In this document: positions 1 through 64,000 of the stretch, piece after piece
How positions within the stretch are numbered: the first letter of the stretch is position 1
How the letters are laid out: each line of letters starts with the position of its first letter
NCBI GenBank assembly: GCA_963716725.1
Contig: CAVQUB010000011.1
Span: forward strand, 384,001-448,000
Direction: 5' to 3'
Length of the DNA stretch: 64,000 bases
Source of the DNA: an uncultured delta proteobacterium
GTDB taxonomy: Bacteria > Myxococcota_A > Polyangia > Polyangiales > Polyangiaceae
Position numbers and translations under genes: made by a program
The notes under the pieces: model-generated
What the model was told of the DNA's origin: nothing
Database searches by the model: none
Seen by the model: only the letters and a program-made list of their open reading frames with translations

Positions 1-782
1 GTACGTCATGGCCGACGGCACCGCGGGCATGAACGATCTGAGCCACGGCCTCCTGACCGCCTTCGGTCCCAACGTCAACGTGCAGGAGGGCAAGCGCATG
101 CTGGTGCTGTCGAGCGGTACCGCCAGGCAGCCAACGGATCCGGGCTACCAGAGCGTGGGCGGCGCCAACATGAACACGACCAGCCCGCCGCCGTCGCCGC
201 AGTTCCCCATCGACACGCCGACCTGCCCGGGCGTGACCACGACCGGCAAGCCCGCCAACGATCCAGCCGCGCTCGAGCTCAAGATCCGCGTTCCCACCAA
301 CGCCAAGAGCTTCAGTTTCAACTTCAACTTCTACACCTACGAGTGGCCGGGCTTCGTGTGTTCGAGCTACAACGATTTCTTCGCGGCCCTGCAGACGCCG
401 GCGCCGCCCAACGCAGCCCTCGGCAACATCTCCTTCGATACCCAAGGCAACCCGGTCAGCGTGAACAACGCCTTCCTGGAGGCCTGTGCGCTGCAGCAGC
501 GGCCCGCCCTGTACGGCCAAGAGCAAGGTCTTCGCCTGCTCGCTCGGAACGACCCTCCTGGACGGCACCGGCTTCGGGGACCCCACCTACCCGCACGCCG
601 CGACGGGCTGGCTCGAGACCAAGTCGCCGGTCACGCCCGGCAGCGAAGTCACCCTGCGCTTCGCCATCTGGGACGCCGGAGATCACGTGCTCGACTCGAC
701 GGTGCTGCTCGACAATTTCGAATTCAGCGCCGACGAAGCGTCTGGCGGTTCCACGACCAAGCCCGTCCCGACTCCGAAGTGA
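1..782 (+). CDS. 3' part of a secreted protein with a choice-of-anchor-L-like domain (paralog of 812..2113); one indel near 490
   Basis: ORF 8.. reads ...LELKIRVPTNAKSFSFNFNFYTYEWP... and continues in ORF 486..782 (ATGWLETKSPVTPGSEVTLRFAIWD...TTKPVPTPK*), near-identical to the next gene; 5' end lies outside the window. Confidence 0.75.
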
Positions 783-811
783 GCGCAGCCACCAACCCAC
801 CCAGGCCCCCC

Positions 812-2113
812 ATGACCCAGTATCGAGCGATGCTCTATGTTGCCACCGGCGCGCTGGCGGCCATCACGGCCGCCGCATGTACGACGGCGAGCAGCAGCGG
901 CGGCGACGACTTGTTCACGGGAGGCAGCGGCGGCGCCGGCAACGCCGGCGGCGGCGGGGGCTTCGGCGGCAGCGGCAACGGCACCAGCGGCGGCGCTGGC
1001 GGCGGCCTCGTCATCGACGGAGGGGGCGCGACCGGTGGCGGCACCACCAACTGCACTTCCGGACCCACGGAAGACCAAGACAAGGACGGCTTCAGCGTTC
1101 AAGACGGCGATTGCAACGACTGCGACGCCAACGCCAACCCCGGCGCCTACGACGTCGGGGGCAACAACGTCGACGAAGACTGCAACGGCACCGCCGACGA
1201 CACCGCCGTCGATTGCGACTCGGTCATCACCGCCGTCGGCGACAACGATCCGATGAACGGAGCCCGGGCCATCGGCCTCTGCCAACCAGCCACGGCGGGC
1301 GACAAAAAGTGGGGGGTGCTCGAGGCCAAATGGGTCAAGGCCGACGGCTCACCCGGTATGAACGACCTCGCCCACGGGATGCTTCCGAAGTTCGGCCCCA
1401 ACGTGAACTGTCAGGAGGGCAAGCGCATGCTCGGCCTGTCCAGCGGCACCGCCCGCGAGCCCACGGACTCGGACTACGCCGACGTGAGCGGCGAAGACAT
1501 GACGACCACGAGCCCACCGCCCACCGGATTCCCGGTGGACTCACCGAGCTGCCCCGGCAACAACACGACGGGATCCGTGGCCAACGATCCGGCCGGCCTC
1601 GAGCTCAAGTTGCGAGTGCCCACCAACGCCAAGAGCTTCTCGTTCAACTTCAACTTCTACACCTACGAGTGGCCGGACTACGTCTGCTCCGACTACAACG
1701 ACTCGTTCGTCGCGCTGCAGTCTCCGGCGCCGCCCAACGCGAAACTCGGCAACATCTCCTTCGACACTCAGGGCAACCCGGTCAGCGTGAACAACGGCTT
1801 CTTGGACGCCTGTGGCTGCTCCGGCGGCGCACCTTGCCAGGCGGGCGGCAAGACCTTCCCGTGCTCACTCGGCACCACCATCCTCCAGGGCACGGGCTTC
1901 GGCATCGACACGACGCAATACGACGACCACGGCGCCACCGGCTGGCTCGAGACCAAGTCGCCGGTGACCCCAGGCGGCGAGGTCACGCTGCGCTTCGCGA
2001 TCTGGGACGCTGGCGACGAGGTGCTGGACTCCACCGTGTTGATCGACAACTTCGTATTCAGTGCCGATGAAGCCACCGGCACCACCACCAAGCCAGTGCC
2101 AACGCCGAAGTGA
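812..2113 (+). CDS. Lipoprotein: Gly-rich linker, MopE-like putative metal-binding motif, choice-of-anchor-L-like domain
   Basis: ATG at 812, signal peptide ending TAAAC, DQDKDGFSVQDGDCNDCDANANPGA...DEDCNG motif, C-terminal TLRFAIWDAGDEVLDSTVLIDNF. Confidence 0.8.
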   Translation: MTQYRAMLYVATGALAAITAAACTTASSSGGDDLFTGGSGGAGNAGGGGGFGGSGNGTSGGAGGGLVIDGGGATGGGTTNCTSGPTEDQDKDGFSVQDGDCNDCDANANPGAYDVGGNNVDEDCNGTADDTAVDCDSVITAVGDNDPMNGARAIGLCQPATAGDKKWGVLEAKWVKADGSPGMNDLAHGMLPKFGPNVNCQEGKRMLGLSSGTAREPTDSDYADVSGEDMTTTSPPPTGFPVDSPSCPGNNTTGSVANDPAGLELKLRVPTNAKSFSFNFNFYTYEWPDYVCSDYNDSFVALQSPAPPNAKLGNISFDTQGNPVSVNNGFLDACGCSGGAPCQAGGKTFPCSLGTTILQGTGFGIDTTQYDDHGATGWLETKSPVTPGGEVTLRFAIWDAGDEVLDSTVLIDNFVFSADEATGTTTKPVPTPK

Positions 2114-2114
2114 C

Positions 2115-3012
2115 TCAGCGCACGCAGTTGCGTCCGGAGTTCTTTGCCGCGTAGAGCTGGGTGTCGGCACGCTCGTAGAGCGCCTCGGGAGCCTGGTCTG
2201 TGGCCAGGCGCTCGGCCACGCCAACGCTGACAGTGACCGGGATCCGGGTGCCGTCGGCCGTGAACGTCGATGCCTCCACGGCTCGACGGATGTGCTCGGC
2301 GAGATGCCAAGCGTTGGCCGCAGGCATGCCTGGACACAGGACCGCAAATTCCTCGCCGCCCGTGCGAGCGAACACCGCTCCCTGCGGCACGATCTGGGAG
2401 ACGACCGACGAGGCCTGGCGGAGGACTGCGTCGCCCGCCGGGTGCCCGTGCGTGTCGTTGACGCTCTTGAAGTGGTCCAGATCGAAGGCGATGAGGCAAA
2501 GCGGAGCGCCATCGAAGCGAGCGCGCCACATCACGTTGTGCAGCGTCTCGTCGAAGTGGCTGCGGTTGTAGATGCCCGTGAGGCCGTCGTAGCGCATGAG
2601 GCGCTGGATTTCTTCATGATAAGCGGCTTCGACGTTGCCGCCCGACAGGTACTTGACCAGCACCTTGCCGATTCCGACACGATCACCGTCGTCGAGCGGC
2701 TGCTCCGAGACGCGGTTCTCGTTCACGTAGGTGCCGTTGGTCGAGCGCAGATCTTCGATGAAATGTCGCGTGCCGTCCCAGCGCACGCGCGCGTGCAGCC
2801 GGCTGACGCTGTCGAGGTCCAGCTGAAAGCCGCAGCCCACGCCGCGCCCGATGTCGAGGGTCTCCTCGCCGAGCAAGACGCGGTGGCCGAGCCGCGGGCC
2901 GGCGATGACGACCAGGAACGCCTGCCCCGGCGCGCTCTTACGCCAAGAGCGCGTGAAGTCACGCGTGATGGTGACCTCTACGGTGGTCTCGAACAGATCG
3001 TCAGCTGCCACT
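2115..3012 (-). CDS. FHA-domain diguanylate cyclase (start approximate)
   Basis: FHA motifs IGRG, SVSRLHA, DLRSTNGTYVN; GGDEF motifs DGLTGIYNR, FDLDHFKSVNDTHGHPAGD, RTGGEEF, LYAAKNSGRN. Confidence 0.9.
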
Positions 3013-3201
3013 TCGGGAACACGAAGCGTATCACAGAACCCTCGACCCACACGGTGTAGGGCGGTGTGTGGCGGGAGCGGATCGGGCGCGAAGACCCCCG
3101 CGCCTTTCTCCGAGGGCCTGGCACACATGGCACCGGCACCGGCGCCGCCGCCGCCATCGAGAAGGCAGCAGGCCGGCGCCGTGATTGTTCGGTGGCGGAG
3201 G

Positions 3202-4620
3202 TCAGATGTCGTAGTAGAGGAAGTACTCGAGGGGCGTCGGGTGCAGCCGCGAGAGCTTCAGATCGTTCTCGCGTTTGTAGTCGAGCCACATGCTGATGAC
3301 GTCCTTGGTGAAGACGTCGCCCTTGAGCAGGAACTGGTGGTCGCGCTCGAGAGCGTCGAGGCTCTCCTCGAGCGACGCGGGCATGTGCGGGACGTCCTTC
3401 AGCTCCTCCGGCGAGAGCGAGTAGATGTCCTTGTCCAGCGGATCGCCCGGGTCGATCTTGTTCTGGATGCCGTCGAGGCCCGCCATCATCATGGCCGCGA
3501 AGGTGATGTAGGGGTTGCCGGTCGGATCGGGGAAGCGCACCTCGATGCGTCGCGCCTTCGGCGACGGCGAGTAGGTCGAGATGCGGATCGCTGCCGAGCG
3601 GTTCCGGCTCGAGTAGGCCAGGTTGACCGGCGCTTCGTAGCCCGGCACCAGCCGCTTGTAGCTGTTGGTGGTCGGGTTGGTCAGCGCCGCCAGGCTCTTG
3701 GCGTGCTTGAGGATGCCGCCGATGTAGAAGAGGGCCATGTCGGACATGCCCGCGTAGCCGTCGCCGGCGAAGAGCGGCTTGCCGTCGGTCCACAGCGACT
3801 GGTGGCAGTGCATGCCGTTGCCGTTGTCGCCGAACATCGGCTTGGGCATGAAGGTCGCGGTCTTGCGGTTCTGGTGCGCGACGTTCTTGACGATGTGCTT
3901 GAACCACATCAGCTTGTCCGCACTGCGCAGGAGCGTGTCGTACTTCATGTCGATCTCGCCCTGCCCCGCCGTCGCGACCTCGTGGTGGCTCACTTCCACT
4001 TCGATGCCGACCTGCTTCATGATCAGGCAGATGTCCGTGCGCAGGTCCATCTGCGTGTCTTGAGGCGAGACCGGGAAGTAGCCCTCCTTGTGGCGGATCT
4101 TGTGGCCCAGGTTGGGCCTCTCGTCGCGACCCGTGTTCCAGTCCGCCTCGATGGAGTCGATGTGGAAATAGGCCTCGTGTCCGCTGGCATCGAAGCGAAC
4201 GTCGTCGAAGATGAAGAACTCCGCCTCCGGCCCGAAGTAACAGGTGTCGGCCAGGCCGGTGCTCTTCAGATAGGCCTCGGCCTTCCTGGCGATGTGACGC
4301 GGGTCCCGTGAGTAGTTCTGCCGGGTGATCGTGTCCTGCACCGTGCACAAGAGGCTCAAGGTCGGGTGCTTGGTGAAGGGATCCATGACGGCCGTGGCCG
4401 GGTCCGGGATCAGCAGCATGTCGCTCTGGTTGATGGGCTGAAAGCCACGGATCGACGAGCCGTCGAAGCCGAACCCGTCCTCGAAGCTGTCGGCCTCGAG
4501 GCGGTCGAAGGGAACCGAGGTGTGCTGCCACTTTCCGGGCAGGTCGATGAACTTGAGATCGACCATCACCGCGCTGTTCTTCTTGCCGAATTCGATGACA
4601 TCCTTGGGGTTCATGGGCAT
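3202..4620 (-). CDS. glnA: Glutamine synthetase type I
   Basis: [66 protein letters not shown] upstream of ATG at 4620. Confidence 0.97.
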
Positions 4621-4679
4621 GGTTTCTCCTCGGGATCGGGTCCCGTCAGCAATCGTCGATGCGGAGCTCGAGCTCCGAC

Positions 4680-5141
<462 letters not shown>

Positions 5142-5197
5142 TCAGTCGTCACGAATGAGGCGGGTCAACTCAGCCGATACGTGGAGCAGTTGCGCGC

Positions 5198-6370
5198 TCA
5201 GGCCGGACCCTTGAGCGCGCGGTATGGGCGCAGCGACGGCGGCGGCGGGACCAACGAAGGCTCAAAGGAATCCGGCTGTTCGTCGCCGAGGCAGATCGTG
5301 AGCTGCCGCGCGCTCGTGAGCACGTCGGAGTCGAGGGGCACCGTACGAATGCGCTGGATCCCTTCGGAAATGGGCACGAACTGGATCTGGCTGCCGCGCA
5401 CTGCGACGAGCCCGCTCGTGTTCGTCTCTGCGATGAAACGCGTCGCTGCGCAGCCGAGGCGAAGCGCGAGCACGCGGTCGGTCATGACCGGGCTGCCGCC
5501 GCGCTGGAGGTGACCGAGCACGATGCTGCGGGTCTCCTTGCCGGTGCGCTCGTGCACTTCACGGGCGACATACTCGGCGATGCCGCCGAGCTGCCCGTGC
5601 TCCTTGAACTTGTCAGCGCCCTCTTTGAAGACGGCGGAGCCGCCCGCCGGCATGGCGCCTTCGGCGACGACGACGATGGCGAAGCGCCGGTTCATGATTT
5701 CACGCCAGCGGATCTTGTCGCACACGCGCTCCAGGTCGAAGGGGATCTCCGGGATGAGCACGATGTCGGCTCCGCCGGCCATGCCCGAATACAACGCGAT
5801 CCACCCGGCATGACGCCCCATCACCTCGACCACCATCACGCGCTCGTGGGCCTGAGCCGTGGTGTGCAGCTTGTCGATGGCATCGGTCGCGGTGGCGACC
5901 GCGGTATCGAAGCCGAAGGTCAAATCCGTCCCGGCGAGGTCGTTGTCGATGGTCTTCGGAACCGCGATCACGCGGCGCAGTCCGCGTTCGAGGAGCTTGG
6001 CCGCGAGCCGGATCGAACCATCTCCACCGATGGCCACCAGCGCGTCCACACCGAGCTCCTCCAAACGCTGGATGACCTTGCCCGACACGTCGGTCGGCAC
6101 GAGCTCGCCGCCCTTCATGACCGGGTAGTTGAAGGGATCGCCCCGATTGGTGCTGCCGAGGATGGTGCCGCCGCGGTGATGGATCCCGCGCACGCTGTTT
6201 CGATCGAGGCAGACGACGCCATCCGGATCGTCGAGCAGCCCGTGGTAGCCCTGGCGAATGCCCAGCACCTCCCAGCCGAGGCTCATGCCGCTGATGGCCA
6301 CCGCCCGAATGACCGCGTTGAGGCCGGGTGCGTCGCCCCCACCAGTGTTGACCGCTATCCTTCGAATCAT
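5198..6370 (-). CDS. pfkA: 6-phosphofructokinase family protein
   Basis: TGGGDAPGLNAVIRA, GGTILGS, IGGDGS, PKTIDND, EVMGRHAGWIA, LGHLQRGG; ATG at 6370. Confidence 0.9.
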   Translation of the reverse strand: MIRRIAVNTGGGDAPGLNAVIRAVAISGMSLGWEVLGIRQGYHGLLDDPDGVVCLDRNSVRGIHHRGGTILGSTNRGDPFNYPVMKGGELVPTDVSGKVIQRLEELGVDALVAIGGDGSIRLAAKLLERGLRRVIAVPKTIDNDLAGTDLTFGFDTAVATATDAIDKLHTTAQAHERVMVVEVMGRHAGWIALYSGMAGGADIVLIPEIPFDLERVCDKIRWREIMNRRFAIVVVAEGAMPAGGSAVFKEGADKFKEHGQLGGIAEYVAREVHERTGKETRSIVLGHLQRGGSPVMTDRVLALRLGCAATRFIAETNTSGLVAVRGSQIQFVPISEGIQRIRTVPLDSDVLTSARQLTICLGDEQPDSFEPSLVPPPPSLRPYRALKGPA

Positions 6371-6442
6371 CGCGGCTCGCACTGTAGACTCGGACCCGTC
6401 GCCTGTCTCGTCCGGCGCGCCAGGCGCAGACGCACATTTTAC

Positions 6443-7445
6443 ATGAAGCCGCCGCCAGCCCCCCTGTCCCTCGGACGCTACCCCACGCCAGTGTTTCGCG
6501 CCGAAGCGCTCTCGAGGGCGGGCGCCGAGCTGTGGGTCAAGAACGACGGCGTTTCCGCCGAACCCTACGGCGGCAACAAGGTGCGTAAACTCGAGCTGGT
6601 GCTGGCGGACGCGGCGCGGCGCGGGGCTCGTCGCATCGTGACGACGGGCGCGGGGGGCAGCCACCACGTGCTCGCAACGGCGATCTACGCACGAGCGATC
6701 GGGGTCCCGGTGCTCGCGGTGCTGTGTCCGCAACCCTGGACCGCTCACGCTGAGGCCACGCTCCGCGCGTCACTCGGCCACGGCATCGACGTGCGCGTGG
6801 TCGGCTCGATGAGCGCCGTCCCCTTGGGGATCGCCGCCGCGCTGCGCCGAGGCGACTACTTCGTCCCCGCCGGAGGTTCGAGCAGACTGGGGACGCTGGG
6901 CTACGCCCGCGCGGTCGCCGAGCTCGCCGGGCAGATTCGAGGCGGTGAGCTGCCCGAGCCGGATCTCATCGTCGTGCCATTCGGCTCGGGGGGCACGGTC
7001 GCCGGTATCCTCGCCGGCGTGCTCCGCGAAGGGCTGCGCGCACGCGTGGTGGCGGTCTCGGTCGCCGTGTCGGCGACCCTGGGCCGGGCCGTCGTCTTGG
7101 CATTGGCTCGCGCAGCGACGCGGCTCGACGGCGGTGACGCCGGGCTGCTACGTCTGAGCCGGGCGCTCGAGGTGGACGCGGAGCACCTTGGGGCGGGCTA
7201 CGGGCACCCCACCCCGGGTGGGGCGGCGGCTACCATCGCCGCGCGCAGCGTGGGGCTCACGCTGGACCCAACCTACACGGCAAAGACCTTCGCTCGAGCC
7301 CTCGAGGACGTGCGCGCGCCTGCCGCGCACCGCGTCAGGGTCCTCGTACTGGCACACGCTGTCAGCCGCCCCGCTCGCCCCGCTCCTCGCAAATGCTCCG
7401 GCCTTTGTCCCCCCGGCGCTGGAACGCCTCCTCCCCGGGCGCTGA
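6443..7445 (+). CDS. D-cysteine desulfhydrase/ACC deaminase family PLP enzyme; indel near 7340
   Basis: LWVKND...YGGNKVRKLE, GSGGTVAG, LDPTYTAK; C-terminus YWHTLS... lies in another frame (7188..7445). Confidence 0.85.
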
Positions 7446-7521
7446 GGCCGCGAGAATTCTTACAGTTCTTCGCCGAGACTTGGCGCGTGGTTTCTCGCGA
7501 TCGTCGGGCACCCTTGCTAAC

Positions 7522-10156
7522 GTGACGGCGTCGAGCGCCTCGGCGCCACCCGACCGCCGGCGCACGCAGATGGCTTCCCCCCCAGCAAGTCCCAGGTCCC
7601 GGTCGGGACCGTCCTGGAGGGGAAGTTCCGCATCACGCAAGGAGATCGGCCGCGGCGGCATGGCCGCGGTCTACGAGGCCGAGAACATCACGCTGGGCAA
7701 GCGCGTCGCGGTCAAGATCCTGGCCGCCGAGTTGGTGACCTCGCGCATCGTGCGCGAGCGCTTCCTGCGCGAGGCGCGCGCGGCAGCCGCGATCCGCAGC
7801 CCGAACATCTGCGACGTCTACGACTCGGGCATGTACGACGGGCGGCCGTTCCTGGTGATGGAGCTGCTCGAGGGCGAGAGCCTGTACGACATGATGACGC
7901 GCGTCCGTCGCATCGACGCCGACACGACGCTCGGCAGTCATCACGCAGACCGCCCGCGGCTTGCAGAAGGCCCACGACTCCACCGTCATCCACCGCGATC
8001 TGAAGCCCGAGAACATCTTCATCACCAAGACGCCGGAGGGCGAGATGGTGGTGAAGATCCTCGATTTCGGCCTGGCCAAGTTCTACGAGCAGACCGGCGA
8101 TGCCGCCTCGCCGCGACTGACCCGCGAAGGAGCGCTTGTTCGGAACGCCCGCCTACATGAGCCCGGAGCAGGCCAAGGGCCAAGGCGAGGTCGACCTCGC
8201 GCCGGATCTGTGGGCCCTCGGGCTGCATCGTCTACGAGTGCCTGACCGGGACCACGGTTTGGAACGTCGAGCAGGGCGTGGCGATGATCCTCGCGCAGAT
8301 CGCCGGGGCGCCCGATCCCGAAGCCCTCCAAGCTGCGCCCGGATCTGCCGCCGCAATTCGACTGCGTGGTTCGCCAAAGCGCTGGAGCGCGATCCCCGAA
8401 AGCGCTTCCAGACCGCGCGCGAGCTGGCAGAGACGCTGTCGGAGGCGCTGACTCCGGCGACCAGCATGCCGCCGCCCTCGTGGCGCCAGAGTTCCGCGCC
8501 CAGCGACGAAGAAGGCGCTCTGATCGACGAGCTCGTGGATCAGACCAGACCGGGGGCCCTCGCTCCGCCGCCGGCCCCGCGAATGCCAGCGCGCCGGGCG
8601 GGCGGCGCCGCCAGATCAGGTGCTCAACGCTCCGCAGCCCGCGCAAGAGCGGTCCGCTCGGCCTCGTCGGCGTGCTCTTGGGCGTGGCGGTGCTGGCCCT
8701 CGGCGGTTACGCGCTCTGGTTCTACGTGCTGCACCCACCGACGCCAGACCGCGCGACCCATGCCCAGCGCGTCGGGAGCCCCGAGCGCGAGCGCCACGCC
8801 CGCGGCGACCGCGGTCGGCACCGACTTACGACCTGCCGCTCGAGACGGAAGGCTACGCCCAGCACATCTCGCGAGGCGCAAGCGCTGCTCGAGCGCGGCA
8901 AGGGCGACGAGGCGCTCGCGGCGTTCAAGGAGGCGTTCAACAACGGCGGCTCCGGCGTCTCGCGCGGCTTGTTGAGCCATGCCGCGGTCGCGATCCCGAG
9001 CGCCGACGGCAAGTGCCGGGTGACCGGCCTCGGTCGCCCGCGCCCCTTCGAGCGCACGACGCCGAGCTCGCGCCCGGATCTGATCGTGCACCGCGGCTGG
9101 CGCGGTCGTGGTCTGGGTCGACAACCAGCAAGACGCGGCTCGCCGCCAGGCCTTCACCGCGTTGCTCGACGAGTGCGCTGCGCCGCGTCTCTCCGGCTCG
9201 GCTCGGTGACGCCGGAAGCGACCTCGGCGCGGCATACGCAGCTGATCGTCCGCCGGCGACAAGCTCGCGCTCTTGTTCTGGGAGGACGGCGGCACCGAGC
9301 CGGGCGTGTACGTCGCGAACGCTCGAGAGCCGACGGACGCATCGCGGGGCCGGCGCAGCGCGTGTCCGCCGTCAAGCGCGCAGGAGTACTCACCCGACCT
9401 TCGCTCGCGCGCCCAGACGGCTCGTACTGGGTGGTCTGGGAGGAGACCTTCGAGGACGGCGTCGACCTGGCGGCGCGCCACCTCTCGGCGGCGCTCGAGC
9501 CCGGTCGGCGAAGTCGACGCGACTGACGGCCTTCGGCTCCGGACGGGATGGACACGGCGCGATCGCCAGCCGACCCGAGCCTCGCCATCGCCGACGGGAC
9601 GTCTGCTCATCGTCGTTCGCGCTCGAGCGCGACAAGAAGCGCCGCATCATGCTGCTCGACGTGCCGCTGAACGACGCCGCACTGGCGTCCGGGGTGAAGA
9701 CCGAAGGCAAGAAGAAGCTCGAGGACCGCGTGGTGGGCAAGCTCGCTTCGGTGGCAGGCATCCGCGGACAGCGTGGCGAAGCACGGGTCGTGTGTGACAA
9801 GGCCGATTGTTTCGCTGGTCTGGGACGACGACAAGGGAGGAGCCTTCGCGGCGCTGTTCGACCGCTCCAAGCATCAGGTCATCTGGCACCGGGAGTTCGC
9901 GCGCGAGCGGCTCGGTACCCTCGATCTCGCTGGGGCCGTCCGGCGCCATGATCGCGTACTTCGATGCCAACCGTGTCAAGCTCGCGAGCATGACGCGCGA
10001 CGGGGTCGAGACCGTCGGAAGCGTGGCCAAGGTCGGCGGAATCCAGCCCTACCCCGCCATCACACCGGGAACCAAACCTGGACACTGGTACATTTCGTGG
10101 CGCGACTACGAGTCTGGACACCTCGAAGCGTACGTCGCCGGGCCGAGTGCAAGTGA
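7522..10156 (+). CDS. Membrane Ser/Thr protein kinase with large C-terminal domain; many indels (start approximate)
   Basis: [32 protein letters not shown] and [10 protein letters not shown] spread over ORFs 7393, 7961, 8136; TM segment [20 protein letters not shown]; ends ...AECK*. Confidence 0.8.
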
Positions 10157-10209
10157 CGCGCCGCAGCTCGTCTCCACCATCGACCCGCCTGGCGGCCCCA
10201 ACCCACCAG

Positions 10210-10783
10210 ATGCTGTCGATTCCGACTCGGGTCGGCCTCCGGCGGGCCCCCATCGAGACCCCGCGCCTGATCCTACTTCCCATCGAAGCGAGCGACGGTC
10301 AGGAGATCTGGGACGCCGTCGACGGCTCGCGCTGGCACCTCGAGCGCTGGCTGCCGTGGGTCCCTTTCAACAACACACCGGAGGCGAGCCAACGCTACGC
10401 CGACGCCTGCGCCGCGGACTGGGACGCGGGACGCGCGGTGCGTTTTGCGATTCGTGACCGCGCCAGCCGAGAGCTCTTGGGCGTCGTGGGGCTCGATTCG
10501 TGTGTGCACTTGCACCGCTCGTGCGAGCTCGGCTACTGGCTTCGCCGCGACGCCACCGGGCGCGGACTGATGACCGAGGCGACGCGCGCGTCCGTCGAAT
10601 TCGCGTTCGACGCGCATGCGCGTCCACCGAATGCGGTGCGCCGCCGCCACCGACAACCACGCGAGCTTGCGCGTCATCGCGCGACTGGGCTTCCGCTTCG
10701 AGGGCATCGCGCGCCAGGCCGAGTTCGTCGGCTCGCGCTGGCTCGACCACGCCGTGTTCGCGCGGCTGGCGACGGACCCGTGA
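10210..10783 (+). CDS. GNAT acetyltransferase, RimJ/RimL family; indel near 10615
   Basis: IETPRLILLP, ELGYWLRRDATGRGLMTEA, then NHASLRVIARLGFRFEG in a shifted frame; stop TGA 10781-10783. Confidence 0.85.
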
Positions 10784-12189
10784 GATCGAGAACCGCCCTC
10801 GAGCGACGACGGCGGCTCAGCTTTCTTCCGCTCGCACCCGTGGCCGTCGTGCTGCTGGGCATCGCCGCCGCGGTCGTGGTGGCGTGGGTGGGGCTCGGGG
10901 AGCTCGAGCGCCAAGGTCGGGGCGCCGCGCGGGACTCGGCCAAGCTCCTGTGCTCGACTCTGGCCGCGCGACTTTCGGCGACGGATCCCCGGGTCCGGCG
11001 GCGGTCGTCGAGCGTGCCGCGGCGCGCTCTCGCCTCGACGTCACGCTGCTCGGCGCGGACGGCAGCGTCGTACTCCGACACGGTGCTGCGCCGACGCCCG
11101 CAGAACTCGAGGCCGCCGAGCGGGACCACGTCGATGCCAGCTGGGTCGTGGCGCCCTCCGCGGGCGGGCAGCTGGCAATCCGCATTCGTGCGGCAGCCGG
11201 CGCGCTCCGATCGCAGCTCGCTCCTGGCGTCGGTGGCCGCCCTGACCTGGATCCTGATCGGAGCCGCGGCGCTGGTCGCCTACGCCATCGCCCGGGACGC
11301 GCGCTCGGACGTCGCGTACGTGAAAGACCGCATCGAAGAGATGGCGAGTCTCGATCGCGAGCCCGCCGGCAAGCTCATCCCCGTGCGCAACTTCGATCAG
11401 GTGGGCCTCCTGACGGCAGCCTTCGATGGTCTGGTCGAGCGCTTCACCGCAGCGGAACGCGCTTACCGGCAGGACCTCGCCGGCGCCCTGGCCTACGATC
11501 GCGATCGCAGTGCGTTCTTGGCGGCGCTCTCCCACGAGCTGCGCACCCCCCTCAACGCCATCTTGGGGTTCGCCGACGTACTGCTGGCAGAAGTCGACGG
11601 ACCGCTCAGCGCTGACGCTCGAGAGAACCTCGACGTGGTCCGCTCGAAAGGCGAGCATCTGCGAGAGCTCATCGATGACATCCTCGAGCTGTCGGCCCTC
11701 GAAAGCGGCGAGCTCGAGCTGTCGCGGGAGACGCTGGACCTATGGCCCATCGCCGAGGATGCCGTGCGCGAGGCCCGGATCAACGCCCGGGACAAGCCCA
11801 TCGAGATCGTGCTGAAGGGTGGGTCGCTCACCACCTGGGCCGACGCCCGTCGCGTACGTCAAATCCTGGGCAACGTGGTGGGCAACGCGGTCAAGTTCAC
11901 TCCCGAAGGACGGGTCGAGGTGGTCATCGAAGCCCAGTCCGAACGCTGGGCGCTGATCCGCGTCAGCGACACCGGGCCCGGCATCGCCCCCGAGGACCAA
12001 GCCAGCATCTTCGAAGAGTACCGCCAGGTCGGTGATCTCGCTGCCCGGCGCGCTGGCTCCGGTCTGGGCCTGGCGATCTCGCGTCGCTTGGTCCAGATGC
12101 ACGACGGCACCATCGATCTAGAGAGCGCGCTTGGACAGGGGTCCGTGTTTCGCATCTTCTTGCCGCGGGACCCCGAGGTGCTGACGTGA
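10780..12189 (+). CDS. Membrane sensor histidine kinase (compensating indels about 10990-11170)
   Basis: H box LSHELRTPLNAILGF, N box QILGNVVGNAVKFT, G1 VSDTGPGI, G2 GSGLGLAI; GTG overlaps the GNAT stop. Confidence 0.9.
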   Translation: MRSRTALERRRRLSFLPLAPVAVVLLGIAAAVVVAWVGLGELERQGRGAARDSAKLLCSTLAARLSATDPRVRRRSSSVPRRALASTSRCSARTAASYSDTVLRRRPQNSRPPSGTTSMPAGSWRPPRAGSWQSAFVRQPARSDRSSLLASVAALTWILIGAAALVAYAIARDARSDVAYVKDRIEEMASLDREPAGKLIPVRNFDQVGLLTAAFDGLVERFTAAERAYRQDLAGALAYDRDRSAFLAALSHELRTPLNAILGFADVLLAEVDGPLSADARENLDVVRSKGEHLRELIDDILELSALESGELELSRETLDLWPIAEDAVREARINARDKPIEIVLKGGSLTTWADARRVRQILGNVVGNAVKFTPEGRVEVVIEAQSERWALIRVSDTGPGIAPEDQASIFEEYRQVGDLAARRAGSGLGLAISRRLVQMHDGTIDLESALGQGSVFRIFLPRDPEVLT

Positions 12190-14039
12190 GGCTGCCCGGC
12201 TCGGCGCTCGAGAGGCGAGTACTGGCTTGGCAGGCTGCCTTCGCCCTCGGCACTGCGTTCTTGGTGGCCCCGCTCGTGCCCCGATTGCTGCTCTTGTCAG
12301 GTCCGGTCCAAGAAGCGGTCACGCGCGTGCTCTTGTACTCGGTGGGAACCGGCGGAGCCGTCGCGCTGGTCCACAACGCGCTGGTCCTCGGTCGTCACCG
12401 AGCGCTGTTCGGTGCGCTGATCTCTGGACCGAACTCGGTGAAGGCTCGGGACCTGGCGGCCTTGGCCGAAGACAGCGGTCGCGTGGTGACCGGCTGGGTC
12501 GCTCCTCCCTTGGCCGGACTCGCGCTGACGGGAACACTGTTCCGACCAGCGCTGGTCGACCTGACGACCGGAGTCAGCGTCGCGCTCCTGGGCACGGTCT
12601 TCGTCGCCGCGGCGAGCCTCCCGCTCAGCGTGATGATCCGTGGGACCTTCGCCCAATGCTTCGAGGCTGCACCTCCGGACGTCATGCGTTCGGTGGTCGA
12701 ATCGGAGGAGAAACGCGGAAACCTCAAGCGGCACCTCCCACGACGGCTCATGTTCGCCGTGGCCTTGCCCGTGGCCCTCGTCTCGGTGGGCGCCGCGCTG
12801 GTCACCAACGCCGTAGTGCGGCGCGCCGACCAACGCGATCGCCAGGAGACGGCGCGCTTGTTGGCCCGCGCCGCCTTCGACTCGACACCTGGCTCGCTCG
12901 AGGCAGCCGGGGTCGAGGAAGCCGTGATCGCTGCCGAACGCGCCGGCTACATCGTCACGCTCAATCGCCGCTTCGCTCCGCCGCACGTCGAGCACGAAGC
13001 GGAGGGAACCGTCGAGATCTCCGCGCCGCTGGAGCAAGGCACTGCCCACGTGCGCCTCGGCGCCTCGGAGCTCGGGGTCTTCAGCCCGGTGTCCATGGTG
13101 GTGTCGCTGCTCTCGGTGATGCTCGCGGCCTTGTTTGGCGCAGGTCTCGGGCGGGCGCTGAACGACGACGTGGCGACGGCGACACGAGGCGTGCGTCTGC
13201 TCGGGACAGACAGCGTGATCGGCGGCGGCACGCGGGTGATGCGCCCGGTTCGCTTCCGGCTGGTCGAGGATCTCGGCCTGGCCATCGAAGATCTCGCCGA
13301 GCGCTTCCGCGTCTTCGCACACGCTCAGGAGCGGGCGATCTCCGCGCGCGAGCGGGCCGCCCGGATGCGCGGGCTGTTCTTCGCCAGCGTGAGCCACGAC
13401 CTCAAGAGCCCGCTCAACGCCATCCTCGGGTTCACCAACTTGGTTCGCGACACCGAAGAGCTCAGCCCCGGGCAGATCGAGAGCCTGGATCTGATCGCCA
13501 AGCGCGGGCTCGAGCTGTTGGCGCTGATCGAGACCATCCTCGACGCCTCGCGGGTCGAGGCGCGGCAGCTGACGCTGGTGCGCGAGAGCGTGCGCATCGA
13601 AGACCTCTTCGAGGAGGCGCTGAGCAAGGGCCGTGATCTGGGCGGCGACGAGCAGGTCGAGGTGGTCGCCGAGATCCTCGATGGTGTGCCCGACCTATCG
13701 GTGGATCGCCTGCGGCTCGCGCGAGCCCTCGCCACCATCATCGGTCATGCCCTCCGGTCCAGCGAGAAGGCCTACGTCCGCATGCGGGCAGCGCCGTCCC
13801 GGGCCGGCGGCGCGCGCATCGACGTCGAGGTGCCGAGCACCCGGGTGCCCGCCCGCGTCCTCGCCGGAATGCTCGACCCCAACCCCGACCCCGGCGAGCG
13901 GGAGCATCGCGGCCTCGCCTTGGGGCTCTCCCTCGCGCGCTCGGTCATCGAACTCCACGGCGGCACGGTCGCCGTGACCGATCGCGGCAGCAAGGGCAGC
14001 GTGTTCACGGTCAGGATCCCGGTCGGTCCCGCAGCCTGA
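12186..14039 (+). CDS. Multi-TM histidine kinase-like protein with degenerate ATPase domain
   Basis: H box VSHDLKSPLNAILGF present; N box reads ATIIGHALRSS, no DxGxG; GLALGLSLARSVIELHGG. Confidence 0.85.
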   Translation: MRLPGSALERRVLAWQAAFALGTAFLVAPLVPRLLLLSGPVQEAVTRVLLYSVGTGGAVALVHNALVLGRHRALFGALISGPNSVKARDLAALAEDSGRVVTGWVAPPLAGLALTGTLFRPALVDLTTGVSVALLGTVFVAAASLPLSVMIRGTFAQCFEAAPPDVMRSVVESEEKRGNLKRHLPRRLMFAVALPVALVSVGAALVTNAVVRRADQRDRQETARLLARAAFDSTPGSLEAAGVEEAVIAAERAGYIVTLNRRFAPPHVEHEAEGTVEISAPLEQGTAHVRLGASELGVFSPVSMVVSLLSVMLAALFGAGLGRALNDDVATATRGVRLLGTDSVIGGGTRVMRPVRFRLVEDLGLAIEDLAERFRVFAHAQERAISARERAARMRGLFFASVSHDLKSPLNAILGFTNLVRDTEELSPGQIESLDLIAKRGLELLALIETILDASRVEARQLTLVRESVRIEDLFEEALSKGRDLGGDEQVEVVAEILDGVPDLSVDRLRLARALATIIGHALRSSEKAYVRMRAAPSRAGGARIDVEVPSTRVPARVLAGMLDPNPDPGEREHRGLALGLSLARSVIELHGGTVAVTDRGSKGSVFTVRIPVGPAA

Positions 14040-14085
14040 GGCGACGGGGCTTGGTCCCAGGTCACGCCCTTCCTATAGTGGCGCC

Positions 14086-15507
14086 ATGAGCGAGCTCGAT
14101 CGACTGGATGCCACTGCTCTCGCCGAGCTGGTGCGAACGAAGAAGGCCTCCGCGCGTGAACTGGTGGAGCATTCCATCGCACGGATCGAGAAGTTGAACC
14201 CGACCTTGAACGCGGTGGTCACACCCATGTTCGAATCAGCGTTGGCGCGCGCCGATGCGCCGGTCGGCGACGGCCCCTTCGCCGGTGTCCCGTTCCTGGT
14301 GAAGGACATCCTCGCCTCGGTCGAGGGCGTGCGCTTCACCAGCGGTTCGCGCATGTTGGCGGACTTCGTGGCTCACGAAGACAGCGTCCTGATCGAACGC
14401 TTGCGCCGAGCGGGCTTCATCTTCGTGGGCAAGACCAACGTGCCGGAGTTCGGGTTCCTGCCCACCACCGAGCCTCGGCTCTTCGGTGCTTGCAAGAACC
14501 CTTGGGATCTCACGCGCACCACCGGCGGCTCCAGCGGTGGCTCGGCGGCGGCAGTCGCGGCCCGCATGGTGCCGGCAGCCCACGCCAACGACGGCGGCGG
14601 CTCGACTCGGATCCCGGCCTCATGCTGCGGGCTCTTCGGCCTGAAGCCCACCCGCGGCCGCATCACCTTGGCTCCGGCCCTCGGCGACGTGATGGGCGGC
14701 CTCGTAGCGGAGCACGTGGTGTCGATCTCGGTTCGCGACAGCGCGGCCATCCTCGACGCCACCCACGGACCTGCGCTCGGGGATCCCTACTACGCCGCGC
14801 CGCCCGTTCGGGCCTACGCCGAGGAGGTCAGGACCCCGCCGGGCAAGCTGCGCATCGGGATCTCGAGGACGCCCATCTCGGGCGTGGCGGTGCACGCGGA
14901 CTGCATTGCGGCCCTCGAAGACGCCCGAAAACTGCTGACGGAGCTCGGTCACGAGGTCGTCGATCGCGAGGTATTCCTGCCCGGCGACATGTTCCTGGAG
15001 GCGTTCTCGGTGCTGTGGACCGCCGGCGCCGCCGCGACGCTCGACGGACTGGCGTTGCTCACGGGTCGCAAGGCCACCAGCGAGAACGTCGAGCCCATGA
15101 GCTTTGCACTCGCCGAAGCCGGACGACAGCGCAGCGCCGGAGAGGTCCTGATCTCGATGGCCATCTTGCAGCGCCTGGCGCGCGAGTGGGCGAAGCAGCG
15201 CGACGACCTCGACGTGCTGGTGACGCCGACGCTCGCCCAGCCGCCGGTGCCGCTCGGCAGCTTCGATCTGGCAGACAACCCCCTGGGGGGCCTGTTCTTG
15301 GCGGCTGAGTTCGCTCCCTTCACTCCCGTTCAGAACATGACGGGCGAGCCCGCGGCGAACGTGCCTTTGACCTGGAATGCCGACGGACTTCCGATCGGCG
15401 TTCAGCTCGTCGGCCGCTACGGGGACGAGGCCACGCTTTTCCGGTTGTCAGCCCAGCTCGAGCAGGCGCGCCCCTGGGCGGAGCGCATTCCACCGCCCGC
15501 ACGCTGA
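14086..15507 (+). CDS. Amidase (amidase-signature family)
   Basis: [52 protein letters not shown]. Confidence 0.93.
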
Positions 15508-15521
15508 AGCGCCTGGGACGC

Positions 15522-16985
15522 TCAGCGTGCGATCACCACGTAGGTGCCCGCGCCGTGCCGGCCGCCCGGGCCCGCGCCGCCCCAACCCGCGGGCACCGTC
15601 GGCGTCGTCCAGTCGTGGAGCCACTTGCCGTCGCGGGGTGAAACGTTGACGCAGCCGGCGCTCATCGGCTCGCCGAATTCTTCGTGCCAGTAGGCGGTGT
15701 GCAGGGCGAAGGGCGCGTTGAAGTACTGCGTGTAAGGCACGTCAGCGATCCAGAATTTGCGGTTCTCGCCGTACTCGGGGCTCATGGTCGTGGCCCCGTG
15801 TTTGAAGGTGACCCGGTACACGCCGAGCGGCGTCGTGCTCATCTTGATCGGATCCTTGCCCTTGATCGGCACGCCGCCGGCGCCCGGCGACGCCAGAGTC
15901 GCAAACACCGCTCGTTTGCCCTCGTAGGCGATGAGCGTGCCCTGGGTGATGCTGTGCATGAGCCACTTCGATCCCGCCGCTACCCCAATCGGCGGCTCCT
16001 TGCGCTCGCGGATCACGGTCGCGTCGTCCTCGCGCACCCAGATCACGTCCGCGCCCGCCGACTGCCGGGTCGCCAGGTAGCGCTTGCCGAAAACCTCCAC
16101 GGCAGGCGCCGAGTCGTCGATTCCGATCCAGCTCCGTGCCCCGAAGCTCTCACCGGTGGGCTCGAATGCCTCGCCGACACGGCGGAATTTCGGTCGAGGC
16201 TTGGCGCGGAAAAAAGCGATGGGCAACGCGCCGTCTTTTCCGATTTCGACACCGCGAAATTCGCTCACTCGGAACGGTCGGACGCGATCGGCGGGCACCA
16301 GGGTGCCGTCGGAGCTGAGCAGATAGGTGCGGCCTTCGTGGCTGAACGAGCCTTGGTACGCCAACATCGAGCCGTGGGGGATCTGCCGGCGCAGCGTCTC
16401 GAGCGGGTTGGCGTCACCGGCGCTGCCTCCGTTGGCGAAGAACCAAGGCAGCGCGGTGCTCGCTTCGACCGCGCGCGCTTCGGCCAGCCGCTCGTGCCCG
16501 CGATTGCCCCACGACTGCGGCTTGAAGCTGCCCGCTTTTCCGAAAATCTTGCCCTCGCGCTCGACCTCGACGCTGCTGGGCAGGCGCCGGTACATCGGCG
16601 CGCCGTTCGACAGCGCAAAGTCGAAGGGCATCAGGCTGTTCCGAGGCGCCAACTCAGCCATGGCGCGCAGCCAGCGGCTGCTTCTCTCGATGCTCGCGCG
16701 GCGATCGAGACACACCCAGCCGTAGGGCTCGACCGGGTAGTACGAGCCGCTGCAACCCGTCCCCTTGACCGGCGCCTCGGATCGCAAGGCCACTGACTGA
16801 CCTAGCCTGACATAGCCAAGGGGGTTCTTGCCGTTGCGCGGCTGCTCGTGGATCCAGGTCGTCTGGCCGCGACTCCAGATCCGCGTCGGGCCAGCCTCTG
16901 GCTTCGCTGCCGCGTTCGGCGCATCCGCGAGCGCTGGCGCGCCGAACGCGAGCACGACGAGAGCAGCTGCGGGCCGGGGAAGCAT
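15522..16985 (-). CDS. L,D-transpeptidase family protein
   Basis: Signal peptide; C-terminal YkuD-type ALHTAYWHEEFGEPMSAGCVN. Confidence 0.88.
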   Translation of the reverse strand: MLPRPAAALVVLAFGAPALADAPNAAAKPEAGPTRIWSRGQTTWIHEQPRNGKNPLGYVRLGQSVALRSEAPVKGTGCSGSYYPVEPYGWVCLDRRASIERSSRWLRAMAELAPRNSLMPFDFALSNGAPMYRRLPSSVEVEREGKIFGKAGSFKPQSWGNRGHERLAEARAVEASTALPWFFANGGSAGDANPLETLRRQIPHGSMLAYQGSFSHEGRTYLLSSDGTLVPADRVRPFRVSEFRGVEIGKDGALPIAFFRAKPRPKFRRVGEAFEPTGESFGARSWIGIDDSAPAVEVFGKRYLATRQSAGADVIWVREDDATVIRERKEPPIGVAAGSKWLMHSITQGTLIAYEGKRAVFATLASPGAGGVPIKGKDPIKMSTTPLGVYRVTFKHGATTMSPEYGENRKFWIADVPYTQYFNAPFALHTAYWHEEFGEPMSAGCVNVSPRDGKWLHDWTTPTVPAGWGGAGPGGRHGAGTYVVIAR

Positions 16986-17067
16986 CGCCGCATCGTGTCC
17001 GAGAGCGGGCCGCTTGAAAAGGGCTACATGGAAACGGACCGCCCTCCAGAGTAGAGTCGCGCCCCCC

Positions 17068-18132
17068 ATGGCGTCCCGCAAAAAGCAGGACGGCGCCCCG
17101 CCGGCGTCGACCGAAGACCGCGTGTTGACGCCAGCGGCGGTCGACGAAGACGAGCGTTTCGACCGCCTGTTCCGCCCCGAGTCCCTCGACGAGTTCATCG
17201 GTCAGGACAAACACAAGCAGAACCTCCAGGTCTTCGTGGCCGCGGCGCGGAAGCGCACCGAGCCCCTCGACCACATCTTGCTGTGCGGGCCACCGGGCCT
17301 CGGCAAGACGACCCTCGCTTACATCTTGGCCAAGGAAATGGGGGTGAACCTGGCATTGACCAGCGGCCCCGCCGTCGAGCACAAGGGCGCGCTCACGGGC
17401 GTCCTGACCAAACTCGGGCGCGGCGACGTGCTCTTCATCGACGAGATCCATCGTCTGAACGCCACCGTCGAAGAAGCGTTGTATCCGGCCATCGAAGACT
17501 TCCGAATGGACGTGATGATGGGTGAAGGGGCCTACGCGGAGAGCATCTCCATCGATCTCAGGCCGTTCACGCTCGTGGGCGCCACGACGCGCACGGGCCT
17601 GTTGAGCAAGCCGCTGCAAGAACGCTTCGGTGTCACCCTGCGCCTCGACTTCTACCCGGTCTCCGATCTCGAACGCATCGTCTCGCGGAGCGCGCGCTTG
17701 TTCGGCGTTCCCTGCACCGACGGCGGCGCCCGGGCCCTCGCCCAGCGCTCCCGCGGCACGCCGCGCGTCGCCAACCGACTGCTGCGGCGTGCTCGAGACT
17801 TTGCCGAGGTAGAGGGCAACGGGCAGATCGACGACCAGATCGTGCGCTTGACCTGCGACCGCCTGGAGATTGACGAAGCAGGGCTCGACGAAATGGATCG
17901 ACGGCTGCTCAGTATCTTGATCGACCACTACGAAGGGGGACCGGTCGGGGTCGAGACGCTGGCGGCAGCCATGGCCGAGCCACGCGACACCATCGAGGAC
18001 GTTTACGAGCCGTACCTCTTGCAACAGGGCTTCCTCGGCCGCACGCCCCGGGGTCGCGTAGCAACGAAGAAATCCTACGAGCACCTCGGCAAGCCCCTGG
18101 TCGATCGCGCACCGCAGGGCAAGCTGTTCTGA
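17068..18132 (+). CDS. ruvB: Holliday junction branch migration helicase RuvB
   Basis: RPESLDEFIGQ, GPPGLGKTTLA, LFIDEIHRL, GATTRTG, SRGTPRVANRLL, EPYLLQQG...RTPRGR. Confidence 0.97.
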   Translation: MASRKKQDGAPPASTEDRVLTPAAVDEDERFDRLFRPESLDEFIGQDKHKQNLQVFVAAARKRTEPLDHILLCGPPGLGKTTLAYILAKEMGVNLALTSGPAVEHKGALTGVLTKLGRGDVLFIDEIHRLNATVEEALYPAIEDFRMDVMMGEGAYAESISIDLRPFTLVGATTRTGLLSKPLQERFGVTLRLDFYPVSDLERIVSRSARLFGVPCTDGGARALAQRSRGTPRVANRLLRRARDFAEVEGNGQIDDQIVRLTCDRLEIDEAGLDEMDRRLLSILIDHYEGGPVGVETLAAAMAEPRDTIEDVYEPYLLQQGFLGRTPRGRVATKKSYEHLGKPLVDRAPQGKLF

Positions 18133-18212
18133 GCAACGCTGCCGCCCGGCGTTCCCCGACCTTCCCCCCACCAAGTCTTGCCCCCGCCTGAAAGCTCGCG
18201 CATTCTAGTGGG

Positions 18213-19424
18213 ATGCGGCGAGTGTTGCTTCTCGGGGCGTGCGTTCTGGTGATGGCGTGCAGCAGCGACAGCGGTGACGACGCCGACACGGACGGAGGCG
18301 GCGGGACTGCGAGCGGCGGAACCAGCAGCGGCGGCGCGGCGGGGAGCGGTGGCTCCGCCGGAGCTCAGGTCGGAGGCAGCGCGGGTGCCGGCGCAGCGGG
18401 AGGCGCCGCAGGTGGCGGCAGCGGCGGAACCGGCGGCACGGCCACTGGCGGCACCAGCAACGGCGGCAGCGGCGGCACGGCCACTGGCGGAACCAGCAAC
18501 GGCGGCAGCGGCGGAACCAGCAGCGGCGGAACCAGCAGCGGCGGAACCAGCAGCGGCGGAACCAGCAGCGGCGGAACCAGCAGCGGCGGAACTGGCGGTA
18601 CGGCCACCGGCGGGACCGGGGGCGGGGCGGGCACCGTCTGCGCGCGTTGGAAAGCCGACCGCGCCGACATGGCGGAGGGCACCTGGAGCGGAAACGTCGC
18701 GGGCTGCGTGGCCGGGGACGTGAGCGCCAAGGGTCGGGCAAACGCCTTGAAGCTGGTCAACCTCTATCGCTTCATCGCTGGCCTGCCCGCGGTGACCAAC
18801 AACGCCACCGCAGATCAGCAGGCGCAGGCGTGCGCCTTGATGATGCACGCGAACGGCAAGCTCTCGCACACCCCACCGACGAGTTGGAACTGCTACACGG
18901 CGACGGGGGCAGGCTCGGCAGGCAAGAGCAACATCGCGACGACGCCGGGCGTGAAGGGCGTGGACCTCTACATGGCGGATCCGGGCAACGCGACCACCAT
19001 CGGCCATCGCCGGTGGATCTTGTCAAACTCCCTCGGACCCATCGGTCTGGGTACGACCAGCGGCTACTCGTGCATGCAGGTCATCGGCGGCAGCGGCAAG
19101 GCAGGCAAGCAGTACGTGGCCTTCCCACCGGGCGGGGAAGTACCGCTCCAGATGTTCACCGCGTCCTTTGCGTCCCTCGACTCCACTGGGTGGACCGTCC
19201 AGAGCGACACCATCAACCTGACCGGGGCCCAGGTGACGGTGAAGGACGCCGGCGCCACCAAACCGGTAACGGTCACTGCGCTTCAGGGCGGGTACGGCAG
19301 CAAATACGCCTTCCGCTTCAATCCCCAGGGCTGGAAGACCGAGGCGGGGCACACCTACTCGGTCAGCGTCACCGGCGCGGCGCAGCCCATCAGCTACGAC
19401 GTGAAGGTCGTGAACTGCAACTGA
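18213..19424 (+). CDS. CAP/SCP-like domain lipoprotein with Gly/Ser/Thr linker
   Basis: Lipobox VMAC; LVNLYRFIAGL, LSHTPP, IGHRRWIL. Confidence 0.8.
   Translation: MRRVLLLGACVLVMACSSDSGDDADTDGGGGTASGGTSSGGAAGSGGSAGAQVGGSAGAGAAGGAAGGGSGGTGGTATGGTSNGGSGGTATGGTSNGGSGGTSSGGTSSGGTSSGGTSSGGTSSGGTGGTATGGTGGGAGTVCARWKADRADMAEGTWSGNVAGCVAGDVSAKGRANALKLVNLYRFIAGLPAVTNNATADQQAQACALMMHANGKLSHTPPTSWNCYTATGAGSAGKSNIATTPGVKGVDLYMADPGNATTIGHRRWILSNSLGPIGLGTTSGYSCMQVIGGSGKAGKQYVAFPPGGEVPLQMFTASFASLDSTGWTVQSDTINLTGAQVTVKDAGATKPVTVTALQGGYGSKYAFRFNPQGWKTEAGHTYSVSVTGAAQPISYDVKVVNCN
18510..18584 (+). repeat. Five perfect tandem 15-bp units GGCGGAACCAGCAGC (GGTSS)
   Basis: Directly visible within the linker of 18213..19424. 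Confidence 0.95.
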
Positions 19425-19529
19425 CCCAGGGAAATTCCCCGACAAATTCGCTCAGTTGTCGCAGAGAGCTGGCCCACGCCCCAGCCGGCTTGCCCCCTTT
19501 CGATGTGGCTGGGATAATCCCGAAAACTC

Positions 19530-21230
19530 GGGGAATCCACCACGACCACGACCACCAAAGCGCTGGGAAAGTACCGGCTGCTCGCCCGGCTCGGGCAGGG
19601 CGGCATGGCGGAGGTGTTCCTCGCGGCCGCGGCCGGTCCGGCTGGGTTCAACAAACTGCTGGTCGTGAAGCTGATGAAGCCGGAGCTGCTCGAGGAGCCC
19701 GAGCACAAGACGATGTTCCTCGACGAGGGCAAGCTCGCCGCCCGGCTGAACCACCCCCACATCGTTCAGACCCACGAAGTTCAGATCGACGGCGATCAGT
19801 ACTTCATGGCGATGGAGTACCTGGATGGGCAGCCGCTGCATCGGATCCTGCGGCGCGCGCACAAGACCCAGACGTACCTACCCCTGCACTGGCACTTGCA
19901 CTTCCTGTGCGAGGTCCTGTCCGCCCTCGAGTACGCCCACGAGCTCTGCGACTACGACGGGACTCCGCTCCGCCTCGTGCACCGGGACGTGACTCCTCAC
20001 AACGTCTTCGTGACCTACGCCGGGCAGGTGAAGTTGTGTGACTTCGGGATAGCGAAGAGCATGGTCTCCTCGGTCGAGACCCGTGCGGGTGTCCTCCGCG
20101 GCAAGGTCGCCTACATGTCTCCCGAGCAAGTGCTCGGCGCGAAGCTCGACCACCGGGGCGACTTGTTCTCGGTGGGGGTGATGCTCTGGGAAGCCATCGC
20201 GGGCACTCGCATCTGGGACGGCTTCGCCGAAATCCAGATCATGCAGGGGCTCTGCCAAGGCGAAGTCCCGAGACTGAGGGATCGCGACCCCAACGTCGAT
20301 CCCGAGCTGGAGGCCGTCGTGCAGCGAGCGCTCGCGCCACGCCCCGACGACCGGTTCCAGACCGCGCGAGAGTTTCGTCAAGCGCTCGAGAGTTTCCTGT
20401 TCAGCCACACCGCTCGAGTCGATCCGCGAGCGGTCGGTGATTTCATCGGCAAGCAGTTCGAAAAGGAGCGCTCCGGGCTGCAGTCCGTGATCCAGGAACA
20501 GCTGACGGGACCGCATCAATCGCCGGCGGCGCTCGACTCACGCCCGCCCCCGTTCTTGCGTCACGCGAGCGACTCGAGCCCCTCACGCTCGGCCCGCGCC
20601 GAATACGCCGCGTCGCAACCGTCCGCGGCGGGAAGTTCCGGGGGCAACATGCAGCTCGGTGGGGGCAGTCGCACCATCCCCTCGGTCGAGGTCCAAGCCT
20701 TCCGGCCGCGCCGCACCTTCGCTGCCGCGGTGGGCATCGCCGCGGCCTTGGGCGTGTTCTTGATCGTCGCCGTCGCTTTCTTGGTCGTGCGCATGACGAG
20801 CGACCCAAAAGCGCAAGTTCCGGACGTGGAGGCGGTCAGGCCAGCCACCCCCGGCGAGCCGATGCATCCCGCGGCATCGGCCTCACCTACCGCGCCACAG
20901 GTGGTGGAGATCCGCGTCACCGTGTCTCCTGCGTCCGCGAAGCTGTTCATGGACGGCACGGAGATGACCAACCGACCCTTCGTCGTGAGTCAGCTCGCCG
21001 ACGCGAAAGACCACACCTTCCGCGGCGAAGCTGCCGGACACGATCCGGAGGAGCGAGTGCTGAAGTTCGACCAGAGCCGGGAGATCGCGCTGGTGCTGAA
21101 AAAGAGCTCTGGCGGGGGCTTCCGTGCTCCGGTGGTCACGCCGCCTCCGCCGAAGCCCGAGGAGCCGGAGATCACCAACAAGAAGAAGCCACCTTCGACG
21201 CAGCTCGATCCGGGCGATCCATGGAAGTGA
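19530..21230 (+). CDS. Membrane Ser/Thr protein kinase with PEGA-like C-terminus (true start unresolved)
   Basis: LGKYRLLARLGQGGMAEVF extends upstream of ATG 19605; HRDVTPHN, DFGIAK, GKVAYMSPEQ; TM helix. Confidence 0.9.
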   Translation, partial: GESTTTTTTKALGKYRLLARLGQGGMAEVFLAAAAGPAGFNKLLVVKLMKPELLEEPEHKTMFLDEGKLAARLNHPHIVQTHEVQIDGDQYFMAMEYLDGQPLHRILRRAHKTQTYLPLHWHLHFLCEVLSALEYAHELCDYDGTPLRLVHRDVTPHNVFVTYAGQVKLCDFGIAKSMVSSVETRAGVLRGKVAYMSPEQVLGAKLDHRGDLFSVGVMLWEAIAGTRIWDGFAEIQIMQGLCQGEVPRLRDRDPNVDPELEAVVQRALAPRPDDRFQTAREFRQALESFLFSHTARVDPRAVGDFIGKQFEKERSGLQSVIQEQLTGPHQSPAALDSRPPPFLRHASDSSPSRSARAEYAASQPSAAGSSGGNMQLGGGSRTIPSVEVQAFRPRRTFAAAVGIAAALGVFLIVAVAFLVVRMTSDPKAQVPDVEAVRPATPGEPMHPAASASPTAPQVVEIRVTVSPASAKLFMDGTEMTNRPFVVSQLADAKDHTFRGEAAGHDPEERVLKFDQSREIALVLKKSSGGGFRAPVVTPPPPKPEEPEITNKKKPPSTQLDPGDPWK

Positions 21231-22222
21231 TGCGCCGCTTCGCGAGTGGGCTGGCGCTCGCAGCAGCTTGCCTCACGGTCTTGCCAGCAACGGTGAACGC
21301 CGCTGAACCCAAGGCCGAAGAACAGGCCGAAGCGCGATCTCGCTACAAGAAGGGGCTCGAACTCTACGACGAGGGCGCTTTCGACGCAGCGCTGATCGAG
21401 CTGCAGCGCGCCTACGATCTCTCCCCCTCGTACAAGATCCTCTACAACGTCGGGCTGGTCTACCTACAGCTGAACGACTTCGCGGGGTCGCTCCGCAATT
21501 TCAAGAAGTATCTGGACGACGGCGGGAAGAAGATCGATCAGCGGCGACGGGCGGAGGTCGAGAAAGAGATCGGCAAGCTCCAGGGCCGGGTCGCGAGCGT
21601 CGAGCTCAGCGTGAACGTGGACGGCGCCGAGGTGAGCGTCGACGACCTGGAAGTGGGCGAGACCCCCCTCGACAAGCCCCTGATCGTCAACGCCGGCAAG
21701 CGGAAGATCTCGGTGCAGAAGTCCGGCTACGCACGCGCAACCAAGGTCGTCGTGGTGGCCGGCGGGGACACCACGAAGCTCACCCTGACGCTCGAATCCG
21801 GCTCCTCCGCGGCGGCGCCACCGGGCAACGCGGACAAGCCTGGGGCGGCGGCGGCGGGCAAGTCGGCGAAGGGAAAGCCGGAGTCCGGGCCCAGCCGACC
21901 GATCCCGTGGCTGTGGTGGGGAGTGACGGGCGGGCTCGTCGCGGGAACCACCGTCGCCGGCGTGTTCACCCTCGGCGCGCAGTCGGACCTCGACGGAAAG
22001 AAGCAGCACCCGACGGGCAAGGCCGAGCTCGACGACGCGGCGTCGAAGACGCGAACGTTGGCCATCGTGACCGACGTGCTCTTGGTCGGAAGCCTGGCCG
22101 CCGGCGGGTACGCCACCTATCTGACCTTCTTCGCGAAGCCCGAAGACCCGAAGAAGGATCGGGCCGCAGGCCTCTCGATCGGCGTCGGTCCCGCCAGCGT
22201 GAGCGTAGCCGGCAGCTTCTGA
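21221..22222 (+). CDS. TPR + PEGA domain protein
   Basis: Signal peptide, ARSRYKKGLELYDEG...ILYNVG TPR-like helices, VNVDGAEVSVDD...VNAGKRKISVQKSGY PEGA, C-terminal hydrophobic segments ending AGSF. Confidence 0.85.
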   Translation: MEVMRRFASGLALAAACLTVLPATVNAAEPKAEEQAEARSRYKKGLELYDEGAFDAALIELQRAYDLSPSYKILYNVGLVYLQLNDFAGSLRNFKKYLDDGGKKIDQRRRAEVEKEIGKLQGRVASVELSVNVDGAEVSVDDLEVGETPLDKPLIVNAGKRKISVQKSGYARATKVVVVAGGDTTKLTLTLESGSSAAAPPGNADKPGAAAAGKSAKGKPESGPSRPIPWLWWGVTGGLVAGTTVAGVFTLGAQSDLDGKKQHPTGKAELDDAASKTRTLAIVTDVLLVGSLAAGGYATYLTFFAKPEDPKKDRAAGLSIGVGPASVSVAGSF

Positions 22223-22229
22223 TCCCACC

Positions 22230-22385
22230 CCCACCGCGCACGCACGCGCCCCTCGCACGCGCACGTGCCCCTCGCACGCGCACGCGCGCCCGACCCCGAC
22301 CCAAAGGCGCGGAGTACGCAGAGCACGCGGAGAACGCAGGGGTCTTCTTCCTCAGAGTCAGAGCCCACACTCGACCCCGACCCGT
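22230..22385. repeat. Low-complexity intergenic repeat cluster
   Basis: CCCCTCGCACGCGCACG twice, CGACCC units, four 9-bp units of consensus ACGCRGRGN at 22307-22342. Confidence 0.75.
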
Positions 22386-22511
22386 TGCCGGATCAGCCCG
22401 GTGAGCAGCGCCACCACGCGATTACCGAGCACGACGCATCTCGCGGCGTCCTCCGCCGACGCATCTCCGGTCAGCGCCGCGATCTCGACTGCAGCGACGG
22501 CTGGCGCCGCC

Positions 22512-24245
22512 TAGTGCCGCGCGGCAGAAGTTTCGCTGGTTTCTTTTCCGTGTGCGTGTCGTCGGTGTGGTGGGGTGACATGATCGACTACAGCGCGTTC
22601 GCGGGCCGAGCGCACGGTGGTCGTCCGACGGTTCCGCTCGCGCTGAGGGCTGAAGAGCGCGCGCGGATTGAGGAGGCGTTGCGACCCGCCAGGGCGGAGC
22701 AGCGGCTGGTTCGTCGGGCGCAGGCCGTGTTGATGATGGCGGACGGAGTGCCTGCGACGGACATCGCCCGGCTCCTCGGGGTGCACGTGCGCACGGTGGA
22801 CGACTGGCGCAAGCGCTTCGACTGCGCGGCACCTAGCGAGAGACTGGCGGACGCCCCGCGCTCGGGACGGCCGCCCTCTCTCTCTCGGACACCGTAGCGG
22901 CTCGAGTAGAAGCAGAAGCGTGTCGACCGCCGAGCGACGTCGGCGTGCCCGTCACGCACTGGTCAGCGTCGTTGCTTGGCGTGCACGTTCGCGCGCAAGG
23001 AATTCAGATCAGCGACCGGTCGGTGGGCCGCATACTCAAGGATGCTGACCTGCAACCGCATCGGCAACAAATGTACCTGACTTCGCACGACGACGAGTTC
23101 AGGGGGAAGCGCGACGACGTGCTGCGCGTCTACTACGAGACGCCAAAGAAGGAGCACATCGTGTGCGTCGACGAGAAGACCGGCATCCAGGCGCTCGAAC
23201 GCCGCTACGCTGACATTCCGATGGTGGCCGGACAGCCCGTCCGCCGCGAATTCGAGTACGTCCGCCATGGCACGCTCTGCTGGATGGGAGCGCTCGATGT
23301 CCGCCGCGGCAAGCCGTTCGGCTTCATCTCGGACGGGCACGACAGCGACACCTTCGTCGAGCTACTCGACGTCATCGAGGCGGTCTACCCGCCGGGTCGT
23401 GGCCACATCATCATGGACAATCTCTCCGCCCACGACACGCCCGACGTGAACGAGTGGTTTGACGAGCACCCACGCTGGACGCGCCACTTCACGCCGAAGC
23501 ACGCGTCGTGGCTCAACCAGATCGAGTGCTGGTTCTCGATCCTCACGCGCCAACTTCTCGCACGAGGCTCGTTCACGTCAACCGACGACCTCGCGGCGAG
23601 GATCGACGCGTACGTCGCGTGGTATCTGCAGACCGACCGACCCTTTCGCTGGTCGTACCGCCCCGAGTCCTGGGCCGAATCCAGAAAAATCCCCTCACTT
23701 TCTGCGAAGAAAGCCGCAACTGTTTCGGAGTGAGGCCCGACCACACGGGGATGGCACAGGAAGGGCGAAAGCTCGGAAGATTTGGGGATGGGACGGACGA
23801 GGTGATCGGTGCGCTGATCGAGGTGCATCGGCATCTCGGTCCATGGCTGATGGAATCCGCATATGAGGCCTGTCTATCTGCCGAGCTGTCCGAACGACGG
23901 CTCAAGTTCGAGCGGCAGCGACCGCTACCAATCCGCTACAAAGGCGTACACCTTGACTGCGCCTATCGCCTCGACCTGGTCGCTTCCAGATCGTATCCTC
24001 CTGGAGCTCAAGGCGGTCGAGCGGCTGCTCCCGATTTACGAAGCGCAGGTCATCACCTATCTGCGCCTTTCGCGGTTGCCCGTCGGCCTGCTCGCCAACT
24101 TCAACGTGACCGCGCTCAGAAATGGCCTGCGGAGGCTAACGCCTGACCACCCCAAATCCTTCCGCTCTTCCGCCCTTCCTGTGAGAGCCCAAATGAGCGC
24201 AGGTCTCAGGGGCGAATCCACTCGAACTTCGGCCGCGCGGCACTA
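22512..24245 (+). mobile_element. IS630-family insertion sequence, both ends present
   Basis: Left CTAGTGCCGCGCGGCAGAAGTT (22511-22532) and right AACTTCGGCCGCGCGGCACTAG (24225-24246) are inverted repeats with 1 mismatch; TA within CTAG at both ends. Confidence 0.93.
22580..23733 (+). CDS. IS630 transposase in two frames (HTH part to 22897, DDE part to 23733)
   Basis: RRAQAVLMMADG...IARLLGV...DAPRSGRP; CVDEKTGIQALER, EYVRHGT, IMDNLSAH, FTPKHASWLNQIECWFS. Confidence 0.92.
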
Positions 24246-24246
24246 G
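23751..24246 (+). CDS. GxxExxY family protein (PD-(D/E)XK-like); frameshift near 23985, motif altered
   Basis: IGALIEVHRHLGPWLMESAYEACL, RLDLV, LLELKAVERLLPIYEAQVITYL, GLLANFN. Confidence 0.88.
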
Positions 24247-25844
24247 TTACACTTCGTGCGCGCGCCTTCGACGGTGTTCGTGATCGAGTTGAAGAACTGA
24301 CCACTCGAGGTGAATTTGCCAGTCGCATCGATGCACCAGACGTCCACGTCCGCGGGCGCCTCGCCCTTGGTCACGTCGAAGTCGAGGGGGCCGGACACAC
24401 CATCGTAGTCGATCTTGCCGTCGGGCTCGAGCAGCGCGCTGAAGGCGGCGTTCACCTCACTCGGGCCAGCGGGGATCTTCGCTCCGCCCACGCTGCGGGA
24501 CAGCCCCTGATTCATGGCCGCGCCGGTTGGACTCTGCTCGCTGGTGGCGACGAGCGCGTAGGCCGCGAGGTAGGTCGCGTCGTAGGCGTGCTCGGCGTAA
24601 GTGCCGGGGTCCTGGTTGGCGTTGAAGGCCTTGAAGCGCCCCTTGAACGCTTGGTATTGCGGCGTTTCGCGCCCCGGCGCCGTCCCGAACACGTTTGGCC
24701 GAAGCGTGCCCGCCGTGTCCAGCAACTGCTGGATCTTGCCGCCGTCGCTGAACAAATAGATGCGCTTGTCAGCGGCCGGATCCTGCTTCAAGCCCGCGAA
24801 CAGCCCCGTCACTGTCTCCGTGGTGCCAACCAGGAGCACGATCTGCGGAGCGTGCGCCGCAATGGCCTCGACCGTGGTGACGAAGTCCGTGGTGTCCGGC
24901 TTGTAGTCGATGCGTAGGAAGTTGTCGCCGTTGCCGTTGGCCGGGAGACCGTTGAACTTGATCAGCGCGCTAGCGGCGTTGGCGAGCCCCGTGCCGTAGG
25001 CGTCGCCGAGCACCGTCATCGCGACTTTGATGGGCGTACCGTTGGCAATGGCCTGATCGATCCGGATTTGCTTCTCGAACTCGGAGACCAGCGCCGCCAT
25101 CGGGATGGCCTGCAGCGCATCGCTGGGAGGAATGCGCCAAACCAGCCCGTTGTCACCGAGATCCGTGATGGCCGGGCTCGTGGCCGAGTACGAGAGCAAG
25201 AGCGATCCGGCCGGGATGGTGATCTTGGTCGCGATCTCGAGGGTGACGCTGCTGAAGGCCGGTCCGATCGACAGCGGGACCCGGACCTCTTGGGCCAGGT
25301 GTCTGGCGACCTTGCTCGGATCGGCGGAGTCGTCGCAAGCCAGGACTGCGATGCGACGGCGCTCGGTCGTACCCTTGACGGGGATGCCGACGGCGGTCTG
25401 CTCGAGCTCGTTGATCGCGAGCTGCACGCCTTGCCAGGCAGGGGTGCCGCTGGAGATGTCCGGCCCCGTGAGCGGCCCGATGAACCCGATCACGACCGTG
25501 TCGTCTTCGGCGAGCGCAGCGGCCGGGACCACCTCCGCGCACTCCGGGGTGGTGAGCTGCACACAGATCCGCCCCGGGCGCCGGCAGATGGCGGGGGCGC
25601 CGCCGAAGCGCGCGCTGCACTCTTGGTTGGTCTTGCAGTCGCCGAGGGCACACACCTTGTCGGCCGTGCACACCGCATCGGCAAACTCGGCACCTTTGGC
25701 GACGCAGTCTGCCGTCGTCTCGCACTGGGCGACATCGGTGTCGACCACCAGATTGCAGGAGCTGGAGGCACCACCGAACGCAAGGCCAAGGCCGGCGGCA
25801 AGGATGGCCCCACGCCATCGGATTCGTCGTTTGGTGCGCGGCAT
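24243..25844 (-). CDS. ABC-type (branched-chain amino acid-like) substrate-binding protein with Cys-rich N-terminus
   Basis: IGFIGPLTG, GVQLAINE, IGPAFSSVT, SATSPAITD, AYDATY, DYDGVSGPLDFD; stop TAG coincides with the IS target CTAG. Confidence 0.85.
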   Translation of the reverse strand: MPRTKRRIRWRGAILAAGLGLAFGGASSSCNLVVDTDVAQCETTADCVAKGAEFADAVCTADKVCALGDCKTNQECSARFGGAPAICRRPGRICVQLTTPECAEVVPAAALAEDDTVVIGFIGPLTGPDISSGTPAWQGVQLAINELEQTAVGIPVKGTTERRRIAVLACDDSADPSKVARHLAQEVRVPLSIGPAFSSVTLEIATKITIPAGSLLLSYSATSPAITDLGDNGLVWRIPPSDALQAIPMAALVSEFEKQIRIDQAIANGTPIKVAMTVLGDAYGTGLANAASALIKFNGLPANGNGDNFLRIDYKPDTTDFVTTVEAIAAHAPQIVLLVGTTETVTGLFAGLKQDPAADKRIYLFSDGGKIQQLLDTAGTLRPNVFGTAPGRETPQYQAFKGRFKAFNANQDPGTYAEHAYDATYLAAYALVATSEQSPTGAAMNQGLSRSVGGAKIPAGPSEVNAAFSALLEPDGKIDYDGVSGPLDFDVTKGEAPADVDVWCIDATGKFTSSGQFFNSITNTVEGARTKCN

Positions 25845-25883
25845 CCCCAGACGCTCGAACCGTAGCACGACTTCGCCGCCGGC

Positions 25884-26927
25884 CTAAACTCCGGGGGCGG
25901 CAGCGAGCGCTTGCGCGTCGAGCCCGAGCAAGCGCGCGGCGTTCTCGTGGAGCACCTTGGCGCGGAGCTCTTCGCGCCCCACCGTTGCGATCAGCAGCTT
26001 CGCCAGCGGAATGGCCTGGTGGTAGAAGGGCCAGTCGCTACCGAAGAGGACGCGGGACACGTCCGCGGTGTCCAGGATCTTGCGGACGTTGGTCAGCGAC
26101 TGACTCGAGGTCTCGAGATAGACGTTGGGGTGACGCTTCGCGATCTCGAGGGCCAGGTCCATCTGCAGCGCGCCGGAGTGACCAAGTACGAAGGTCGTCT
26201 CCGGGTTCTTCTCGATGGGCCGGAAGTAGTGCCGCACCTGTGAGAGGCGCCGGCCGAGCCGCGTCTCGATGTCGACGGGGCCGCAGTGGAACAACACCGG
26301 TAGGCGGTATTTCGCGCAGAGCGCGTAGAGCTTCATCGCCCGCGAATCACCCGGCAACACAGTCTGCACGGCTGGATGCATCTTGATGCCCCGCGCGCCG
26401 AGGCCGATCTGGCGGATCAGCTCGCGCTCCATGTTCGGCCGGTAGGGGTGGACCGAGCCGAACACGATCAGGTCGTCGTGCCCCTTGGCCGCCGAGAGCC
26501 ACTCTCCGGCGTTGTCGCTCAGCACCGGAAAGTCGATGGCAAGGAGCACGGAGCGCGCGACACGGAGCCCGCGCATCTCCCGCTCGAGGTTGGGAATGGT
26601 GTGCGTCTTGCGCATACCGCCCCCGGTCAGGCTGCCCAGGGCGAGGTCGCGACCGAGACGCTTCATATCCGCCTTGGAGAAGTTGCGGTTCGCGTACACG
26701 TCGAGGTCGAGCTGCCGCTCGACGGGCAAGTAGTGCTGGGTCTCGGCGTGCTCTTGCCCGAGGTCGACGCTCCGCCGCACCACGAAGGAGAGAGCCAAGT
26801 GCGTGTGTACGTCGATGGCTGGTCCCACGCTGTCGTCCACGAGCACGAGCTCCCGCCCGCGGCGCTCGAACCATGGCAGGCGGTCGAGGTCGAGAGTGCT
26901 GTCGAATCGGCTTGGGAATTCCGCCAT
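25884..26927 (-). CDS. Amidohydrolase family protein
   Basis: IDVHTH, GIKMHP, PVLFHCG, VLGHSG, VLFGSDWPF. Confidence 0.9.
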   Translation of the reverse strand: MAEFPSRFDSTLDLDRLPWFERRGRELVLVDDSVGPAIDVHTHLALSFVVRRSVDLGQEHAETQHYLPVERQLDLDVYANRNFSKADMKRLGRDLALGSLTGGGMRKTHTIPNLEREMRGLRVARSVLLAIDFPVLSDNAGEWLSAAKGHDDLIVFGSVHPYRPNMERELIRQIGLGARGIKMHPAVQTVLPGDSRAMKLYALCAKYRLPVLFHCGPVDIETRLGRRLSQVRHYFRPIEKNPETTFVLGHSGALQMDLALEIAKRHPNVYLETSSQSLTNVRKILDTADVSRVLFGSDWPFYHQAIPLAKLLIATVGREELRAKVLHENAARLLGLDAQALAAAPGV

Positions 26928-26972
26928 TGGTTGAGGCTAGTCGCATCGACGGCGCGGTGCTAACCGAGCTTC

Positions 26973-28667
26973 ATGTCCACCGAGATCGAGCGTGGCCGCG
27001 ACGCGCTGCTCGCCTGGGAAGCGAGCAAGCCCACCAACTACTTTTCCTGGGACGGGAACCTCGCTCGCGTCCTCGAGTTGCGCTTGGGCGCAGATAGATT
27101 CCGGGAAGAGCGACAGCGGCTCAGCCAAGCAGGCGAGGCCGTGGCGACTCGCCTGCGCACCCTGGCCGTCGAGACGAATCACGACGCCAACCTGCCCAGG
27201 CTCGAGCGCTTCGACGGACTCGGCGTGCTCCGCGAGCAAGTGGTCTTTCACCCCAGCTACCACGACGCGGGACGGCTGATCTGGCAGACGGGCGTGCTCA
27301 GCGAGTACTCGAGGCCAGGCAACGAGACCCTGCAGATGGCCCTGCTCTACCTCTTCGCACAGGTGGGCGAGTCCGGGCACCTGTGCCCGCTGGCCTGTAC
27401 CGCCGGCATGATCAAGAGCATCCAGGAGCTCGGCACCGACGAGCAGAAGAAGAAGTATCTGCCCGGGCTCTATGAGCGCGACTACGACCGCAGGATCCAC
27501 GCTTCTCAGTTCTTGACGGAGATCCAGGGTGGCTCCGACGTCGGTCTCAACGCGGTGGTCGCGCGGGCCGAAGACGGGGGCTACCGCCTGTACGGCGAGA
27601 AGTGGTTCTGCAGCGTGATCGACGCTCGCCTCTTCTTGATGACTGCGCGACCCGAGGGCGCTCCCTCGGGCACCCGTGGACTGGGCTTGTTCATCGTGCC
27701 ACGGGAGGTGGACGGCGCCGTCAATCGCTTCTCCGTTCGACGGCTCAAGCAGAAGCTCGGCACCCGCGCCATGGCCAGCGGCGAGGCCGATTTCGAAGGA
27801 GCATGGGCCGAGCCCATCGGCGCCCTCGATCGCGGCTTCAAGAACGTCGTATCGATCGTGCTGAACACCTCGCGGCTCTACAACGCGGTGTGCTGCTCGG
27901 GCGCCATCACGGGCGCGTACCGCGAGGCGGCCACCTTCGCCCGCCACCGGCGAGCCTTCGGCGAAGCCATCGCCAGCTTCCCCCTCGTGGGGCAGGCACT
28001 CGCCGAGCTCCGGGCCGAAGCTCTGGCGTCGCTCTCGGGCTGCCTGCGCATCGCGGCTCAGGCGGACCGGATGCTGGTCCAAGGCGCCAGCGACGAAGAG
28101 CGGCTCGCGTGGCGTATCGCCGTGAACGTGAACAAGTACTGGACAGCCGTGCGCAACACGCAGTCCGCACAGCGTGCCATCGAGGTCCTCGGCGGCAATG
28201 GCACCATCGAGACCTTCTCACCGCTGGTTCAGCTCTACCGCGACTCGATGGTGCTCGAGAGCTGGGAGGGCTCGCACAACGTGCTGGTGCAGCAGGTGCT
28301 CCGCGACTCCGCGCGCTACGGCGCACACCTCGCCTTCCAGAAGGAGCTGGGCGAGGCCCTGAAGAAGGCCGCGGTCGCGCCGGACGATCGCCCGTTGGTA
28401 GAGCGCGCCCAGCAAGGGCTGCTGGCGCTGGGTCGCGGATTCGAACGCCTGGGTGCGGGTGAGGGCGACCAGCGCTTCGGACGCCTGCTCGTGGACCAAG
28501 CCGCGGTGCTGATCCAGATCGTGGGCATGCTCGAGGAGTTGGCTGCCCACCCTGGGGACGCCCAGAAGCGGGCGGCCATCGCCCTCACGCAGGAGCGCTT
28601 CCTGAAGACCGAGCTCTGCCCGCCCGGCCCTCTCGCCGATGCGCTGCTCGGGCCGCCGGAACTCTGA
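26973..28667 (+). CDS. Acyl-CoA dehydrogenase family protein (AidB-like)
   Basis: FLTEIQGGSDV, LYGEKWFCS, RRLKQKLGTRAMASGE, EVLGGNG, SWEGSHNV. Confidence 0.9.
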   Translation: MSTEIERGRDALLAWEASKPTNYFSWDGNLARVLELRLGADRFREERQRLSQAGEAVATRLRTLAVETNHDANLPRLERFDGLGVLREQVVFHPSYHDAGRLIWQTGVLSEYSRPGNETLQMALLYLFAQVGESGHLCPLACTAGMIKSIQELGTDEQKKKYLPGLYERDYDRRIHASQFLTEIQGGSDVGLNAVVARAEDGGYRLYGEKWFCSVIDARLFLMTARPEGAPSGTRGLGLFIVPREVDGAVNRFSVRRLKQKLGTRAMASGEADFEGAWAEPIGALDRGFKNVVSIVLNTSRLYNAVCCSGAITGAYREAATFARHRRAFGEAIASFPLVGQALAELRAEALASLSGCLRIAAQADRMLVQGASDEERLAWRIAVNVNKYWTAVRNTQSAQRAIEVLGGNGTIETFSPLVQLYRDSMVLESWEGSHNVLVQQVLRDSARYGAHLAFQKELGEALKKAAVAPDDRPLVERAQQGLLALGRGFERLGAGEGDQRFGRLLVDQAAVLIQIVGMLEELAAHPGDAQKRAAIALTQERFLKTELCPPGPLADALLGPPEL

Positions 28668-28743
28668 GGCGAATCAGCCCTGATCATCGGTGCAGCAGCC
28701 CGGAAGCGGCCCCGGGACACGACCGGGGCTACGATGGGCGCCC

Positions 28744-30465
28744 ATGAAGGTCCGCGCCACCGCGGTGGCAGCCGAACGCGCCAACGCCATTGGCACCGTC
28801 GAGCTCGAGTGCACTCCGCACGGGCTGTCGGTCGCCTATTTGGGCGTCGGCGCGTTCCAAGAGGACTACGCGCCCGCCGCCCTGACCACGGGCACGCGCA
28901 TCACGGTGCCGTGGGCGAAGGTCGAAGCCGCGCGCGTCGAGGGTGACCAGGTCTTTCTCGCGGTCGACGCCGAGCTGACACCGCACTCGCGACTCGTGCT
29001 CACGAATTTCTCGACGGGCGACTACGCCCACCACCGCGAGGTGCACAAGCAGCGGCTGGTGATCTGGCTCGGTGCGGGGGCGGGCGCGATCGTCGTCTCC
29101 ATGGTCTCGGCGCTGACGCTGCCGCGGCTCGCGCCGCAGACGGGCGCCGGCGCGGTGCTGGCCATCGGCGGTCTGGCCGCGCTGGCCATCGTCTGCGTCG
29201 GGCTGTTGGCCGATCGACAAATTGGTCGCTCGGGACTCGACGGGGACGCCGCTCGCGAGGCGTTTGCCGCCGAGCTCTCTCGGCACTTACCCCACTTGAT
29301 CCGCCTGCCGACCCGCCCCGCCCCGCCCGAGCGGCCCTTCAAGTGGCCGGCGTTCGAGGGCTGGTTGCCACGCACGACCGCCGCCGTCGTGATCACGCTC
29401 ACCGCCAGCTTGCTGGGCGCGGTGCTCACGGCGCGCTGGCTCCTCAGCCCATCCCGCGACTCTCGATCCCTCGTGGCCGCCTCGACCGCCGATCCGGAAC
29501 CTCTAGCGCCACCGGCCGAAGAACCAAGGAACGTCGCGCCGCCATCGCTGCGCGAATCGGGAAGTCCGAGCGCCGGCCCCGATCGCGCCTCGGCCCCGAA
29601 CACGAAGCTCGAGGGGCGCTGCAGTTGCACTCGAGCGAGCTCGCTGCTCTGGAACGCGCCGATCCCGAAGCTGGGTGTGCTCGTGCTCGGGCGCAAGCTG
29701 GTGACCGGACCCGTGCGCAAGCGCCTCGAAGTCGAGATCGCTGCGGTCAACAACGGGGAGCAGGAGCTGCGGGAAATCGCCATGTCTTTGACCTTCTTCG
29801 AGGTCGACCCGCCGCCCTCGAACAAGCGCTATCCCGTCGCCAATCGCGCGGTGTACTTCGAAGGCCCCTTGACGCCGGGACAGGCCATCAAGTGGAGCGT
29901 CGAAGCCCGTGGAAGCGCCTTCGAGGTCGACCGCCCGCTCCATGGCGACATCGGACCCGCGGGCGAGGGAGCCGCTCCCACCAACCTGATCGCCGAACTG
30001 TTGAACGCAAACCACCGCCCGGTGCGCCTTCACGGCGCCATGCTGCTCGGCTACCTCGGGGACCCGCGCGCCAAAGAGGCCACGCTCCGCCTGAAGGAAT
30101 CGATGCGCGACGATGAGTCCACCTACCTCGACCGCCTACTTCGCACGCTGTCGGACGTGAAGACGTGTCACTTGCGCGTGACCGGTGACGGCCCGGAGCA
30201 ATCCGTCGAGGCCTGCGTGTTCAACGCCGGAAACGAGCCTCGCGAGAAGCTCGCGATTCGGTTGCGCGCCCTCGATTCGGTGCCCAATCCCACGGAGCCG
30301 AGCGAGGCTCCGCCGAACGTCGTGTCGGAGGCGACCTTTGCGCTGGGCAGCGAGCTTCCCCCCCAGTCGGGAGTGACGGCGCGGGTGAAGCTCGACGTCT
30401 CGAAGGCCAGCAGCCAACCGGTGGCCTTCGAAGCCTTTGCCGATCGCGAAGACCTGCTGCCCTGA
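28744..30465 (+). CDS. Hypothetical membrane protein
   Basis: Long ORF with host codon bias and three hydrophobic segments; no recognisable motif. Confidence 0.7.
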   Translation: MKVRATAVAAERANAIGTVELECTPHGLSVAYLGVGAFQEDYAPAALTTGTRITVPWAKVEAARVEGDQVFLAVDAELTPHSRLVLTNFSTGDYAHHREVHKQRLVIWLGAGAGAIVVSMVSALTLPRLAPQTGAGAVLAIGGLAALAIVCVGLLADRQIGRSGLDGDAAREAFAAELSRHLPHLIRLPTRPAPPERPFKWPAFEGWLPRTTAAVVITLTASLLGAVLTARWLLSPSRDSRSLVAASTADPEPLAPPAEEPRNVAPPSLRESGSPSAGPDRASAPNTKLEGRCSCTRASSLLWNAPIPKLGVLVLGRKLVTGPVRKRLEVEIAAVNNGEQELREIAMSLTFFEVDPPPSNKRYPVANRAVYFEGPLTPGQAIKWSVEARGSAFEVDRPLHGDIGPAGEGAAPTNLIAELLNANHRPVRLHGAMLLGYLGDPRAKEATLRLKESMRDDESTYLDRLLRTLSDVKTCHLRVTGDGPEQSVEACVFNAGNEPREKLAIRLRALDSVPNPTEPSEAPPNVVSEATFALGSELPPQSGVTARVKLDVSKASSQPVAFEAFADREDLLP

Positions 30466-30470
30466 CGCCC

Positions 30471-32033
30471 TCAGGGCCTGACCACCACCACCGTGCCTCG
30501 GTCCTTGTTCAGCACTCCGTGCCACTCGGCCGGTACGGAAGGATCGGTCCACTCGAAGAGCCATGCGCTGTCGATGGGCGAAAGGTTGACGCAGCCGTGG
30601 CTTCGGACCTTGCCGAACTCGTCGTGCCAGTAGGTGCCGTGCAGCGCGTAACCCTTGTGGAAGTACTGCACGAAGGGCACGTCGAGGAGCGCGAAGCTGT
30701 CGCTTTTGTCCTCTTCGCCGTCCATGGTCGCCGTGACGTGCTTCTGGTAAACCATGAAGGTCCCGCGCACGGTGGCGTGCACCTTCTCCGGATCTCCGAG
30801 CCCCCCGCGCCCAGTGCTGACCAGCGTCGCGTACACGGGCTTCGTGCCCATGTAGGCCACCAGGGACTGCGCGCGGATCGAGATGTCGACCCACTTGCGC
30901 GTGCCCGTGGCAAAGCTGGGAAAGGAGTCGCGGACCGGCAGGATCCTCGCGCCCTCGGCCGCCATCCAGAAGCCGTCCCGCGTCTCGTGGAAGGTGCCGC
31001 CGCCGCCGCGGGTCTGGCCCGTGAGCTTCACGCCTTCGCGGTGACGATAGCTGCCGTCCGCTGCGAGCTGACCTGCCCCGTTCAACTTGTAGCGCTGGGC
31101 GAAGTGACTCTCGATGAATGCCACAGGAAGGGTCTCCCCTTCCCCGAGCTCGACGCCACGAAAGGCGCTCGGGCGCACGACCTTGGTACGGTCGAGCGCG
31201 ATGATGTCCAGCTCGGTGGTCAGCCCCCAGACGCGCCCCTCGTGACTGAACACGCGGGCCATGGCGAACCCCGAACCGGTCGACGCTCGGCCGGCGTGCA
31301 CCGAGAAATGCAGCTTCCGCTCGACACCGTAGGGTTTCTCGAGCGGCCGACTCTCGCTCAAGAACTCCGGCGGAGGCCCGGGATCCCCGAGCACCTTGGA
31401 CAACCCGTTGATCGACATCGCAGCGCGGTAGCGCGCGGCGGTCGCGAGGGCGCCGTCGCCTTCCACCTTCTCGATCTCGTCTTTCTTGGCGAGGCGGAAA
31501 TAGAGCAGCGGCGGCTGCTCGGTGGACATCGAGTACACATAGGGAAGTCCGTGCCCTCGCACGGGGCGGGCGCTCGACGCAACGACGACCGAGTGCGTGA
31601 GGTCCTGCGTCGCGCCCTTGCCCACGCAGACGAAACCCCGAGGGTTGACGCGGTACCAACCGCCCTCGCAACCGTCGTTGACCAGAGCGGGAGCGCGGGC
31701 GTCGACCAACTGGCCCGCCCGCAGGTACCCGTAGCGCGTGCGATCTCGCCCGGTGTCCGTGTAGACCCAATTGCGCCAGGCAATGCTCGCGATCTTGGTG
31801 CCATCGGGGCTGAAGGGCAGGTTGTCTTCAATCGACCCCGGCGTCGGAATGTCCGGCCCCGGCCCCGGCCCCGCGCTGGCGCCCGGCGCTGCGCTCGAGG
31901 CCGCGCTGACCAGCGCCGACGAAGCCGCGGGCTCGGCGCTCGCCCCGGGGGGCTCCGCCCGCTTGGGACAGCCGGTGGCGAGCAACGCGCACGCGAGCGC
32001 GACGAGGGCCGAGGTTGAGGCACGAGAAGGCAT
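30471..32033 (-). CDS. L,D-transpeptidase family lipoprotein
   Basis: Lipobox ATGC; ALHGTYWHDEFGKVRSHGCVN; paralogous to 15522..16985. Confidence 0.9.
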   Translation of the reverse strand: MPSRASTSALVALACALLATGCPKRAEPPGASAEPAASSALVSAASSAAPGASAGPGPGPDIPTPGSIEDNLPFSPDGTKIASIAWRNWVYTDTGRDRTRYGYLRAGQLVDARAPALVNDGCEGGWYRVNPRGFVCVGKGATQDLTHSVVVASSARPVRGHGLPYVYSMSTEQPPLLYFRLAKKDEIEKVEGDGALATAARYRAAMSINGLSKVLGDPGPPPEFLSESRPLEKPYGVERKLHFSVHAGRASTGSGFAMARVFSHEGRVWGLTTELDIIALDRTKVVRPSAFRGVELGEGETLPVAFIESHFAQRYKLNGAGQLAADGSYRHREGVKLTGQTRGGGGTFHETRDGFWMAAEGARILPVRDSFPSFATGTRKWVDISIRAQSLVAYMGTKPVYATLVSTGRGGLGDPEKVHATVRGTFMVYQKHVTATMDGEEDKSDSFALLDVPFVQYFHKGYALHGTYWHDEFGKVRSHGCVNLSPIDSAWLFEWTDPSVPAEWHGVLNKDRGTVVVVRP

Positions 32034-32055
32034 GGCCGCGAGCGCCTCGCCTAGC

Positions 32056-32589
32056 ATGAATCCGGACGAGTCGGTGAACTCGGCGCCTGGTCTCCGCGGT
32101 GGAAACGTGATTTCATCTTCGCGCGTGCGTATTCCGAGAGGCGTTTGGACCGTGGTCAAGGAGGTCGCGCGCCACGTCTTGCGCCGGCCGGTGACGGGGA
32201 TCGCCGCCGCGGCGCGGACCGCGGACGGACGCTGGCTCTTGATCCGTCGCACGGACACCGGCGAGTGGGCGCTGCCGGGAGGCACACTGGAATGGGGCGA
32301 GCGCTTGCGCGACGCCATCGTTCGGGAGCTCGGGGAGGAGGCCGGCGTGGACGTCGTCGACCTCGGGCAGGTCGCAGGTGTGTACTCGGATCCCGATCGA
32401 GACTTGCGCTTCCACGCGGTGACCATCGTCGTCCATGCGCTCGTCACCGAACCGTCGCGCCCACCGATGAACCCGATGGAGGTGAGCGAGGTTGCGTTGT
32501 TCGAGACCGCCGATCTGCCGCAGTCACTGGCTCACGGCATGACGCGCATGCTCCAGGACGCCGCCGCCGGGGAGCCGACCTGGGAGTGA
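32056..32589 (+). CDS. NUDIX hydrolase (start approximate)
   Basis: Nudix box WALPGGTLEWGERLRDAIVRELGEEAGV. Confidence 0.9.
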   Translation: MNPDESVNSAPGLRGGNVISSSRVRIPRGVWTVVKEVARHVLRRPVTGIAAAARTADGRWLLIRRTDTGEWALPGGTLEWGERLRDAIVRELGEEAGVDVVDLGQVAGVYSDPDRDLRFHAVTIVVHALVTEPSRPPMNPMEVSEVALFETADLPQSLAHGMTRMLQDAAAGEPTWE

Positions 32590-32636
32590 CCTCGAGCCCC
32601 TACCCGCCGCGCTCGACCCGTGGCAGGGTTTCGTCC

Positions 32637-33815
32637 ATGCCGCTCTGGCGCGCAATTTGGCCGTTGCTCATCCTCCCGCTCGCCGCGGGTTGCGGCCTGT
32701 TCAAACAGCTCGAGGTCGACTCGCCTGGCAACTGGGTTCAGAAGCCGAGCAACGTCGCCGTCGCCCTTTCCGTCAGCGACGGCGACACCCCCATCACGGA
32801 TCTGACCGAACAGAGCTTCGCGATCTACGAGAACGAGCAGCTCGTCTCCACCGACGACTCCAAGCAGGTGTTGCTCGATCGCGAACTCGCGGCTCACTTC
32901 CGAACGCTGCTTCTGGTGGACATGTCGAGCGCCAAAGACGAGGCCACGCGCACTCGCGTCGCGCGCGGCGTTGCGAGTTTCGTCGAAGCAGTCCGCAAGA
33001 CCCAGGCCGTGAGCGTCTACGCCTTCGACGGCTCCGCGGACCTCGCTGCCATCGGAGAGTTCGCAAGAGGCGAAGAGGGCCCAAAAGAGCTGCCGGCGCT
33101 GGCGGGCTACGCGAGCCGTGACCCCTCCCGCAATCTGAACGGCGCGGTGAAGCGCGGCCTCGATGAGCTGGGCGCGCGCCTGATGACCCAGCAGAAGTCG
33201 GTGCGCATCGGCACGCTGGTCGTCGTGACGGCTGGGCCCGACAAGGCCGGTCGTCAGAGCGCCGAGCAGCTCCAGCAAGCGGTCGATGGTTCGCCGTACC
33301 AAATCCTCGTCGTCGCGGTCGGGAACGAAAACGCCTACGACGTCAGCGCCATTTCCAAGTCCGGCACGCTCTGGGCGCCGTCCCTTGCCGGCTTGGGGCC
33401 GACCCTCGCCGATGCGGCCAGCAAGGTCGGGGACCTGATGGAGCGTCACTACCTGCTCTCGTACTGCTCGCCCGCGCGGGCGGGCGTGCGACGCGTTCGC
33501 ATCGAGGTCACGCGCATCGGCACCGAGGGCGACGAACGCAAGGGCAACATCGAGTTCGAGATCGACTCCACCGGCTTCGGTCCCGGCTGTGATTCGTCGA
33601 CGCCTCCGAAAGCGGGAGCTGCCGCGGGCGCAAAAGACGACCCGTCGGGGGGCGACGGCAAGAAGCCCGACGACAAGCCCAACGAAGCGACGGCCGGCGA
33701 CAAGAAGAGCGGCGACAAGAAGAGCGGCGACAAGAAGGGCGACGGCAAGCAGGGCGGCGACGAGTTCGTCCCGCCGCCGAACAAACCCGGCTACGCGCCG
33801 ACCCCGACCAAGTGA
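32637..33815 (+). CDS. VWA-like domain lipoprotein
   Basis: Lipobox AAGC; LLLVDMSS, LVVVTAGPD, YLLSYCSPARAG; Lys/Asp-rich tail. Confidence 0.75.
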   Translation: MPLWRAIWPLLILPLAAGCGLFKQLEVDSPGNWVQKPSNVAVALSVSDGDTPITDLTEQSFAIYENEQLVSTDDSKQVLLDRELAAHFRTLLLVDMSSAKDEATRTRVARGVASFVEAVRKTQAVSVYAFDGSADLAAIGEFARGEEGPKELPALAGYASRDPSRNLNGAVKRGLDELGARLMTQQKSVRIGTLVVVTAGPDKAGRQSAEQLQQAVDGSPYQILVVAVGNENAYDVSAISKSGTLWAPSLAGLGPTLADAASKVGDLMERHYLLSYCSPARAGVRRVRIEVTRIGTEGDERKGNIEFEIDSTGFGPGCDSSTPPKAGAAAGAKDDPSGGDGKKPDDKPNEATAGDKKSGDKKSGDKKGDGKQGGDEFVPPPNKPGYAPTPTK

Positions 33816-34180
33816 CCGGTCCCGGGCCGCGCGTGCGCGTCGAGCTGTTCGAGAGCGAGACGATCGTCGGGCGCGGACGCAAACAGGTCACCTACCTGTT
33901 GCGCGTGAACGACGCCTGGATCTTGGCGAGTGAGCACCCGGGCGCCGTTTCCGAGCGGCTCTCGTCGGGCCCGGGAACGGTCTGGGAGCGTCGCCTCGAG
34001 CTCGATCTACCAGTCGGAGCGCGGCTCTGCCGGGTGGTGAGTACTCCGCTGTCGGAACCCAGCCGTGACGCCCTGGAGTACCTCACCGATGCTCGCCGCG
34101 GACCACGCCGAACCACCCGACGGCGCGAGCTCGTGGTGGATCGACGCGGGGCGCTGGTGGACGCTCCTCCGAGCCGGTGA
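33812..34180 (+). CDS. Hypothetical protein
   Basis: GTG overlaps the upstream stop; host-like codon usage. Confidence 0.6.
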   Translation: MTGPGPRVRVELFESETIVGRGRKQVTYLLRVNDAWILASEHPGAVSERLSSGPGTVWERRLELDLPVGARLCRVVSTPLSEPSRDALEYLTDARRGPRRTTRRRELVVDRRGALVDAPPSR

Positions 34181-34250
34181 CCCGCGATACGCGCGGACTC
34201 CCCGTTGACCTGGTCGCCATCCCTTGCTCTGCTGCTTCGCGGAGGCTCTG

Positions 34251-35795
34251 GTGCGACGTGCGATCCCTATTCTCGCGACCCTGGTGACGCTCACGGCCGC
34301 GAGCGCTTCGCGCGCGTCGACGGCGCTCGAGTACCCCGACAACGGGGTGGCGCAGTTCTCCCGGGGCGGCGCCTGGCTGGCCACCGCCACCGATCCAATC
34401 GCGGGCTACTACAACCCCGCGGCTCTGGCGACGCAGGCCACGAGCTTCAGCATCGGGCTGAACCTCGCCTTCCAGAACGTCTGCTTCGAACGCAAGGGCC
34501 CGGACGGCACGGACATCGGTCCCAGCAAAGGCCTGACCGATCAGGGCATCACCTACGGGGAGGTCTGCAACTCGAACGCGGGGCATCCGAACCTCATCCC
34601 CAACGTCGCCTTCGTGTGGCGCGCCACCGAGCGCCTCGGGATCGGGCTCACCATCGTTCCGCCGTCGTCCTTTGGTCAGCTCGAGTGGCCCGACCTGGTG
34701 GCCATGCCCGAGAACCACTCGTCGGGCCGAACCGCGCCCACGCCCGCGCCGCAGCGCTACCTCTCGCTCTACACCAAGGGCACGATCCTGTTCCCAACCC
34801 TCTCGGTCGGCTACTCGGTCACCGATCGCTTCCACATCGGAGCCGGGTTCGTGGCCGGCATCGCCCTGCTCGAGTTCCGCTCGATGTCGATGGCAAACGT
34901 CGACTCGACAAACCCCTACGACCAATACACCCAGGACAGTCGCAGCCGCGTCCAAGCCCAGGACCTATTCGTGCCGGGTGTGGTCGCCAGCGCGTTGTTC
35001 GAGGCGACCGACCACCTCGACCTCGCCGCCTGGTATCGCTACAGCGACAAGATCCGCGCGAAGGGCGACCTCGAGGTGACGGCGCAGTATTACGACTCCG
35101 CCGGGCGTCGCAACCCAAAGGCCGAGGTCACCAAGAGCAAGGATCAGAAGGGTGCTGACGCCGCCAAGGTCGTGCTCACCCTGCCCATGGAAGCGCGCAT
35201 CGGCGCTCGCTGGCACATGCCGCTCGCAGCGCCCACCGGCCTCGATGCGGAGCGCTTCCGGAAGGACCGCCACCGCGTACGCGATCCCCTTCGGGACGAT
35301 CTCTACGATCTCGAACTCGATCTGACCTGGGCCAACAACGGCAGCGCCGAGGCCACCGAGATCCGCTTCCCGGAGGGCATCTTCGTGGCGAACCTCGGCA
35401 CCGTTCCGACCAATGCCGATCGCCCGACAGGCTGGCGTGACTCCTTCGGCGCGCGCCTGGGCATGCAGTACAACGCGATCCGAAACCGGATGGGCCTGCG
35501 TACCGGAACCTGGGTCGAGAGCAACGCCACGAAGGAGGAATACCTCTCGGTGACGGGGGTACCGGCGCTCCGCGGCGGGGTCGCGGTCGGCATGGTCCTG
35601 CGCATCCAGGGTGTGGATCTCGAGACCGGCTACCAGCACATCTGGAACGCGGGGCTCGACAACGAGGGCAACGGGAAGCAACGCGCCATCGCCGCGAGCG
35701 GCTCGCCGGACAGCCGCTCGCACCACGCCGTCAACGGCGGGAGCGTGACGCAGCACGCGAACGTATTCTCGCTCGGCGCCGTCGCGCGCTTCTAG
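34251..35795 (+). CDS. FadL/OmpP1-like outer-membrane transporter
   Basis: Signal peptide, SRGGAWLATATDPIAGYYNPAAL N-terminal motif, beta-strand pattern, terminal Phe. Confidence 0.8.
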   Translation: MRRAIPILATLVTLTAASASRASTALEYPDNGVAQFSRGGAWLATATDPIAGYYNPAALATQATSFSIGLNLAFQNVCFERKGPDGTDIGPSKGLTDQGITYGEVCNSNAGHPNLIPNVAFVWRATERLGIGLTIVPPSSFGQLEWPDLVAMPENHSSGRTAPTPAPQRYLSLYTKGTILFPTLSVGYSVTDRFHIGAGFVAGIALLEFRSMSMANVDSTNPYDQYTQDSRSRVQAQDLFVPGVVASALFEATDHLDLAAWYRYSDKIRAKGDLEVTAQYYDSAGRRNPKAEVTKSKDQKGADAAKVVLTLPMEARIGARWHMPLAAPTGLDAERFRKDRHRVRDPLRDDLYDLELDLTWANNGSAEATEIRFPEGIFVANLGTVPTNADRPTGWRDSFGARLGMQYNAIRNRMGLRTGTWVESNATKEEYLSVTGVPALRGGVAVGMVLRIQGVDLETGYQHIWNAGLDNEGNGKQRAIAASGSPDSRSHHAVNGGSVTQHANVFSLGAVARF

Positions 35796-35916
35796 TCCGC
35801 GGCCGGTCACCGACCTCGCGGGCAAAGACGCGGGGGACGCGGGGAACCCAGGGAAGATCCTCCTGGTTCGGGCACGCTCTCCTGCCTCAGATCCGCAGGA
35901 AAAGGGCGCGAAGCAC

Positions 35917-35957
35917 AAAATAAAACAAGGGCGATCTGGTCACCCAGATCGCCCTTG
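35917..35957 (-). terminator. Intrinsic terminator, minus strand
   Basis: Perfect 14-bp stem CAAGGGCGATCTGG (35926-35939)/CCAGATCGCCCTTG (35944-35957), GUGA loop, then UUUUAUUUU on the minus strand. Confidence 0.9.
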
Positions 35958-37855
35958 GGAAGTCACCGTTTACCGGTGGTGGGCGGGACACGCCCCGAGC
36001 ATGTTTCAGCTTTTGCTATCACCGGTCTCCACTCCGCCGTTTGCATACGATCGGGGTGGCATCATCGCCTCAATGGGGGCTCCGCAAGACTCAGGCCCGT
36101 CGATTTCGCGGTCGCTTGGCCTGGTGCGGTGACAGGGTTGTTAGCCGCTGTCAGCTTCGGCGAAGAGTATTGTCGGCGCATCGCTCAGTCGGCCGGCTTT
36201 CGCCCACCGGAGCCTCGACGTGAACCGCGTTGTCGCGGTCACGGATGCTGACCCCCCGCGTCTCATCAACTGGAGGAGCCTTCACCAACGCATACCCTGC
36301 CTCTGATGTTCTCTGTCACCGCATGGGCACGGTCAGCAAGACCTCAGGCTCTCACTACCCGCTGGCTCGACCCGGCCGCCACTCGCTCGCGCGAGTACTC
36401 TTCCGAACCTGCATTGACCCTCACGGTCAGAACCGCGCTCGCGCCGAACGGTTTAAGAACAGCGCTGCACACGATCCAGAACACCTATCGTCGTATCTGC
36501 GACGCACGAGGTTTTACCCTCATGCTCAAAACCACCCGCTCAGTTGTTCACTTGAGCTGGTGACTCCGCGTACCCGTTCGCCCATCCGCTTTTCCGCGAC
36601 GCTCCGTCAAGAGCACCTCGGTTCCGGTCGAGCTATGCCGATTGTGACTCGTGCCTTTCGGCAGCCGAGTCCATCAGGCCAGAGATACGTCCGATCGACG
36701 ACTGCAATCCCACATTTCAAAAACGAGCACTCGTTGCTTCGCGTGGTTACCGAGTCGCTTTCCAGGGTTGCCCCTGGTGCGCTGCGATGAGTGAGGCGGT
36801 TCACGCCGCGTTCACTCGCTTCGGGCGGCGCTACCACCAGCGCAGCGAGTATTCTCCCCTCGCCGCTCCGTTGGAGCTCCGACTCCTCTGACGCTCCCGT
36901 CACCACCCAGACGTCACCGGCTCATTAGGCCAGCTTCACCCAGGCGACCGAGATCACTTCCACTGCCGCGATGCGTGAATTGCGACAGCTTTCGTGACCC
37001 GGAGCACCTTCCTCTGGCTAGGAGCCCTTCTCGGGCTCTTTGTTGGTCCCCGCGCTCGGCAGTGCCGAACGTCGACTCCAACTCACACCGTCCCTTCGCC
37101 CGCGGTGGAGATCATCCACCCTGAGCTAGGCCCCGTCCGCTCACCTCAGCCACAACCGAGGCTCGCCTCTCGAGCCAGACGCCGCTCACCAGATTCTGCA
37201 ACATTTCAACGCGAAACCCGAGCACACCAACGAACGACGTTTCCTCACCCGACGAGCCGCTTTCGCACCCTTCGTTGCCCGACACCGACCGAAGTCGACC
37301 CGAGCTGTGAGCAGCGCAGCACCGGAGAGCCTTTCTCTCGAACGACCCTCTGGCTGGCACCCCGAAGGCGCCTGCCGCACCGGCCGAGACACGGGGAGTT
37401 GGCTATGCGTGCTGCGACGCAGAGGCCCACTCAGCCACGTCTCGAACACCCCGCTGTCGTTGACTCACCGCTGGTCGAGCCTGAAGAGGACTGGAGCAGT
37501 CAGCTGGCCAACCGAGGCCTCCAATCTCACCGCCCGCGCGAACGGGTGGGGTGGTCCTGAAAGCCGGGGTGCCTTCGAATCTCGAGAAAGCCAAGACAGA
37601 GGCGCTACTCCGTCTGGCCGGGATGCCCCAATTTCCGAAGAATAGCTGGCCACGCGAGGTGGGCAGCTTGGGGTCACCCTCACGCCTTTTTCACCAGTCG
37701 TCTCGGTAGGCCTTTGACGGGTCCACTCGAGGCGACGGGCGGCGGCGTCCATCCACAGGCAGGCTTGCGACCCGCACGGCAGACAGTGCGCCACGGCGCT
37801 TCTGAAATTCTCTACGAACCGGTCGTTCGCCGGCAGATGTGCCGCGAACTTCCAA
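35917..37855 (-). ncRNA. Candidate large (about 1.9 kb) structured non-coding RNA, unassigned class; 5' end approximate
   Basis: No ORF with host codon bias; many hairpins with GNRA or C(UUCG)G loops on the minus strand; long-range complementary segments; ends at an oriented terminator. Confidence 0.7.
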
Positions 37856-37918
37856 GGACCATTAATGCTTCAGGTCGACTCTCTAAGCAACAAGAAAATC
37901 AGCGGAGATGCGATTTTA

Positions 37919-37950
37919 TTATCCACACAGTCAGTCACAGGTAATCCACA
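37919..37950 (+). promoter_or_regulatory. DnaA-box-like sites in an AT-rich intergenic segment
   Basis: TTATCCACA 37919-37927 (perfect), TCAGTCACA 37931-37939 (weak), TAATCCACA 37942-37950 (8/9). Confidence 0.5.
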
Positions 37951-38294
37951 GGCCCCCTTGCGGGGCCGAGCAGCATCTGATCGACGGCAGCTAACCGTTC
38001 GTATTCACGAAGTTATCCGGAGAGCAACGAGCTGGAAGCCCGCCCGGCGCGCACAAGAACATGCGTTGACTACTTCATTTGAATACCGATGCTATTCTCG
38101 TTTGAAATCCCGGGTCTCTTCTTCGACTGAAAGAGGGGGTAGGTGAATCCACTACCCAAGCGCCGCCCTCGGCCCGACGCCCCTTCGCGGGGCGCGGTCG
38201 CTCAGTCCGAGATCCCGGCGCACCCCAACCCACTTTGGTGACCGAGAGGCCGCGATTCGGTGGTACACCGCTGTTTCCGCGAGGAGGCTCCCTG

Positions 38295-38516
38295 GTGCCG
38301 CTGAACGTCGACACGCTGAAATCCGAGCGCGATAAGCTCAAAGAAGGTCTCCGCGAAATCGAAGCCGATCAGCGCAAGCTCGAGGCGGAGATCAAGGCGC
38401 TGCGCCAGCGCGAGCTCCAAGCCAAACGTGAGATCGAGGCGCTCAACGTGCTGCTCGAAATCCACGACGCCCGCGAGCCGAGCAAGAAGGCCCCGCCCAA
38501 GAAGCCGGAGGAGTGA
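38295..38516 (+). CDS. Small coiled-coil protein (73 aa)
   Basis: GAGGAGG at 38281-38287, GTG at 38295; heptad pattern LKSERDKLKEGLREIEADQRKLEAEIKALRQRE. Confidence 0.8.
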   Translation: MPLNVDTLKSERDKLKEGLREIEADQRKLEAEIKALRQRELQAKREIEALNVLLEIHDAREPSKKAPPKKPEE

Positions 38517-40200
38517 CGCCCGAGCTCACTCGGGCGCTGGCAGCGCGCGGCAAGTGGCCCTCGGTGATCCGAATCGAACCGAGGCGCGAGGCGGAACCGC
38601 CGGGAGCGAAGCTGTCGACGAGCGGAGCGAGCCCTTCGACGCCCAGCGCAGCCGGCGGCTGGAGCGCCGTCCCCGCCGCCGCCAGCGACTCGACGTGGAG
38701 CGTCTGCGTCGGAAACGCGAAGCGAACCCCGAGGCTCTCGGCCAAGCGCAGGACTTCGAGCAAGATGTCGTGTCGGGTGACCAGCTCGTCGGACCATTCC
38801 GCAGCCTCGACGTAGCAGTGAAGTGTGACGTCGAGGGACGAGTTGGCGAGCCGACTCAGGTGCACCTCGAACTTGTCTTTGCGGGTCCGCTCCGACGCCC
38901 AGACGATAGCGCGGATCCCCTCGACAAAGGCCTCGATGCGCTCGACCGGGGTGTCGTAGGTCACGGAAAAAGTCTCCAGTATTCGGCGGTGTCGCCGCGC
39001 GCCCATGTTCTCGATCTTCGCCTCCGCCAGCCGGGCGTTGGGCAAGGTGACCAACGAGTCACCCAGAGTCCGGATGCGCGACGAGCGGAAGCCCACCTCT
39101 TCCACACGCCCCTCGACGTCCTCGACCTTCACGAGGTCGCCAATGCGAAAGGGTCGGTCGATGAAGATCATGACGCTCGCGAAGAAGTTCGCGATGGTGT
39201 CCTTGGCGGCCAACGCCATGGCGAGACCACCAATCCCAAGCCCCGCCAACAGCGAGCCAACGTCCACGTTCAGGTTCTGGAGCAGGACCAGCACCCCGAC
39301 GATAACCAAGACGATCTTCATTGAAGTGCGCACCAGCGGCACCATCTGGTCGTCGAGCCCCGATCCGGTCTGCTCGGCGCGCGTCGCCAGGTGTGCAGCC
39401 AACACGTCCACGAGTCGGTAGAGCGCGAGCACCAAGGCGACGATCACGCTGGCACGCAGCGCCGTCGAGAGCCCGAGTGCCACACCGAGCGGCAGCCCGA
39501 GCTGGGGATACGCGAGCCGCAACGTCAGCACTGCGAAGAGCATCGCACCGGGAGTCGCGAAAACCTTCACCAACTCTGCCGTCAGCCGCGCCCCTCGCCG
39601 CTCGGCGAAACCCGCCAGCCGGTGCTTCAGCACGAAGCGAATCAGCTGCCTGAGCACCAGCGCGACCAGCACGATCAGGGCCAAAGCCAGCCCCTGCCAG
39701 AGCTCCATGCCGAGCATTCGACCCCGGAGCCAGGGCGGCAAACGGCTCACGATGCCGTGCTTGCCCATCAGCAGTGAGTCTTCGTAGATCTCGTCTATGG
39801 CATCGAGGCTTGCCCGCGACCACCGCCACATGCCGTCGGCTTGCCTTTCAACCAAGATGTTGGGGAACGCCCCATGGGGCGCGATGGACGCTCGCCGCGT
39901 GTCGGGGTTCACCCAGCCCGGCTCGTCGCTAAAACGCGCGGTGTCGATCTTCAACGCGCGCGCTGCGTAGACGGTCTTGACGCGCTGCGCGCTCTCGCGG
40001 AGCTCGCTGGTCGAGCGTCCGGCGCGATCGAGACAGCGTGTGGCCTTGGCGGGGTTGTGGTGTTCCTCCGACAGCCAGCCGAACAACGAATCCACCGCGT
40101 CACGCGGAGACTTGCAGCTGGCTGGGGGCTCGGCAGACACGCTGAGCGGCGCAAGGACGGCTAGCAAAAACAGGACGAGACAATGGTGGATATGACGCAC
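38443..40200 (-). CDS. MscS family mechanosensitive ion channel
   Basis: LLAGLGIGGLAMALAAKDTIANFF, DRPFRIGD, GRVEEVGFRSSRIRT, FAFPTQTL. Confidence 0.93.
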   Translation of the reverse strand: MRHIHHCLVLFLLAVLAPLSVSAEPPASCKSPRDAVDSLFGWLSEEHHNPAKATRCLDRAGRSTSELRESAQRVKTVYAARALKIDTARFSDEPGWVNPDTRRASIAPHGAFPNILVERQADGMWRWSRASLDAIDEIYEDSLLMGKHGIVSRLPPWLRGRMLGMELWQGLALALIVLVALVLRQLIRFVLKHRLAGFAERRGARLTAELVKVFATPGAMLFAVLTLRLAYPQLGLPLGVALGLSTALRASVIVALVLALYRLVDVLAAHLATRAEQTGSGLDDQMVPLVRTSMKIVLVIVGVLVLLQNLNVDVGSLLAGLGIGGLAMALAAKDTIANFFASVMIFIDRPFRIGDLVKVEDVEGRVEEVGFRSSRIRTLGDSLVTLPNARLAEAKIENMGARRHRRILETFSVTYDTPVERIEAFVEGIRAIVWASERTRKDKFEVHLSRLANSSLDVTLHCYVEAAEWSDELVTRHDILLEVLRLAESLGVRFAFPTQTLHVESLAAAGTALQPPAALGVEGLAPLVDSFAPGGSASRLGSIRITEGHLPRAASARVSSGVTPPASWAGPSCSARGRRGFRAAR

Positions 40201-40254
40201 GAGACCTCCGGCGGCTGGCAGCTTTCCAGACCGCGGCGCGCGCGTCCAAGCGGC

Positions 40255-40662
40255 TCAGAGCTTGGTCTTGCCCAGGGCCAGAATGGCGGCAAGCTCAGGG
40301 TCCGAGACGGGCACGACCGAGAGCCGCCCGCGGCGAACCAGGCCGAATTCGGCGAAGCGCGCGTCGGCCTTGATGGCAGCGAGGGTCACCGGCTCGACGA
40401 TGGGCCCGAGCGGGGCCAGGTCGATGGCAACCCAGGTGGTATCCCCCGGATCCGGGTACGCGGCCCGCGTGACCTTTGCCAACCCCACGACGCGACGCTC
40501 GTCGCCCGTATGGTAGACGAGGACGAGATCGCCTTTCTGGGTCGAACGCAGGTGGTTCTTCGCCGCGTGATTGCGGATGCCGTCCCAGACGGTCTTCTTG
40601 TCGCGCAGGAGATCGGCGAAGCAATATGTGCCCGGCTCGGTCTTGAGCAGCCAGGTTGCCAT
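40255..40662 (-). CDS. EVE domain-containing protein
   Basis: WLLKTEP...WDGIRNHAAKNHL...GDLVLVYH...RLSVVPV. Confidence 0.92.
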   Translation of the reverse strand: MATWLLKTEPGTYCFADLLRDKKTVWDGIRNHAAKNHLRSTQKGDLVLVYHTGDERRVVGLAKVTRAAYPDPGDTTWVAIDLAPLGPIVEPVTLAAIKADARFAEFGLVRRGRLSVVPVSDPELAAILALGKTKL

Positions 40663-41927
40663 CAGCCGCCGTCCTTGGCTCCCGCGTCACCACCATCGGT
40701 GCCCCCATCGAGATTGCTGGGACACCCAGGCAGAATGACGGGAGGAGCTTCGACGCCGAAGCTCGCCTGGCGAGCGTCAAACCCGATGCCGACCGAGAGC
40801 GCGTCGCAGGCGGCGGACTCGGAGTTGGTGCCGTTGTAGAGCACGTCCGCGTTCAGCGCGAGCTGCCCTTTCATCAAGTTGTAGAGCGGGTGCCCGCTGC
40901 AGAGGCCTAGATCCTCGAAGGCTTGACCCAAATCGGTGAGGCGTGCGCGACCGGCGATGGTGCCGTCCTCCATGCGGTAGCTGCCCTCGAATTCGACGAT
41001 CTTGGCCACCACGATGGCTCGCTGAAGTTTGAGCGGGTAGGCCCAGGCGGCGCTCTTGCCAGGAAACCAGAAGTTGGTGTTCTCCGGCAGCTGCCCGACG
41101 ATGTATCCGTCGCGCACGTAGGCGCTGGGGTCGTTGAGCAGCGCGCTCGGCAGTTGTGCCGGCGTCACGCTGCCGTCGAAGGTTCCCTTCTGAATCGTCC
41201 ACTTGTCCGCGGGTTTCCAGCAGGGGTTCGCCTTCCATGCGCCGTTCGACTTGAGCTCGCAGGCCCAAGATGGCTTCTTCTCGAGGCCCGGCGACGGGTA
41301 GAAGTCCAGGCGCACGTTCTCGTCGTTCGGGGTGCCGTTCCACTTGGAGAGACGGAAGACGAAGTTGTAGTCACCGCGGCACAGCGCACAGTTGAACGCG
41401 TCGTTGCTCAATCCAAAATCGGTACCCAAACCCTGCAGCGCGATGGCGTCCGATTCGAGGCGACCAAAGGTGTTGTCTCGACACTCACGACCATCGCCGG
41501 GCGCGGCCCCAACCGGGGTGCAGGGCATGGCTTTGGGCTCGACACTGCAGGTCTCGGAGTTCGTGCAGATCCCGTCCAGGTCGAAGCCGAGCGTCTTCCA
41601 CGCGCCATCGGTCGCGTCACCATTGCGATCGAGCGAGCCGAGCGCCATCGAGTTGATGGCGAAGTGCAGATCGGGCACCGAGTCGGCGGGCGTGTTCTTC
41701 GGTCGGTGCCCAGGGGTGGGCACCCCGGCGGTCACGCAACCGTCCCCGCCCTTCTTGCTCCACCAGCCGACGCCGCTGCCCCACTGCTCGGGTGGAACCG
41801 AGCTCGCCGCGCTGCCTTCGAGCAGCGACTCGTCGTAGACCTTGCAGGAATGGAGCGCGACCAGGGCCGCCAGGCCGGCTCCCAATGCCTTGGCCGCTGT
41901 GCGGGATGTGTTCGCGCTGCTGCTCAC
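40662..41927 (-). CDS. Hypothetical Cys-containing lipoprotein
   Basis: Lipobox LHSC; GFDLDGICT, DNTFG, CDALSVGIGF. Confidence 0.75.
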   Translation of the reverse strand: MSSSANTSRTAAKALGAGLAALVALHSCKVYDESLLEGSAASSVPPEQWGSGVGWWSKKGGDGCVTAGVPTPGHRPKNTPADSVPDLHFAINSMALGSLDRNGDATDGAWKTLGFDLDGICTNSETCSVEPKAMPCTPVGAAPGDGRECRDNTFGRLESDAIALQGLGTDFGLSNDAFNCALCRGDYNFVFRLSKWNGTPNDENVRLDFYPSPGLEKKPSWACELKSNGAWKANPCWKPADKWTIQKGTFDGSVTPAQLPSALLNDPSAYVRDGYIVGQLPENTNFWFPGKSAAWAYPLKLQRAIVVAKIVEFEGSYRMEDGTIAGRARLTDLGQAFEDLGLCSGHPLYNLMKGQLALNADVLYNGTNSESAACDALSVGIGFDARQASFGVEAPPVILPGCPSNLDGGTDGGDAGAKDGG

Positions 41928-41960
41928 GGTCCTGGTGGAGGATAGCCTCGCGGACGCCCT

Positions 41961-43301
41961 TCAGTCCAAGTCCCGATCGGCAACGTCGAGGAACAGCGGG
42001 CAGTGGTCGGACAACTCACGTTCCGCGGCGCCCGGACCGCCGGCGGGAGCCGCAGCGCACGCTGAATCGCCGCATCTGCCGGAGACCCGGGTCCGCGGCG
42101 CGGCGCCGAGCTCCGCGAAGGACGCCGAGGCGACGAAGTGGTCGAGCAGCGTACCGTGCCCGCGGTAGTACTCGGAACAGGTCGCGCTGGCGGGGATCCG
42201 GCGGTAACGCGTGGAGAGGGCGCCCAGCGCGCGGTCGGTGCTCGCGAGCTCGTCGGTGGCCGAGATCGCCGGCGAGCAGTCCTTGCAGCCCATGGTGTTG
42301 AAGTCGCCGGCCAGTAGCACGTCGGAGTCGCCCTCGACTCCGAGCAACGCGCGGTGCGCCGCGACGATGGCCGAGATCGATTTGTTGCGTAGGTCCAGCG
42401 AGCGACGGTCGCTGCCGCTCTTGCTGTGGATGGACACGAAGTGCAGATCGAGTCCGCCAGGCAGAGTCAGGTGCAGCGAGAAGCCCGGCCGCAGGCTGTC
42501 CTTGCACGCCTCGCCGTGGGGATTCATCGCCGCGACGGTGGTCGCGCCTTTGGCGGCGACGCGGCGCGCGTCGTAGATCACGCCCACGTGCTGGGCCGCG
42601 GTGTTGGGGCAGTCGTCGAAGGCTGCGGCCCACTTGCCTCGGGTATGACGATCGAGCGTGCCCAGCAACTCGGTCATGGCCAATCGTGCTCGCGCATTCG
42701 TCTTGAACTCCTGCACCGCGAGCGCGTCCACGTTCGACCAAGCGACGATGCACGCCAGCCAAGGCAGATCCGTCCCGCCGCCGTCCGCGCCCTTGCCGGG
42801 CTTGCCATCGGGGAACCAGCGGACGTTCCAGGTCCCAAAGCGCGCCGTGCCTTCCGGCTTTGGCAGCCGACGACCCTCGGAGAGCGCGCGCTCACAGGCC
42901 CCTCGAGAGGCCCACGGCGATTCGGCAGCTGACGAGGGACCGGCGTCCCGAGCCTCGATCGCCACCGGCGCTCCCGCGCCCGCCAGGTAGCGACGAGTGA
43001 GCCATCCCCGGGTGCCGTCTGCGGCGCGCACCTCGAGCCAACTCCCGTCGGGGCTCTTGGTGAGGACCTCGACCTCGCTGCCATCGGCGAGGCGGGCCGA
43101 AATCGCAGCTGCGCGTTCGGTCGGATGCAGGGGCACGCCGTCGGGTTTCGTGGCGCGCAGGCGGACCTTCTCGCCTGCGTGAGCTGCGCTCGCTGCCGGA
43201 TTCGGGGGCGCGCTCGACGCTCCGGAGGGCGACGGGAGCGTCCGGCCGTCGCGACAACCGCTCGCGCACGACAAGAGCAAAGCGGCGAGCCACAGGCGCA
43301 T
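41961..43301 (-). CDS. SH3-like + endonuclease/exonuclease/phosphatase family lipoprotein
   Basis: ASGC lipobox; WLEVRAADGTRGWLTRRYL; TWNVRWF, AVQEF, HSKSG, AGDFN, LDHF, SDHCP. Confidence 0.88.
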   Translation of the reverse strand: MRLWLAALLLSCASGCRDGRTLPSPSGASSAPPNPAASAAHAGEKVRLRATKPDGVPLHPTERAAAISARLADGSEVEVLTKSPDGSWLEVRAADGTRGWLTRRYLAGAGAPVAIEARDAGPSSAAESPWASRGACERALSEGRRLPKPEGTARFGTWNVRWFPDGKPGKGADGGGTDLPWLACIVAWSNVDALAVQEFKTNARARLAMTELLGTLDRHTRGKWAAAFDDCPNTAAQHVGVIYDARRVAAKGATTVAAMNPHGEACKDSLRPGFSLHLTLPGGLDLHFVSIHSKSGSDRRSLDLRNKSISAIVAAHRALLGVEGDSDVLLAGDFNTMGCKDCSPAISATDELASTDRALGALSTRYRRIPASATCSEYYRGHGTLLDHFVASASFAELGAAPRTRVSGRCGDSACAAAPAGGPGAAERELSDHCPLFLDVADRDLD

Positions 43302-43321
43302 CCGCGGCACGCTATCACGCC

Positions 43322-44272
43322 TCACTCGATGCTGATCTTGGCGTCGAAGCGGCGACCCGCAGCGTGGACGAAGTAGGCCCGACCGGGCACGCCGGGGCGC
43401 GGCGGGTCGAAGCCCATCGCCACGGTGTGACGCGGATCCTCGTAGTCTTCCTCGGGCTCGACCGACGATAGAGTGACCTCGATCCGCAACGTCTCGGATC
43501 CTGCCTTCGCCTCCGCCTTGCTGAGCGCGAAGCGACCTGTCTGCAGGAGCAAGAGCGTGCGATCGACCAGCCTCGAGATGTGCGCTGGCAACGCATCGCG
43601 CTTGCTCACCACACTTCGCTCGATGCGGCCTTCTCCGTCGATCACGATCACAACGCTCGCCGCGCCCGCCGCGCCGATCGGGAGGTCGTCCCAGGTCGGG
43701 TCTTTGTGTGTCGCGGCGGTGACCGCCTTGGCGAACGCCTTGGCCAAATTTGCGACGCTGGGCGCCGACCCGCTGGTCCCCGCGCTCGGGCTCCCGGCAG
43801 CATCGCCGGCAGGCGCGGAGGCCGCCGCAACGGAAGCAGCGCCGCTCGCGGATCCGGGCTCGGATCGCCGCGGGGCGGGGGCGGGAACGGTCGCGGGGGC
43901 GGTCGCGGGGGCGGTCGCGGCTCGCCTTCTGGGCGAAGCGCGCCGCGCGGGTGCAGGCGCAGGCGCAGCGGTCGCCGGATCGGGTGCAGGCGCAGGCGCA
44001 GCGGTCGCCGGATCGGGTGCGGGCGCTCGTGCCGTGGCTTCGGGCTCCCCGGCCGCAGCGGCGGCGCCGGGCGCCACGGGTGCCGCGGCGGCCACGCGCT
44101 TTTGGGCCTCGATGACCACGTCGATATCGAAGGTGTCACCGCTGACGCTGGCGCCGCTCTCTCCTCGACTAGTGCTGCTGGCGCCGCGAACCGTCATCAG
44201 CACCGCGAGCCCAAAGACGAGCGCGTGGACAAAGGCGGAGACCGCCAGGGCGGGACGGAGCGGCTCGACCAT
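43322..44272 (-). CDS. TonB/TolA-like membrane-anchored protein with Pro/Ala linker
   Basis: N-terminal SAFVHAL TM segment, duplicated DPATAAPAPAP linker, C-terminal VIDGEGRIE. Confidence 0.6.
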   Translation of the reverse strand: MVEPLRPALAVSAFVHALVFGLAVLMTVRGASSTSRGESGASVSGDTFDIDVVIEAQKRVAAAAPVAPGAAAAAGEPEATARAPAPDPATAAPAPAPDPATAAPAPAPARRASPRRRAATAPATAPATVPAPAPRRSEPGSASGAASVAAASAPAGDAAGSPSAGTSGSAPSVANLAKAFAKAVTAATHKDPTWDDLPIGAAGAASVVIVIDGEGRIERSVVSKRDALPAHISRLVDRTLLLLQTGRFALSKAEAKAGSETLRIEVTLSSVEPEEDYEDPRHTVAMGFDPPRPGVPGRAYFVHAAGRRFDAKISIE

Positions 44273-44375
44273 GGACGACGACACGGCGATTGTGACACCC
44301 GCGGGCGGCTCCGGGTTCCGAGGCAGGCATTGTCGGCGGAATCCGCTAGGGTGGCCTGGCGTTGGAGTGCATGAA

Positions 44376-45581
44376 ATGGCGTGGACTCGCAGACTCTTGG
44401 GACTCGGACTTCTGGTCGTCGCCTGCCAAAGCCCACCGGTGGAGCGCTCCCCGAGTGCAGACACCGGCGCATCGAAGAACGCAGCGGGCTCGGCGGAGGC
44501 CCCGCTGTCAGCGAGTGCGGTCCCGCCCATCGTCCCCGCGAACAGCCTCAGCGAGGGTGAGTTCACCCGCCTGTTCCACGAGCTGTCCGAGCCCGACCGC
44601 TATTTCTTCAGCGACAACTTCGTCTCGAACGAGACGAGCTATCTGCAACCCATCGCCGAGCTCAGCGCCCGAGCAGCCAAGGGCGGGGCCTACCTGGGGG
44701 TCGGACCGGAGCAGAACTTCAGCTACCTCGCGCTGCTCGAGCCGAAGCTCGCGTTCATCGTGGACATCCGCCGCGCCAATGCCCTGGAGCACTTGCTCTA
44801 CAAAGCGATCTTCGAAGAGGCCACATCGCGCTCCCACTTCGTGGCGTTGCTGCTCGCGCGCGACTACGACGCGGAGACAGATCCCGGCCCTTCAGCGCCG
44901 ATCAAGGCGGTGCTCGCCCATGCCACGCGCAGCACGCCAGATCCAAAACGCTTCTTGGATCTGCACGCGATGCTCGTGAAGAAGCTCCAAAGCAAGGGTC
45001 TCTCTTTCGGAGCCGAGGACCAGAAGACGCTGACGGCGACTCACCGGGCATTCTTCGATCGGGGCCTCGAGCTTTCTTTCGAACTCCACGACAAGAACGG
45101 CCGCAAGTACCCGCGCTTGAGCGAGTTGCTCTCGGCGGAGGACTCCCGGGGCTCGACGGGCTTCTTGGGGACCGAGGCCGCGTTCCGCACCGTGCAACAG
45201 CTGCAGCGAGACAACCGCATCATCCCCGTGGTGGGCGACTTCGCAGGCGACCACGCGATCCTGCGCATCGCAGCAGAACTTCGTCGCCGGGCCCTCCCGG
45301 TGAGCGTCTTTTATACGTCGAACGTCGAGCAGTACCTGATGGAGCCGGACAAGTGGAAGGCCTGGACGCGCAATGTCGAAGCGCTCCCGTCCAACGAAAA
45401 GAGCCTGTTCTTACGCTGCTACCTCGATCAAGGCCGCCGCCACCCGCTTCAGCTCCAGGGGCATCGCACGGCGACCGTGGTGGCGTCGTTCGACCACTTC
45501 AAGTGGCGCAACAAGACCCGGGGCTACGGCAGCTTCTTTCAGTTGGTAACGGACGGGCTCGGCGCCGACGCCGGTCACTGA
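44376..45581 (+). CDS. Uncharacterised lipoprotein
   Basis: Lipobox VVAC; SDNFVSNETSY, GGAYLGVGPEQNFSY, FIVDIRRAN, FYTSNVEQYL. Confidence 0.8.
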   Translation: MAWTRRLLGLGLLVVACQSPPVERSPSADTGASKNAAGSAEAPLSASAVPPIVPANSLSEGEFTRLFHELSEPDRYFFSDNFVSNETSYLQPIAELSARAAKGGAYLGVGPEQNFSYLALLEPKLAFIVDIRRANALEHLLYKAIFEEATSRSHFVALLLARDYDAETDPGPSAPIKAVLAHATRSTPDPKRFLDLHAMLVKKLQSKGLSFGAEDQKTLTATHRAFFDRGLELSFELHDKNGRKYPRLSELLSAEDSRGSTGFLGTEAAFRTVQQLQRDNRIIPVVGDFAGDHAILRIAAELRRRALPVSVFYTSNVEQYLMEPDKWKAWTRNVEALPSNEKSLFLRCYLDQGRRHPLQLQGHRTATVVASFDHFKWRNKTRGYGSFFQLVTDGLGADAGH

Positions 45582-46909
45582 AGCTTGGGCAGCAGGGGCA
45601 GCGCGTCTTTCACCAGCACCGTCTCTGCGAGCTCGGCCGCGACGGCCTCCGCCTCTTTCTCATCATCGAAGAACGCGAGCTGGTGATCGAGCTTCTTCCG
45701 AGCGTGCGCGGTCCCGACGTTGAGCAGCGCGCCTCCGTAGCCGGAGCGGCCCTCTCCCGAACCGAGGCGCTCGGCGACGCGGGCGACTCCGCCGGCGCGG
45801 TGGATCGCCGTGCGGGTGCTCTCGGTGCGTGTCACCGCGTCATCCAGGGTCGTTCGCACCCCGGAGCTGCCCGGCACGATGGCCACCGCAAGCTTGAGGT
45901 AGTCCAGGTAGTCGCCGCTCCCGCGCCAGATGCGCATCACCTGCCGATAGATGTTCGAGGTCGGAAGCCCCGTCATCGCGTCGAGCACGGTGAGCAGCCG
46001 ACCGAGGCTGTCTTCGGCTTCGAGCCGAGCACCGAGCCAGCTCCGGTAGTCCGAGCTCGCGGCCAGCTTCCGTTGCAGCGCGCGGCCCCGCTCGAGCTCG
46101 GGCAGGCGGTCTCGATCGCGCTCGGGATAGGCTGCTCCTACACCGGAATCGTCGTTGCTGTCGCGCACGACGCCGAGCAGCACCTTCCGCACATTGGACG
46201 ACAGGCTCGCGGAGCCTGCATCGGTGGCGCGGGCGGTGAGCCCGACGGCGACGATGGCCACCTCGGTGCGACCCAGACGTTCGCGATCCGACTCGATGCG
46301 CGCCAGGACGAGCAGCAGCACCGAGTGGTAGTCCTGCCGGCCAACCTGGTACGGCAACGCAAAGGGCAAGGCTCCCCCCGAGTCGAGCGTGTCGAGCTGC
46401 CGAACCAGGCGATACTGCTCTTCGCGGCCTTCGTCGATGGCGCGCCGGACCCTCACCAACTGCGACAGCAACGAGCCGAGCGCAAAGTCCAGGCGGCGGA
46501 TCTCGTCGTAGTCGGTGTGGACGTGATCGCGCGCGAGTTTCCAGCCGCGCGTGGCACGCTCCCGATCCGCGGCGGACATGTCAGCGGTGAAGGTCAGCCG
46601 TTCGGGCACGATGCGCTCGACTCGGAATCGCGAGTTGTCGTCGGCGACGCGCACGAAGAAGGCGACCTCGCGCTGCTGCAGGGCGTCGAGGGCGACGATG
46701 CCTTTTTGCGCAAGCACGCGGTAAGCGTCAAAGCTGCCAGCCCGCGCGCTTCTCTCCACCTTCAAATAGGCTTCGGCGTAGTGAGTGTAGGAGCCGGACA
46801 CCCAGGCCTTGCCGTGCAGGTGTGCCAGCGGCGTTTCGGGCTGCCGAGGCGTACAGCCCAGCACGCCGACCACCAGGCTCTCGATGAGGAGCTCCCGGCG
46901 GGTCCACAT
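45575..46909 (-). CDS. Hypothetical helical lipoprotein
   Basis: TRRELL...VLGC signal; start overlaps the upstream gene's stop at 46909. Confidence 0.72.
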   Translation of the reverse strand: MWTRRELLIESLVVGVLGCTPRQPETPLAHLHGKAWVSGSYTHYAEAYLKVERSARAGSFDAYRVLAQKGIVALDALQQREVAFFVRVADDNSRFRVERIVPERLTFTADMSAADRERATRGWKLARDHVHTDYDEIRRLDFALGSLLSQLVRVRRAIDEGREEQYRLVRQLDTLDSGGALPFALPYQVGRQDYHSVLLLVLARIESDRERLGRTEVAIVAVGLTARATDAGSASLSSNVRKVLLGVVRDSNDDSGVGAAYPERDRDRLPELERGRALQRKLAASSDYRSWLGARLEAEDSLGRLLTVLDAMTGLPTSNIYRQVMRIWRGSGDYLDYLKLAVAIVPGSSGVRTTLDDAVTRTESTRTAIHRAGGVARVAERLGSGEGRSGYGGALLNVGTAHARKKLDHQLAFFDDEKEAEAVAAELAETVLVKDALPLLPKLQ

Positions 46910-48087
46910 CAGAGCACCGTGAGGTTCGAATAATTCTGAAACCGCTCGGCGGTCGCGCCCGGGCGCTTCGACGCCACGCCGGGGGGCCCCGCATTTCCCC
47001 TGGCGCCCGACGCGCCCTCGACTCCCTCATTTCCATCTGCCCCTGCCGGATGCGTCCCGGATCCGCTCCCGCCCCGGCCGACCGAGCCACCGCGTCCTCC
47101 CGCTCCACTCGCCCCGGCAGAGCCGCCGCCCACGTCGAGAGCGATGAGTCCGCCCAGCTCCGGGAATCGCTCGTCGAAGATCAGCTCGATGCGACCGCCC
47201 GGACCACCGCTGCCACCGTTGCCACCGTTCCCGCCTGGCCCTCCCGTGCCGCCGGCGCCGGGTGGACTGCCGCCGCCCCCGCTCCCACCGTCGCCCCCAC
47301 GCCCACCGCCCGCGCCGCCACCACCCGCGCCGCCCCGCGCGACGATCACCAGTTTGCTTTCGGGATGAAAGAGCACGACATCGCTCACCGCGCCTTCGAT
47401 CCGAACTGCAACGAGCTTGTCGTAGAACGCCGTCTTGACGAAGGTCGCCCGGACGACCAGCTCGGGTCCATTTCCGCCCTGGCCGCCGGGACCGCCGGGC
47501 GAACCCGGCGATCCGTCACGGCCGGATCCACCCGCGCTGCTGGATGAGCCCGAGGAACCGGACTCGCCGCTGCGCCCGCCCTCGCCCGCGCGACCCGTCG
47601 GTCCCATGGACCCCTCGGCTCCCGCCTCGCGAATGCAGCGGTAGTCCGGCTTGTAGGTGGTGGTGAAGGAGAACTTGTCGGGGCGCCGTCGGTACACGCT
47701 GGTGATGCTGATTTCCTGCGCGGCCGTCGCTAGCACGTCGGCCTTGGGCGTGAACCAGCCGCTCGCATCGAAACCGCCGTGCTCGCTGTGAAATGCGAAG
47801 TCGTCGAAGTCGAGCTTGCCGTTTCTGTTGGCCCCGGCCTCGCCGCCCCAAGTCTCGAGCTTCTCGACCTTTGCCTCGCCGGCAAGCACGACGTCCGCGA
47901 ACACCGCCATTTGCACGCGCTCTCGCGGACAAATGGTCTTCTCGCGCTTTCGGATGTCGACGCTCATCGACTTCACGTCGGCGCCCTCCAGATCGACCGT
48001 GTTGGCTCCGGCCAGCGTGCGCAGGGCCCCGCAGCCGATCCCGACGGTGGCCAGCGAGATCAGCGCCGCGAGCCCGAGTCGCCTCAA
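46909..48087 (-). CDS. Lipoprotein with Gly-X-Y/Gly-rich repeats
   Basis: GIGC lipobox; GSMGPTGRAGEGGRSGESG...GSPGSPGGPGGQG blocks. Confidence 0.75.
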   Translation of the reverse strand: MRRLGLAALISLATVGIGCGALRTLAGANTVDLEGADVKSMSVDIRKREKTICPRERVQMAVFADVVLAGEAKVEKLETWGGEAGANRNGKLDFDDFAFHSEHGGFDASGWFTPKADVLATAAQEISITSVYRRRPDKFSFTTTYKPDYRCIREAGAEGSMGPTGRAGEGGRSGESGSSGSSSSAGGSGRDGSPGSPGGPGGQGGNGPELVVRATFVKTAFYDKLVAVRIEGAVSDVVLFHPESKLVIVARGGAGGGGAGGGRGGDGGSGGGGSPPGAGGTGGPGGNGGNGGSGGPGGRIELIFDERFPELGGLIALDVGGGSAGASGAGGRGGSVGRGGSGSGTHPAGADGNEGVEGASGARGNAGPPGVASKRPGATAERFQNYSNLTVL

Positions 48088-49994
48088 GCCGTCCCCGTGG
48101 GGGGGTCGAAGAGCGCCACGATCCGATCGCGATCGAGGGTCTCGTCCTCCAGCAACGCATCGACCATGCGGTCGAGTTCGGCCCGCCGCTCGCCGATCAG
48201 CAGCTTTGCGCGCTCGACCGCCTCGCTCAAGAAAGTCCGCGTCTCTTCCTCGATGACGTGCACCGTCGCGTCACTCGTGCCTCCTTCGATGGCGAGCCGT
48301 TGACCCAAGAACGGATGCTCGGTTCGGTGCTCGTGATACACGGGGCCCACCCGCTCGCTCATGCCGAAGTGAGCCACCATTTTGAAGGCGATGTCGGTGG
48401 CCTTCTGCAGATCGTTGGCAGCTCCGCTCGAGACGTCACCGAAGACGACGCTCTCGGCGGCGTACCCCCCCATCAGCATGACCAGTCGCGCGGAGAGCTC
48501 GGCTCGCGTCATGATGTGGCGATCCGCGCCCGGGGTCTGTTGGGTCACGCCCAAGGCCATGCCGCGCGGGATGATGGTCACGCGCTCGAGGGGTTCGGAG
48601 TCTTTCGTGAAGTGCGCAACCACGGCGTGCCCAGCCTCGTGCACGGCCACTCGCTTCTTCTCGTGGGGGTCGAGCTTCGTCTCTCGCGGATCCCCGAGCA
48701 CGATCTTGTCGTAGGCCGCCAAGAAGTCGCTCTGCTCGATGAAATCAGCGCCGCGTCGCGTCGCGCCGAGGGCCGCCTCGTTCACCAAATTTGCCAGATC
48801 GGCGCCGGAAAACCCCGGGGTGTTCCTGGCGACGGAGTCCAAGTTGATCTCGGGAGCCAGGGGTTTGTCCTTGGTGTGGACCACGAGGATGGCGCGGCGA
48901 GCCGCGCACTCGGGGCGATCCACCATCACGCGCCGATCGAAGCGCCCCGGTCGCAGGAGGGCCGAGTCGAGCACGTCGGGGCGATTGGTGGCCGCGAGCA
49001 CGATGGTCAGATCGTTGCGCGAGAACCCGTCCATCTCGGACAAGAGCTGATTCAGGGTCTGCTCCCGCTCGTCATGGCCACCGCCCATGCCGGCGCCTCG
49101 CGAGCGCCCGACAGCGTCGATCTCGTCGATGAACAGGATGGCGGGCGCTACCTTCTTGGCTTCCTCGAACAGCTCGCGCACGCGCGCCGCCCCGACCCCG
49201 ACGAAGAGCTCGATGAACTCGGAGCCGTTGATCGAGAAGAACGGAACCTTGGCTTCGCCCGCGACGGCGCGAGCCAGCAAGGTCTTGCCCGTTCCCGGCG
49301 GGCCCACCAGCAGGATGCCGCGCGGGACCTTGCCGCCGAGGCGCCGGAAGTGCTCCGGGTGGCGCAGGAACTCGACGACTTCGAGCAGATCTTGTTTGGC
49401 CGAGGCGAGGCCGGCGACGTCGTCGAAGGTGACGTTCACCTGACCTTCGCGCTCGAAGCGGTGCTTTCGGCTCTTGAGCATGCCGCCCGCGCCGAAGGGC
49501 CCGCCCGACCCCATCATGCGAGAAGCGCGCCGCGAGAACCAGACCCAAAGCCCGATGATCAAGGCAAAGGGGATCAAATTCACCAAGAGCTGGAGCGCAA
49601 AGGGCTGCTCTTCGCTCTTCACCGAGACCTCGACGCTCTTGCCCCGGAGCAGCGGCAAGAGGTCCCGGTCGTCCTGGCTGGGAACCATCGACTTGAAGGT
49701 CTCGATGGGACGACCCTCGATGTTCTCCTTCTGCTTGAGCTTACCGGTGACCTGCTGACCACGCAGCGTCACGTTCCGGACCTTGCCTTCGTCCGCGAGG
49801 CGGTAGAGCTGCGTGTAGCTGATCTCCGGATGAGGCTCGCTGACCGAGCCAAAGTACTGCCAGGCCCAGAAGCTGGCCAGCAGGAGCGCGAGGATGACCC
49901 AACCCTTCCACGACGGACGTCCGGCGGATGTGGATTCCCCGGGAGTCTGGGGCGACTCCGGCGGCGACGCAGGCGGTGGCATGCTCTGGGACAT
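48084..49994 (-). CDS. ftsH: ATP-dependent zinc metalloprotease FtsH
   Basis: Two TMs, [45 protein letters not shown]. Confidence 0.96.
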
Positions 49995-50002
49995 GGCGCC
50001 CT

Positions 50003-50359
50003 TCAGGAGTCGCTACGTTCCGGATCTTTGCGACGACTGGGCGCGGTCGACGCTCCGACCACCCATTCGAGCTCCGGCACGACCTCGTCGAACTCGATGG
50101 CCATGCGATGCGGCCAGAGACCATGTGGATCGGCTTCGTTGTTCTCCACGCGAACGACTCGTCCCGTGACGCGCTTGGGCACCGCCTGGTCGGGCAGCTT
50201 GAGGGAGACCTCGATGGGCGCCCCCGGGTCGAGGGTGCTGGCGGTGAGCATGAGGACCCCGCGACTGCTGGCATCGTGCGTCACGGCGATGCCTTCGCGG
50301 AGGGCGTCGACCTTGACGGGGATCCAGACTTGGAAACGATCGTTCTCGCGGCGGGGCAT
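50003..50359 (-). CDS. PilZ domain protein
   Basis: RRENDR, HDASSRG, GRVVRV, MAIEF. Confidence 0.8.
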   Translation of the reverse strand: MPRRENDRFQVWIPVKVDALREGIAVTHDASSRGVLMLTASTLDPGAPIEVSLKLPDQAVPKRVTGRVVRVENNEADPHGLWPHRMAIEFDEVVPELEWVVGASTAPSRRKDPERSDS

Positions 50360-50433
50360 GGCTGGGCGGAGCATAGCCGTTTTCCGTCGAGTGCCCAACG
50401 CTGCTATAGCGAAAAAGTCACAGAGGAATGCTC

Positions 50434-50922
50434 ATGGCGAAAGACATCACTCAGACCGTCACCTTCGACGCAACGCCCGCGGTCGTCTACCGCGCGCTGG
50501 TCGATGCCAAGCAGCACGCCCTCATGACGGGCAGCCGAGCGACCAACGACGGCAAGGTCGGCGGCACCTTCAGCGCCTACGACGCGTACATCGTCGGCTT
50601 CAACATCGAGCTGTCGAAGGGCGAGCGCATCGTGCAAGCGTGGCGCGCCAACGACTGGAGCGACGGAGCGTGGTCCATCGCGCGCTTCGAATTGAAGCGA
50701 GCGGGCACGGGCGGAACGCGCTTGGTCTTCACTCATCACGGAGTGCCCGACTCACATCACAAGGGCATCAGCCAAGGTTGGAAGGACTACTACTGGACGC
50801 CGCTCGGCGCGTGGTTGAGCGAACGCGCGAAGAGGTCCGGTAAGACCAAGGCGACGAAGTCCGGTAAGGCCAAAGCGACGAGGTCCAGTAAGACCAAAGC
50901 GACGAAGCGCAAGGCGCGGTAA
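50434..50922 (+). CDS. SRPBCC/AHSA1-like protein with Lys-rich repeat tail
   Basis: VYRALVD, RIVQAWR, TRLVFTH, QGWKDYYW; three 24-bp repeats encoding KTKATKSG-like units (about 50833-50905). Confidence 0.85.
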   Translation: MAKDITQTVTFDATPAVVYRALVDAKQHALMTGSRATNDGKVGGTFSAYDAYIVGFNIELSKGERIVQAWRANDWSDGAWSIARFELKRAGTGGTRLVFTHHGVPDSHHKGISQGWKDYYWTPLGAWLSERAKRSGKTKATKSGKAKATRSSKTKATKRKAR

Positions 50923-51039
50923 CCGGTCGCGCAAACCCCGCGCCGCCCCGCAATCTTTTCAACACCGAGGCAGCGCAGACGTGTAGGGAAAGCCCCGCCC
51001 CACCCCGATCTCGCGACAATGCAGCGGCGGGGGTCGCCG

Positions 51040-51055
51040 TGGCACGAGCCCTGCT
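51040..51055 (+). promoter_or_regulatory. Putative sigma-54 promoter
   Basis: TGGCACGAGCCCTGCT, GG-N10-GC spacing, just upstream of ATG 51069. Confidence 0.6.
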
Positions 51056-51068
51056 TATCGATGGGTAC

Positions 51069-51431
51069 ATGCCGCACACACCGCCCCAGGTCGAGAGCCC
51101 CGGCGCTCGTCCCGACCGTCGCGCCGATCGCCGCGCGAAGCTCGATCGTCCGGTGATGATCGAGACCGAGGCGGCGTCGCGTCCGGGTCGTGGGCTCGAC
51201 GTCTCGCGCGCCGGACTGGCGGTCGAGAGCGAACTCACGCTCCGTCCGGGTGAGACCGTCGAGGTCTACTTCGAGCTCCCGATCGGCTACGCGATCGAGG
51301 CCCAGGCTGTCGTCACCCGCTGCGAGAAGAACCGCGTCGCCCTGCGCTTCCTGGCGCTGAGCCACGAGGCTGAGGTCGCGCTCCGCTCGTTCTGTCGCAT
51401 CAGCGGCCTGCACCGCTTCGACAAGGCCTGA
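51069..51431 (+). CDS. PilZ domain protein
   Basis: RRADRR, DVSRAG, AVVTRC, ALRF. Confidence 0.82.
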   Translation: MPHTPPQVESPGARPDRRADRRAKLDRPVMIETEAASRPGRGLDVSRAGLAVESELTLRPGETVEVYFELPIGYAIEAQAVVTRCEKNRVALRFLALSHEAEVALRSFCRISGLHRFDKA

Positions 51432-51523
51432 GCCCGGAAAAGCAGCGCGGTGACCCGAGCTGGGCGTCGCTTGGCACGGACTCCGCTTGCGGCGCCGGGG
51501 GGCCGATGGCATCGAGCGCCGCC

Positions 51524-53570
51524 ATGAGCGACGAAGAGGGAAGGCAGCAGAAGGCGGAGGGAAGCGAGCAGGCGGCGGAGGCAAGCGACTCGGGCGACCA
51601 GTCGGCCTCGGACCTCGATGACGGCCGCGATGACGGCGGCGACCACGGCGCGCGCGTGGGCGGGCTGCCACAGCTCACGGACGAACAGATCCGCACCTGG
51701 ACCCTCGAGCAGAAGGACCGCTGGTGGCTCGAGAACGTCTTCAAGGGCGACATGCCCCAGCTCACCCTCCGCTCGGCGCTCACCGGCATGATGCTCGGCG
51801 GCCTCCTGTCGCTGACCAACCTGTACGTCGGCGCCAAGACCGGCTGGACGCTCGGCGTGGGCATCACCTCGGTGATCCTGGCCTTCGCCATGTTCAAGAT
51901 CCTGTCGCGGCCTCGGGCTCGGCAGCGAGTTCACGCTGCTCGAGAACAACTGCATGCAGTCGATCGCCACCGCGGCCGGCTACATGACGGCGCCGCTGAT
52001 CTCCAGCCTGGCGGCCTACATGATGGTCACCGGCAACGTCATCCCGATGATGACCACCATGATCTGGATCATCGCGCTCGCGGTGCTGGGCGTGCTGTTC
52101 GCCTTTCCGCTCAAGCGGCGCTTCATCAACGACGAGCAGCACCCGTTCCCCGAGGGCCGCGCCGCCGGCGTCGTGATGGACGCGCTGCACACCGGCGACG
52201 CCACAGCGGGCTTGCTCAAGGCCAAGATCCTGGTCGTGACCGGCGGCCTGGCCGCGCTGCTCAAGGTGGCTCAGAGCGAAGCCATCACGAAGAAGCTGCA
52301 AGCTGACCTTCCTGACACGTGCCGGAGTATCTCGACGACTGGGTCTACAAGCTCACGACGCCGAAGATCGGCGGGGTCGATCTGCGGCAGCTGACCGTCC
52401 GCCCCGACACCGACTTCGTGATGATGGCCGCCGGCGGCCTGATGGGCATCCGCACCGGCGTCTCGCTGATGATCGGCGCCGTGCATCAACTACTGCGTCC
52501 TCGCGCCCTGGGCCATCGGCAACGGGGACATCCACGGCAAGGTGAGCGACGGGGTCACCACCTACGGCTTCCGGGCCATCACCATGTGGGCGCTGTGGGG
52601 CGGCGTGGCCATGATGACGACGGCGTCGCTGTTCGCGTTCTTCTCGAAGCCGCAGATCCTGATCAGCGCCTTCAAGGGTCTGTTCGGCAAGAAGGATCCG
52701 AGCAAGCAGAGCGACGTGCTCAAGGACATCGAGCTGCCGATGAGCGTCTTCGTGATCGGCATCCCGGTCGTGGGCGGCATCGTCGTGTGCGCTGGCCGCA
52801 CCACTTCTTCGACGTGACAGTCTGGATGGGCATCATCGCGATCCCGCTGATCTTCGTCTTCACGCTGATCGCGGTGAACTCGACGGCGCTCACCTCGATC
52901 ACGCCCGACCGGCGCGCTGGGCAAGCTCACGCAGCTCACCTACGGCGTGCTCGCGCCGGGCAACATCACCACCAACCTGATGACCGCGGGCATCACCGCC
53001 GAGGTCGCCAGCAACGCCTCGAACCTGCTGATGGACATCAAGCCGGGCTACATGCTCGGCGGCAAGCCGCGGCACCAGGCCATCGGCCACGTGCTGGGCA
53101 TCTTCGCCGGCGCGCTGGTGTCGGTGCCGGTCTTCTACCTGGTGTTCCTGCGGAACGGACCGGCCAACCTCATCACGGACCAGTACCCGATGCCCGGCGC
53201 GACCATCTGGAAGGCCGTCGCCGAGGTGCTGACCCGGGGCCTGTCGAACCTCGAGGTCAGCGCGCGCTGGACAGCGCTGATCGGCGCCCTCGTCGGCATC
53301 GTGCTCGAGATCGGCAGGGTCGCAACCAAGGGCCGGTTCTGGCTCTCCGGCGTCGGCATCGGCCTGGCGTTCGTGATCCCGTTCAACACCTGCCTCGCCA
53401 TGTTCCTCGGCTCGTTCTTGTTCTGGCTCGCCGAGCGCGTGCTCGAGAAGGAGGAGAGCACCGCGCACCAGGTGTTCGTGAAGAACATGGAGCCCATCTG
53501 CGCCGGGCTCATCGCCGGTGGCGCGCTGATGGGCATCGGCGTCATCCTGCTCGAGAACTTCGTGCTCTGA
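51524..53570 (+). CDS. OPT family oligopeptide transporter; several indels
   Basis: QLTLRSALTG, NLYVGAKTG, ENNCMQSIATA, FPEGRAAG, LLMDIKPGYMLG across ORFs 51506, 51954, 52319, 52542, 52947. Confidence 0.88.
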
Positions 53571-53609
53571 CCCGACCCTGCCCGGCTCGCCCGCAGCCGC
53601 GGGCGGCGT

Positions 53610-54734
53610 TCAACCGAAGCAAGCGCCGTTGTTGCACGTCTGCGCGGGGCCGCAGCTCCGGCCGCAGCCCCCGCAGTTGTCCTCGTCAGTGAGCGGGTTC
53701 TTGCAGCCCGTGCCGCAGCAGATCGAACCGGTGGGGCAGGCGGCGCCACCGTTGCAGCTGCAGATGGCTTTTGGCCCCTCCTTGGTACACACCTCGCCCT
53801 GCCCACAGATACTGCCCTCGCAGACGCAGAGATGAAGGACAGAATTGCAGCTGACCCCCGACAGGCCGTTCGAGGCCTCGCACTGGGAGGCGGTGCTGCC
53901 AGCCGCACTTGCCCTCCGCGCAGCTGAATTTCGACAGGGTACCGCCCTGAAGACTGCACGAGTTGCCGCACACACCGCAGTGGCCGGTCGTGTTGCCCAG
54001 CGCCGTCTCGCAGCCGTCGTCGGGCAACGGCTTGGAGGTCTCGTTGCAGTTCCCGTAGCCATCGGTGCAGAGCGGCGAGCAGCTTCCGGTCGTGCAGGTG
54101 GTCGCCGCTGCGTGGTTGTTCGAGCAGCTGCGGTTGCACTTTCCGCAGTGCGCAGTCGGTCCGCTGGCGTTCAACGGGGTCTCGCAGCCGTTGGAGTTGT
54201 TGGCGTCGCAGTTGCCCCAGGTAGACGAGGTGCAGCTGATGCTGCAAAGCCCAGATAGGCAGGACGGGGTCGCGTTGGGCTGGCCGCTCGGGCAAGGACT
54301 GCACGAGGTCGAGCTGCACCCGTACGTCGCGCTCAATTTCGAGACGCAGGCTCCGCTGCACAGCTTCTGCGTGCTCAGGCAGCCGCCGGTGCCGCCGGTG
54401 CCACCACCGCCGGTGCCACCACCGCCGGTGCCGCCGAGTCCGCCGCCGCTCCCTCCACTCCCGCCGTCACCCGCGAGCCCACCGCTGCCGGAGGCGCCGC
54501 CGGCGCGGAGACTCCGCCAGAACCCCCGTCTTTGCCCGCGACGCCGCCGGAGGACAGTCCACCCGCCACGCAGGTCTTGGTGGGCGGGTCGCACACGTAG
54601 CCCTCCGCGCATGGGCATTTCTTGCCTTCGAGGCTCACCGCATCAACGGTGCAGGCCGCGGCCGCGACCCACGCGGTACCGACCCCGAGCACCAAAGCGA
54701 GCCATCCGTGCAAGTGAACCTCCGACAAAGCCAA
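53610..54734 (-). CDS. Cys-rich secreted/lipoprotein with Gly linker; indels near 54500 and 53900
   Basis: AAAC signal; repeated NCD...GCET...HCGxCxxxC and DEDNCGGCGRSC units over three frames. Confidence 0.72.
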
Positions 54735-54817
54735 CCACCACGATAGCCGCTTGAGCGCCTGAGCTCAATCCCACGGCTGGTCGCCCAGGGCCTACTGAGC
54801 TAGAAGAGTGGCTCCTT

Positions 54818-54893
<76 letters not shown>

Positions 54894-55761
54894 ACCTACG
54901 ACGTGTGTACGAACTTTCGTCGCAGTGGTTGAGACCGCCGGACCGCTGCGGGATTCGGCCATCAGGGCGGCGGCGGCCGAGGCCTTTCCGGGCACGCGGA
55001 CCTCTCGACGACGCAGCGATACGCACACGCGGCCTCGGGGGATCTGCAGGCGGCCATCGCATGCTGGGTCGGAGCGGTGAGGCGCGGCCACCCGCGGAGC
55101 CCGGCGGCGCACGATGCGGTACGGTTGGCAGAGCTGCACGTCCTCCGTATCGAGCGCTGCGGCGGCGACCATCGCCCCCGGCACCACCACGTCATGCGGT
55201 TCGACAGCTTCCCTTCGAGGAGAGGCCGCATGGGTGGCGGCCCGTCGGCAGAGCGTGGTGAGCGCACTCATGTCACCTGAATCGAAGACCCGCAGCGAGT
55301 CCTCGATGGAGCAGGCATAGTAGCGAAAACCTTCGGTGACCTTTTCGCACTGAAACAGACGCTTGGCGCACTGAAACGATCCCACGCTGAATTAGGATCT
55401 TTGCGACACACCAGTCCCTGGCGCGGGCCTTGCGACCACGGGCCCCGCCGTGCCCACGCCCGAGATCCCGCTAGGCCGTGCTGGCATTGTAATTCGTGAC
55501 CGAAACGATCGTGGTTCTCGGGGCTCGAAACGACCACCGCAGTCGCAGCGCTGGTCGGCACTACGATGGCGGTTGCCGTTTGTCGCGAGTCGCTGTTGCG
55601 GGAGGTCAACCTCCTTGCGCCAGTGCGGCTAAACTAGGACGCGGTTGACCTGCTTCAGGTCGACCGTCGCGCACGGTCTCGAGCAGCGCGCCCAGGTGTT
55701 GCCTGTGGAGTGACCGATCAGCGACGCCGGGATGCGCGGCGCAATGAATCGTGCATGGGGC

Positions 55762-56045
55762 TCAGGCGAGGTTTTTTTTGAAGGCGGCCGGGGTCAGGGC
55801 ATCGAGGGGCAGCGCGAAGACGTCGCGGTGGGTACCGAGGCGCTCGAAGGCCCAGGAGAGATAGGCTTGTGCGGGGACGCGCTGTGCGCGACAGGTGGCG
55901 ATGATGCCGATGAGCACGCAGGCGCGGTGGGCGCCTGCGGCGCTGCCGGCGAAGAGCATGTTGAGGCGCAGCTTGGCGACGTTCTGGAACTCGCGCAAGG
56001 TGGGAGAGTTGTCGATGGGGACCAGCGGGTCGTCGACAAAAGCGC
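55762..56045 (-). pseudogene. IS66-family transposase C-terminal fragment
   Basis: FVDDPLVPIDNSPTLREFQNVAKLRLNMLFAGS...IIATCRAQRVPAQAYLSW resembles the IS66 TnpC C-terminus. Confidence 0.8.
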
Positions 56046-56048
56046 GTG

Positions 56049-56570
56049 CTCGGCATCCGGGCTTCGAGCACCACCGAGCTCGTGCTCGAAGACTGCGAAG
56101 TCGCAGCCGAGAACGTCTTGGGCGACGTCGGCGTTGGCTACAAGATCGCCGTCGAGACGCTCTTCGAGGGGCGCATCGGCATCGGCGCGCAGATGTTGGG
56201 GCTCTCCGAGGGCGCTCTCGACTACGCGATGAAGCACCTCGTCGAGCGCAAGCAGTTCGGCAAGTCCGTCGCGGAGTTTCAGGGCATGGAGTTCCAGTAC
56301 GCGCAGATGGCGACGGAGATCGAGGCCGCCAAGCTCATGGTCTACAACGCCGCGCGCCCGAAGGACGCCGGTCAGCCCTTCGTCAAGGAGGCGGCCATGG
56401 CCAAGCTCCTGGCGTCACAGGTCGCGGAGCGCAGCGCGAGCCTCGCCGTCGAGCCAATGGGCGGCGTCGGGTTCACCAAGGAGTACCCGGTCGAAAAGCT
56501 GTTCCGCGACTCGAAGATCGGCAAGATCTACGAGGGCACGAGCAACATGCAGCTCGCGACGCCGAGATCG
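56049..56570 (+). pseudogene. Acyl-CoA dehydrogenase C-terminal fragment
   Basis: LGIRASSTTEL, GRIGIGAQ, ERKQFGK, MGGVGFTKEYPVEKLFRDSKIGKIYEGTSN; N-terminal half absent. Confidence 0.88.
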
Positions 56571-56890
56571 TGCGCTCGGCCTACGCCAGCGGGTGAGCGG
56601 TCCTCAGAGCGCAGTCTCGGAACGAGGTGTCATGCCCCACGCGCGACACGCTCTGCGACTGTCCCGAGAAGTCCCTGGCGAGTGACACCCGATGGTCTTC
56701 TCGAGCGACATGGGCACTGCTCTGCCCGCTGCCGATCGAGGACTGGGATGTGTTGAACGCGGCGTTGAAGTCGCAAGCGAAGCGGCTATCAACGCAAAAC
56801 GACGCGGCGCCCCCACCAGATTCGGCCTGGGTAACTGAGGCTTCTGCGACAGCGGTTCCCGGCCGATTTCGGTCGGGCCTCGGAACGCCT

Positions 56891-58225
56891 ATGTTCAGCC
56901 TCGTGAACACGTCGATTCCAGAGGACTGGAGAGGACCGTCGGTCAAGCCGTCGCTGTCCGGCCTGCGGCAGTTTCGTGACAGACCGCATGAGTTTCTCCT
57001 GGAGCTTGTTCGTGAGCATGGAGATGTCGTCTGGTTTGGCGTGGGACGATGGCAGTTTGTCATCGGTGTTCAGCCGACCCATGTGCAGCACGTCCTGGTC
57101 GAAGGCCACCGGATCTACGACAAGACGACGTTTCAGTATCGATTGCTGAGCGAGGTGACCGGTGACGGACTGCTTACTTCCGGAGGCACCTTGTGGCGCG
57201 AAAGGCGACGCATTCAGCAGCCAGCATTCCACCATTCGCGGCTGGCCCTGGTAGCACACGCAACATCCCGGGCGACAGAACGGATGTGGCAGCGTTGGAC
57301 CGCAGCCAACGCACGACAGGTCGACGTCGCCTCGGAGATGATGCGGCTCAGCCTCGACGTCGTATTGGATGTTCTGTTTGGCATGGCTCCCGACGATCGT
57401 TCACCCGCACTCGTGGAGGCAACCGTCGGTGTCCTCGACCATCTCATTCACCGGTCGCGCTCCATCCCCGGAGTACCTTCGTGGGCCTCACCCTGGAGAC
57501 ACCGTCGATTTCTCCGTTCACTGAACCTCCTCGATCAGGCGATTTTGGACATCATCGACGCACGCCGACGAGCAGCGCCAACCGGTGATGAAGCCAACCT
57601 GCTCGACCTCTTGATCGCAGCTGAGCAGGAGCAGCGGATATCCCCCGCCGGCGTGCGGAACGAGATGCTCACGATGATCATTGCCGGACATGAGACCGTT
57701 GCGAGCGCACTGACCTGGTGCTGGTCGTTGCTCGCCAACCGACCCGACCTCGAAGACCGGCTCGCGCATGAGGCCGACCGCAGCCAGATCGATCCCGGCA
57801 AGGCAGCGGCGTCTCTGCGAACTGCAAGGAACACCGTGTCGGAAGCCCTGCGCCTGTACCCACCGGCCTGGCTGGTGTCCAGGAGCTCAACGGCCGGTCG
57901 GGGATCCAGCAAGTGGTTACCGAAAGGCACGCTCGTTCTGCTGAGTCCGTATGTCACCCAGCGTCACGCGGCGTATTGGTCCGATCCGGAGAGCTTTGAG
58001 CCTGACCGATTCGACCAGGGCATCACCAAGGGAAGCTATTTCCCCTTCGGAACCGGTCCGAGACAGTGCATTGGAAGAGACTTCGCGCTCGTCGAGGCCG
58101 TGATCGTTCTGTCGGAGGTCTCCAAGCGCTGCAGACTGAAGCCGGTCATGCCCGCGCGGCGTGAGTATGCCGGGGTAACGCTTCAACCCGAGGGTGGCCT
58201 GAAGGTGGCGGTAGTTCCTCGTTAG
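56891..58225 (+). CDS. Cytochrome P450 (start approximate)
   Basis: AGHETVA, EALRLYPPAW, FEPDRF, FPFGTGPRQCIG. Confidence 0.93.
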   Translation: MFSLVNTSIPEDWRGPSVKPSLSGLRQFRDRPHEFLLELVREHGDVVWFGVGRWQFVIGVQPTHVQHVLVEGHRIYDKTTFQYRLLSEVTGDGLLTSGGTLWRERRRIQQPAFHHSRLALVAHATSRATERMWQRWTAANARQVDVASEMMRLSLDVVLDVLFGMAPDDRSPALVEATVGVLDHLIHRSRSIPGVPSWASPWRHRRFLRSLNLLDQAILDIIDARRRAAPTGDEANLLDLLIAAEQEQRISPAGVRNEMLTMIIAGHETVASALTWCWSLLANRPDLEDRLAHEADRSQIDPGKAAASLRTARNTVSEALRLYPPAWLVSRSSTAGRGSSKWLPKGTLVLLSPYVTQRHAAYWSDPESFEPDRFDQGITKGSYFPFGTGPRQCIGRDFALVEAVIVLSEVSKRCRLKPVMPARREYAGVTLQPEGGLKVAVVPR

Positions 58226-58269
58226 ATTGCCGCGACATTCCCGGACCCCTCTCGCCGTGTGGTCCAGAT

Positions 58270-58642
58270 GCAGCGAGCAAAGCTCGAGCACGTTGACCAG
58301 GCCCGTGCCGCCGGGCGCGCCCACCGCCATGCCCGCGCCGTTGAACTGAGTCGAACTCTCTTGTGCGGAGTTGGTGTTGAACACCATGAGCGCGTAGGCG
58401 TCTCCCGCATCGCCGCCAGCGCGCTTGAAAGCGAAGATGCCCGCGTCGCTCTCCTTGCACGTGCGATCGCTGGCCCAGGTGACCTTCAGATCTCCGTGGG
58501 TCAGGGCCTTGTACGAGCGGCGAATGCGCGCGAGGCGGCGCACCCACTGGTAGTCCGGGCTAGCTTGGTTGTAGCCGCTCCACCACAGATCTTCGCGGTT
58601 CGCCGGATCATTGCCGCCGGCAAAGCCCTGCTCGGTACCGTA
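58270..58642 (-). pseudogene. Alpha-amylase family (GH13) C-terminal fragment
   Basis: YGTEQGFAGGNDPANREDLW, LARIRRSYKALTHG, IFAFKR, LMVFN. Confidence 0.75.
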
Positions 58643-58739
58643 TTTCGACTTCGCGCCGCGCACTCACGTCTGTCGGCGCGGCGCACAAGCGCACGAAAGG
58701 ATCGGGAAAAGCCGCTTTGCGCCAGGCGAGGGTTGGCAT

Positions 58740-58990
58740 GCTTGCCTGAGCGTCGCATGCCGCGAAGACATAGCGGAGTCCGCTACCTGCAGGATCAGCC
58801 CGCCACCCTCCCGTCGAGTGCCACCCGGATCTCCGCGCCCAATCTGCACGCGGTCCACCGCCTGCAAGGCATGCCGCGCCCCACCCCGGTGCGGATGCCC
58901 ACTCTCGCAAATCAGGAACAGGTGTTGCTGAACCACGCTTCCCCCTTCGCCTGAGCGAGGGAGCGTCTGCGTGGCGTCGTCCTTCGACAC
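58740..58990 (-). pseudogene. FHA-domain N-terminal fragment
   Basis: RHALQAVDRVQIGRG...VADSAMSSRHATL, then truncated. Confidence 0.6.
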
Positions 58991-59382
58991 CGATACACCC
59001 TCACACCCGGGCAAGCGGTTCAGGGGGCGACCACCCCACTGGCGCACGCGATCGATCTCGTCGAGCAGAACCGGATCGAGCAGCTGCGCTTCGAGTTCCG
59101 TTTGAGCTCGTACGCGAGCGCACCACGAGCACCGGCCCCATCACGCCGCCTCCCGCGGCGTGATGCTCCACGGAGGAATGGAGGACACGACCAACCACCG
59201 CGCGGGCGCGTTCCCCGCCGCGTCCGCCGATCGAGCGGGGCCTTGGCCACCCGGGTTGGTGGAGGGGCCTCCTCGCCGAGAAAGAGGCCAAACACCGGTT
59301 CCGGAGACCGCGGTCCCGGGGCGCGCGAAGGGCTGCAACTGCGGCCTTTCGGCGTGGCACGGTGGCGGGTTCCGAGGGCGAC

Positions 59383-60187
59383 ATGAGCGACGACAAGACC
59401 ATCAAACCCATCAAGCAGGCCGAGCCAACGCCGGCACCCGCCCCAGTCGTGACCAAGGCGGCTGTTCCCTCCGCCTCAGCGTTCGTAGCCAGCGCGGTGA
59501 GTTCGAGCGCCGTCAAAGCGAAATCGACATCCGCAATCGCTGGCCCCGCTCAGTCGGCCGCGCAACCCGTCGCAGCGCACTCCGCCGTCGCTGCGAAGGC
59601 GTCGCCGGCGGCAGCACTCACCGACGCAGTCGACCTGACCGGCTGTGATTTCGAGCGGCGCCCAGTTGGCGCGTGCGGTGTTGTCTCGCGCCAAGCTGAG
59701 CCGTGCATCGCTCCGCGGGACACGCCTCTCCAACTCGGTCTTGACCGACGCGGATCTGTCTGGCGTCAACGCGCAGCAGGTCGAGCTGCGCGAGGCGAGG
59801 CTGGAACGTGCGAACCTCGAGCAGGCCAACCTCCGCTATGCGGATCTCGTCGGCTCGAACCTCGCGGGGGCACGCTTGGCCGGTGCGGATTTGTGGCGTG
59901 CGAACTTGACCGGAACGAACCTCAGGGACGCCGACGGACTCGCAAAAGCCAAATTGGACGGCGCCGACCTACAAGAGCTCGACCTCTCGGGCGCCGAGTT
60001 GAAGGGTGCGTCGTTGCGGATGTCCAATCTGCGGGCGGCGAACCTCTCCGGTGCGAATTTGGCCGGTGCGAACTTGGAGGCCGTGGACGCGAAAGACTGC
60101 AGGTTTACCGCGGCCACGCTCTCGGGCTGCAGGCGGCGGGACAGGCGGCGGCGCGAACTGCCCCGCGTCTCAGACATTCGTCGATGA
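59383..60187 (+). pseudogene. Pentapeptide-repeat protein, frameshifted or truncated
   Basis: A(D/N)LxxA repeats (ADLSG, ANLEQ, ANLRY, ADLWR, ANLTG) in ORF 59645..60187; N-terminus in another frame. Confidence 0.75.
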
Positions 60188-60992
60188 AACGCTGATCGCT
60201 CGCGCGGCGGTGGCGCTCAACTCGTGCCTGTCGGACGATGGATTCTGGCGGACGCAGAGCTACCTGCGAGGCACGCTCGGCGGCTATCAGTACTTGGCCA
60301 CGAACTTCGTCGAGTGCCTCGCCAGCGTCACCATTGGCTGCGCCGGTGTCCTTGACTGCTATGGGCTAGCGCCGAAGACCAGCGCGGACACGTGCGGAAC
60401 CTGCAAGGGCAATGTCGCCGTGACCTGTCACGCGGATGGAGACTTCCTTTGGGATTGCGCCAAGGCGGGCGGCACATGCCAGGCGGGGGAATGCGACGTC
60501 GCCGGCCACCCGCCGTGCGACGTCGTGGGCTTCCAAGAGAGCTGCGACCCGGCAGGTCGCCCTGTTCACTGCGACGACCACGTCTTTAGAGGACCAGCGT
60601 GCGCCGAGTTCGGCCTCCAATGCGTCTCGGACGCTTCGCTGGGGCAGACCGGGTGTGAAGGCACTGGAGCTGCGTGCGTGTCGGACAACACCTACTTCGA
60701 CATCGCCTACGCCGGTGTGGCTTGTAACGGCAATTTGCTGGATGCTTGCGTGCTCGGCAAACGCGCCCTGCTCGACTGTTCCTGCTTCGGACAGGGATTC
60801 TCATGCCAGACCGCGTTGGGCACGTCGTTCTGCGGCGTGGCGAGCGAGTGCGACCCGATGAACCATCTGAAGTCGTGCGATGGCGACTCGGTCGTGTTCT
60901 GCAACGCGGGCAAGCTCGTGCACGTCGCGTGCGCGGCCCTCGGGTTCACCAAGGGTTGCGCCAGCTCGACGAAGATGGGGGGTGCGCCCTGA
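60140..60992 (+). pseudogene. Cys-rich secreted protein, 5' end missing or frameshifted
   Basis: Repeated CxGNxxxxC units; no signal peptide or start in frame. Confidence 0.6.
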
Positions 60993-61488
60993 CCCCTGCG
61001 CCGGCCTGAAGACGAGCTGAAGACCGACTCCGCGACGCGCTGCGCGATACTCGAAGGAGTGCAGCGGCGGCGACGGCCCTGGGGAGTCCCTGAAGAGGGC
61101 AACCGATCGGAATCGATCAGAATCTACCCAGTGCCATTTCGCAGGACCATGCCGCCACCTGGAAGCTGGTTTTCGCACAGCTACGGCGCGGAACATCCTG
61201 TAGCCATCACGATGCAATTGCACGAGGCGAAAACACTCGCTCTTTTCCGTACGGACCCGAAACCCGGACCTGTTCCCGGAGCTCGGCATCCCGCGATCGA
61301 CAGCGCTGAGTTGGATCCGACGAGGCATGGGGAGCGTTGTCTCTCTGGACGCAGATCCTGACGAGGACGGCGGGCTTCGGCTCTCGGCAGCTCGCTATCA
61401 CGTTTGGTGTCGAGCAGAGGAAACCTGCACTCTCGATCACCGCCCAAGCTGTCCGCGCACCATGCCCCAGCGACTGACCTGCCCGGAG

Positions 61489-61540
61489 GTCGAGGCCGCT
61501 CGGAAACTGATCCAGTTGGCCGCTCGGAAACTGATCCACT
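61489..61540 (+). mobile_element. IS21-like terminal remnant
   Basis: Two perfect 21-bp direct repeats GGCCGCTCGGAAACTGATCCA (61494-61514, 61518-61538), 24-bp period. Confidence 0.55.
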
Positions 61541-61728
61541 CGGCAAGTTGATTTCTACTGCTTTCGACCTAGCTTGGACAAGGCCGTAACTTGAGAGGCA
61601 TGCCCGAGTGTATCAGCCTTTGGTCCAGGCAGCCCGCAGCGCATCCTTTGAGAGATTCGATCCGCCCGCAGATCTCCCCTGTCGGACGCGCTGCGCGATG
61701 CCCGAAGGGGCGGGACTCGCCAGGCGAC

Positions 61729-62249
61729 TCAGCGGTACTCCGCCGCGATCTTCAGCCGAGCACGCCGGTGCCGGCGGTGCTTCGGCAGGAAGCTGGCGAA
61801 CTGGGCCTCGCTGCGATGGCGGCCCGGCTCTTCACCGCCCCCTCGTCCAGCTCACGCTGCCACGCCTCGGCCTGGGCCAGCAGCTCCGTGATCGGCGGCG
61901 GGTCGGTGGGCGCGGGCTTGGCCTTCGCCAGCTTCCTGGTCCCCTGAACAGCAAACCGGCTGCGGAAGCTCGTACCTGTGTCGGGGTTGGGGCGCTGAGC
62001 CGACGACTTGTGTTCGCACGTCGCCATCGCGAGCCCCCCCGGCGTCACTCGTCACTCGTCACTCGTCACTCGTCGTCTGGGCCGTCGTCGTCGTCGAAGG
62101 CGGCCTGCTTCTGCTTCATCGGTGCGATCTGACCGCTCTTCCGGGCGGCCGTCAGCTCCGCTCTGGTCACCTTGCCGTCCTGGTGTGCTGAGCCAGGTCG
62201 CTGCTGACACTCCCCAGCAAGAGTCAGCGGTACTCCGCCGCGATCTTCA
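61729..62249. repeat. 26-bp direct repeat pair duplicating a gene 3' end
   Basis: TCAGCGGTACTCCGCCGCGATCTTCA at 61729-61754 and 62224-62249. Confidence 0.9.
62043..62074. repeat. 7-bp tandem repeat (CGTCACT)4.5
   Basis: Directly visible. Confidence 0.9.
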
Positions 62250-63183
62250 TCTCGAGCAGGCCCTTGCCCGCGACCTTGCGCTTGGGTTTGTCGCCCGGCG
62301 CCGAAACGGTGACCTGACCGCGGAGCACGAGCTCGAGGGGCCATCCACTGTCGAGCAGCAAGAGCACCGCTCCCTTCGCTTGGATGGTAGTCGTGGCCCC
62401 CTGGCGGCTGTCCGTGATGGTCATCGTGAACTCGAACTTGCCGACCTTCTTGCCAGCGCGTTCTTCGGCGCCGACAAAGGTGAACTCAACGTCGCCGTAG
62501 CTCTTGTCGCCGGCGCCGTCGCCAGCACCGAACATCTCGGCCAGCACCTCCTTGGGCGGTGTGAACTTTTCGCCCGGTGCCAGCGGATGCTTGGGCACGA
62601 AGCTGGCGAACTGGGGCGGCTTGCCGAACTCCTTGTTGTCCTCGAGCAGAGCCTCGCGCTCGACGTCGCTGACGGCCTTGCTGTCGGCCGCGGTGATCAG
62701 CACCTTGCCCTGCTCGAGGGAGATCACGTAGCTCTTGCCCGTGAGCGGGCTGGGGATGCGCTGCTCGCGGTCGCCCTTCTTGACGATCTGGTTCAGCTCT
62801 TCGTAGCGGACCTTCTTCTTGGTGATGGCGCGACCGTCGTTGGCCATCACCGTCGTGTGCCGTAGCTTGCTCTTACCCTCGCCGCTCTTCTCGGTGGCGA
62901 TGACCTTCGCGCCCTCGGTCATGGTAATTTCTAGACCGAGCACGAAGCTCTCGCGATCGACGCGCTCACTGCCGGGTTTGGGCAGGACGAAGGTGAAGCG
63001 GGTCTTGCCGTCGGTCGTGGGCTCCGGCGAGTCAGCGGCGGCCGGCGCCGCGGAAACGGTCGCCGGGGTGGACCCGGGCTCTTGGCCAGCGGCGGGGCTC
63101 GAAGGCGGAGCCTGGCCGGCACAGGCGAAGGACATCGATAGCACCGAGAATGTAGCGAGAAGAGCGCTGCGCATGCGGGCCAC
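62224..63183 (-). CDS. Hypothetical lipoprotein
   Basis: SFAC lipobox, Pro/Ala linker, beta-rich body, host codon usage. Confidence 0.75.
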   Translation of the reverse strand: MARMRSALLATFSVLSMSFACAGQAPPSSPAAGQEPGSTPATVSAAPAAADSPEPTTDGKTRFTFVLPKPGSERVDRESFVLGLEITMTEGAKVIATEKSGEGKSKLRHTTVMANDGRAITKKKVRYEELNQIVKKGDREQRIPSPLTGKSYVISLEQGKVLITAADSKAVSDVEREALLEDNKEFGKPPQFASFVPKHPLAPGEKFTPPKEVLAEMFGAGDGAGDKSYGDVEFTFVGAEERAGKKVGKFEFTMTITDSRQGATTTIQAKGAVLLLLDSGWPLELVLRGQVTVSAPGDKPKRKVAGKGLLEMKIAAEYR

Positions 63184-63231
63184 GCTAACTCCCCGAGCAC
63201 ACGGTCGCCACCCTGACGTTATCCTGCGCGC

Positions 63232-64000
63232 ATGCGAGCTTGGTTTTCACTCTTGGCGCTCGGACTCCTCTGCTCCTGTGGCAAGGAGGACGCAGCAGGG
63301 TCGAAGGAAGGCGACGCCGGGGGCATCGAGTGGTGCCCTGCCAGCGGCGTCAGCAAGGGTCCTTGGGTGATGCAGGTCGACGAGACCAACGCGCTGTTGC
63401 GTTGGGAGGCCTGCCGCGCGGGCACGTCGAGCGCGGTGTCGTGGGGCACCGAAGCTGCGGCGCTCGACCAGAAGGCGCAGGGCACGGAGACGGCCGTGCA
63501 GATCCCAGTCACATACTTGGCGGGACTCGCGACCCTGCAACCCCAAGATCTCGAAGGCACCTACTACATGCACGACGTCGCGCTCGGCGGGCTCGAGGCG
63601 GGCAAGTGCTATCGCTACGCGCTCGGTCAGGACGGTGCGCGACAAGGGCGCTTCTGCACCGCGCGGCCCAGCGGCGCCGGCTACTCGATCATGGCCATCG
63701 GCGACACCAACCCCGGGCTCGGTGAGCACACCGTCAAGCTGCTGGAGGTCGCCGGCAAAGCTGGCTACGACCTGACGCTGCACGCGGGGGACATCCAGTA
63801 CTACGCTTCGGGGCTCGAGTCGTGGCAACACTGGTTCGGCCTGATGGCGCCGATGTTCGCGAATGGCGCGTTCTTACCTGCGGCCGGCAATCACGAATAC
63901 GAACGGCCCGAAGAGTACGACCTGTACTACCAACGCTTCTGGGACAAGGCCGGTTTCGACGGCCAGGACGCCCACTTTCGCGCCCAGTCCGGCGGCGTCT
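63232..64000 (+). CDS. Purple acid phosphatase-like metallophosphoesterase lipoprotein (runs off the window; not on the ORF track)
   Basis: ATG 63232: MRAWFSLLALGLLCSC; HDVALGGLEAGKCYRY, IGDTN, HAGDIQY, AAGNHEY. Confidence 0.88.
   Translation, partial: MRAWFSLLALGLLCSCGKEDAAGSKEGDAGGIEWCPASGVSKGPWVMQVDETNALLRWEACRAGTSSAVSWGTEAAALDQKAQGTETAVQIPVTYLAGLATLQPQDLEGTYYMHDVALGGLEAGKCYRYALGQDGARQGRFCTARPSGAGYSIMAIGDTNPGLGEHTVKLLEVAGKAGYDLTLHAGDIQYYASGLESWQHWFGLMAPMFANGAFLPAAGNHEYERPEEYDLYYQRFWDKAGFDGQDAHFRAQSGGV

Follow-up and report, generated by a model that had tools for sequence, protein, structure and literature searches.

Mobile insertion cassettes (MICs) are the closest described counterparts of the element analyzed here. 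MIC231 of Bacillus cereus is reportedly one such cassette, derived from IS231, a member of the IS4 family. Insertion sequences that carry passenger genes are called "transporter IS" in ISfinder usage. We analyzed a window of 64,000 nucleotides from an uncultured delta proteobacterium (GCA_963716725.1, CAVQUB010000011.1:384001-448000); it corresponds to C11:384001-448000 in the genome of the window, G000, whose assembly is 84% complete. Within this window, an interval of 528 bp in the tail of an IS630-family transposase gene is probably a mobile insertion cassette of the IS4 type that has a GxxExxY gene as its passenger, lies nested in the IS630 element, and was amplified by it. Like MICs, the cassette is bounded by IS4-family TIRs, lacks a transposase, and carries one passenger gene. 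It also shares with them target duplications of the length typical of the family, gene-less miniature relatives, and a presumed mobilization in trans. In contrast to MIC231, its ends and 9-bp duplication fit the IS10 subgroup rather than IS231, and the host is GC-rich (67%). Its passenger, moreover, is a GxxExxY gene with inverted 8-mer arrays of its own, and the copy examined is nested in, and appears to have been spread by, an unrelated IS630 element.

The outer element resembles the IS630 family in its DDE_3 transposase, its TA duplication within CTAG, and its inverted repeats of about 30 bp, and the transposase of a cassette-free relative ends in the right repeat. Its internally deleted copies, dispersed at new TA sites, are comparable to the MITE-like derivatives of IS630. 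What distinguishes it from ordinary IS630 elements and their derivatives is a foreign insert of 537 bp in the transposase tail (528 bp of cassette and 9 bp of duplication), which 11 of 11 structural variants have retained.

Two further systems recall the innermost part of the locus. As with REP/REPIN sequences and RAYTs, short inverted repeats, which are also found apart from the gene, flank a small gene of nuclease type. Yet the framed gene is PD-(D/E)XK-like (PF13366) rather than a Y1 HUH transposase, and the likeness is one of layout only; in addition, the repeats are tandem 7-9-mers instead of single hairpins, and gene-less arrays are few in G000. We rejected the gene as a REP/RAYT member since no family but PF13366 matched it. 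In 23S rRNA intervening sequences with ORFs, inverted repeats able to pair in the transcript surround a small ORF. The ORF examined here likewise lies within inverted repeats that pair as a long stem, but the locus is outside an rRNA gene, and the protein belongs to a different family.

The composite IS630 element and its insert

The composite element occupies 22511..24246 on the plus strand (1,736 bp including the CTAG contexts, which are present at both ends), with TA duplications at 22512-22513 and 24244-24245. Its inverted repeats (22511-22543 and 24214-24246) are 33 nt long and 82% identical. The transposase scores 175 bits against the NF033545 model for IS630 family transposases (cut-off, 100) and is laid out in two frames. 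The N-terminal helix-turn-helix part (22580..22897, plus strand) comprises 105 aa ending at a TAG and matches HTH_23 (9.4e-13), HTH_29, and HTH_28. The DDE part (22945..23733, plus strand) matches DDE_3 (PF13358; 4.5e-24), and its final 17 codons now lie inside the cassette. As read from the frames, the two parts are joined at CCGCCCTCTCTCTCTCGG (22871..22888, plus strand), a putative site of -1 frame shifting. Both this site and the two-frame layout recur in a 72%-identical IS630 element of another genome, G029 (locus L032, where the motif is at about 355-372), and their conservation in two elements suggests programmed frameshifting or transcriptional slippage. The layout is clean in three of the five full IS630 copies of G000 (those on C5 and C20 and the C11 copy of the window) and differs in the copies on C7 and C13; the C7 copy has lost one C of the CCGCCCTCTCTCTCTCGG run. 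The composite is inserted in the TA of the TAG stop codon (site 24243-24246) of a minus-strand gene for 541 aa (24243..25868). Since the TA duplication regenerates the stop codon, this gene remains whole.

The cassette extends from 23682 to 24209 on the plus strand and is 80% identical over its length to stand-alone elements in G006, a genome of the same genus. Without its cargo, the composite would measure 1,199 bp (1,736 - 537), matching the IS630 size of near 1.1-1.2 kb. An earlier note on this DNA held that the interval contains only a GxxExxY gene. This is indeed the case: the sole family match is PF13366 (TIGR04256), and no transposase lies inside. GxxExxY proteins form a widespread, multicopy family of unknown function, for which the one review listing it describes many transfers between bacterial divisions and archaea. 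In the window, the gene (23751..24246, plus strand) is frameshifted near 23985, and PF13366 positions 4-66 and 69-116 match in different frames with 69.7 and 47.4 bits (cut-off, 22). An intact copy reaches 146 bits on TIGR04256 (cut-off, 35). Residues G32, E35, Y38, D75, E85, and K87 are invariant in our alignment A1. The frameshift of the window copy parts D75 from E85 and K87, so that the nuclease residues are not in one open frame; the motif and the D...ExK residues share one open frame in 3 of the 32 copies in G000 and also in G006 (L060, 147 aa). A search of the sequences of solved structures with the intact protein gave no match at E values up to 1. The frameshift found in most copies (window 23977-23990, compared with the intact copy L017) is not a single-base change, as the six nucleotides TCGAAG are replaced by the seven nucleotides CTTCCAG; from its sequence, this replacement looks like a small inversion.

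As the earlier note observed, the 8-mer CGAATCCA occurs at 23676-23683 and again at 24213-24220, 537 bp apart. Taken alone, this repeat is within chance: the 8-mer is found three times in the window versus 1.76 expected, a count of three was reached in 25 of 100 shuffles, and 26 direct-repeat families occur within the 1.85 kb around the element. Its significance comes from its position. We judge the repeat to be real because the interval coincides with an element of 528 bp that was delimited independently in G006. With the boundary set by homology to the G006 elements, the copies of the target duplication are GGCCGAATC at 23673..23681 and GGGCGAATC at 24210..24218, the latter extending over the inner margin of the IS630 right inverted repeat. 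They are 9 bp long and match at 8 of 9 positions, with a chance probability of about 2.5e-4 at the local base composition. The note was therefore right to see a true insertion duplication; its 8-mer, however, is the 9-bp duplication read three bases out of register, and the element itself lies at 23682-24209.

IS4-type ends and the 9-bp duplication

We searched 61 genomes for relatives. G006 contains the interval on its own, and its element L033/L060 is 528 bp long, with perfect 21-bp TIRs (21/21) and the 9-bp duplication GACGCGGCG. About 20 loci of this element are present in G006, many of them internally deleted. The six copies with both ends are flanked by a duplication that is a perfect 9 bp in four, 9 bp with one mismatch in one, and only 7 bp in one; among the four perfect cases is an 84-bp derivative without the gene. 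When L060 and its 600-bp flanks were compared with the seven genomes of the genus in search of the empty site, only the cassette was matched and the flanks were not found. The G006 cassette has CT ends. Relative to its TIR, those of the window cassette are decayed, with 14 of 21 positions identical on the left and 17 of 21 on the right, and CA now stands at the left end. A different TIR, GGGTGCCTCCCTGAAACGGGGGC, bounds a second lineage of cassettes, found in another assembly of a deltaproteobacterium (L149 1419-1997 and L152 1419-1997), which has 9-10-bp duplications and the same order of TIR, leader of about 60 nt, array, gene, array, and TIR.

Similar ends belong to elements that encode a transposase. 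Within the bacterial family, 28 of the 121 genomes contain a TIR-like motif, compared with zero or one match in any genome for a control read backwards, and the matches often lie about 100 nt from contig ends, as is the case for multicopy insertion sequences. The element L090 (1,249 bp) has TIRs identical at 18 of 21 positions, a 9-bp duplication, and a DDE_Tnp_1 gene, and L102 (1,363 bp) encodes a transposase of 435 aa; the two score 221 and 209 bits, respectively, against NF033591, "IS4 family transposase" (cut-off, 152). Fragments from the C-terminal part of this transposase lie directly inside TIR matches in five genomes. The TIR of G098 is identical at 20 of 21 positions, and four of the five TIR matches in this genome adjoin such fragments at contig ends. 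The genome G130 combines IS4 transposase fragments with 27 PF13366 matches, many of them beside TIR matches. For the IS10 subgroup, the table of De Palmenaer et al. 2008 (PMC2266710) gives a length of 1200-1350 bp, CT ends, and 9-bp repeats.

The duplication also occurs without the gene. Elements of 98 bp from metagenomes have the same TIR around an unrelated core, with neither gene nor arrays, and are flanked by perfect 9-bp duplications. Overall, 9-bp duplications flank L060, L061, L064, L087, L090, L092, L104, L248/L254, and L250; in L063 and in the window, one of the 9 bp is mismatched, and L062 has a duplication of 7 bp. A clean duplication is absent from the transposase-bearing L102, the full cassette L249, and the small TIR-bounded element L096. 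Because the TIRs are common to elements with an IS4 transposase and to gene-less derivatives with 9-bp duplications, we ascribe the duplication to the ends and not to the gene.

The earlier note had proposed the opposite, namely that GxxExxY units are minimal mobile elements that make the duplication themselves. In its strongest form, the GxxExxY protein itself would move the 528-bp cassette, which would then be an autonomous transposon of a new, nuclease-based kind. Intact genes do exist, both in G006 (L060) and in G000 (three copies), and the function of the family is called unknown in the literature. Moreover, we found no IS4 partner in G006 or G000: relatives of the L102 transposase were not matched in either genome, the other DDE_Tnp_1 elements of the two have ends unrelated to the cassette TIR, and all 24 TIR matches of G006 are inside cassette copies. 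The missing partner also speaks against movement of the cassette by an IS4-family transposase, but weakly in G006, as this genome is only 73% complete. In metagenomes, the exact 21-nt TIR was found at 14 loci; searches of flanks of up to 2 kb with two queries found an IS4 transposase at none of the 14, and three of them have a GxxExxY gene. At two metagenome loci (L256 154-275 and L257 1009-1130), the ORF has been lost, leaving both arrays joined head to head as a hairpin next to the TIR; by their arrangement, these look like products of palindrome-mediated deletion.

Nevertheless, self-mobility of the cassette is very unlikely. Its TIRs are common, at 18-20 of 21 positions, to IS4-transposase elements that make the 9-bp duplication, and the 98-bp elements are duplicated perfectly without gene or arrays. 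PD-(D/E)XK nucleases cut DNA, and we know of none that carries out the strand transfer giving staggered target duplications; in Tn7, TnsA, which is a PD-(D/E)XK protein, functions only together with TnsB, a DDE protein. Nor are such ends usual around GxxExxY genes. Among 65 GxxExxY loci of other lineages with testable flanks, four were above control in a survey for outer TIRs; three of these were further arrays, and only L152 (sister of L149) had a true TIR and duplication. With 64 of 65 loci lacking them, we rejected outer IS-type TIRs as a general feature of GxxExxY genes.

Inverted arrays and the breakpoints at their edge

Inside the TIRs, the gene lies between two inverted arrays. In the window, the left array (23748..23791, plus strand) comprises about three 8-mers (CACAGGAAG GGCGAAAG CTCGGAAG) and overlaps the start of the gene; it forms the inverted repeat I1 (44 nt, 77%) with the right array at 24147..24190 (plus strand), as identified by an inverted repeat search. 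To place these arrays in context, we sampled 80 GxxExxY loci across many phyla of bacteria and in some archaea, of which 79 were examinable. The flanking inverted repeat beats 20 shuffles at 72 of the 79 loci, and at 54 it does so by at least 5 points. In most cases, each arm is built of three 8-mers in tandem, following the type ACCAC(A/G)GAG-N-CAC(A/G)GAG, and those of the window are the local version of this type. When the RNA of an intact copy is folded, its arms form a long-range stem that encloses the ORF (z score of -4.84). Inverted 8-mer arrays are general across phyla for GxxExxY loci, and no published description of them or of this packaging was found in the searchable literature.

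Gene-less arrays were also seen. One of them, at 22308-22339, just upstream of the IS630 element, consists of four 9-nt units (CGC[AG]G, 9 nt spacing). Units of this type also frame the only other PF13366 gene of G000, at C14:2120-2464, which is its only independent GxxExxY gene, and occur in small alternating clusters at C1:236960-237222 and C6:172867-173060. We rejected the idea that gene-less 9-mer arrays are numerous and dispersed throughout G000, since a loose three-unit pattern gave 74 matches versus 63 in the reversed control, which is no enrichment; no more than a few clusters seem genuine.

Rearrangements of the composite recur at the edge of the left array. Three independent junctions in G000 lie within about 5 nt of its outer edge, namely that of the class of copies lacking query positions 143-1244, C11:120644, and C2:111943. 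These junctions, together with a triplication of the array, make up a recurrent breakpoint at query positions 1239-1245, which correspond to 23738-23744 in the window (C1:35628, C11:121146, C2:112453, and C14:36337-36447). The triplication is in the copy at C14:36029 and includes a filler of 36 nt. Finally, a partial copy at C2:111943-112453, which runs from the left array through the right end of the IS630 element, sits inside a foreign pair of inverted arrays of the CGCCAAG type (GAACCGCCAAGGCGCCAAGGTCGCCAAG upstream and its complement downstream).

One reading of these breakpoints is that the GxxExxY gene and its arrays form a selfish module of a nuclease plus its own binding sites, which rides other transposons and whose nuclease cuts or recombines at the outer edge of the arrays. 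Such a module would explain the junctions at the array edge, the triplicated array, and the partial copy in a foreign array pair. It would also explain why the module is retained in 11 of 11 variants and why five truncated copies consist of the module side alone and no copy of the other side alone. As a counterpoint, the gene is broken in most copies, and replication slippage stimulated by the palindrome, acting where the long stem begins, would account for these breakpoints with no enzyme involved. On balance, we consider this reading doubtful.

The same breakpoints bear on how the cassette came to lie in the IS630 element. It could have entered by recombination, for example between array-bearing loci, in which case the flanking repeat would be microhomology. 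DNA bearing the cassette does recombine in G000, as indicated by the three junctions near the edge of the left array and by the partial copy inside another inverted array pair. Yet the insert begins and ends precisely where the G006 elements place the tips of the TIRs, the repeat on either side has the 9-bp length of the family with a match (8/9) hardly expected by chance (P of about 2.5e-4), and the IS630 element is otherwise uninterrupted there. We therefore regard entry by recombination as highly improbable and retain insertion of an IS4-type cassette as the preferred explanation.

Copies in the genome and a cassette-free relative

G000 contains 32 copies or derivatives of the composite: 5 full-length copies (1,736 bp, about 99% identical) and 27 deletion or truncation derivatives. 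By query positions, nine copies lack 416-1081, four lack 738-1216, six lack 143-1244, with a cassette part about 94% identical, and eight have other forms. CTA...TAG flanks, at differing loci, were found for all 26 copies with both ends; the six one-ended copies could not be scored. These flanks at different loci indicate that the copies transposed as IS630 elements, which bears out the proposal that the unit is now IS cargo. All 32 copies, in all 11 structural variants, retain the cassette. Five truncated copies have the right part only and none the left part only, and every deletion or truncation form retains the cassette and the right end; by a rough estimate, six independent random internal deletions would all spare the last 500 bp with a probability of a few percent. 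The GxxExxY gene is broken in 29 of the 32 copies. The three intact genes encode 147-164 aa, and two of them extend to the terminal TAG of the IS630 element. One deletion class includes forms with and without the frameshift, a distribution that suggests gene conversion between copies.

Within G000, the cassette is a fossil that moves only as IS630 cargo. This reading relies on the decay of its TIRs, on the absence of any match to an intact cassette TIR genome-wide, and on the broken gene in most copies.

Since all 32 copies hold the GxxExxY part, there is no empty allele in this genome, and no IS630 copy free of the cassette was found among them. The relative in G029, a genome of another genus, is different. 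Its element (L032) is about 1,190 bp long and lacks the interval. Aligned with the window, it matches to about 23680 and then from 24221, with a gap of about 12 nt in place of the about 540 nt of the window, and its transposase ends ...PKSWSEKHAQTSDWRH-TAG inside the right inverted repeat. This is the ending predicted in the earlier note, according to which removal of the interval restores a transposase that stops at the terminal TAG. The note had also expected an empty allele of about 1.2 kb. Such an allele does not exist in G000, but the G029 relative has nearly this size and joins at the predicted place; likewise, an interval present in all related copies, which would have spoken against insertion, is what we found within G000 but not among relatives. 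An empty IS630 relative with more than 85% identity and a single GG(C/G)CGAATC was not found among the 61 genomes.

Together, the stand-alone elements of G006 and the empty relative of G029 uphold the proposal that the interval is a discrete mobile unit inserted in the transposase tail with a target duplication. That it is instead original to the IS630 lineage, with an 8-bp repeat that is expected by chance in 1.85 kb, would agree with its presence in 32 of 32 copies in G000 but is scarcely credible given the G029 element without the interval and the intervals without a surrounding IS630 element in G006, G130, and metagenomes.

The preferred history of the insert has three layers. Innermost is the GxxExxY gene within its own inverted 8-mer arrays, as is usual for this gene family. 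In the bacterial family examined, this arrayed unit lies between 21-bp TIRs of the IS10 type of the IS4 family, making up the 528-bp transposase-less cassette, which most likely moved by cut-and-paste with an IS4-family transposase encoded elsewhere, generating 9-bp target duplications. One such cassette then entered an IS630 element past the DDE domain and ahead of the right inverted repeat, replacing only the last eight transposase codons and leaving both IS630 ends intact. The composite continued transposing into CTAG with TA duplication, presumably by means of its own transposase, and gave rise to the present copies.

This history provides one concrete and checkable route for the spread of GxxExxY genes, which would be captured between IS4-type ends and then distributed over 32 sites of a single genome as part of an IS630 element. 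It assigns the target duplications to borrowed transposon ends, so that the movement of the array-framed unit is a separate question. With gene copies that are whole or disrupted, derivatives lacking the gene, and a hot spot for breakpoints at the array edge, these genomes offer natural material for testing the action of the protein on its arrays.

Follow-up and report, generated by a model that had tools for sequence, protein, structure and literature searches.

We describe a gene for a very large structured RNA that occupies positions 35917-37853 on the minus strand (about 1.94 kb) of a 64-kb stretch of Polyangiaceae DNA, hereafter the window. Its product is, with near certainty, a real structured non-coding RNA of a new family, and seems to represent a bacterial RNA class not seen before and, ribosomal RNA aside, larger than any known. 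The reading that we favor, with a probability of roughly 0.6, is that this stand-alone, single-copy gene produces a stable, abundant and trans-acting structured RNA of an undescribed, Polyangiales-wide family, which would serve as a large scaffold tuned by DnaA. What is new here is the arrangement of three homologous domains round a central junction and the presence of DnaA-box-like motifs at every promoter examined.

The predicted start of the gene, which is present in one copy in its own genome, lies near G37853, and its end is the T run past an intrinsic terminator. Its borders are sharp edges of conservation: in comparisons within the genus, where homologs measure 1934-1946 nt, conservation sets in at the region of the boxes and promoter and stops at the terminator. 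A 1885-nt RNA-library contig spans 35958-37842. The terminator (35917-35957, minus strand), which the initial annotation had placed here, is a 14-bp stem with a GUGA loop (35926-35957) followed by a T run to 35917. It is the strongest among five terminator-like sites in 35000-39000, two pairs of its stem have changed on both sides within the genus, and an equivalent hairpin with a T run is found at the end of 31/31 homologs. The region is less GC-rich than its flanks (0.585-0.655 versus 0.67-0.70); its plus strand is C-rich, with the GC skew falling to -0.25, and the minus strand is hence G-rich. No ORF with a GC3 above 0.80, the third-position bias of the host, occurs within 35917-37855; the flanking genes have a GC3 of 0.81-0.88. 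The lowered GC content and the lack of such ORFs, both noticed earlier from the letters alone, thus hold when counted.

The nearest upstream CDS on the minus strand ends at 38443, leaving about 0.6 kb to the start of the RNA; the distance of about 2.5 kb reported earlier is right when measured from the terminator. This CDS codes for an MscS-type channel, and its location on the same strand might suggest that the RNA is a long UTR (5' or 3') of a neighboring gene, or regulates such a gene in cis or as an antisense RNA. We consider this highly improbable, given that the RNA has a conserved upstream region of its own, that its terminator faces a convergent gene and that the neighbors vary among 20 loci.

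The RNA gene is non-coding. Out of 245 gap runs in the genus alignment 230 are of 1-2 nt and just eight are multiples of three, with the total length being preserved; the fractions of variable columns in the three codon phases are 0.436, 0.441 and 0.447, and period-3 power is absent. The region does admit ORFs, the longest of 188 aa, as would be expected were it a decayed or unusual protein gene, or were a small conserved ORF its real function. However, the longest frame open in all seven genus sequences is 44 codons, none of the ORFs has the GC3 bias of the host, and the helices described below are kept by compensatory changes. The check for conserved coding signal thus comes out empty, and a protein gene is the least probable of the alternatives that we weighed.

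A search of the region against Rfam 15 at E-values up to 10 returned a single chance match (E = 0.72) and none at gathering score, and five other homologs returned no matches, in line with the earlier expectation that no full-length match would be found. The models for rRNA, RNase P, tmRNA, group I and group II introns, OLE, GOLLD, ROOL and raiA all fail to reach the gathering score on the RNA gene. We found no description of the RNA in the published literature, taken without subscription journals and supplementary files; a term look-up in the available text of PMC11109978, PMC8632094 and PMC13082091 finds no mention of myxobacteria.

The initial annotation had listed eight hairpins with stable loops, and all of them are present on the minus-strand reading: TGCC-GAAA-GGCA at 36652-36663, and others at 36762-36777, 36195-36204, 37286-37297, 37356-37372, 37022-37038, 36415-36429 and 36504-36525. 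Hairpins capped by GNRA or UUCG loops with a stem of at least 4 bp number seven on the minus strand and zero on the plus strand; dinucleotide shuffles yield a mean of 2.25 (sd 1.47), with 4/500 reaching seven. Taken alone, this enrichment is modest, and the decisive support for a structured RNA is the comparison with relatives.

We derived the structure with RNAalifold, partly from covariation, and the main covariation test comprises seven related sequences: over 566 predicted pairs in these genus sequences, 94.9% of the cells pair, as against 39.5-43.4% in slid controls. Changes on both sides are seen in 123 of the 566 pairs; the shuffles have a mean of 53 (sd 5), with 0/500 reaching 123, and the corresponding slid-control counts are 20-30. 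In the genus, the covariation score is 0.264, versus 0.182 for the shuffles and 0.06-0.08 for the slid controls. The covariation among homologs that had been proposed as a check is thus strong, and the fold is kept by it. It also carries over to 24 sequences from 12 other genera, unused in its derivation, in which 67.6% of the pairs are canonical, compared to 38.7-44.6% in slid controls; for the 139 long-range pairs these values are 74.3% and 35.7-45.5%. Several local helices are just 0.4-0.6 canonical in other genera; our wider alignments, for which E-INS-i was used and which include one of 25 sequences and 3175 columns, are sequence-based and poor in the variable hairpins. One of the listed hairpins, 36415-36429, is placed by RNAalifold in a longer-range helix, and the genus alignment fits both pairings. 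Helix cells contain 713 G-U as against 58 A-C combinations; from this excess, the terminator and the conserved upstream region we infer that the RNA is read from the minus strand.

The two ends of the RNA are brought together by a terminal helix, and three long-range helices close three domains round a central junction. In the terminal helix the 5' strand GGAAGUUCGC (37844-37853) pairs with the GGUGACUUCC region of the 3' strand (35958-35966), with nine pairs invariant in the genus; GGAAGU/ACUUCC in the genus becomes UGAAGU/ACUUCA in other genera. Domain 1 (37226-37843; RNA positions 13-630) is closed by helix 22-40/613-630, domain 2 (36727-37225; RNA 631-1129) by helix 631-637/1123-1129, which is 0.99 canonical in other genera, and domain 3 (36060-36726; RNA 1130-1796) by helix 1130-1147/1777-1791. 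They are followed by a 3' tail domain (35967-36059) with two hairpins and the invariant GAUGAUGCC. Two conserved cores on the minus strand served to build covariance models: a core of domain 3 (36244-36334), namely GACA followed by CGUCAGAGG, GGCUCCUCCAG and the CGCGGGGGGUC hairpin, is the basis of model R1, and the most conserved junction between domains 2 and 3 (36656-36744), with GGGUGCUCG and UUGCAG, is the basis of model R2.

The domains are moreover related to each other. When the profile of one domain was compared with the sequences of another (25 sequences, E <=0.01), domain 1 detected domain 2 in 11/25 cases (best 5e-9) and domain 2 detected domain 1 in 10/25; domain 2 recovered domain 3 in 8/25 and the converse held in 14/25. 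Domain 3 found domain 1 in 2/25 and domain 1 found domain 3 in 0/25, so the link between these two is weak. Reversed-sequence controls gave 0/25 in all six comparisons, the inter-domain matches are colinear, and the branch topologies of the domains are alike. A triplicated architecture is therefore probable; with the three domains mutually homologous, the RNA would have grown from one module of about 500-650 nt that was triplicated in tandem, and its sequence would directly document the growth of a large RNA.

A discrete transcript of this RNA exists. The gene is found in seven RNA-library runs from four studies, with 0.39-0.84 of the sampled words, and is present in wastewater and activated-sludge libraries. 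In addition to the contig mentioned above, another of 1813 nt covers 35994-37805; nine contigs of 1.19-2.05 kb from metagenome collections start shortly ahead of the 5' motif, by 46 nt at most and in seven cases by 11 nt at most. The contigs thus cover the transcript looked for at the outset, whose strand, exact ends and level are predicted, contigs by their nature showing none of these. Over 34000-40000 the contigs leave 34000-35808, 38020-40000 and 35926-35957 uncovered, which does not equate to silent neighbors or to 3' trimming, and contig depths (e.g. 292.7 in library X8) do not rank genes.

These contigs also bear on the possibility that the RNA is a large ribozyme, in which the conserved unpaired nucleotides of the junctions would form an active site that reacts on the RNA itself or in trans. 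Its size, multi-domain fold with long-range closing helices and invariant unpaired junction blocks resemble those of large natural ribozymes. Further, there are RNA-library contigs from two studies whose ends, or junctions with the adapter, differ by just 1-4 nt (37842/37843 and 35958/35962) and lie within the primary transcript as predicted, a weak hint of processing; however, such ends may equally stem from coverage tailing off near transcript termini, as it commonly does. Among the ribozyme and intron models of Rfam none matches, and the gene is single-copy, not mobile and devoid of conserved flanking exon-like sequence; the features of a group II intron or other mobile RNA are likewise absent, there being one copy, no ORF and no Rfam intron match. 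Hence, we regard a ribozyme as unlikely. Analogy with other large RNAs leads us to entertain a scaffold rather than a catalyst, albeit tentatively and with somewhat less than even confidence.

Ribosomal RNA aside, the large structured bacterial RNAs known to us are hundreds of nucleotides long. As far as the available text of the sources goes, the Polyangiales RNA is 2-3 times larger than OLE (about 600 nt) and GOLLD (about 800 nt or more), members of a class of large RNAs each of which opened up new biology or structural principles. The OLE (ornate, large, extremophilic) RNA is described there as residing in Bacillota and having no established biochemical function, and higher-order assemblies of it are reported (PMC12286853). 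Going by that text, both OLE and the Polyangiales RNA are chromosomal, highly structured, well-conserved large non-coding RNAs with invariant sequence blocks. However, the two lack any sequence or model match, and the Polyangiales RNA is about three times longer, belongs to another phylum and has no adjacent partner genes; its internal triplication and DnaA-box promoter are features that the same text does not describe for OLE.

GOLLD and ROOL, in the available portion of PMC12286853, are encoded by phages or prophages, in many cases close to tRNA islands, and form multi-copy symmetric nanocages. They share with the Polyangiales RNA a very large and ornate make-up and the lack of an assigned function, and their cages make a symmetric architecture reasonable for an RNA with three repeats. 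In contrast to them, the latter is without viral matches, single-copy, chromosomal and inherited across an order. GOLLD is described in the same portion as having 'many members exceeding 800 nucleotides', such that the earlier impression of a length beyond GOLLD is correct: at about 1.94 kb, the Polyangiales RNA is more than twice as long, and any symmetry would lie within a single chain.

With 16S and 23S rRNA the RNA has in common its kilobase size, the pairing of its 5' and 3' ends, domains closed by long-range helices, presence in RNA libraries and a length that varies via expansion of peripheral hairpins (1.09-2.26 kb in the Polyangiales RNA). Unlike them, it matches no rRNA model, is limited to one order, is a single-copy gene outside the rRNA operons and has domains that are paralogous to each other. 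The 6S, RNase P, tm and SRP RNAs are comparable in having their own promoter (here putative) and intrinsic terminator, in acting in trans and in being vertically inherited amidst unrelated neighbors, but the Polyangiales RNA is 5-10 times larger, matches no model and is lineage-restricted. As a scaffold, it would form either a ribonucleoprotein particle or a protein-free assembly with three-fold pseudo-symmetry, presenting three related surfaces, rather than regulate a neighboring gene.

The region upstream of the gene contains two minus-strand motifs that resemble DnaA boxes, for which we take TTATCCACA and TTGTCCACA to be the consensus sequences. The proximal motif TGTGGATAA (37919-37927) agrees in 9/9 positions with the complement of TTATCCACA, while the distal motif TGTGGATTA (37942-37950), which precedes the RNA start by about 95 nt, agrees in 8/9 with TGTGGATAA. 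The distal motif is kept in 7/7 genus genomes, and most of the other genera have a box at -83/-84 or -95. A box with at most one mismatch precedes the start by about 70-110 nt in 31/31 loci; in metagenome loci whose upstream sequence reaches 93 nt or more, boxes are present in 25/25. A strict box at dnaA has the same extended CCTGTGGAYAAC context. Closer to the start are a putative -35 element, TTGCTT after a T run (37885-37890), and, 18 nt past it, a putative -10 element, ATTAAT (37861-37866). The TTGC after the T run is conserved across genera; ATTAAT is conserved in the genus, with CATAA-type elements in other genera, and the spacing of the T run, TTGC, 18-nt spacer and ATTAAT/CATAA relative to the 5' motif is constant. 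A consensus promoter scan of 35000-39000 found no sigma-70-type site, and the promoter is a putative one, assigned by its position and conservation.

Taken at face value, these motifs suggest that the upstream element may tie synthesis of the RNA to DnaA, a control that we deem slightly favored over its absence. DnaA, or another reader of TGTGGAYAA, would then set RNA synthesis by the replication or growth state of the cell; a protein other than DnaA may read the motif. We also considered a link of the locus to the replication origin and rejected it, as dnaA is distant: it is on another contig in the same genome and, in the five genomes checked, 0.7-3.2 Mb away in four and 16 kb away in one.

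Alternatively, the locus itself might control replication, with its boxes titrating or recharging DnaA, as the datA and DARS-type loci of Escherichia coli do, or with the RNA acting on DnaA or the replisome; the scaffold idea would then be wrong. With a spacing of 11-12 or 23 bp, the two to three same-strand boxes form the top conserved upstream feature across the order, and strict boxes are scarce in the genome: just 16 TTRTCCACA sites, the proximal motif among them, occur in 7.9 Mb as against the approximately 33 that its composition predicts. However, the covariation reflects selection on a fold of about 1.9 kb and not on boxes alone, two of the three box matches in the window are upstream of the RNA with none inside the gene, and dnaA is remote from the locus in 4/5 genomes checked. 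This alternative thus seems to us about as doubtful as the ribozyme.

Combining the proposed DnaA-tuned expression with the scaffold reading, it is conceivable, if speculative, that the three paralogous domains of about 600 nt form a pseudo-three-fold particle, either a covalent counterpart of the ROOL and GOLLD cages or a new ribonucleoprotein machine, that is a lineage-wide housekeeping component of Polyangiales with its production coupled to the replication initiator DnaA. If true, it would rank directly after rRNA in size among the functional RNAs of bacteria, and no giant RNA before it would have been linked to the cell cycle.

Conservation of the RNA extends across the order, whose predatory and social bacteria are of ecological importance. 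A full-length gene is found in 6/6 other genomes of the genus (72-88% identity, 1934-1946 nt), and the exact 5' motif in 31/383 genomes of the family. In a sample of Polyangiaceae, R1 detects the RNA in 59/151 genomes and R2 in 42/151 (union 60/151), with colinear matches on the same contigs; it was not found by these models in the remaining 91/151, several genera scoring 0/3, where it is either dispensable or too divergent for the models to detect. Seven or more other families of Polyangiales also possess it, retaining the boxes, promoter, 5' end and terminator. Outside the order, the core models detect it in 0/126 sampled genomes from elsewhere in the phylum. The natural size series of 1.09-2.26 kb across the order, with the 1.09-kb version in family f9 (L112:1133-2225), defines a minimal core, and one carrier is a complete 12.3-Mb genome (G338), making the RNA a good target for cryo-EM and genetics. 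Certain candidates were discarded in these searches: R1 matches in two families (f7 and f22) are false, lying inside high-GC3 ORFs, and 39/65 genome-contig matches to the 5' pattern are unrelated, with eight being chance matches and 31 encoding ...KFGGTSV, presumably an aspartokinase-type N-terminus. Similarly, 14/48 metagenome matches are unrelated.

Long structured bacterial RNAs include the phage-borne GOLLD and ROOL, as the available text of PMC12286853 has it, and one could thus envisage a divergent member of a known family (an rRNA fragment, a group II intron, OLE, GOLLD or ROOL) or an RNA of a phage or mobile element. This is very improbable in light of the lone chance match in Rfam, the lack of matches (0) in viral contigs, the single copy, the order-wide inheritance with partial local synteny and the absence of an integrase or repeats flanking the gene within the window. 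A Pfam analysis of 80 flanking ORFs from 20 loci yields no conserved neighbor gene and a patchy local synteny: the adjoining genes code for a FadL-like porin at four loci and in the window, MscS at three and in the window, REC-EAL at three and CitMHS at two. With no protein gene consistently adjacent, nothing indicates a partner or pathway. The proposal of a stand-alone chromosomal RNA gene of an undescribed class accordingly gains support from the gene's own conserved upstream region and terminator, its single copy, its absence from viral contigs and the lack of a conserved neighbor. The neighbors of the RNA in the window are ordinary cellular genes. Over the whole 64 kb, the sole Rfam match at gathering score is a tRNA at 54818-54890.

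The 1.94-kb stretch on the minus strand at window positions 35917-37853 is a stand-alone gene for an expressed, structured non-coding RNA that belongs to a new family. The RNA has three paralogous domains, and its conserved upstream region bears DnaA-box-like motifs (hereafter boxes). The initial annotation had singled out this region as less GC-rich, devoid of host-type coding and rich in minus-strand hairpins, and each of these observations stands. GC content in 35917-37855 is 0.585-0.655 versus 0.67-0.70 in the flanks; no ORF carries the third-position GC bias of the host (GC3 of the flanking genes is 0.81-0.88); and all eight hairpins that it named are found at their coordinates. The minus strand is also the G-rich one here, and it holds seven hairpins capped by GNRA or UUCG loops versus none on the plus strand (shuffles yield 2.25 ± 1.47, with at least seven in 4 of 500). 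The proposed minus-strand terminator is present as a 14-bp hairpin (35957-35926) followed by a T run. The stretch occurs once in its 7.9-Mb genome.

Full-length homologs were recovered from all six other genomes of the genus (88, 88, 87, 82, 81 and 72% identity), with short colinear matches in four other genera of the family, Polyangiaceae. In the seven-way genus alignment, conservation sets in abruptly some 100 nt before the RNA and ends at the T run, and the flanks past these borders are unalignable in several genomes. The length is constant at 1934-1946 nt despite 245 gap runs, most of them short (1-2 nt in 230) and divisible by three in just 8 cases. The alignment has no period-3 signal, with variable columns spread evenly by phase (0.436, 0.441, 0.447), and no open frame longer than 44 codons is shared by all seven sequences. 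Gap lengths, phases and frames thus rule out a protein-coding gene or a recent pseudogene: the conserved coding signal or pseudogene that the initial annotation had listed as evidence against an RNA is absent.

RNAalifold predicted 701 pairs from the seven genus sequences, and the 566 lying in helices of at least six pairs were counted along with controls. Standard pairing occupies 94.9% of the cells, compared with 39.5-43.4% when partners are slid by 1-3 columns. The covariation among homologs that had been proposed as a check is present: 123 pairs are changed on both sides, against 53 ± 5 in shuffles (none of 500 reaching 123) and 20-30 in the slid controls, and the covariation score is 0.264 versus 0.182 in shuffles and 0.06-0.08 in slid controls. 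Read on the minus strand, the helix cells contain 713 G-U but only 58 A-C combinations, suggesting that minus is the sense strand. Since this fold was derived using covariation and from only seven related sequences, we tested it independently on 24 sequences, representing 12 other genera, in a purely sequence-based alignment. The same 566 pairs are standard in 67.6% of cells (38.7-44.6% slid), the 139 long-range pairs in 74.3% (35.7-45.5% slid) and the domain-closing helices at fractions of 0.88-0.99. Many peripheral hairpins score lower in these genera and are of variable length and poorly aligned at those places.

The whole molecule is closed by a helix between its 5' end (GGAAGUUCGC, 37853-37844, minus strand) and a strand directly before the terminator (35966-35958); in some genera the RNA starts with UGAAGU, and the partner strand is then ACUUCA. 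Inside it lie three domains on the minus strand, each closed by a long-range helix, at positions 13-630, 631-1129 and 1130-1796 from the RNA 5' end, followed by a short 3' tail domain. Three motifs are common to the domains at matching offsets: GUGCUCG...UUGCAGAA at the domain start, GGAAGGCRYC about 220-260 nt further in, and GACA...CGUCAGAGG later in the domain. When a profile of one domain was run against 25 sequences of another (E <= 0.01), the domain 1 profile matched 11 of 25 for domain 2 (best E 5e-9) and none for domain 3; that of domain 2 matched 10 for domain 1 (1.5e-6) and 8 for domain 3 (3.5e-6); and that of domain 3 matched 14 for domain 2 (1.4e-5) and 2 for domain 1 (2.2e-4). Reversed-sequence controls gave 0/25 in all six comparisons, and the true matches are colinear. 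Together with the similar branch topologies predicted for the three domains, these matches suggest that the RNA quite probably grew by tandem triplication of one domain; the kinship of domains 1 and 3 would rest mainly on domain 2 as a bridge. The 3' tail (window 35967-36070) contains a nearly invariant GAUGAUGCC (RNA positions about 1787-1798), which is reminiscent of the core of sheared G-A pairs in kink-turn or C/D-type motifs and is a possible candidate for a protein-binding site.

A full-length Rfam match, another finding that the initial annotation held would count against a new class, did not emerge: Rfam 15 at gathering score gives only a tRNA (54818-54890) across the window, the best match in the RNA region is no better than E = 0.72, and five diverse homologs have no match. 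The nearest known counterparts are the large ornate RNAs OLE, GOLLD and ROOL and, by architecture, the rRNAs; yet the RNA matches no model of any of these. GOLLD is given as 'exceeding 800 nucleotides' (PMC12286853) and OLE as about 600 nt; by these figures the RNA is two- to threefold larger than the OLE/GOLLD/ROOL group. It is also internally triplicated and, unlike the phage-borne GOLLD and ROOL, chromosomal. Full-text literature searches, covering the main text of open-access papers, returned no published description of the RNA. We propose that it would act in trans as a large scaffold, in the form of an RNA-protein complex or of a pseudo-three-fold particle of RNA alone; that it is instead a ribozyme seems doubtful.

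Upstream on the same strand lies a gene for an MscS-type channel (38443-40200, minus) and downstream, convergent with the RNA, one for a FadL-type outer-membrane protein (34224-35795). An EVE-domain protein (40255-40662, minus; Pfam E 7.5e-36) is encoded two genes upstream and is not kept beside the RNA at other loci. Neighbors vary among 20 other loci, with FadL-like genes adjacent in 4, MscS in 3, REC-EAL in 3, CitMHS in 2 and unrelated genes at the rest, such that no partner protein or pathway is readable from position in the window or at these loci. Coding, known-family, mobile-element and cis-regulatory readings were all tested and are unlikely.

The stretch is present in 20 of the 24 public sequencing runs listed, seven of them RNA libraries, made from wastewater or activated-sludge communities in four studies (0.39-0.84 of sampled words); two of the seven have less than 2 million letters of contigs. 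Contigs of four libraries, which carry no strand, end or level information, were placed on window 34000-40000. Run X8 supplies a single 1885-nt contig at 35958-37842 with 6 differences, X12 a single 1813-nt contig at 35994-37805, and X18 and X19 pieces within the same span, some from close relatives. In X18, adapter sequence adjoins 35962 and 37843, which together with the X8 contig ends is a weak hint as to the ends of the molecule. A metagenome collection contains nine contigs (1.19-2.05 kb) whose starts precede the 5' motif by at most 46 nt, and in seven by at most 11 nt, as might be expected of assembled transcripts.

Two boxes precede the RNA on the minus strand, a proximal TGTGGATAA (37927-37919) and a distal TGTGGATTA (37950-37942); at a tolerance of one mismatch, the 64-kb window has just three matches, of which these are two. 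An A/T-rich tract separates them from TTGCTT (37890-37885), followed after an 18-nt spacer by ATTAAT (37866-37861), positions that place the likely RNA start near G37853. A consensus scan called no sigma-70 site in this upstream region, and hence the assignment of TTGCTT/ATTAAT as the likely, putative promoter rests on position and conservation. The box motif TGTGGAYAA is the complement of the DnaA-box consensus TTATCCACA/TTGTCCACA. It occurs with at most one mismatch upstream of the RNA at 31 of 31 loci, in most cases at -70 to -74 and mostly accompanied by a second box one or two helical turns farther upstream. The same is seen at all 25 metagenome loci whose upstream sequence is long enough, and at 15 of 20 further loci, other families included (of the other five, two had boxes on separate inspection, one is truncated and two are false matches). 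Strict boxes (TTRTCCACA) are under-represented in the source genome (16 versus about 33 expected from base composition). One lies upstream of the RNA and one at dnaA, in the same extended CCTGTGGAYAAC context, and the promoter layout recurs at none of the other strict-box sites. RNA synthesis would plausibly be governed by DnaA or by some other factor that reads the box. A role of the RNA in replication control itself appears improbable; the locus is not at dnaA, from which it is separated by 16 kb in one of five genomes and by 0.7-3.2 Mb in the other four.

In the genome with the short distance, G095, the RNA gene occupies C2:431436-433614 and dnaA lies at C2:449243. The source genome has paired or inverted boxes at C5:62093, the dnaA locus, and at C9:326750. 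Two box matches on contig C22 (C22:4164 and C22:6151) sit in A/T-rich sequence that departs from the 68% GC of the genome; this contig may be of foreign origin or a contaminant introduced by binning (listed contamination is 3.9%). Upstream of the boxes, an A/T-rich stretch (38030-38130, minus strand; GC about 0.55) bears three TCAAA-type repeats that keep their position across the seven genus genomes and may be a further regulatory site or UP-like element.

Scanning 185,579 species genomes with the invariant 5' motif gave 65 loci, of which 26 are the RNA, under record titles of Polyangiaceae, Polyangiales, Myxococcales or 'delta proteobacterium' MAGs. The remaining 39 have no relation to it: 8 are chance matches, and 31 (L021, L022, L024, L025 and 27 more) have a G at the variable place of the 20-nt motif. 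This variant is found in many phyla because it encodes ...KFGGTSV, presumably the aspartokinase N-terminus, at the start of aspartokinase-type genes; the resemblance is coincidence, not homology. The exact motif is found in 31 of 383 family genomes (13 of 89 genera), where the RNAs measure 1680-2256 nt; a strong hairpin capped by a GNRA-type loop, plus a T run, closes all 31. A covariance model of the domain 3 core (R1; 36244-36334) matched 59 of 151 sampled family genomes (39 of 89 genera), and one of the domain 2/3 junction (R2; 36656-36744) matched 42, 41 of them also R1-positive with the R2 match 330-500 nt upstream on the same strand; their union is 60 of 151. Several genera have 0/3 sampled genomes matched by either model. 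Two R1 matches on different contigs occur in G019 and G199 of the family sample and G049 of the order sample, and may reflect a second copy, assembly redundancy or contamination. Outside the order, none of 126 genomes sampled from the phylum gave a match, nor did viral contigs.

Across the order Polyangiales, R1 matched 31 of 151 sampled genomes. Matches in families f2, f5, f11, f14, f18 and f23, and weaker ones in f9, all keep the upstream boxes, 5' end and terminator; those in f7 and f22 are false, being located inside ORFs. In f9 the RNA (L112:1133-2225; also L111) measures only about 1.09 kb: the closing helix, terminator and upstream box are retained, the cores of domains 2 and 3 are recognizable, and domain 1 has shrunk to some 130 nt. 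This natural minimal form could define the core of the RNA.

Follow-up and report, generated by a model that had tools for sequence, protein, structure and literature searches.

A structured noncoding RNA of three related modules, about 1.9 kb long and conserved in Polyangiales

The interval 36084..36403 of the window, which here means the whole 64,000-nucleotide stretch of DNA that was analyzed, is the 3' part of a 1.9-kb minus-strand gene that does not code for protein and occurs across the order Polyangiales. Its product is almost certainly a conserved structured noncoding RNA, and a strong candidate for a new class of giant 'ornate' RNA. Directly observed for this RNA were its conservation, the lack of a coding signal, the homology of its three modules, helices that covary, and RNA-seq assemblies that contain this span. 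The original prediction had assigned the interval to the 3' domain of a candidate RNA, and the domain does belong to a real, large, structured RNA. The particular helices and the direct repeat proposed within it are present in the DNA, not conserved, and outside the supported structure.

The gene, its ends and its transcript

The interval is located in a gap of 2.3 kb between the end of a FadL-type porin gene (35795) and a gene for a 93-aa coiled-coil protein (38235); an MscS channel is the other neighbor in the window. The RNA gene is single-copy in the genome. RNA positions p used below equal 37856 minus the window position. The features of the gene are as follows.

37919..37950, minus strand: candidate DnaA boxes upstream of the promoter, a perfect box at 37919-37927 and a near box at 37942-37950
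37860..37910, minus strand: predicted sigma-70-type promoter with an A/T tract, a -35 element TTGCTT at 37890-37885 and a -10 element at about 37867-37860; position and motif kept in homologues
35958..37853, minus strand: body of the noncoding RNA of about 1.9 kb, ends approximate, collinear in homologues
37847..37853, minus strand: 5' strand of the terminal helix; the near-invariant leader GCGGCACATCTG comes directly after it
35971..36056, minus strand: small 3' hairpin domain ahead of the terminal helix, with window pairs centered at 1804/1820, 1832/1880 and 1860/1872
35958..35964, minus strand: 3' strand of the terminal helix
35916..35957, minus strand: intrinsic terminator, a covarying 14-bp hairpin followed by a U tract

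Several observations speak against a protein product. Among homologues, only 4 of 122 indels have a length divisible by 3, and a shared ORF end was found in at most 12 of 63 homologues in the sense direction or 20 of 63 in the antisense direction. A codon-bias filter retained one ORF of at least 70 aa within the RNA among 51 loci. The conserved reading frame expected of a protein-coding or small-ORF mRNA was thus not found. The strand was assigned from GNRA-capped hairpins, which number 13.1 in the sense and 2.4 in the antisense direction and favor the minus strand in 63 of 63 homologues; the minus strand is therefore the probable sense strand. Together with covariation that tolerates G-U pairs across 1.9 kb, this bias implies selection on the RNA.

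The upstream sites, taken as DnaA boxes from their match to the consensus, raise another reading, in which the region acts as DNA, as an origin or a DnaA-titration site, and its transcription is incidental. The perfect box is one of only 7 in the 7.9-Mb genome and has a second, near box beside it. However, both boxes fall outside the conserved body, and neither the strand bias in 63 of 63 homologues nor the G-U-tolerant covariation over 1.9 kb would be expected of such an element, which makes this reading hardly credible. DnaA-type boxes also occur upstream in homologues. The other six perfect boxes of the genome lie on contigs C5, C7, C9, C21 and C22; those on C21 and C22 are in AT-richer sequence and possibly reflect contamination of the bin. 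Boxes like those at 37919-37950 also precede a tRNA pair (L444), and similar ones precede genes that we presume to be related to lexA and dnaN (L433, L430).

A consensus promoter scanner found no promoter at the RNA gene, so the promoter predicted here is deduced from conservation. Upstream of full-length homologues lie DnaA-type boxes, the A/T tract and a TTG(C/A) -35 element; a covarying terminator lies 1.7-2.3 kb downstream. The 5' and 3' ends pair as a terminal helix in most homologues (z 2.0). Divergent from the promoter is the coiled-coil gene (38235-38516, plus strand), which is common to 8 loci of the lineage and not family-wide. Ordinary genes nearby include those for an EVE-domain protein (40255-40662, minus strand), the MscS channel (38443-40200, minus strand) and tRNA-Arg(CCT) (54818-54893, plus strand).

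Part of the gene was detected in 20 RNA-seq runs from 9 studies, and half of its words or more in 5 runs. Taken together, the RNA-seq contigs, which carry neither strand nor level and of which one run may be the source of the genome itself, cover 35958-37843. Single contigs free of joints reach 1885 nt (X1, 35958-37842), 1877 nt (X2, 35962-37838) and 1812 nt (X5, 35994-37805). RNA contigs of three studies end at 35958-35963, the base of the terminator, and 16 of 51 metagenome contigs start no more than 11 nt from the 5' motif; shared contig ends are a weak hint of RNA ends. Flanking genes have almost no RNA-contig cover across 6 and 20 kb, a kind of cover that says nothing on relative expression. 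The contigs agree with an RNA of about 1.9 kb that is not spliced, has its 5' end paired to its 3' end and has presumably lost its terminator by trimming. Loose contig ends at 35962 and 37843 are presumably sequencing adapter, which they resemble. At the end of one contig (L096), close to the 3' end of the RNA, 15 nt are duplicated, through an assembly artefact or an end joining.

Module architecture and long-range pairs

Judged from comparison of its parts, the RNA is an internal triplication of a module of 500-650 nt. The modules and the core helix of module 3 are located as follows.

37230..37830, minus strand: module 1, RNA 26-626, homologous to module 2, with covarying stems 26-32/620-626, 47-49/276-278 and 283-289/405-411
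36727..37225, minus strand: module 2, RNA 631-1129, the best conserved, with stems 663-671/835-843, 848-855/959-966 and 1046-1050/1057-1061
36071..36716, minus strand: module 3, RNA 1140-1785, which holds 36084..36403, with five stems, 1142-1150/1775-1782, 1157-1160/1363-1366, 1371-1378/1544-1551, 1577-1583/1599-1605 and 1703-1707/1722-1726
36305..36485, minus strand: core helix of module 3, 36485-36478 with 36312-36305

Module relationships were examined in 63 sequences, the set of 72 with 9 near-duplicates and fragments below 1450 nt left out. The profile of module 1 matches module 2 in 24 of 63 sequences and that of module 2 matches module 1 in 41; between modules 2 and 3 the corresponding numbers are 12 (2 to 3) and 30 (3 to 2), and reversed-profile controls gave 0 of 63. 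Modules 1 and 3 scarcely find each other by profile (0 and 3 of 63). A covariance model built from the core of module 2 alone picked out modules 1 and 3 as its best matches after module 2 itself in the 64-kb window (E 2e-4 and 4e-3).

All three modules share one predicted fold that radiates from a central junction. In this model, each module begins with an entry stem and a GCAGAAG linker, continues with a helix around a variable subdomain, GGAA and a core helix with a three-way junction, and ends with AGAG, one more helix, GAAG and terminal hairpins. Double changes occur at 17 of 18 RNAalifold pairs of the module 2 core. The core helix of module 3 closes a span that holds the 5' arms of the three helices discussed below; it is 97% paired with double changes at 6 of 8 pairs, and its pair 1376-1546 exceeds all null maxima. 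Single-pair covariation against a tree-based null gave a weak signal at both sample sizes: at 29 sequences 1 pair lay beyond the null, and at 63 sequences 8 pairs reached E<=3, of which 6 are base pairs. Few nucleotides are invariant apart from the 5' leader. A CUAG motif is kept at equivalent sites of modules 2 and 3 (37124-37131 and 36632-36637, minus strand) and is possibly a protein site or a palindromic dimer contact. Pairing of the two CUAG loops with each other was tried and rejected (z -0.6).

In addition to the local helices, the following loop-loop pairs, of which PK-a is a candidate only, are predicted to connect distant parts of the RNA.

36342..36347, minus strand: module 3 arm of PK-c, loop CUGAGG, inside the second copy of the direct repeat; partner CUUCAG
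37481..37486, minus strand: module 1 arm of PK-c, loop CUUCAG
36105..36110, minus strand: module 3 arm of PK-b, loop CGCGAA, inside the flagged interval; complement UUCGCG
37537..37542, minus strand: module 1 arm of PK-b, loop UUCGCG
36800..36979, minus strand: PK-d, a kissing pair in module 2, UUCACG at 36979-36974 with CGUGAA at 36805-36800
36604..36610, minus strand: PK-a, module 3 loop UUGACGG, with candidate partner CCGUCAA at 37721-37715

The cognate-pairing tests used 27-40 sequences under 80% identity, and control helices scored z 6-12. PK-c covaries in the targeted test (z 6.7) and keeps at least 5 of 6 pairs in 57 of 61 sequences when each arm is free to shift by 2 nt. PK-d covaries as well (z 6.6); all 63 of 63 sequences retain 5 or 6 of its 6 pairs, with variants such as UUGACG/CGUCAA, UUGGUG/CACCAA and, in the two-module family described below, UUCACC/GGUGA. 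Both had been selected after the alignment was viewed, and a blind grid scan gave them Z 3.5 (PK-c) and Z 3.9 (PK-d), under the 99.9% quantile of 4.4. PK-b is exact in 55 of 61 sequences and keeps at least 5 of 6 pairs in 58 of 61; it does not covary (z -0.5) because it is nearly invariant. PK-a, a possible pair between modules 3 and 1 suggested by loop complementarity, keeps at least 4 of 5 pairs in 55 of 63, a trend short of significance (z 1.6, p 0.06). In ROOL RNA, covarying kissing loops that were first taken as tertiary contacts join the subunits of a cage, according to PMC12286853. Covariation would thus appear alike for loop pairs within one molecule and between molecules.

The interval 36084..36403 (no strand assigned) had been singled out for three perfect complements, at 36125-36135/36313-36323 (H1, 11 bp), 36162-36169/36396-36403 (H2) and 36246-36253/36331-36338 (H3), and for a direct repeat at 36084-36096 and 36336-36349. 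All are present in the DNA, and H1 is interleaved with both H2 and H3. They had been interpreted as a multi-pseudoknot core or as mutually exclusive conformers. Long-range pairs of the pseudoknot type do occur in this domain, but H1-H3 are not among them, as within-species pairing of their arms was no better than cross-species pairing (z 0.7, -0.3 and -0.4). Nothing in the analysis supported alternative conformers or splicing.

The observation of H1-H3 and the repeat is modestly above chance only. In 2000 dinucleotide shuffles of the 320-nt stretch, which had been chosen by eye, at least three stems of at least 8 bp occurred with P 0.057, an 11-bp stem with P 0.016 and both with P 0.003. Among 398 tiles of the window, 72 hold at least three such long-range stems, and 6 of these also hold one of at least 11 bp; the homologous tile has three such stems in 1 of 58 sequences.

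On the minus strand, 1 of 29 homologues keeps all but one pair of H1, 3 of 29 do so for H2 and 7 of 29 for H3, with weighted pairing of 0.53, 0.30 and 0.55; on the plus strand the numbers are 5, 4 and 6 of 29. Double-change pairs are not in excess (148 of 500 shuffles). Only 3 of 58 homologues retain the direct repeat, and the best local similarity between the two halves of the 320-nt stretch gave P = 0.12. With such low retention and no cognate pairing, H1-H3 and the repeat were rejected as conserved features. In an alignment of 30 sequences, 51% of H1-H3 cells are paired, compared with 49% when shuffled (reached by 5 of 500 shuffles) and 35-42% in slid registers; this excess is expected because the helices were read off one row of the alignment. 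A nested alternative on the same alignment is 74.6% paired and has 178 double changes against 60 in shuffles (0 of 500). Its weak spots are three off-register pairs, which are 0% paired, and the 1734-1763 helices, which are only 27-57% paired.

When the whole RNA is folded as a nested thermodynamic ensemble, a model that cannot form pseudoknots, pair probabilities of H1-H3 are 0.0. Their strands sit mostly in other helices (1371-1378/1544-1551, 1429-1431/1536-1538, 1434-1439/1528-1533, 1577-1583/1599-1605 and 1703-1707/1722-1726), and the 5' arm of H2 falls in a segment absent from many homologues. Perfect complementarity in the source genome, the joint shuffle value and the persistence of H3 and part of H1 in the closest relatives could favor H1-H3 as a pseudoknotted core or as alternative conformers. 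Against this stands the use of most of their strands by covarying local helices, and the chance that H1-H3 form such a core or such conformers is very slight.

Distribution and variant forms

Homologues of the RNA range from about 1.1 to 2.9 kb. Within the genus, 72-88% identity was found in 6 of 6 other genomes, and in other genera the RNA is collinear at about 58-60% identity. The near-invariant 5' motif has 65 matches in GTDB, of which 26 fit the profile; these are labelled Polyangiaceae (mostly), Polyangiales, Myxococcales or (delta) proteobacterium. The remaining 39 were set aside, many of them reading as probable aspartokinase starts and others as chance matches. In metagenomes, 49 of 65 loci scored above 60 bits.

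With only 20 candidates scored per genome, the model matched 51 of 150 genomes of the family, leaving 99 with no match, and 54 of 150 genomes of the order, in families f1, f5, f9, f10, f11, f13, f22 and f24; family f17 gave one weak match besides these eight. Outside the order the 5' motif is at background level. Model R1 gave 0 matches in the phylum sample beyond the order and, in the class, 2 weak matches that lacked profile support; model R2 gave 9 weak matches in the class (E 1e-4 to 9e-3), and the 2 examined had no support. A promoter-pattern search led to 18 loci, none homologous on inspection. Because few candidates were scored per genome, these results outside the order mean 'not found' and not 'absent'.

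Variant forms differ in the number and state of modules. In family f9, 42 of 73 genomes match a two-module form of 1.09 kb, which has modules 2 and 3 and lacks module 1. The UUCGCG motif is found there in 1 of 15 sequences, the PK-a motif in 0 of 15 and CGCGAA in 4 of 15, compared with 60, 44 and 57 of 61 in the three-module set. A loose PK-c motif is present in 11 of 15, and PK-d is retained through compensatory change. Loss of the PK-a and PK-b motifs alongside module 1, in sequences that all come from one genus, may hint at independent support for the long-range pairs. Copies of this form at L204:2735-3825 (G178) and in L205 (G044) lie downstream of a shared large gene, and the 5' leader of the form repeats the TCTTTGAA motif, present also at the start of module 3.

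In two complete genomes of 12-14 Mb from genus g266, shortened copies were found (L193:2340-3845 and L194:2460-3610), in which module 2 is intact and modules 1 and 3 are eroded; the L194 copy looks truncated. Longer forms of about 2.4-2.9 kb also exist (L423, L422, L414), with promoter and 5' start unchanged. The RNA is probably dispensable, because 99 of 150 family genomes gave no match and the copies in two complete genomes are eroded.

Patchy detection, eroded copies in some lineages and flanks that differ among lineages could also suggest a mobile RNA element, selfish or in decay, that persists at one locus and serves no host function. However, the RNA is single-copy, its flanking genes are alike within lineages and differ only across them, and its structure is maintained at about 45-60% identity. 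On viral contigs, at least 121 loci retrieved with two patterns did not fit the profiles, and neither INPHARED phages nor PLSDB plasmids gave a match. A mobile element of this kind is thus very unlikely.

Relation to known RNAs and proposed role

Searches against Rfam gave no match at the gathering threshold, at E<=10 for the window region (cmscan) or at E<=5 for 20 homologous contigs. At these limits the ROOL model (RF03087) was not matched; it also found nothing in the RNA's own genome, a weak result by itself, as the 14 controls gave nothing either. The GOLLD model (RF02032) was not matched either. The RNA does not occupy a phage or prophage site near tRNA islands of the ROOL kind, the nearest tRNA being at 54818 and viral or phage matches being absent. 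An OLE RNA would be expected to match its model and to lie beside a conserved partner gene; here there was no Rfam match, and the flanks vary. In the literature no description of the RNA was found, in a search that would miss a motif given only in a supplementary table or subscription paper.

By size, complex covarying structure and a transcript of its own, known from contigs alone, the RNA belongs to the descriptive class of large ornate bacterial noncoding RNAs. In PMC12265935 and PMC12990946, the ornate RNAs OLE, ROOL and GOLLD measure 577-833 nt, and the present RNA exceeds them in length by a factor of two to three. Like ROOL, the RNA is large, has several pseudoknots and looks independent of protein, and one of its modules is about the size of ROOL (550-659 nt); unlike the phage-borne ROOL near tRNA islands, it has three homologous modules per chain and is chromosomal and lineage-wide. 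It shares with GOLLD the character of a giant ornate RNA, GOLLD having kissing loops and A-minor contacts and forming cages in those texts, but the GOLLD structures listed are 700-833 nt, whereas the present family covers about 1.1-2.9 kb and no phage copies were found. OLE is likewise chromosomal, lineage-restricted and ornate with unknown biochemistry, and has kissing-loop dimer contacts. In contrast, OLE is about 600 nt, about 25% of it is highly conserved and it acts with Oap proteins, whereas the RNA reported here is internally triplicated and lacks a conserved neighbor gene.

Other large or stable RNAs were compared as well. RNase P RNA, 6S RNA, tmRNA and SRP RNA have a stable-RNA layout, and the RNA resembles them in its paired 5' and 3' ends and its probably trimmed terminator. 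It differs from them in matching none of their models, and canonical copies of all four exist elsewhere in the genome, so the RNA is not an expanded housekeeping RNA that replaces a missing copy. Group I and group II introns are of comparable size and have a multi-domain fold radiating from a central junction, but they have a host exon, an internal ORF or a spliced form, none of which was found here, and the RNA has its own promoter and terminator. Neither the domain V model nor an RT ORF of group II introns was found, and contigs are unspliced; for group I introns, no match to the catalytic-core model was obtained, and the gene is intergenic with its own terminator, not inserted in another gene.

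These comparisons bear on the idea that the RNA is a large ribozyme with an active site in at least one module, whether of a new kind or descended from a group I/II intron or an RNase P-like core. Large ribozymes typically have such a size, conserved purine-rich junction nucleotides and more than one pseudoknot, and PMC12265935 puts forward the same argument for OLE. The Rfam results given above, the stand-alone gene outside any exon, with no internal ORF or conserved neighbor, the unspliced single contigs, the normal RNase P RNA elsewhere in the genome and the scarcity of invariant nucleotides beyond the 5' leader stand against it. We regard a ribozyme as improbable.

Repetition of modules may also be a sign of a regulatory sponge, whose three modules would be repeated sites titrating RNA polymerase, a ribosomal protein or a regulator, with synthesis coupled to replication via the DnaA boxes. 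Module number does vary (two or three), DnaA-type boxes are conserved at the promoter and the RNA gene has no fixed neighbor. However, known sponge RNAs such as 6S, CsrB and Ms1 are small and repeat short motifs, and the genome has its own 6S; conservation in the present RNA is concentrated in tertiary-type junctions and cross-module loop pairs, and like boxes stand at a tRNA promoter. Such a sponge seems unlikely, if less so than a ribozyme.

The reading that we slightly favor is a structural one, in which loop-loop pairs hold the three similarly folded modules together in a compact scaffold particle, either a ring made of one chain or an oligomer. A strong promoter of the stable-RNA type with DnaA boxes would drive transcription, termination would occur at 35957-35916, and trimming would leave a mature RNA whose ends, at about 37853 and 35958, pair with each other. 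In each module, the purine-rich linkers GCAGAAG, GGAA, AGAG and GAAG would connect four helices, and about 13 GNRA hairpins may provide tertiary contacts. PK-d would close module 2, whereas PK-b, PK-c and perhaps PK-a would bind module 3 back to module 1, either within one chain, giving a ring of three, or between chains, giving an oligomer. By analogy with the ornate RNAs that form cages or scaffolds, and outside those families, the RNA may serve as an abundant structural RNA or as the core of an RNA-protein particle.

A more tentative suggestion, which we think possible but doubtful, concerns the origin of this structure. The RNA may have grown beyond the size of 16S rRNA through tandem triplication of an ancestral, self-assembling module, which fused the subunits of an oligomer into one chain. 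Loop pairs formerly made between subunits would now run from module 3 to module 1, closing a pseudo-threefold ring or linking chains into a cage, and the result would be an RNA-built particle in predatory myxobacteria, with two-module and eroded forms recording the gain and loss of subunits.

The family is about 1.1-2.9 kb long, has no Rfam match and owes its build to a folded module repeated within one RNA, for which no bacterial precedent is known to us. It may explain part of the unannotated RNA in sludge metatranscriptomes. Its two-module, three-module and eroded forms provide a natural series on the growth of large RNA machines by duplication, and this series would be the RNA counterpart of fused protein oligomers.
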